Shown: one piece after another, positions 1 through 30,935 of the stretch
Layout: every line of letters starts with the position of its first letter
Numbering within the stretch: position 1 is the stretch's first letter
Virus record (IMG/VR): IMGVR_UViG_2690316316_000011
Location: 1 to 30,935 of that record
From: a virus
Taxonomy: Duplodnaviria; Heunggongvirae; Uroviricota; Caudoviricetes
Strand: one strand, 5' to 3'
Length of the DNA: 30,935 bases
The notes under the pieces: generated by a model
What the model was told of the DNA's origin: nothing
Databases searched by the model: none
Seen by the model: the letters and a program-made list of their open reading frames with translations, nothing else
Position numbers and translations under genes: made by a program

Positions 1-456
1 ATGAACAAGAAAGGAATATTTTTAATCATAGCGTTACTTATTTTTATTTTACTACTATTGCTTATATTCGCTAAGCTAAATTTTAATGTAAATACTGCCC
101 TCGCTATATTATCATTAATTTTAACAGTGCTATCAGGTACGGACTTAGTCAAAAAGTACACTACGGTCAAATCGACAAATAAAAGCCCTATAGATATGTG
201 GATGGTTTTTGGTATTGCTATCTCCGCTGTTTCTATGTATGGATTATATATAGACCCCCAATTATCCCCTTTAGAAGGTTTAACTATTTGTATAGTATCA
301 CTTATACTTTTTGTTACTGTTTTAGTTTCGGCTTTATTAAATTACAAAAAAATAAAGAAACCAGATGTTAGGGAAATAATGAAACAAAGTCATTCGGTTT
401 TTAGAGAAAACGAAGAAACCATTACTATTACAACAACCATAAAAAAAGCCCCGTAA
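1..456 (+). CDS. small integral membrane protein, unknown function
   Basis: Complete 151-aa ORF with about four hydrophobic helices (e.g. IFLIIALLIFILLLLLIF, WMVFGIAISAVSMYGLYI, LTICIVSLILFVTVLVSALL); stop codon lies in the loop of a terminator hairpin; very AT-rich with no AGTACT copies. Confidence 0.5.
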   Translation: MNKKGIFLIIALLIFILLLLLIFAKLNFNVNTALAILSLILTVLSGTDLVKKYTTVKSTNKSPIDMWMVFGIAISAVSMYGLYIDPQLSPLEGLTICIVSLILFVTVLVSALLNYKKIKKPDVREIMKQSHSVFRENEETITITTTIKKAP

Positions 457-468
457 GGGGCTTTTTTA
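441..468. terminator. bidirectional Rho-independent terminator
   Basis: AGCCCC-gtaa-GGGGCT perfect hairpin (447-462) flanked by A7 upstream and T6 downstream, between convergent ORFs 1-456 (+) and 482-1276 (-). Confidence 0.7.
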
Positions 469-481
469 TATTTCACAAGAT

Positions 482-1276
482 TCATAGAATAGGAGAGTAA
501 ATTTCCACTTCAGGATAATAAGCTCTAAGGTAATTTATAAAACCTTCATAAGCATTAAGAAGAGATATTTTATGTGAAATCAAATCTTGTTCTATTATCA
601 GTGCTTTATCGGAAGGTAGCTCATCATAATTGAAATGACAAAGAAGATTATGATTCGCACCACCAAACACCTGAATGTTTCTATTATCGGAAATCGGCAA
701 ATGTCCACATATGATATAATCAATATTTTTATACGAATCAATGAAGCTTTGGAAATGACCGTGGAGTAACTTATCATTTAACGGATAGCCCGCTGGAAAA
801 TCCCTTAAAATACTATCAAACTGATCTCCAAAAATAAGAAGATCGGTGTGAAAAGAATTAGGTAAAGTTTCAACCAATGAACGTACCCTCGCAAACGGTG
901 TAAAGTGGAAGTAAGCGTTTAAAAAGTCCACATCTGACTGTCTTTTTTTATCTGAAAATAATGTATTATCGGTTGCACTCTGTATATAAGCCTCATGTTC
1001 CCTTTTGATTTGATGCAATTTTTCCACTGTATAAGTGAATGGATCTCTATCAACAAGAATATGATCATTTGCACAAAGCAGGATAAGATTTTCATAAGAA
1101 TTGTCATTTGCTAACAGGTCATCGCCCCTTGGTCCTTTTGGGCTTTTGGCTATTACATGAGCCATTTGTCCGATGTGAACCTGCTCTTTAAAAAGAGAAG
1201 TTCGGCAAATATTACATTGCCCAGCGGATAGGCCATACAATTTTTTTATTGCTGCTGTAGTAATTGCATCACTCAT
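482..1276 (-). CDS. HNH-type nuclease domain protein
   Basis: 264-aa ORF; N-terminal zinc-finger HNH signature C-x2-C ... H ... N ... C-x2-H (CNICRTSL...HVIAKSPKGPRG...NLILLCANDH); C-terminal ~150 aa not recognised. Confidence 0.55.
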   Translation of the reverse strand: MSDAITTAAIKKLYGLSAGQCNICRTSLFKEQVHIGQMAHVIAKSPKGPRGDDLLANDNSYENLILLCANDHILVDRDPFTYTVEKLHQIKREHEAYIQSATDNTLFSDKKRQSDVDFLNAYFHFTPFARVRSLVETLPNSFHTDLLIFGDQFDSILRDFPAGYPLNDKLLHGHFQSFIDSYKNIDYIICGHLPISDNRNIQVFGGANHNLLCHFNYDELPSDKALIIEQDLISHKISLLNAYEGFINYLRAYYPEVEIYSPIL

Positions 1277-1336
1277 AAATCAAATCCTTAGATTGCTATT
1301 TTATTAACTCAAAATACATATTAAAGGAAAAATCTT

Positions 1337-1633
1337 TCAGCTTCCACCAACCATAATCAATAGCACTTGCAAAAGTTGTCCTAATGGAACTTGGATCACA
1401 ATAATTCCAAAAGCATCAAGTACTGGTACTATGATCCAGTTATAAAAAATGATGAGTGTAATCACAAAACCAAGGGCATTACGCCAGTGGAATGACACTT
1501 TTTCAATCTCTTCTTTGTTTGTTTCAATCTGCCCCTCGGAATTTGTTTTTTGTACTTCCTGCTCGACTGTCTTCTTCTTGATGAAAAAATCCATTCCCGT
1601 ATTTAATAGCTCTATAATTGTACTTATAATCAT
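1337..1633 (-). CDS. small membrane protein (possible holin-like)
   Basis: 98-aa ORF, hydrophilic N-terminus and two C-terminal hydrophobic helices (ALGFVITLIIFYNWIIVPVL, GIIVIQVPLGQLLQVLLIMV); 4-nt ATGA overlap with the upstream gene. Function is inferred only. Confidence 0.35.
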   Translation of the reverse strand: MIISTIIELLNTGMDFFIKKKTVEQEVQKTNSEGQIETNKEEIEKVSFHWRNALGFVITLIIFYNWIIVPVLDAFGIIVIQVPLGQLLQVLLIMVGGS

Positions 1634-1941
1634 TCAATAATCCCCACACAATATCCCCAAAAGTGCTTTCCCTTTACAAATAGCTTCTTGCTTTCGATTA
1701 AGTACACGTCCATTTCATCACCCTGTAGTGACCATGTGAGTACTTCACCATCTTTAAAACTTTGCTTTTTCTCGTAGCAGATATTCATAAAGCACTCAAT
1801 CTGTATATCTGCTTTCTTCAATTGCTTCTGGAACTTCTTTCCGAGAAAGCATTTATTGATTGGCATACTGTTACCATCTGGTGTAGTACCATTCAGTGTT
1901 ATCTCACTCGTAAGTTCACCATAGTGTTCTTCAAAATTCAT
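1630..1941 (-). CDS. hypothetical protein
   Basis: 103-aa ORF in an operon-like minus-strand run, translationally coupled to neighbours; no recognisable motif. Confidence 0.35.
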   Translation of the reverse strand: MNFEEHYGELTSEITLNGTTPDGNSMPINKCFLGKKFQKQLKKADIQIECFMNICYEKKQSFKDGEVLTWSLQGDEMDVYLIESKKLFVKGKHFWGYCVGIIE

Positions 1942-1942
1942 T

Positions 1943-2512
1943 TTATCCCTTTTTTATAACAAACGATCCCTGTATACCTGCAAGAACAAGTCTTGCCCCC
2001 TTCTCTGCTTCTGCATAGAAATCATAAATGATTTTACGTTTCTTACTTTCACGCAATCCAATTACTCGCTTTTCTTTCTTCTTCTGGCTGGTATCAATCA
2101 ATCGCTCTTTACCATTCTTCCCTTTAATGACCTTATAACGCCCATTTGATAGATTACGTTTCAACCCTGCAATGTTACCGAACCGATCAAGACGTGCTTT
2201 ACTCGTTGGTACAAACTTATCAATGGCCTTTTCCTGAATAAGTACGTCATATAAGTACTTCGCTTGTAGATCCTTCACGAGAATTGTACTGCGAACATCA
2301 TTACCAACTTTCTTGTACATAAAGAGAATGGAACGCTGAGTGAAAGGTACTGCTCCTTTATCGACGGCATTGTTTAAGTCCATTTGCATTTTGGCTGATA
2401 ACGCCCTTGACCTTTTGATTATTTCATTCTGAAAGTAACGTCCGAGACGTTGACCCGTTGTATTAAGATAGGTTGTAGCGTTATTCAGTCCTGTTATTCT
2501 GCCTCTGATCAT
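1943..2512 (-). CDS. hypothetical basic protein
   Basis: 189-aa ORF, Lys/Arg-rich C-terminus (KGKNGKERLIDTSQKKKEKRVIGLRESKKRK); tightly packed with flanking genes. Confidence 0.35.
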   Translation of the reverse strand: MIRGRITGLNNATTYLNTTGQRLGRYFQNEIIKRSRALSAKMQMDLNNAVDKGAVPFTQRSILFMYKKVGNDVRSTILVKDLQAKYLYDVLIQEKAIDKFVPTSKARLDRFGNIAGLKRNLSNGRYKVIKGKNGKERLIDTSQKKKEKRVIGLRESKKRKIIYDFYAEAEKGARLVLAGIQGSFVIKKG

Positions 2513-2514
2513 AT

Positions 2515-2967
2515 TTACCTCACTCCCAACATTTCAATCAAACTCTGTAGCACCCGGAATAATTCGATTCGATTCTTTGGTAATCGGGATTTGCACAAAA
2601 TGGCTTTATTAAGATTATCAGGATGTAAACCGTAATAGCTAATCAATGCAGTTTCAATTAAAGTAGCTTCGGCATCTGTCTTAAAACAGTACAGAATCCT
2701 TTTTGAGTACTCCATACCTGAATCAATCATGGCATTTACACTTTTACTGCTGCCCGTATAGTCCATCCAGTTACTTTCAGTTGATGTACTCTCAAGGTTT
2801 GAAATGTCTTTGATACCTTTATATATCTGCTTCTTCCCGAAGTAGTACTCTCCCGTTTCGGGAAATTCAATTAAGTACACAAATGAACAGTACAGACCTT
2901 CATTTACTTCCTTGACATCCCATTGTTCTGGATCGAACATCGCCCAGTTGTTATTAATTCTCATCAC
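2515..2967 (-). CDS. GIY-YIG-like endonuclease (putative homing endonuclease)
   Basis: 150-aa ORF; N-terminal 'VYLIEFPETGEYYFGKK' has GIY-(10-11 aa)-YIG spacing, followed by a conserved-looking Arg and an E..LI segment (AEATLIETALI). Confidence 0.45.
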   Translation of the reverse strand: MMRINNNWAMFDPEQWDVKEVNEGLYCSFVYLIEFPETGEYYFGKKQIYKGIKDISNLESTSTESNWMDYTGSSKSVNAMIDSGMEYSKRILYCFKTDAEATLIETALISYYGLHPDNLNKAILCKSRLPKNRIELFRVLQSLIEMLGVR

Positions 2968-3004
2968 TAAATACCCATATGTAATTTATATAGGTATTTA
3001 GTGA

Positions 3005-3448
3005 ATGGATTTAAAAAGCAGACTTAAGGAATATGAAGGTACGATTGCCTATCAGAAAAAATTGAGGTACTTCCGTAATGGAAAATTCTTCCCATACTCT
3101 GATTCATTGGGATTCAGTACTGTCGGATATGGTCATTTAATCAAACCGGGAGAAAATTTCAGTACTGGATTATCCCCGAATGAGGCAGAGACTTTACTTG
3201 ATAAAGATATTGCAGTTGCCCGGACAGGATTAAGCACATTACGTTTAGGTACTCTTCCTGCCGACATTGAGGACTATCTGATCATCATGATTTTTCAGTT
3301 AGGGGTGAATGGCGTAAGTAAATTCAGAAAACTACTGGCAGCGGCAAAGGCGGGAGATCGTGATGGTATGCGGCGTGAGTCCGTTGATTCATTATGGTAC
3401 AGACAAACGCCAAACCGGGTAAGAGATATGAATAATAAATTGAAATAA
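3005..3448 (+). CDS. endolysin, T4 lysozyme-like muramidase (GH24)
   Basis: 147-aa ORF; N-terminal catalytic Glu region (EYEGTIAYQ...VGYGH) and C-terminal 'SLWYRQTPNRVRDM' closely parallel T4 lysozyme 'SRWYNQTPNRAKRV'. Confidence 0.85.
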   Translation: MDLKSRLKEYEGTIAYQKKLRYFRNGKFFPYSDSLGFSTVGYGHLIKPGENFSTGLSPNEAETLLDKDIAVARTGLSTLRLGTLPADIEDYLIIMIFQLGVNGVSKFRKLLAAAKAGDRDGMRRESVDSLWYRQTPNRVRDMNNKLK

Positions 3449-3450
3449 CA

Positions 3451-3475
3451 AAGGGGCATTACGCCCCTTTTGTCT
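3451..3475. terminator. bidirectional intrinsic terminator
   Basis: AAGGGGC-attac-GCCCCTT perfect 7-bp stem followed by T-rich tract (ttgtcttttc); sits between convergent lysozyme and the 3459-3731 ORF, overlapping the latter's stop codon. Confidence 0.6.
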
Positions 3476-3731
3476 TTTCGAGAATTGTCAGAATACGTTC
3501 AATCTTCAAATCCAGTTGATGAATTTGATCTTCGAGATTACGTAATGTCTTCTTCATTTCATCCTGCTCTGTTTCGAGGCGGTCTATACTGCTACTGTGT
3601 AGTTGTATCTTTGCTTCAATCTGCGAAACTCGCGTGAGTAAATCTTCAGTATCAGAAGAACTGTCACGGAATATCGTATAAAGAAAACCAAGGCCAGCGA
3701 TAACAAGAGCAAAAATAGTACCGAAATCCAT
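3459..3731 (-). CDS. membrane-anchored coiled-coil protein (possible lysis-associated / spanin-like)
   Basis: 90-aa ORF; N-terminal TM helix (IFALVIAGLGFLYTIF) followed by a heptad-like coiled coil (IEAKIQLHSSSIDRLETEQDEMKKTLRNLEDQIHQLDLKIERIL). Adjacent to endolysin; function inferred. Confidence 0.35.
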   Translation of the reverse strand: MDFGTIFALVIAGLGFLYTIFRDSSSDTEDLLTRVSQIEAKIQLHSSSIDRLETEQDEMKKTLRNLEDQIHQLDLKIERILTILEKTKGA

Positions 3732-3768
3732 ACATTATGCCTTATTATTGTTATTATGAGTATTTATA

Positions 3769-4416
3769 TCAATAGCCAGTGAAACTTGCTAAAGCAATTT
3801 GAAATCCGCTGTTCCCCATTGCCTGGCGATATGTCTTCTGGTTTTTATTCACATACTGTAAAGAGAATGAAGTACTGCTATTCCTTTTAATCAAAATGCC
3901 AGAATAACCAACTGTACCGCCATCATCGGATATGTTGCCCGGACACTGACTAATGCATATCCACGGATCGGCAAAACTCGTTGTAAGCGTCAAGGCAGTA
4001 CCGAGATCATGAGAGGATGGCACGGTAAGAAAACCCTGAATACGTGGCATTGTACCCGCACTGGCAGCAGACCAGATCAATGTTCCAGCACTGTTATACA
4101 CATCAAGGTAGCCTGATGTAAGAGCCGTAGTATTACTGGAGAGCATGAACCGCCCTGAACCTGCCTCGAACATTGCCGAGCCGGGAAAGCAGTACTTTCC
4201 ATTCGTCTGTAGCTGAAACCAGCGTAGCCCCGTATTCGGGAAGAAATTTAGGGGCAAATACCCCAGCGTACTCCCGTTACCAAAGGCACTGTTAATGAGA
4301 TAGTAACCTGTGTCTGAGAGTGTACCCATTGCTTTAACGGAACTCATTACGACCGATTTATTATCGGAATCAATCGTAAGAGCACCTGCTGAATTGTAAA
4401 CCTGAAAACCTGACAT
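3769..4416 (-). CDS. tail-tip associated protein, unknown function
   Basis: 215-aa ORF directly downstream of the J-like gene; Gly/Ser/Thr-rich; N-terminal motif GFQVYNSAGALTIDSD resembles the N-terminus of the neighbouring 101-aa ORF. Confidence 0.35.
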   Translation of the reverse strand: MSGFQVYNSAGALTIDSDNKSVVMSSVKAMGTLSDTGYYLINSAFGNGSTLGYLPLNFFPNTGLRWFQLQTNGKYCFPGSAMFEAGSGRFMLSSNTTALTSGYLDVYNSAGTLIWSAASAGTMPRIQGFLTVPSSHDLGTALTLTTSFADPWICISQCPGNISDDGGTVGYSGILIKRNSSTSFSLQYVNKNQKTYRQAMGNSGFQIALASFTGY

Positions 4417-4424
4417 AGTTATCC

Positions 4425-8312
<3,888 letters not shown>

Positions 8313-8328
<16 letters not shown>

Positions 8329-8936
8329 GTTTGATCCTGATTCACCTGTCCTAATAAACTAAAGTATTCATCCCCTTTATAGAGAGATTGATATACTGAA
8401 TTGGCGGCAATCAATGGCGGCTGTCTGTCCAGCTTCTTATAAATGCTGTTCACATAAACTGTCATTTCATTCGTTTTTTCATTTGGATCGGCTACTGCCT
8501 GAATGTAATCAATAAATCCTGAGAACATCAGCATTGAGTACAATACAGTACTGTCATAGGGATTCAGAATAACGAGTGTAATATTCATCTGTGCATCTTT
8601 AAGGAATCCCCCTAAAGCAAGTGCTCTTACACTCGTGTTCACATTACTAATTTTGAAGTTAATCGCATCGTTATTGATCCCCTTCTGTTCGCTGAAAGAA
8701 GGCAATGAACCACTAATGATATCGGGAAAACTAATGTACTGGTTGCCATTCAGATCAATATCAATAAGTGAATCAGTCCAGTGAAAACCATTTGTACCTT
8801 TCGGGAGTACATCAAAACAGGTAACATGAACACCTAAACTCATTACATCCATGACACTAAGGCGTGGTTTAGTCGTGCCCCGAACTAACTTCCAGTACTT
8901 TAATAATGTTGCGTTAGTTAAAATACTCTCGTCCAT
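8313..8936 (-). CDS. minor tail protein (gpL position)
   Basis: 207-aa ORF, synteny only; overlaps downstream gene by 16 nt. Confidence 0.4.
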
Positions 8937-9493
8937 CAGATGATATTCTCCGTTGCTTTTAATGTAATATTCATTATGTTACCTACGGGCATTGTATAAT
9001 CATTATCGGGATCTAATATTGCTTCAATCTGAATGTTGTTATAGATAATAGCCTCATTTGCCTGCACGGTATTTTGCAGTACAGGAAATACGGTTAATGA
9101 GGTACTGGTACGATCAATAATTCTGTATATCTTTTTATGATTCGTGAATTGTATTAACTCACCAACTGTTATTGAATTATTATTAGTAGTTATTACCCTT
9201 GTACCCTTTGAAGCGATTGACTGACTTGTTAATGCCCCGCTCTGTGCTCCCCTGTAAGCACCCATCAATCCGAGCGATAATGTGAAGGATTTACCCTGCG
9301 AATACTGAGCCAGAAAGTTTTGAACCTCCCCAATACTGGAAGGATTGAAACTTAACTGAAACTGAATCTCATAGTATTGAATACCCGTACTTCTCATGAT
9401 ACGTTGGCCTGTCCATGTTTGATTTGAGTAAACAGGTTCAGTACTTTTAATCTGGAAGTTTGTTATTTTTATTTGATTTGAAAAGGATGCCAT
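8936..9493 (-). CDS. minor tail protein (gpM / distal tail position)
   Basis: 185-aa ORF, first minor tail gene after the tape measure; synteny-based call. Confidence 0.4.
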   Translation of the reverse strand: MASFSNQIKITNFQIKSTEPVYSNQTWTGQRIMRSTGIQYYEIQFQLSFNPSSIGEVQNFLAQYSQGKSFTLSLGLMGAYRGAQSGALTSQSIASKGTRVITTNNNSITVGELIQFTNHKKIYRIIDRTSTSLTVFPVLQNTVQANEAIIYNNIQIEAILDPDNDYTMPVGNIMNITLKATENII

Positions 9494-9494
9494 A

Positions 9495-10067
9495 GTGATA
9501 CCTCGAATATCTTCTTTCTTTATTTATTTGAAAACCTCTTTTCTTAATTTTTTTAGGAGGCTTGATTGGCAGGCCGCATCGGTTATAGTTGCTATGATTT
9601 TGTTTGGAGCACAAATAGGCTATAACACATATGATAAATGGAAGGAAAGTTCAGATAATGTTTTTAAAATGCGTGTAATATTATTAAGCGAAATAAACAA
9701 CAACCTTATGGCTCTTGCAACTGGCGGCGATGATTCTCAGGTATTAGGTACTTACGAAATTTGTATTCCTTTACCTGCCGGAGATACAGAAGCCATTAAA
9801 AGAGTAGCAACCGCCGTTTCCTATTTGCATGATGAAGTATATTTTTCACAATTAGAAAAGTTAGCATCACTTCCTAAAAAAGAAGTAGATGCGATAGTGA
9901 AAAGTTATTATTCATTATCAAGATTGCGTACCCTTTCTACGCAACTTGACTTCAATATCAACTATTCACCGTCTAAGGTAAAATTAATGAGAGATGAATA
10001 TTACAATCTTTATAGCTTAACAAGCTCTCTATCTAACTATTTGACTCATCACACTGAAAATCCCTAA
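9495..10067 (+). CDS. opposite-strand moron ORF, hypothetical membrane protein
   Basis: 190-aa ORF antisense to the tail operon, filling a 585-bp gap between tape measure and minor tail genes; N-terminal hydrophobic helix (AASVIVAMILFGAQIGY); AT-rich, no AGTACT copies. True start may be an internal Met. Confidence 0.3.
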   Translation: MIPRISSFFIYLKTSFLNFFRRLDWQAASVIVAMILFGAQIGYNTYDKWKESSDNVFKMRVILLSEINNNLMALATGGDDSQVLGTYEICIPLPAGDTEAIKRVATAVSYLHDEVYFSQLEKLASLPKKEVDAIVKSYYSLSRLRTLSTQLDFNINYSPSKVKLMRDEYYNLYSLTSSLSNYLTHHTENP

Positions 10068-10077
10068 TTTGAATTTC

Positions 10078-12297
10078 TTAAGTATTCCGTCGCTGACTGC
10101 TTCTCACGGCCTGAGTAACGCTATTAGCGTGTTTCTTCAACATCTCATTGAATTTCTTATCATCACCCGCAACGTCTCCCTGAATGATCAAGGGGGCGTT
10201 GACGGTGATATCTCCAGCGGTACTGCCGCCTTTCTCCTGAGTATCGAGGAACTTAGTCAGCTTCTTGTTAGCTTCTGGCTGTACTACACGCTCACCGGCT
10301 TTCAGTACAAAACTTTTGTTGTCCATACCAGCGGGTAATTCATCTACACCGCCGTGGAACTGCCCACTTGCAGCCCCCTTCGCAGTACTGATAATGCTCA
10401 TACCTAACGATAGTACCTGAGCGTAGTTTGCGAGGCTTGCGGGCCACGGCGTAGCAAGAGCCTGTGCTAATGCTGATTGTATTGATAGTACTGTCTGAGC
10501 AATAGTAATGCCCTTACTCAATGCAAATGCCGCCTGTGCCGCCCCTGAAGATTCACCAAACGCTTCTACCATGCCATCACTTAAGGATTGAGCCGTATCA
10601 CTGAATATAGTCAATTGTTGGTGTGCATTCAGGTTACTGATATCGATAGCCTGAGCGTTATACTTTGCCGTAATCTCTGCCTTTCGCTTTTCATAATCTT
10701 CATGACCCTTCAGTAATAAATCATTCTGCTGAAGTTCTGCATTCATGGCATCCTGATTATCTTTCAGTAATTGATCGGTATTATCATAACTTAAGGGATT
10801 ACCACCATTGATACGCTGATTTTGCTGATCTGTTAGGAATGATTTTTGAGTACTGTTCAGTACACCAGAAGAAATTAAGCTATTTGTATCTTTCAGACCC
10901 TGATTGGGATCTTGATAACCAACCATTGAATTGATTAAATCATTACGTTGTTTAGTACCAGAAGCATTTGCGGCATCGACATATTCTTTAAGTTGCTTTG
11001 GTGATATTCCAAGTACCTGAGCACTGTCCATAATCGTCTTAAGAAGGGCTTTCTGTTGCCTGTCGAACTGCTGTAGGCGTACTTTGAAACCCTTTTCCCC
11101 GACCTGAGCAAGTGCTGTTTCAAGATTACGCTGTGCCTGTAGCCTTTTTGCATCAGCCTGCTTTTGGGCTTGTTCTGCCTGTTTCCGTAGCTGATCGGCT
11201 TTCTTCTGAGCATCCTCACGTTCTTTGGCTTCGTCTTTCCAGCCACCTTGCGGAGCCGTAACAGTAGCTATGTCATTACGAAAGTTGTTAACGAGTCCTT
11301 CAAGATTGGCCTGAGCACTGGCGTACACACTCTGCTTGCCATTATCCATACTGCCAGTTTGCAAGGCTGCACCCTGATAGTTTAAAGCCCCGGCGGTGCG
11401 TAACTTTTCCCATATGTCTAAAAAGTCCTGTAATGTTCCCTTAGACGTTTTAATCTTCTCGTTCAGATCTTCAAATAGTCCTGCTTCATGGGGCTTCTGA
11501 TTGGCGGCATCCAGTACTGCATTCATTGCCCCCACGAGTGGATTCAGACCATCAGCGATAGTACCTTTGATACGGGTAGTCAGCTTATCCAGATTCTTAT
11601 CGAACTCTGCATAGTTAGCTGCTGCCTCGTTACTCACGGCGGCGTTCTGCCCCTGTATGTACGTCATTGCATCGGCTTCAGTATTGAACTGCTGAAGAGT
11701 ACTGATCATGTGGCTTGAATCACTCGCCAGTGTTTCCATGACGTTGACGATTTCGGCCTGTGACTTACCTGCATCCCGCATGGCATAAAACGTGTGGATC
11801 ACGGCCTGCATACCGCCATCTGCTTGTTTAAGGTACTTGTTATATTGCTGTAGGTTCAGCCCGTACTCTTTCAGGTCATCCGATACACCACCACCAGCAC
11901 GGAACGCATCACCAAGTTTATCGAGCGTATCCTTGTTGAAATCCCCAAACTTATCCATTTCAAGCCCAAGACCGCTAAACGCCGCCGATAGCTGCTGGAG
12001 CTGCATGACGGACAATCCAGTACTACGACTGATTTCATTCATTTCACGCACATATTCGCGGCTTGAATTGACCAGTGCAGTAAGGCCACCAATACCAATT
12101 GCAGCAGCCCCCGCTAAACCTGTCATTGCCGTACCGAAACCACCAGCAAGCCCACTAAAACTGCCAGTGAGATCTTCAATCACACCGCCAGCATTTGAAC
12201 CGAATTCTTCAAGTGATGAGGTGCCTTGTCGCAAGGCACGCTGTAAACCTGACGTATCCCCGTCAATATCAAAACGAATTCTATTATTATTTGCCAT
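10078..12297 (-). CDS. tail tape measure protein
   Basis: 739-aa ORF immediately downstream of G/GT chaperones; N-terminal Gly/Ala-rich segment (GLAGGFGTAMTGLAGAAAIGIGG), long Q/A/K-rich helical stretches. Confidence 0.8.
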   Translation of the reverse strand: MANNNRIRFDIDGDTSGLQRALRQGTSSLEEFGSNAGGVIEDLTGSFSGLAGGFGTAMTGLAGAAAIGIGGLTALVNSSREYVREMNEISRSTGLSVMQLQQLSAAFSGLGLEMDKFGDFNKDTLDKLGDAFRAGGGVSDDLKEYGLNLQQYNKYLKQADGGMQAVIHTFYAMRDAGKSQAEIVNVMETLASDSSHMISTLQQFNTEADAMTYIQGQNAAVSNEAAANYAEFDKNLDKLTTRIKGTIADGLNPLVGAMNAVLDAANQKPHEAGLFEDLNEKIKTSKGTLQDFLDIWEKLRTAGALNYQGAALQTGSMDNGKQSVYASAQANLEGLVNNFRNDIATVTAPQGGWKDEAKEREDAQKKADQLRKQAEQAQKQADAKRLQAQRNLETALAQVGEKGFKVRLQQFDRQQKALLKTIMDSAQVLGISPKQLKEYVDAANASGTKQRNDLINSMVGYQDPNQGLKDTNSLISSGVLNSTQKSFLTDQQNQRINGGNPLSYDNTDQLLKDNQDAMNAELQQNDLLLKGHEDYEKRKAEITAKYNAQAIDISNLNAHQQLTIFSDTAQSLSDGMVEAFGESSGAAQAAFALSKGITIAQTVLSIQSALAQALATPWPASLANYAQVLSLGMSIISTAKGAASGQFHGGVDELPAGMDNKSFVLKAGERVVQPEANKKLTKFLDTQEKGGSTAGDITVNAPLIIQGDVAGDDKKFNEMLKKHANSVTQAVRSSQRRNT

Positions 12298-12378
12298 TCT
12301 TATTTCCTAATACCTGATTCCTGATAGCGTCACCTATTGATTTAATATCATTGGCCTGAGCTTCTTTTTTCTTCTGTT

Positions 12379-12974
12379 CTACACTTCTGCTTTTTCTTGT
12401 GTAGTGAGATCGCTATTAAGAACATCCAGAAAATCAAAATCAGCAACTTTGATACTACGCCGTGCCTCTGGCGTGAGATTCCCATTACTTATCGTGGTGT
12501 AATAGCACTGATAAGCATGTTTCAACATCTCAATTTGCGTACCTGTCGGTTCTATATAGGCATCGTAAACCATAAGCATATCGAGTACTTCAGGATCTAA
12601 ATTAAAGTACTCATCTGGTGATAAACCACGTTTATTGACCATTTTACAGAAGTACCGCAGATGGCTATCACTTCTTACTTTTTTTCGACTTCATCCACTG
12701 GATTACTGTCACTGACAAGTTGAATAATTGCCTGATAAATTTTACCCTGCATAACATAATCTATACTGTTGACATTAATACGCCCATCAATATCTTCATC
12801 AGAGAAAATAGGATCACCATTTTCATCTTTAACACAAAGAATAAGAGTATTTGCTACATCAGTACAGTTTGCAAAATCGCGACCATTTGGACGGTGGATG
12901 TAGAGCGTGAAGCCTTCGATCTCAAATGGTTTTAGCTCTGGTTGTAATTTCTTTTTTAGTTCTATTAAATTCAT
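12379..12974 (-). CDS. tail assembly chaperone frameshift fusion (gpGT-like), made by -1 ribosomal frameshift
   Basis: The -1 frame is open from the slippery site (...KK-VRSDSHLRYFCK-MVNKRGLSPDEYF...) into the 87-aa ORF 12379-12642; the frame relation (codon phase +1 in coordinates) matches a -1 shift. Confidence 0.65.
12675..12974 (-). CDS. tail assembly chaperone (gpG-like)
   Basis: 99-aa acidic ORF between major tail candidate and tape measure; ends ...VDEVEKK* with a slippery heptamer immediately before the stop. Confidence 0.7.
   Translation of the reverse strand: MNLIELKKKLQPELKPFEIEGFTLYIHRPNGRDFANCTDVANTLILCVKDENGDPIFSDEDIDGRINVNSIDYVMQGKIYQAIIQLVSDSNPVDEVEKK
12678..12684 (-). promoter_or_regulatory. 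programmed -1 frameshift slippery heptamer A AAA AAG
   Basis: Minus-strand mRNA reads GTC GAA AAA AAG TAA; A_AAA_AAG in the zero frame directly before the G stop codon. Confidence 0.7.
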
Positions 12975-12992
12975 CTGTTATCTCCATATACG

Positions 12993-13021
12993 AAAAAGGG
13001 AAAGTTAATAACCTTCCCTTT
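12993..13021 (-). terminator. intrinsic terminator-like hairpin downstream of major tail gene
   Basis: On the minus transcript AAAGGGAAGG-uuauuaa-CUUUCCCUUU followed by UU; pairs perfectly only on the minus strand (one G-U), A-C mismatch on plus. Lies between the 167-aa gene stop and the G gene start. Confidence 0.45.
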
Positions 13022-13031
13022 ATTTATTAAA

Positions 13032-13535
13032 TTATGGAGTTTCAGTAATCAGTCCTGAATCAATAGCTGCACCATCTACAGCAAGCGTGAAGGTCTTAGT
13101 TACGACTTCATCCTTGTCACCACCAATAGTCGTACTCGACACGAAACAGGTGTAGATAACGTAGAATCCTGTTGTTTTAGTGGCATCTTCAAAATAGCTG
13201 AGTTTGATCTGACAACGTTTTTGATCATCGGCAAGCTGTTCTAACTTTTGGTGTACTTCATTATCTGGCAAGTAATTAACTGCAAGACTAATATCAGGAA
13301 TTGATTTAGTACCTAATAATTTCCGGTCATACGCGTTATTAAATGTTTTTACAGTAATTACGGTACTCTCAAAGCCTGAAGTTGTGAAGGTATTCACTTC
13401 GGGGATTACTTCAAAATCCGTTGTAATAGTACTGCCAGCACTTGTACCTACTTCGACCTGTAGGTTAGCACCAGCAAAAATATCCATAGCCATATTTATA
13501 TCCTTATAAGAATTGAATTGACGGGATAAATCCAT
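13032..13535 (-). CDS. major tail (tube) protein candidate
   Basis: 167-aa ORF immediately upstream of G/GT, the lambda gpV position; paralogous to the N-terminal ~150 aa of the 911-aa fibre (shared NYLPD..HQ.L and GDKD.VVTKT motifs). Likely true start at internal MAMDIF. Confidence 0.5.
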   Translation of the reverse strand: MDLSRQFNSYKDINMAMDIFAGANLQVEVGTSAGSTITTDFEVIPEVNTFTTSGFESTVITVKTFNNAYDRKLLGTKSIPDISLAVNYLPDNEVHQKLEQLADDQKRCQIKLSYFEDATKTTGFYVIYTCFVSSTTIGGDKDEVVTKTFTLAVDGAAIDSGLITETP

Positions 13536-13550
13536 TTATCCCTTTTGTAT

Positions 13551-16286
13551 TTATTTATTATCGAGTAGTGATTGTACAAGTACTTTCAATGTTTCAATTT
13601 CGGCTGCAAGTTCATCATTCTTTATTTTTAGTGCCTTGATAGCAGCAAGACCATCTAACATCATGGGTGTTTCATCGAGATGATAGAGATCACCGACTTC
13701 TTTAACGTATTGTGGATCAATATTCATAATCTGCTGTGAAACCACACCACGTCTTGGTGTTTCATCCTCATCAGATTTAAAAGTGAAGTTCACAAAATCC
13801 ATTTGCGATATATTATTGAGTGCAATATTAAGATCTAATTTTTCACCAATATTCTTTGCTCTTTCATCGGAAACTGAAGAAGTTGTTATTTGTGCCCACG
13901 CTCCCCATGCGGCAACATTCGTTTGTATCCGAGAATAGATACGATTCGACGTATCATAAAAACGTTGTTGATACCATTGATTGGTTGTTCCCATTGCTGA
14001 AGTGCCGCCGACATTTAAACCCTGAGTTGCCTGTGTAAATAATGAGCCATAGATATTTCCGCTTAATGGACCATTTGACCACGTACCGCCGACAGCTTGC
14101 CACCCCTGATTAACAACATTCATATCAGTACCAGTAGCTGCTTGTGATGAGCCAGTAGGTGCAAGTCCTCCAGCAAGGCCAATGGGTGTGCCATAGCCCG
14201 AAATTGGCGGTAGATACGCCCAGCCCTGCCCAGCGACTGACCCAATCCTATCTCTGAAATAGAAAATAACCCCCTTACCGGCTTCCTGGCTATTCTCAAT
14301 TCTTACCCGGCGACCTACCACATCATCACCACCAGTAACATCTAAGTTGATTGCGGGCCAATCATCCCGCGATACCGTTAGTTGATTGCTGATCACTTGA
14401 GGTTGATTGAACGTATTTGATCTGTCCAATGTCGGTACTTCATGCCATTGCCATTTACCACTGTTCTGTGATGGCTGCACACCTCCAGCAAAGACACGAT
14501 TACCATCAGGCTGAACAAGCATTCCAGAATAAGACGGTGAACCATCATACTGTGATACATAACCAGCACCGCCGAATGATGAAGGGGAATCAATAGTTGC
14601 TGTAGTCGTTCGAATGAACCCTTTCGGTGCATCCTTCATATCGGCTACATGGCGAGGATTGATTCCAAGGCCAACTTCTGAAAGCGTATTGTCGATTGAA
14701 TAAATTTGCTGACCATTTAATGTCACAGAACTACCTACGGTAATAGATCCACTGAAGGTCTGCCCAGCACTCCATGTATTGGCAGTGGAAAGCAATGGTA
14801 CAGTACTTCCAGATGTACCAATGTTTGTTGTCGCTGCCGTGCCAAGTCCTAAAGCAGTACGTGCTGCCGCTGCCGTCGTAGCCCCTGTACCGCCACTCGT
14901 TAAGGGTAATGGCGTAGAGAGGGATAACGACGATAAAGCTGCCGTACCGCCAGTGATAGCGGCTGCGTTAGCATTCTGCGTTGCGAGGCTACCTAACCCA
15001 AGATTAGTACGTGCTGTTTCTGTATTCGCAATGTCCGATAGATTCGATGCGATTTTTAGCTGTGCGTCATTAGTAATAGAACCAAGACCAATATCATCTT
15101 TCGAAAGTACTATATCGGCAGAGAGCTCATGACCATTTATCACAATCGTTTTTGGTACAAAATCAGTATTAACATGAGTAGTTAGTAAATTAATTGAAGC
15201 ATTAACACCATCGATCGTGCTATCGACTTCACCCTTTGAGTAAACATCCAGATTGTTACGGGCTTCTTCAATATCAGTCAGATCAGAAAGGTTATGACTG
15301 ATCGCCAATTGTGCATCGTCAGTAACGGAACCAAGACCAACATCATCTTTCGAAAGTACTACATCATCGCTGAGTACATGCCCGTTAATCGTTCTGGTAT
15401 CCGGTACACTGCCTGTGTCTGAACTCGTTAGTACCACATCATCAGAAAGTACATGGCCATTAACGGTACGTTCTACAGGAACAGCACCAACATCGCCAGG
15501 AGTCAGAACAATGTCAGTACTCAGTTGCTTGCCGTTTACTGTTCGAGTGAGAGGAACATAGCGTGCGTCCATCTGTGTAGCGGTATAGATACGAGTCCAC
15601 GCTGTAGTGGCATTCTTCGCATAGATACTTAGCGTTCCCGATTTCGTCATAGCAAGGGAACTGACAGACGAACCATCAACCAGACCAATCCCCATCATGT
15701 CGGCACCAGCAGGATTACCCGCCTGTGTTGACGGTACTTTGATAAAGCTGTTACCCGTAGGGATAGCCGGTGCGTATTGAGGAACATCCGTTGTGTTTGA
15801 ACCTACACCATAATCTCCCTGATAGACCGGAAGTAACGCCGTAATCGCCTGACTACGGGCAACAACATCAGTTGGGGTAAATTCATAGGTTTTGGTTACT
15901 ACGCTATCCTTATCCCCGGAGAGTTGAGTACTGGTAATCGCCCCGTTCACCATTGCATAAGTTAACTGGCTGCCCTCTTCCTGATAGGCAATGGTTAGCT
16001 GGAACACATCCTGATTTTCTGCTGCTTCATCCAGAAATTGATGTGTAGAATCATCAGGGAGGTAATTAACAACAATATCAACTGGATTAGCGGATTTCTC
16101 TGCAAGTAATTTACTGTTATATGTGCTGTTGTAGGTGTCGTACTGATTCACCTCTGATTCAATCTCCAGTACTGGAAATTCTGCCACTTCATTAATCTGG
16201 ACGTTGCCAATTCCCTGTGGTGATCTGTTCCCCGTATCGGGGTTATATGATAATGAAAGTCCATTACCTGTAAAAATATCTGCCAT
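13551..16286 (-). CDS. tail fibre with N-terminal tube-like domain and C-terminal intramolecular chaperone (peptidase S74-like) domain
   Basis: 911-aa ORF; N-terminal domain paralogous to the 167-aa neighbour; central repeats (RTVNGKQLSTDIVLT / RTVNGHVLSDDVVLT / RTINGHVLSDDVVLS / KTIVINGHELSADIVLS; GLGSVTDDAQL / GLGSITNDAQL); C-terminal 106 aa begin SDERAKNIGEKLDLN, matching the auto-cleavage motif of endosialidase / T5 pb1-type chaperone domains. Confidence 0.7.
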   Translation of the reverse strand: MADIFTGNGLSLSYNPDTGNRSPQGIGNVQINEVAEFPVLEIESEVNQYDTYNSTYNSKLLAEKSANPVDIVVNYLPDDSTHQFLDEAAENQDVFQLTIAYQEEGSQLTYAMVNGAITSTQLSGDKDSVVTKTYEFTPTDVVARSQAITALLPVYQGDYGVGSNTTDVPQYAPAIPTGNSFIKVPSTQAGNPAGADMMGIGLVDGSSVSSLAMTKSGTLSIYAKNATTAWTRIYTATQMDARYVPLTRTVNGKQLSTDIVLTPGDVGAVPVERTVNGHVLSDDVVLTSSDTGSVPDTRTINGHVLSDDVVLSKDDVGLGSVTDDAQLAISHNLSDLTDIEEARNNLDVYSKGEVDSTIDGVNASINLLTTHVNTDFVPKTIVINGHELSADIVLSKDDIGLGSITNDAQLKIASNLSDIANTETARTNLGLGSLATQNANAAAITGGTAALSSLSLSTPLPLTSGGTGATTAAAARTALGLGTAATTNIGTSGSTVPLLSTANTWSAGQTFSGSITVGSSVTLNGQQIYSIDNTLSEVGLGINPRHVADMKDAPKGFIRTTTATIDSPSSFGGAGYVSQYDGSPSYSGMLVQPDGNRVFAGGVQPSQNSGKWQWHEVPTLDRSNTFNQPQVISNQLTVSRDDWPAINLDVTGGDDVVGRRVRIENSQEAGKGVIFYFRDRIGSVAGQGWAYLPPISGYGTPIGLAGGLAPTGSSQAATGTDMNVVNQGWQAVGGTWSNGPLSGNIYGSLFTQATQGLNVGGTSAMGTTNQWYQQRFYDTSNRIYSRIQTNVAAWGAWAQITTSSVSDERAKNIGEKLDLNIALNNISQMDFVNFTFKSDEDETPRRGVVSQQIMNIDPQYVKEVGDLYHLDETPMMLDGLAAIKALKIKNDELAAEIETLKVLVQSLLDNK

Positions 16287-16301
16287 TTTAAATCCTTTTA
16301 G

Positions 16302-16694
16302 TTATCTTGTTTTCTCCGTAACTTGAATATTTATCGTGAATGACAGACTTACAGAGCCAGATATGGAATCTGTTACTATGTCGCTTTGTTCATATGAATA
16401 AGAAAGAATAATCAAGCCAGCATCTTTAAATGCCTGTGACTTTTGCTCATCAAAGGTACTGATAATCTGGTCATAAGTAATTGAAGGGGCCGTATTAGTA
16501 CTCTCTGGTTTTGGACTAACAAGGTACTGAATAGCAAATGATGCCGATTGTCTTTGATTGCCAAAATTAATACTGCTCAATGAATAATCGAATGCAATTT
16601 GTGTAAACACATCCTTTTCACGAGAAGCCGTCAGGTTCTTTGAAGCATTAATCAGTTGCTTCATTGTTTGCCGTACTTTACTAACTAATTCCAT
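16302..16694 (-). CDS. head-tail joining or tail completion protein (putative)
   Basis: 130-aa ORF between capsid and tail genes; synteny only. Confidence 0.3.
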   Translation of the reverse strand: MELVSKVRQTMKQLINASKNLTASREKDVFTQIAFDYSLSSINFGNQRQSASFAIQYLVSPKPESTNTAPSITYDQIISTFDEQKSQAFKDAGLIILSYSYEQSDIVTDSISGSVSLSFTINIQVTEKTR

Positions 16695-17017
16695 TAGTAA
16701 TCCTCCGCAAATGATTGCCCTGATTGCGTTCGGTAAAACACATTCACCATCCCGGAGTGATCATCTTCAATGTTATAGACAACCTGATTGATATCATCAA
16801 TTATCAGTACTGAATTAAGTGCCACGTTAGCAGTAGCTAAATCCTCTTTTTTCATACTTACATATGTTTCTGTGCTTTCGATAAATCCACCACCACTATC
16901 AATAGAAACGGGAAGTACTTCTACAATGCCAGTAAAAGTACTTCCCGTAGAAGTCTGGATTATTTGACCGAAAGCATTCAGAAACGCATTACATTGCGAT
17001 TCTTTAAACGCTCTCAT
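16694..17017 (-). CDS. head completion / connector protein (putative)
   Basis: 107-aa ORF immediately after the capsid gene; synteny only. Confidence 0.3.
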   Translation of the reverse strand: MRAFKESQCNAFLNAFGQIIQTSTGSTFTGIVEVLPVSIDSGGGFIESTETYVSMKKEDLATANVALNSVLIIDDINQVVYNIEDDHSGMVNVFYRTQSGQSFAEDY

Positions 17018-17029
17018 AATTAATCCTTA

Positions 17030-20806
<3,777 letters not shown>

Positions 20807-20818
20807 TTAATATCCTTA

Positions 20819-23257
<2,439 letters not shown>

Positions 23258-23395
23258 ATGTTTTGTGTACATCTAAAATGTCACAAACGATTCAAAGCAT
23301 CCGGTGCCGAAAACTCGCATTGACAATCAGGCTGACGGAGTACCTTAATTATTAGCTTCACTTAATTAACTTGATTAAAATCACTTACTTTTCAT

Positions 23396-23424
23396 TTTAC
23401 ATTATCATTATTGCAATGTAATAT
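23396..23424 (+). promoter_or_regulatory. candidate sigma70-type promoter for the DUF3800-like gene
   Basis: TTTACA (-35) - 17 nt - TAATAT (-10) about 40 nt upstream of the TTG start; weak match, by eye. Confidence 0.25.
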
Positions 23425-23465
23425 CGAAAGCACATACACATTGCCGTCATAAAGGAATATCCAAA

Positions 23466-24587
23466 TTGGTAAAAAATGTCTACTTCGACGAATCAGGGTT
23501 TACAGGTAATAACTTACTTTCAAAAGACCAGCCTTTTTTTAGTTATGCAGCAGTCATAACTGATGAAGAAGAAAGTAAACAATGTGTAGATTACATAATA
23601 CAAAAGTACTCGATTGCAGCCGGAGAGCTAAAAGGTAGCACTCTCGTTAATAGCAAGAGACTTCAACCAGCCGTAGATGAGATACTTAATCATTTCCGTG
23701 GTCGTATGCGTGTGGTTGTTAACGAAAAGAAATATGCCCTTTCAGGGAAATTCTTTGAATATATTTTCGAGCCAGTATTAGCTGCTAAAAGCTCAATATT
23801 TTACAACCTTAAATTTCACCTATTCATCTCTAATATAATGTATTTTTCTTTAATAGCTAAGGATGAGTATTCTGAACTATTGCATTCTCGATTTGAAGAT
23901 TTTTCACGAGGTAAAATATTGGTTAATAGTTTTATCGAACCAGTTATTGGTACTAAAAACTCTGAAATTATGATGGACATTCATGATTTCGCCAAACATA
24001 ACATTTCAATAATTGAAGAGGAATATGAAGGTCTTGAGGGAACTGGGTTTGATAAGTGGTTGTTAGATTTGACAACTACTTCTCTTTATAATCTCTTATG
24101 CGATATGAGTAGTAGGTTTGGTACATTGAGGGCTATATGTGACAGTTCAAAACCATTAATCACCCATCAGGAATCATTCAATGAGATGATAGGTAATGAT
24201 GAAATTGTGTTCGAGACCTACAATAATAAAAAAGTCCCGATCACATTCAAACTCTCTGAGCCGATAATCCTTTCTGATTCTAAAGTCACGCATGGTATTC
24301 AAATTGCTGATGTGATAGCTGCGGCCAGCATTTATGTGCTTAATAAGAAAAAATCCAAAGAAAGATATCACGCAAAATGGCTAACTCATTTCGAAGATGA
24401 GATTTTTTATTGGCAATGTTGTGTTGTTCCCACACCAGAAAACCTTGACCCTAAAAATGTCAACAGCTATTTGAATAGATATATATTGCAAGAAATTGCT
24501 GAACGAAGCAGAAAATCAATACCTGTTTTAGATGATATTGAAAAGGATATCATACGAATTTCCAGAACATTAGCAATGGTGCGTTGA
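23466..24587 (+). CDS. DUF3800-like protein (putative RNase H-like fold), unknown function
   Basis: 373-aa ORF beginning with a TTG codon 10 nt after an AAGGA Shine-Dalgarno; N-terminal VYFDESGFTG and C-terminal HGIQIADVIAAASIY match my recollection of the DUF3800 signature; divergent from the structural operon; AT-rich with one AGTACT copy. Confidence 0.5.
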   Translation: MVKNVYFDESGFTGNNLLSKDQPFFSYAAVITDEEESKQCVDYIIQKYSIAAGELKGSTLVNSKRLQPAVDEILNHFRGRMRVVVNEKKYALSGKFFEYIFEPVLAAKSSIFYNLKFHLFISNIMYFSLIAKDEYSELLHSRFEDFSRGKILVNSFIEPVIGTKNSEIMMDIHDFAKHNISIIEEEYEGLEGTGFDKWLLDLTTTSLYNLLCDMSSRFGTLRAICDSSKPLITHQESFNEMIGNDEIVFETYNNKKVPITFKLSEPIILSDSKVTHGIQIADVIAAASIYVLNKKKSKERYHAKWLTHFEDEIFYWQCCVVPTPENLDPKNVNSYLNRYILQEIAERSRKSIPVLDDIEKDIIRISRTLAMVR

Positions 24588-24592
24588 AGTAT

Positions 24593-24635
24593 ATATCCTC
24601 ATGCTGTGTTATTATCACCAGCGGCATGAGGATAT
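24593..24635. repeat. 12-bp perfect inverted repeat (hairpin or operator)
   Basis: ATATCCTCATGC-(19 nt)-GCATGAGGATAT between convergent DUF3800-like and lipoprotein genes; loop too long for a canonical terminator. Confidence 0.4.
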
Positions 24636-24683
24636 CATATGCAATTATTTTATCATGCCACATACACTCAATCACTTAATAAT

Positions 24684-24974
24684 TTAACTTTGATGATTTT
24701 TATTATCTATATTATTATATTTTTGAATTCTTTCCTCGCGTATTAGACATGTAGTACTGCCATCGTCCATCTGGTAGATTGGATTGTAGATGCGACCGCA
24801 ATCACTCTGGAATTGAGGCCGATAGTACTTCACCCCGTTACGTGTACCTGCGTCAAACAGTACTACAACAGCCTTGTTATCAACATTGCCGACAAAAGCG
24901 TTATCCATGAATGAGTGATGTACGTTACTACAGCCTGTTAGCAGTACTACCAACATGACGATGAGTATTTTCAT
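24684..24974 (-). CDS. small lipoprotein (candidate superinfection-exclusion protein)
   Basis: 96-aa ORF; signal peptide MKILIVMLVVLLTG followed by lipobox Cys (LTGC-SN); two further Cys in the mature part. Confidence 0.6.
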   Translation of the reverse strand: MKILIVMLVVLLTGCSNVHHSFMDNAFVGNVDNKAVVVLFDAGTRNGVKYYRPQFQSDCGRIYNPIYQMDDGSTTCLIREERIQKYNNIDNKNHQS

Positions 24975-24984
24975 TTCTATTTCC

Positions 24985-25515
24985 TTATAGTAATTTTTCG
25001 CAGTGCTCGAAGCGGATCGGCTTGTACATGCCCTGTACTGCCCAAACTCCGCATCCCTTAAGCAACTGGTGATGGTTGGTGTCCTGTACCTGTACGATCA
25101 CCTTGTCACAGCATCTATGGATGTTCTGTAGCAGTACGGGGAACATGACGCTCCCGATCAACTCATCACTGAACCTTCTATTTAGCCGTACTACCTCATA
25201 ATCGCCGTGCAGCAATTCGACCGCCGAAGTACCACGCCTCCCAACGTCATCGAGCCAGTGCAAGCCAAAGTACTTTATGTAGTCTGCCGACTCAGTGGGA
25301 AGTATTGGAGTGCTGACAGCACAGAACAGACCATTTGACCTGAACCACTCTTCTTTCCTACGTATGACGCTCATCTGTTCATGGTGTAGCTGCCGCTTCA
25401 GTACATCCCCAGCAATAACCCGGCAGCCATGTATTTCTATCTGTGGCTGGATTTCCACTCCGAGCAGTTGCCCATTGAGAGAAGTGGTCGGCACAGACCA
25501 GTACTGGATGTTCAT
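24985..25515 (-). CDS. hypothetical Cys/His-rich protein
   Basis: 176-aa ORF co-oriented with the lipoprotein gene; visibly GC-richer than surrounding DNA; no motif recognised. Confidence 0.35.
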   Translation of the reverse strand: MNIQYWSVPTTSLNGQLLGVEIQPQIEIHGCRVIAGDVLKRQLHHEQMSVIRRKEEWFRSNGLFCAVSTPILPTESADYIKYFGLHWLDDVGRRGTSAVELLHGDYEVVRLNRRFSDELIGSVMFPVLLQNIHRCCDKVIVQVQDTNHHQLLKGCGVWAVQGMYKPIRFEHCEKLL

Positions 25516-25568
25516 TTAATGACCTCATTTGACCGTAAGTCATTAATATTGATCATTTTTATAGATCA

Positions 25569-25585
25569 TTCAATGCATCATTGAA
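25569..25585. promoter_or_regulatory. palindromic operator-like site
   Basis: TTCAATG-cat-CATTGAA inverted repeat in the divergent intergenic region between 24985-25515 (-) and 25677-25985 (+). Confidence 0.3.
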
Positions 25586-25639
25586 CAGTTTTATCGATAG
25601 GTTGTGATTTACTGGATTTTTAAAGCCACATACCCAACA

Positions 25640-25655
25640 CTGTATATACATACAG
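25640..25655. promoter_or_regulatory. candidate LexA (SOS) box
   Basis: CTGTATATACATACAG fits the enterobacterial LexA consensus CTGT-N8-ACAG with AT-rich spacer; overlaps a TATATA -10-like hexamer, 22 nt upstream of the 25677 start codon. Confidence 0.5.
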
Positions 25656-25676
25656 CACAACTATGGAGAACATCAA

Positions 25677-25985
25677 ATGAGTAAGAATGGCTACGATCCA
25701 GCAATCATTCGAGGGGTTCAGACCTTCACACATTGCGAGCGTGAATTCAGGGTTTGCTACTACGGTTCAGTACTGGATAAGTTTGCATGGGGTGATCGTG
25801 TGTTCTTCCAGAATGGACAAGGGAAGTACTGGTTCGGTACAGTTCAACGTGATTGCTTCGACCTGATCATTGAGTACCCCATCGCTTCAGTACTGGAAGG
25901 GTTAACTTATCTGGTGAGGGAAGATGAAATTGCCAGGCTTCATGAAGATGGTTGGTTTTGTGGACAAGAAGAACTACCGTTTTGA
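25677..25985 (+). CDS. hypothetical protein, possibly SOS-regulated
   Basis: 102-aa ORF with GGAG Shine-Dalgarno 8 nt upstream; preceded by the LexA-box candidate; followed by an AGTACT-flanked inverted repeat. Confidence 0.4.
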   Translation: MSKNGYDPAIIRGVQTFTHCEREFRVCYYGSVLDKFAWGDRVFFQNGQGKYWFGTVQRDCFDLIIEYPIASVLEGLTYLVREDEIARLHEDGWFCGQEELPF

Positions 25986-26096
25986 GTACTACCCCCTCAC
26001 ACCAAACAAACCTACCCATTAGCAAGGGGGAGTACTTTCTCGTAGTATACAGAACGAATAAATTCTTTGTATACTGCCGTTTTATCCTAAAGCGAT

Positions 26097-26783
26097 TTGA
26101 TTATGGACGAGAATAAAAAAGAAGTTATTGAAATAAGATCAGAAGATAAGGACTTTTTTGCAGAATTTATTGATTGTGAAGGTCCAATTATCCAAGATTC
26201 AATTGATCATAAAAAAATCACCCTTGCACTTGATAAAGCCCATGACATAAGAAAGTTTGAAATAGATCTCTATTGGAAGCGTGCTACTTATTTCTTTGCT
26301 TTTTTTACGGTTGTTACTGCTGCATTCGGTTTTACATTCTCAAATTACCGCTATACCTCTCTATCCCCCGCAATTGCTATTATCGGGATGACTTTTTCAC
26401 AGTGTTTTTATCATGTTAATATTGGCAGTAAGTACTGGCAGGAAAACTGGGAGTTCATTATTGATAAAATTGAATATTATGTGACTGGCAATCTTTACAA
26501 AGTTAGTTTCTTTGAAGATCATAATACATTAAGACCATCAGTGTCTAAAATTAACATTTATCTTAGCTGCTTTATCAAATGGGTTTGGATTTGTTCTCTA
26601 TTCCTATCTATTTTTAGCATACTCTTTCCGCATCCTATTTACTCATTGGTCTATTCATTAGTTGCATTCAAGCTGTATAAGCATACAGAACAGCACTGCA
26701 AAAAAACATTCAGTGATGAGTTAACTAATGATAAAAAAATCATTAGACGATTCCATTTCCGAAATCCAACATACAAAAAATAG
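26097..26783 (+). CDS. polytopic membrane protein, unknown function
   Basis: 228-aa ORF; soluble N-terminal ~60 aa then two pairs of hydrophobic helices (YFFAFFTVVTAAFGFTF / AIAIIGMTFSQCFY; IYLSCFIKWVWICSLFLSIFSILF / IYSLVYSLVAF) and a basic C-terminus; AT-rich, one AGTACT copy. Confidence 0.4.
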   Translation: MIMDENKKEVIEIRSEDKDFFAEFIDCEGPIIQDSIDHKKITLALDKAHDIRKFEIDLYWKRATYFFAFFTVVTAAFGFTFSNYRYTSLSPAIAIIGMTFSQCFYHVNIGSKYWQENWEFIIDKIEYYVTGNLYKVSFFEDHNTLRPSVSKINIYLSCFIKWVWICSLFLSIFSILFPHPIYSLVYSLVAFKLYKHTEQHCKKTFSDELTNDKKIIRRFHFRNPTYKK

Positions 26784-26789
26784 TAAATG

Positions 26790-26806
26790 AGGGGCTATAT
26801 GCCCCT
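26790..26806. terminator. bidirectional intrinsic terminator
   Basis: AGGGGC-tatat-GCCCCT hairpin with flanking T-rich sequence between convergent genes 26097-26783 (+) and hcp (-). Confidence 0.6.
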
Positions 26807-26811
26807 TTCTA

Positions 26812-27297
26812 CTATGCTGTAGCTCGTTCATTCCACGCATCTGTATACTGGATATTACCGTCACAGTACTTCCATGTAATTCTTTCGTAGCGTAATTCTA
26901 CACGCTCCATATGATTACATTTTTCAACGGTCTTTGTATTGTACATTATCGGGGTTACGGCAACGACTTTGACGCCTTCAAGAAGCATATTGAAGTACTC
27001 TACTTCCTGGCCTGCATCATTAATCTTGTACCATTTAATTTCGACACTTTTAAGCGACTGGCCTGTAGCAACTGCTTTATAGAGATATGGCGTAGAGCTA
27101 TCAAATTCCTTTTCTAATACCATCGGTGCATGGATTCGAGTTCCAGTAATTTTACCAGTATTATTATCGGTAGGAATATGTAGACCATGACCGAAACCAA
27201 TAATTTCTACACTTCCCTCGCGATCCATTACATCGCATGACCCCTTAATTAATGCTCCACCATCATCTTTAAGCCATAAGTGTGCGGGGATTGCCAT
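26812..27297 (-). CDS. hcp: Hcp (type VI secretion system tube protein) homolog
   Basis: 161-aa ORF; MAIPAHLWLKDDGG N-terminus, IPTDNNTGKITGTRIHAP, PYLYKAVATGQSLKSVEIKWYKINDAGQEVEYF and RVELRYERITWKY blocks parallel enterobacterial and Vibrio Hcp sequences recalled from memory; AAGGAG Shine-Dalgarno 7 nt upstream. Confidence 0.8.
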   Translation of the reverse strand: MAIPAHLWLKDDGGALIKGSCDVMDREGSVEIIGFGHGLHIPTDNNTGKITGTRIHAPMVLEKEFDSSTPYLYKAVATGQSLKSVEIKWYKINDAGQEVEYFNMLLEGVKVVAVTPIMYNTKTVEKCNHMERVELRYERITWKYCDGNIQYTDAWNERATA

Positions 27298-27309
27298 TGA
27301 AAACTCCTT

Positions 27310-27666
27310 TTAATCGTAAAGCCAGCGACCAGCCTTAGCTGATTCGACAAGCATTTTGAGTGTTAATGGTTGTGGTTCAATCCATTCCCATTTATTATCT
27401 TTTGATCGTAAAAAATTCAATGGAAGTATTACTTCTTCATTGGGCCAGTACTTTCCAAATGTGAAGTTTTTCCGATCAACATTGAACTTCGTAAAGTAAT
27501 CATCAAGTATCTCTATCGCATCTTCATCTGCCCAAGGATACTTTCCTGTTGATAGGCTTGTTTCCAGCGTCAATGATGGCTTCCTGAAAAATGGAAAAAC
27601 ACGCCCATTCCAATTGTCGTTATACCAATTCATGACCTGCTGCTCTATGCTATCTGAATCGTTCAT
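27310..27666 (-). CDS. small soluble Trp-rich protein, unknown (operon partner of hcp)
   Basis: 118-aa ORF 12 nt upstream of hcp and 7 nt downstream of the 148-aa ORF. Confidence 0.4.
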   Translation of the reverse strand: MNDSDSIEQQVMNWYNDNWNGRVFPFFRKPSLTLETSLSTGKYPWADEDAIEILDDYFTKFNVDRKNFTFGKYWPNEEVILPLNFLRSKDNKWEWIEPQPLTLKMLVESAKAGRWLYD

Positions 27667-27673
27667 TCAGTAC

Positions 27674-28120
27674 CTACCATAGACGATCTGAAGGATGGGC
27701 GATTGTATTGTACTTATTGACAGCTTTGAAACTGATTATAGAAACGTCTGCTGCGAGTATAACCCAACCAACAAGAGGAATAGTCCTGCCAACGAATGTA
27801 CCTAATCGCTGTGTCATAACTCGTTTGGCATTAGGTGGAAATCCAATCCAAGTGGGCATTCGTACTGGCATCATTCGCCCTCTGAATAATTTTCTGGAAT
27901 AGATTGATGCCACGGATGTTCCGGGGGTTGCCCCTGCGAGTTTACCTGCTACTGTGACACTATTCGAACCAAGATAGATCCCTGCTACTGCGGCTATGTC
28001 TGAGATACCAAAGTGATCTAATGTTTCATCAACCATGATCCAGAAGAATAGCTCCCCTGCACTCAGATTGGACGAACCGTCATAGAAGTATGTTCCGTTA
28101 AGTTCTTCTACTGTATCCAT
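27674..28120 (-). CDS. hydrophobic glycine-zipper-like protein, unknown (first gene of hcp operon)
   Basis: 148-aa ORF with Gly/Ala-rich hydrophobic stretches (ISDIAAVAGIYLGSNSVTVAGKLAGATPG; GRTIPLVGWVILAADVSIISF). Confidence 0.4.
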   Translation of the reverse strand: MDTVEELNGTYFYDGSSNLSAGELFFWIMVDETLDHFGISDIAAVAGIYLGSNSVTVAGKLAGATPGTSVASIYSRKLFRGRMMPVRMPTWIGFPPNAKRVMTQRLGTFVGRTIPLVGWVILAADVSIISFKAVNKYNTIAHPSDRLW

Positions 28121-28267
28121 CAGTAATCCCTACTTTTGTGTAGAATTCCCCATAATACTATCAAGTTGGACATAGATGGGAAATTAAACCCCATGAAATT
28201 TCTGATTTAAGTTTAGCGGTACTTAATCCTAAGTTAAGTTGTGATAATGATCACTCTCAACCAACAG

Positions 28268-28296
28268 TTACTAATTCATCCATAAAATGGTAGAAT
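28268..28296 (+). promoter_or_regulatory. candidate sigma70-type promoter
   Basis: TTACTA (-35) - 17 nt - TAGAAT (-10), ~35 nt upstream of the 28331 start codon. Confidence 0.35.
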
Positions 28297-28330
28297 GCCC
28301 TTAGAAATCCTTAATTGAAAGTTTAAACAA

Positions 28331-29044
28331 ATGAAATTTAAAAAATATAACAATGCTTTGATTTGCACTGTTCTTGTACTCTTATGGGCAGCAATCTTGG
28401 CACTGGTTAAAGTTTTATTTTCTGGGAATAAAGATTTTGAATGGGGTAGTGTCTCTGATTGGGCATCCACATTTTGCAATGCTATAATGGCTGGAGCTGC
28501 ATTATATGCAGCTATTAATGCAAAAAATTGGTTATCAGAGAAAACACGAACATTAGGTTTGGAAAAAGCCGAATCTATACTTAATGAAATCGATACTTTT
28601 TCTTCCGCCCATAGTTCTTATATAGATCGTTTAGCTGAAGCTGAAATCTACTATCGGTCTAATATTTTTGAAAATCAAGTAGACAGGAATATAGTAATAA
28701 ATTCACTTGATGAATTACGAGTGTTAATTGAAAACAACAAACTGAGATTGCAGGATACGCATTCAAAATTTTCATCATTAAAACGTTGGGATGTCACAAT
28801 TTTAAAGGAAGAGGAAATTTATCAGCTACTTGATGTTTATCAAAGAACAATTATGTCTTTATCGAATGCGACTTTTAATCTAAGAAATGCATTATCGGAA
28901 TTCATTAATGATGAAAGGTTTTTTGCACTCTTTGGCCATCATTTCAAAGAATATTATGCAGAGGCTCTTTCGTCCTATCATCAGGGGACATGTATCCATG
29001 ATAAAATTAGGAAATATAAATTCCGAGAACTTTTTGATGTATAG
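28331..29044 (+). CDS. N-terminally membrane-anchored helical protein, unknown function
   Basis: 237-aa ORF; two N-terminal hydrophobic helices (ALICTVLVLLWAAILALVKVLF; FCNAIMAGAALYAAINA) then a charged helical domain; AT-rich with no AGTACT copies. Confidence 0.4.
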   Translation: MKFKKYNNALICTVLVLLWAAILALVKVLFSGNKDFEWGSVSDWASTFCNAIMAGAALYAAINAKNWLSEKTRTLGLEKAESILNEIDTFSSAHSSYIDRLAEAEIYYRSNIFENQVDRNIVINSLDELRVLIENNKLRLQDTHSKFSSLKRWDVTILKEEEIYQLLDVYQRTIMSLSNATFNLRNALSEFINDERFFALFGHHFKEYYAEALSSYHQGTCIHDKIRKYKFRELFDV

Positions 29045-29681
29045 TTTATCGTAGTGCATAGGAATTATGTCGATACCGCATATGGTAACAGTTTCTGATA
29101 AACTCGGGCTTCTCATCTGAGTCTTTCATTAAGCACCGTTACATTAGTTATACTGTCATAACTCACTTAAGCAATAACATCTGTTAGCCGGAGGTTGTGC
29201 GTGCGGCGGCGGGACTGGCGGGTTACTAACTAATGCCTTGATGATAGTACTGATTTAGTAGTTTACCACAGTAAGGGCTTCAACAGCCCGATAACCCCAA
29301 CAAGGGAGTTTACGACCGCGTAGGTACTCACGAAGACTTTAGGCCACAGGCCGACCCAAAAACATTTTGAGTACTTCATTTGTCAGTACTGTTACCTGTC
29401 TGAGCGAGAGCGAGTAAGGGCTTTGGCGTTCTTTCGAGTACAGCGAGAAAAACGCAAAGTTACTAACCAATACTACGAGGAGTTCACGACGAGTAGTATT
29501 CGTGACGCAAGTCACAATTTCATTGAATACTGATAGAGAAAGAAATACATGGAATGAAATGGAATGGATTTCGTATCTCTATACTTAGTTGCCGTATTGA
29601 TGGTAAAACGCAGGTTTCAGGGGCTTTTTTTCCCGTATTACGGCATGGATGTATGCCGTTATATGCCGCAATAAGGCACAA

Positions 29682-30143
29682 TTAACGCAAGCTCTTTAAG
29701 TACTCGATCATGTCATCAATAAAGTTACCTTCTTTTTGTAGTTCTAATAGCTTACCTACCTCTTTATACGTTAGCGTTCTTTGTCCATATGCTGGTGCTG
29801 GTAGTGCGTCTGGGTGCTCCATCATATACTGCTCGATTTGTTTTGCTGCATCCGTGATCGCTGCCCCGTAGTACCTGATCATACGTTCTTTTACTTGTTT
29901 CTTATTCTGACTTACTTTAATAGCATTGATAGTACTGAATAGTAAATCATTTCGTATTTCATCTTCATTGCTCAATACTGTAAACACATCGTATACACTA
30001 ATCTTATCCCTCACATTCAGTTTAGCCACTGAATCCTTCATTATGTTTTTGATATCTTCACATGGGATATCTTTATATAGCTTGCACTGACTAATTAGTG
30101 CTTTTATTTTTCTGTTATCAAAACTTGAATAAGTTTTTGCCAT
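29682..30143 (-). CDS. hypothetical protein
   Basis: 153-aa ORF; no motif recognised. Confidence 0.35.
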   Translation of the reverse strand: MAKTYSSFDNRKIKALISQCKLYKDIPCEDIKNIMKDSVAKLNVRDKISVYDVFTVLSNEDEIRNDLLFSTINAIKVSQNKKQVKERMIRYYGAAITDAAKQIEQYMMEHPDALPAPAYGQRTLTYKEVGKLLELQKEGNFIDDMIEYLKSLR

Positions 30144-30208
30144 GATAAATACTCCTAAGATAGATGTTAATTTTGGCCTGTAGTATTTCCAGTACTCAGG
30201 CCTTTTTA

Positions 30209-30709
30209 TTATTGTGATTTGTGTAATAGTACCGCACTAAGTTTCGGATAAGATTTATACTTCTGCGATAGCTTATAGATGTATGACTTACGTCCAGCAA
30301 CATAAGCTGCATGAGCTTCTTCTACCGTTTGGTATGTTCCAAATTTATGTACTTTCTTATCAAATGTAGCTTGTGCTTGATAGCCCTTATGATTAACGAC
30401 TACACCAGTTGATAAAGATGTTGGTACTTCCCGAAATAATTGATTGATTTCTCTCGGTACAAAGATACAGTTACTTGGGCTGTACTCACTCCCTCCTAAT
30501 ATGTCTTTATCCAAGTGCCAATCATCAACGACATTATCAATATACCAGTAATAAAAGTTACTAAAGAGATACCAATCATCGCAGATAGTAACAGTACTGT
30601 AATTGATGTTATTACGTACTCTTGAGTGAAAATTATTCCATACTAGTTGTGCTTCTTTTATACGTGGTAGTGCCTGACCTTTTAGGTCATTTCTTTTTTC
30701 CTTTTCCAT
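30209..30709 (-). CDS. HNH homing endonuclease with C-terminal AP2-like DNA-binding domain
   Basis: 166-aa ORF; HNH-like H..D......N....N segment (WHLDKDILGGSEYSPSNCIFVPREINQ) and AP2-like C-terminus (GVVVNHKGYQAQATFDKKVHKFGTYQTVEEAHAAYVAGRK). Confidence 0.55.
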   Translation of the reverse strand: MEKEKRNDLKGQALPRIKEAQLVWNNFHSRVRNNINYSTVTICDDWYLFSNFYYWYIDNVVDDWHLDKDILGGSEYSPSNCIFVPREINQLFREVPTSLSTGVVVNHKGYQAQATFDKKVHKFGTYQTVEEAHAAYVAGRKSYIYKLSQKYKSYPKLSAVLLHKSQ

Positions 30710-30785
30710 TTTTCATCCTTGAAAATAAGTACTTCACCCTGAAGTACTGCCAGTACTTTTCTAAAGTGAAAGTACCAAACCCTTA

Positions 30786-30935
30786 CTTGCTACCTAAAAT
30801 CGCATACTGATGTATCAGATACTGAATGGCTGAACTAATCGTAGTAGCCTTACCACATTCTATAAGTGATTTTAGTATTTCTTCTTGTGTAGGATTTAAT
30901 CTCACTCCAACACTAATCGTTTTCTTTTCTTTCAT
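30786..30935 (-). CDS. small DNA-binding protein (ribbon-helix-helix or HTH-like)
   Basis: 49-aa ORF read by hand from the reverse complement (MKEKKTISVGVRLNPTQEEILKSLIECGKATTISSAIQYLIHQYAILGSK); absent from the supplied track because it is below 60 aa. Begins at the window edge. Confidence 0.35.

What the first reader, a model, noticed from the sequence alone, without database searches (positions are those of the whole stretch)
29117..29681. 560-bp ORF-free, GC-richer, structure-rich region (candidate non-coding RNA or cis element)
No ORF of 60 aa or more on any frame, in a genome otherwise packed with genes. The segment is GC-richer than its flanks and contains several short stem-loops (GGGCT-tcaaca-AGCCC; GGCC-acag-GCC; CTTTGGCGTT ... 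AACGCAAAG), a direct repeat GTTACTAAC (29221 and 29459), short GGAATG tandems and three AGTACT copies. Candidates are a structured ncRNA, a replication origin or packaging site, or a decayed gene.
Basis: seen in the sequence. Interest (0 to 1): 0.5.

Follow-up and report, generated by a model that had tools for sequence, protein, structure and literature searches.

The report
Conserved iteron-and-hairpin prophage control region
The gene-free stretch is a real, conserved non-coding element of an uncharacterised family of enterobacterial prophages and small islands: an array of binding-site repeats for the neighbouring unknown protein, followed by conserved hairpins; it is most likely the element's replication origin, but this is not proven.

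Summary
In detail: 29045-29681 has no ORF above 58 aa, is locally GC-richer and carries the stem-loops and repeats described. It is not a decayed gene. About 29186-29681 is a conserved non-coding module that always lies 3' of one unannotated ~155-aa protein family ("p155"; 29682-30143, minus strand). It occurs in about 60 Enterobacterales prophage, island and metagenome loci.

The module has two parts. (1) Next to the p155 stop codon there are 4-6 short repeats (here TGCCGTAAT-like, 29589-29673). Their sequence changes with the p155 class. (2) A hairpin domain (29275-29515) is shared across classes. Its loops are invariant and its stems co-vary: 85.5% paired against 34-53% in slid controls, and 11 of 19 pairs changed on both sides. 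Structure is modestly better on the + strand.

The module marks the fixed edge of a ~6-kb mosaic cargo region. Cargo includes T6SS genes here and defence genes elsewhere. The ~35-kb prophage has no recognisable replication gene. ~8-10-kb islands keep only an integrase, p155, this module and cargo.

Best reading (confidence ~0.35): an iteron-type origin with p155 as specificity protein and the hairpins as strand-specific priming signals. Rivals are a p155-operated promoter with a structured leader, and a + strand RNA. There are no Rfam, Pfam, phage or plasmid matches.

The parts
29102..29122 (+). Terminator-like hairpin of the 237-aa cargo gene. It lies just outside the conserved element, at the left edge of the finding.
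   Evidence: ACTCGGGCTTCTCATCTGAGT + CTTTCATT. The segment 28376-29290 moves as one cassette into a relative that has another core type (L087).
29186..29222 (+). GC-rich tract (GCCGGAGG..GGCGGCGGGACTGGCGGG), the distal end of the element. In several relatives a minus-strand gene with a Shine-Dalgarno sequence starts directly beyond it.
   Evidence: Sequence. Similar GGGACTG/GCGGGGTGACTC tracts are seen in L002, L019, L109, L119 and L123.
29275..29290 (+). Hairpin A: GGGCT-TCAAC-AGCCC.
   Evidence: Conserved in most classes. The stem is replaced by GGCT/AGCC (L002, L035, L107) or GTTC/GAAC (L094, L103) while the loop (T)NAAC is kept.
29304..29337 (+). A slot for a small variable hairpin (here GG-gagtttacga-CC), followed by the conserved block CGCGTAGGTACTCACGAAGAC.
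   Evidence: In other loci the slot holds GGGC-AAA-GCCC, GGC-GTA-GCC, GGC-AAA-GCC, GC-AAG-GC or GC-CAT-GC.
29342..29352 (+). Hairpin B: GGCC-ACA-GGCC.
   Evidence: Variants are GGTAC-GCA-GTACC, GGCC-GCA-GGCC, GGCC-CAA-GGCC and GGCC-ATA-GGCC.
29370..29390 (+). AGTACT-tcatttgtc-AGTACT hairpin. GTACT at 29386-29390 is invariant.
   Evidence: (invariant columns).
29402..29414 (+). Motif D: GAGCGAGAGCGAG, containing a GCGNNAGC-type mini-hairpin (GCGAGAGC, 29404-29411).
   Evidence: GC..GC pairs are kept in 96% of cells while the loop varies among AAA, GAAA, GAGA, GATA, GTTC and GATC. The motif class is described for ssDNA priming sites in PMC13037366.
29418..29461 (+). Hairpin P1: a long imperfect stem with the invariant apical sequence TTTCGAGTAC-N-GCGAGAAAAA (29432-29452).
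   Evidence: 43 distinct sequences, 85.5% paired against 34-53% when slid, 11 of 19 pairs changed on both sides, covariation score 0.181 against 0.071 (0 of 500 shuffles). L094 carries a nested extra helix in the apical loop.
29469..29515 (+). Hairpin P2 (AATACTAC-GAGGAGTTCACGACGA-GTAGTATT) and hairpin P3 (GTGAC-GCAA-GTCAC).
   Evidence: The P2 loop GAGGAG..ACGACGA is kept with three unrelated stems (window, L094, L107). Other classes have a P2 whose loop is GAGC(G)AAGCGA.
29533..29584 (+). A+T-rich hairpin (ATAGAGA...TCTCTAT) with GGAATG repeats in its loop. This is the class-a equivalent of the A+T-rich box found next to the distal repeat in other classes.
   Evidence: Nearly invariant among the nine close relatives. 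Other classes have the palindrome AATATTAATATT at this position; its minus strand reads TATAAT or TATATT.
29589..29673 (.). Array of p155-class-specific repeats: one distal site TTGCCGTATT (29589-29598), and a cluster made of CCCGTATTACGGCA (29632-29645, palindromic), TGCCGTTATA (29654-29663) and TGCCGCAATA (29664-29673).
   Evidence: (3 of 7 window hits fall here; 2.0 expected in the whole window). Each other p155 class has a different repeat at the same place.
29682..30143 (-). p155: a 153-aa all-helical protein of an unannotated Enterobacterales family, inferred to bind the repeats.
   Evidence: 62 clusters, no Pfam; pLDDT 81.6. It co-occurs with the core in every locus that has either.
30144..30207 (.). 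Conserved region upstream of p155: SD and spacer AGGAGTATTTATC, TTAATTAACAT, and the hairpin GGCCTG..CAGGCC (30175-30202) with GGAA in its minus-strand loop. On the + strand the hairpin is followed by TTTTTATT.
   Evidence: 16 loci, with compensatory stem changes and a GGA(A) loop in nearly all. Searches find TTAACA-16/17-TATYAT in all classes.

Best explanation
The region is the cis-acting half of a two-part module whose other half is the adjacent p155 gene. I read it as an iteron-type replication origin of this prophage and island family.

Proposed mechanism (all steps inferred):
1. p155 binds its own class-specific repeats just beyond its stop codon: one distal site plus a cluster, with neighbouring sites 10-12 bp apart.
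2. This opens or remodels the adjacent A+T-rich stretch.
3. The neighbouring hairpin domain (A, B, D, P1, P2), folding on the + strand once it is single-stranded, acts as a priming or single-strand-initiation signal read by a conserved partner, probably host machinery. That would explain why the domain is shared between elements whose p155 and repeats differ.

Shown here: the repeats, their co-variation with p155 class, the conserved and co-varying hairpins, the fixed orientation, the non-coding nature, and the absence of any other replication gene.

Inferred: that p155 binds the repeats, that the region fires replication, and that the hairpins act as single-stranded DNA rather than RNA.
For: 1. 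Repeats. Four to six short repeats in both orientations lie directly 3' of p155 in every class. Each p155 class has its own repeat sequence, while the hairpin core, the HNH gene and the RHH gene assort independently.

2. Layout. The order gene, repeat cluster, 40-110-bp spacer (A+T-rich in several classes), distal repeat, A+T-rich box, hairpins, GC-rich tract resembles lambda ori (iterons, A+T-rich region, palindrome), SaPI ori and RSF1010 oriV (own knowledge).

3. Gene content. The whole ~35-kb prophage lies between a serine integrase and mipA. It has terminase, head, tail, lysis genes, a methyltransferase and homing-endonuclease-like genes. No replication gene was found.

4. Islands. Islands of ~8-10 kb with a different (tyrosine) integrase keep only the integrase, p155, this region, cargo, a small resolvase and DUF2188.

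5. Hairpin domain. It always has the same orientation relative to p155, with one copy per locus. Stems co-vary. Structure is better on the + strand: z-score lower in 18 of 23 representatives. The apical pair is U.G in 34 sequences, C-G in 2 and U-A in 2, and basal A-U alternates with G.U.

6. Mini-hairpin motifs. GCGNNAGC/GCGNAGC motifs on the + strand (GCGAAAGC, GCGAGAGC, GCGATAGC, GCGAAGC) belong to the class found at the G4, St-1 and alpha3 primase start sites and in RSF1010 ssiA (PMC13037366).

7. Constraint. 29463-29681 is nearly invariant among nine relatives whose p155 proteins are 91-96% identical.
Against: - p155 resembles no known initiator by sequence or by fold.
- p155 and the region are absent from 72,556 plasmids and 50,697 phage records.
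- There are no DnaA boxes: one 1-mismatch site at 29262, and no enrichment.
- In the window's own class the spacer between repeats is not markedly A+T-rich.
- The hairpin core is not homologous to the G4 complementary-strand origin.
- GC skew is uninformative.
- The anatomy fits an operator array plus promoter about as well. -10-like boxes sit next to the distal repeat on the minus strand, and co-directional genes follow in several loci.
- The strand preference rests on few independent substitutions.
Confidence: 0.35

Rival explanations
1. Transcriptional switch plus structured leader. In this reading p155 is a class-specific transcription factor (activator, repressor or Q-like antiterminator). 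Its repeats are operators around a minus-strand promoter. The hairpin domain is the long 5' leader, or the p155 3' UTR, of the transcript that runs into the cargo region.
For: - On the minus strand a -10-like box (TATAAT or TATATT) lies 3-6 nt beyond the distal repeat in most classes. A second box, TATAGT, lies inside the shared motif CATATAGTGTTTAAAC between cluster and distal repeat.
- In L109, L119, L123, L125 and the islands L131-L134 the next gene is co-directional. In the first four it starts with an SD directly after the GC-rich tract.
- The position mirrors lambda Q - pR' - leader - cargo (own knowledge).
- In L001 a minus-strand terminator-like hairpin follows the core.
- Diversification into specificity classes is typical of immunity and antitermination modules (own knowledge).
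Against: - The consensus scan finds no consistent sigma-70 promoter in the region, and the window's own class lacks the -10-like boxes.
- Hairpin evidence favours the + strand, which would be the antisense of this transcript.
- In the window, L001 and L006 the first cargo gene is convergent.
- Cargo and late genes have promoter-like sites of their own. TerS has GTGACA-18-CATAGT, and a 12-bp terminator insulates it from upstream transcription. Island cargo has TTGTCA-16-GATAGT.
- p155 shows no similarity to Q, N or known regulators.
Confidence: 0.3
2. A + strand structured RNA: either a trans-acting regulatory RNA of about 250-350 nt, or the 5' domain of a long antisense transcript that runs over the repeats and the p155 gene and ends at the hairpin and T-run at 30175-30207.
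For: - Structure and wobble pairs favour the + strand.
- Loops are conserved while stems co-vary, and one nested helix has been inserted. This is typical of structured RNAs.
- GAAA and GAGA loops closed by C-G fit GNRA tetraloops (own knowledge).
- A + strand hairpin followed by a T-run is conserved just upstream of p155, although every annotated gene there is on the minus strand.
Against: - No + strand promoter was found upstream of the domain. In several loci a minus-strand gene starts directly there.
- No terminator closes the domain.
- No Rfam family matches, even at E <= 10.
- The loop variants GATA, GTTC and GATC are not GNRA.
Confidence: 0.15
3. Packaging signal (cos or pac). In this reading the conserved core is what the terminase (with the HNH protein) cuts, the islands carry it to be packaged by helper phages, and the repeats play a cosB-like role.
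For: - The gene order HNH - (p155) - non-coding region - ... - TerS - TerL - portal - protease/capsid recalls HK97, where an HNH gene and cos precede the terminase genes (own knowledge).
- The core is 93% identical between the window phage and the E. coli islands, which otherwise share only a 25%-identical p155. This is the pattern expected if a satellite mimics its helper's cos site.
Against: - The variable N-terminus of TerS travels with its own upstream 100-250 bp, 6 kb away from this region.
- The repeats co-vary with p155, not with TerS.
- The HNH gene is optional and assorts independently.
- The islands share nothing with the TerS-proximal region and carry no packaging genes.
Confidence: 0.07
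4. Decayed gene, unrecognised small gene, or a chance ORF-free gap.
For: Short ORFs of 58, 53 and 43 aa exist in the region.
Against: - One-nucleotide indels between close relatives fall inside the conserved blocks.
- Conservation follows base pairs.
- The element is present in about 60 loci with a fixed architecture.
- The region is more conserved than the neighbouring coding sequence.
Confidence: 0.02

Closest known systems
Iteron-type origins of phages, satellites and plasmids (lambda ori, P4 ori/crr, SaPI ori, RSF1010 oriV)
   Same: - Several short repeats in both orientations lie next to, or just 3' of, the gene of the specificity protein.
- An A+T-rich segment and palindromes or hairpins follow; in RSF1010 a GC-rich tract and ssi hairpins follow as well.
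- The repeats diversify together with the protein.
   Different: - p155 is only ~155 aa and is unrelated to O, alpha, SaPI Rep or RepC-type initiators.
- There are no DnaA boxes.
- The hairpin domain is much longer (~250 nt) and more conserved than in these origins.
- The module is never found on plasmids.
- Replication was not tested.
Primase-dependent single-strand initiation signals (G4/St-1/alpha3 complementary-strand origins, plasmid ssi, RSF1010 ssiA; sso of rolling-circle plasmids)
   Same: - Orientation-specific arrays of hairpins of 100-300 nt.
- GCGNNAGC/GCGNAGC mini-hairpin motifs (PMC13037366).
- Cassette-like distribution among otherwise unrelated replicons.
- No promoter or terminator is needed.
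   Different: - No sequence or structure homology to G4 ori_c.
- No CTG start site in an equivalent position.
- The host element is a double-stranded tailed prophage or island with no known single-stranded stage.
Lambda Q - pR' - qut - 6S leader (late antitermination module)
   Same: - A small class-specific DNA-binding protein gene is followed directly by its binding sites.
- A non-coding stretch of a few hundred bases comes next, then variable cargo, then late genes.
   Different: - No similarity to any Q protein.
- Four to six sites instead of one QBE.
- No clear promoter or terminator.
- The late operon appears to have its own promoter and an insulating terminator at TerS.
Mobile regulatory cassettes (PeSLs) of T4-type phages (PMC2839356, seen)
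   Same: Short conserved non-coding stem-loop cassettes sit at the borders of variable gene blocks and coincide with recombination breakpoints. Here the breakpoints are at 29290, 29363 and 29432.
   Different: PeSLs are an early promoter plus one stem-loop, repeated many times per genome. This element is single-copy, about 500 bp long and tied to one protein family. I saw only the title and abstract of that paper.

Membership tests
Any described RNA family (Rfam 15) | Covariance-model score at or above the family's gathering threshold | tested here: not met
   No match in the whole window at gathering thresholds. No match at E <= 10 in 28900-29900. No tRNA or tmRNA.
Structured RNA (generic) | Secondary structure conserved through compensatory changes | tested here: met
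   D and P1: 85.5% paired against 34-53% when slid; 11 of 19 pairs changed on both sides; covariation 0.181 against 0.071 (0 of 500 shuffles, on an alignment fitted to the model). On the unfitted alignment: 84.4% paired and covariation 0.101 against 0.062. A, B and P2 were judged by eye. The same result is expected for single-stranded DNA hairpins.
Structured RNA (generic) | Own promoter and terminator, or defined transcript ends | tested here: inconclusive
   Consensus scans give no consistent promoter or terminator on either strand. -10-like boxes occur on the minus strand in most classes. Transcripts cannot be tested with these tools.
Iteron-type replication origin | Three or more repeated binding sites adjacent to the gene of the specificity protein | tested here: met
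   Window 29589-29673. Other classes: L001, L019, L090, L123.
Iteron-type replication origin | Repeat sequence co-varies with the adjacent protein | tested here: met
   At least six p155 classes each have their own repeat, while the core, HNH and RHH assort independently. Binding itself is inferred.
Iteron-type replication origin | A+T-rich unwinding region beside the repeats | tested here: inconclusive
   Most classes have the palindrome AATATTAATATT and an A+T-rich spacer. The window's class has an A+T-rich hairpin at 29533-29584, but its inter-repeat spacer is not A+T-rich.
Iteron-type replication origin | Initiator related to a known Rep/O/alpha family | tested here: not met
Iteron-type replication origin | DnaA boxes or other host-initiator sites | tested here: not met
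   TTWTNCACA with up to 1 mismatch: one site at 29262, none near the repeats, no enrichment.
Iteron-type replication origin | Supports autonomous replication | not testable with these tools
   This needs a cloning or marker-frequency experiment.
G4-type single-strand initiation signal | Homology to G4/St-1/alpha3 ori_c | tested here: not met
   Model R1 gives no hit at G4 3900-4000; the best score elsewhere is 7 bits.
G4-type single-strand initiation signal | GCGNNAGC/GCGNAGC mini-hairpin inside a multi-hairpin, strand-specific array | tested here: met
   GCGAGAGC at 29404-29411. Relatives carry GCGAAAGC, GCGATAGC or GCGAAGC, all on the + strand only. The motif definition comes from PMC13037366. 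Exceptions are GCAAAGC, GCGTTCGC and GCGATCGC.
Lambda-type Q antitermination module | Q-family protein, promoter with embedded binding element, and a terminator downstream | tested here: not met
   No fold or sequence similarity to Q. No promoter in the window's class. No minus-strand terminator in 29045-29681.
cos/pac packaging site | Co-variation with the TerS DNA-binding domain, or proximity to it | tested here: not met
   The TerS N-terminus and its upstream region vary as a unit 6 kb away. The islands that carry the core lack any similarity to that region. Virion ends cannot be tested.

The most novel reading that the evidence does not exclude
The hairpin domain is a new ~250-350-nt structured nucleic-acid element, RNA or single-stranded DNA. 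It carries three or more repeated GAG(C/U)-loop-GCGA hairpin tips. These would be read by the conserved C-terminal half of p155, while the variable N-terminal half reads the class-specific DNA repeats. Together they would form a previously undescribed two-key module, one DNA site plus one structured strand. That module would control replication or expression at the fixed edge of a cargo hotspot, and it would be shared between a new prophage family and small defence islands that may parasitise it.
Probability: 0.2. Interest if true: 0.75.

Novelty: new variant of a known kind. Interest (0 to 1): 0.55.

Why it matters
- If this is the origin and initiator of the family, it defines a new minimal replicon type for integrated elements of Enterobacterales.
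- It would also explain how a ~35-kb prophage without any recognisable replication gene can multiply.
- It gives a sequence marker (TTTCGAGTAC-N-GCGAGAAAAA next to a p155 gene) for the fixed border of a hotspot that carries T6SS genes (Hcp and Tlde1 families) and a SMODS-domain defence-type gene.
- The ~8-10-kb islands share only p155 and this region with the prophages. They may be satellites or autonomous mini-elements of the same system.
- If it is instead a structured RNA, it is an undescribed family with good covariation support.

Tried and rejected
Searches that found nothing:
- Rfam at gathering thresholds and at E <= 10; ARAGORN.
- blastn of the region, and of 25 kb of the window, against phages and plasmids.
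- tblastn of three p155 classes against phages and of two against plasmids.
- Pfam, PHROG and PDB profile searches of p155 gave no annotation.
- Literal sequence strings in the paper library gave only chance hits. A keyword search for this prophage type gave nothing relevant.

Leads followed and dropped:
- G4 ori_c homology, tested with the covariance model.
- DnaA boxes.
- GC skew as an origin marker: confounded by gene orientation.
- Viral contig L005 as evidence of a packaged island: it starts with adapter-like sequence, shares only 3.9 kb with the island and has no terminal repeat.
- TACTACGAG in P2 resembles the pMV158 nick sequence (recalled from memory). I rejected this because that stem is replaced by unrelated sequences in other loci.
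- An RfaH ops-like reading of CGCGTAG: judged by eye only and not supported.
- attP: the integrase is at the far end of the element.
- A late-operon leader that needs antitermination: weakened once a promoter-like site was found inside the TerS terminator region.

The first gave no output. The second completed 23 of 24 sequences.
Full report
**1. Observation**

The finding lies between two convergent ORFs: 28331..29044 (+, 237 aa, no family match) and 29682..30143 (-, 153 aa).
- No ORF between them exceeds 58 aa.
- GC reaches 0.48 at 29150-29449 against 0.31-0.34 on both sides.
- All the listed stem-loops and repeats are present.
- The stretch 29270-29690 folds better than shuffles on both strands (z = -2.95 and -2.47). 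This shows many inverted repeats but does not identify a strand.
- Rfam gives nothing, even at E <= 10, and there is no tRNA.

**2. The host element**

The window is most of a ~35-kb prophage. On the minus strand it encodes, in order:
- TerS (22641..23222), TerL, portal, a protease-capsid fusion, a tape-measure-sized ORF (739 aa) and a 1067-aa tail-tip protein;
- lysis genes.

Other facts about the element:
- TerL is at most 35% identical to anything in 50,697 phage records.
- Contigs that carry the same left-end gene show the prophage ending with a DNA methyltransferase and a DUF2188 gene next to mipA, yeaE and gapA.
- Relatives show a large serine recombinase at the other end. It is followed by small ORFs, a 50-aa protein that I take by eye for a ribbon-helix-helix (no family match), an optional HNH/AP2-like gene, and the 153-aa gene.
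- I found no replication gene and no CI-like repressor anywhere.

**3. Comparative picture**

- Nine viral contigs encode the 153-aa protein at 91-96% identity. In them nucleotide homology runs from the gene through the non-coding region to about 29363, then stops.
- Within that span, 29463-29681 is almost invariant.
- A 113-nt core (29351-29463) recurs at 93% identity in 29 of 34 matching E. coli chromosomes. It is unannotated there and sits in a different context.
- The invariant loop pattern TTTCGAGTAC-N(1-2)-GCGAGAAAAA finds 17 viral, 7 genuine genome and about 30 metagenome loci, all in Enterobacterales where the organism is named.
- Every one of these loci has a 150-175-aa ORF ending 250-300 bp from the core on the opposite strand.
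- These proteins are 10-22% identical to the window's, but they align and form one family, "p155". The family has 62 clusters, all labelled hypothetical, with no Pfam domain.
- In 52 loci fetched through TerS, p155 and the core are either both found or both missing. The two exceptions have divergent cores.
- A covariance model finds exactly one copy per locus, always in the same orientation relative to p155.

**4. Anatomy, in window + strand coordinates**

*(a) Repeats.* There is a distal site TTGCCGTATT (29589-98) and a cluster of three near the stop codon (29632-45, 29654-63, 29664-73). Three of the seven window matches to TGCCGTAATA fall here, against 2.0 expected in the whole window. Other p155 classes have other repeats at the same place:
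- TTAAGTTACGGTTAT / ATAACCGTA (L001);
- AAAATACGGTT / ATAACCGTA (L090);
- GTGCCCGTTTTT / AAAAACGGGCAC (L123);
- TATGGGCTAAT / ATTAGCCC (L019).

The protein class predicts the repeat. The hairpin core type, the HNH gene and the 50-aa gene assort independently. I infer that p155 binds these repeats; this is not shown.

*(b) A+T-rich box.* Next to the distal repeat most classes have the palindrome AATATTAATATT, whose minus strand reads TATAAT or TATATT. The spacer in many of them also holds a shared CATATAGTGTTTAAAC. The window's class has an A+T-rich hairpin with GGAATG repeats instead (29533-29584).

*(c) Hairpin domain.* It consists of P3 (29502-15), P2 (29469-29500), P1 (29418-61), motif D (29402-14), an AGTACT hairpin, B (29342-52), a variable mini-hairpin slot, A (29275-90) and a GC-rich tract (29186-29222).

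**5. Is the structure real, and on which strand?**

For D plus P1:
- On a plain MAFFT alignment of 30 sequences, 84.4% of cells pair, against 34-51% when partners are slid. Covariation is 0.101 against 0.062 in shuffles.
- On 43 distinct sequences aligned to the model, 85.5% pair against 34-53%. Eleven of 19 pairs, or 40 cells, changed on both sides. Covariation is 0.181 against 0.071 (0 of 500 shuffles). This alignment leans towards the model.

Direct reading adds the following:
- The P2 loop GAGGAG..ACGACGA is kept on three unrelated stems.
- Hairpin A keeps its loop on GGGCT/AGCCC, GGCT/AGCC or GTTC/GAAC stems.
- B varies among GGCC/GGCC and GGTAC/GTACC.
- The mini-hairpin slot holds GGGC-AAA-GCCC, GGC-GTA-GCC or GC-CAT-GC.
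- L094 has a perfectly nested extra helix in the P1 tip.
- One-nucleotide indels between close relatives inside these blocks exclude coding.

Strand evidence:
- The P1 tip pair is U.G in 34 sequences, C-G in 2 and U-A in 2.
- Basal A-U pairs alternate with G.U.
- Most A.C cells are alignment-register artefacts.
- The z-score of a ~264-nt segment is lower on the + strand in 18 of 23 representatives (mononucleotide shuffles; the sequences are related to one another).

This favours the + strand moderately. It rests on few independent events.

**6. The repeated tip motif**

D, the P1 tip and the P2 tip of several classes share GAG(C/U)-loop-GCGA. On the + strand D reads GCGAAAGC, GCGAGAGC or GCGATAGC, and P2 reads GCGAAGC in three loci. 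These fit the GCGNNAGC/GCGNAGC "mini-hairpin DNA" class. A 2026 review reports that class at the primase start of phage G4, as GCGTTAGC in St-1 and alpha3, near RSF1010 ssiA, and in N4 single-stranded promoters (PMC13037366). Exceptions here are GCAAAGC, GCGTTCGC and GCGATCGC. The element is not homologous to G4 ori_c, so this is a resemblance, not membership.

**7. p155**

- The AlphaFold model (pLDDT 81.6) is all-helical with seven helices.
- Foldseek finds only uncharacterised proteins of Klebsiella phage RaK2 and some Pseudomonas phages.
- By eye, the best-conserved stretch across classes is C-terminal (Y-L-T-x-E-E...D-L-I-x-Y-L). N10 and Y92 are invariant.
- Upstream of the gene all classes keep a hairpin with GGA(A) in its minus-strand loop. 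On the + strand it is followed by a T-run. The SD spacer is also conserved.

**8. Surroundings that bear on function**

- Everything between about 29363 and the TerS N-terminus (about 23051-23318) is mosaic among relatives.
- Cargo here includes Hcp, DUF1493, 8xMP and DUF3800. Cargo elsewhere includes Tlde1 and HNH.
- TerS has its own promoter-like site (GTGACA-18-CATAGT, 23284-23255). It overlaps the start of a 12-bp terminator hairpin (23257-23228) that ends in T5 just before the ATG and hides the SD. Three relatives keep this hairpin, one with compensatory changes.
- The late genes therefore look insulated from upstream transcription. The variable TerS N-terminus travels with its own upstream DNA. 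Both points argue against this region being the late leader or the packaging site.
- Islands of ~8-10 kb beside ffs in E. coli and relatives carry a tyrosine integrase, p155, this region, a cargo (for example a SMODS-domain gene), a small resolvase and DUF2188, and nothing else.
- These islands share no DNA with the TerS region or with the prophage's left end.

**9. Weighing**

*Origin (0.35).* This explains:
- the repeats and their co-variation with p155;
- the A+T-rich box;
- a strand-specific, orientation-fixed hairpin array shared across classes, because it would be read by something conserved;
- the lack of promoter and terminator signals;
- the absence of any other replication function;
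- the retention of the module in minimal islands.

Against it: p155 resembles no known initiator, there are no DnaA boxes, the module is absent from plasmids, and nothing was tested functionally.

*Operator-promoter-leader (0.30).* This explains the -10-like boxes and the co-directional downstream genes. It fits poorly with the + strand bias, the convergent first cargo gene in several loci, and cargo and late genes having their own promoters.

*A + strand RNA (0.15).* It fits the structure but has no promoter.

*Packaging site (0.07) and coding or chance (0.02).* Both are unlikely.

**10. Verdict**

- Its exact role is unresolved. My preferred mechanism is an iteron-type origin with strand-specific priming hairpins and p155 as the specificity protein.
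- It is a new variant of a known kind. It sits in an uncharacterised prophage and island family and marks a cargo hotspot.

Noticed in passing
window 23228-23284 (- strand): Directly before the TerS start codon (23222) there is a 12-bp terminator hairpin with T5 whose 3' arm contains the Shine-Dalgarno sequence. A promoter-like site (GTGACA-18-CATAGT) ends inside its 5' arm. Transcripts from that promoter would therefore lack the 5' arm and escape termination, while read-through from the cargo region would stop. The hairpin is conserved in L078, L079 and L081, with compensatory changes in L081.
   Followed up: partly
window 23300-23345 (- strand); L094, L106, L116, L121, L124 upstream of TerS: A motif GCG(T)AG(A)TTTCG..C recurs 60-100 nt upstream of TerS in diverse relatives. 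It resembles the conserved CGCGTAG(G/T)TAC block of the studied region (29317-29327), but on the opposite strand. It could be a shared protein-binding site.
   Followed up: no
window 23300-29360: A ~6-kb mosaic cargo region lies between the studied element and TerS: DUF3800 (23466-24587), an 8xMP membrane protein (26097-26783), Hcp (26812-27297), DUF1493 (27310-27666), phrog_21993 (27674-28120) and a 237-aa protein that looks membrane-associated from its hydrophobic N-terminus. Relatives carry Tlde1, HNH or other genes at the same place. T6SS-related cargo in a prophage is unusual.
   Followed up: partly
L001/L040 (E. coli KSC9, between ffs and ybaA); L130-L134: Islands of ~8-10 kb consist of a tyrosine integrase, p155, the same non-coding module, variable cargo (a SMODS-domain gene, or a nucleoid-associated protein plus a 578-aa protein), a small resolvase and DUF2188. 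They may be satellites or mini-elements related to the prophage family.
   Followed up: partly
window 30144-30207 and the equivalent region in 15 other loci: The hairpin upstream of p155 always shows GGA(A) in its minus-strand loop and lies ~25 nt before an AGGAG Shine-Dalgarno sequence. This arrangement resembles CsrA-repressed leaders. The same stretch scores as a near-consensus promoter (TTAACA-17-TATCAT) whose -10 overlaps the start codon. The class-a region also has three GGA motifs in a + strand hairpin loop (29551-29568).
   Followed up: no
whole window plus L041-L044: The ~35-kb prophage sits between a yeaG-side serine integrase and mipA. It has complete head, tail and lysis genes but no recognisable replication or repressor gene. 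Its TerL is at most 35% identical to any deposited phage. One holin candidate matches a gene-transfer-agent holin family just below threshold (1337-1633).
   Followed up: partly
window 2515-2967 and 30209-30709: There are two homing-endonuclease-like genes: a GIY-YIG (SegE-like) gene among the lysis genes, and an HNH/AP2-like gene upstream of p155. The latter is 86-88% identical to copies in loci with a different p155 class and only 38% identical to copies in close p155 relatives, so it moves independently.
   Followed up: partly
L033 and L036 (Serratia sp. NPDC078593): One genome carries two copies of the module, with different p155 classes and different repeats. This is what would be expected if the classes behave as compatibility or immunity groups.
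   Followed up: no
L005 (IMGVR_UViG_3300045988_170691) 1-40: This public viral contig begins with sequencing-adapter-like sequence (AGATGTGTATAAGAGACAG). It shares only 3.9 kb with the E. coli island, so its ends should not be used as genome termini.
   Followed up: yes
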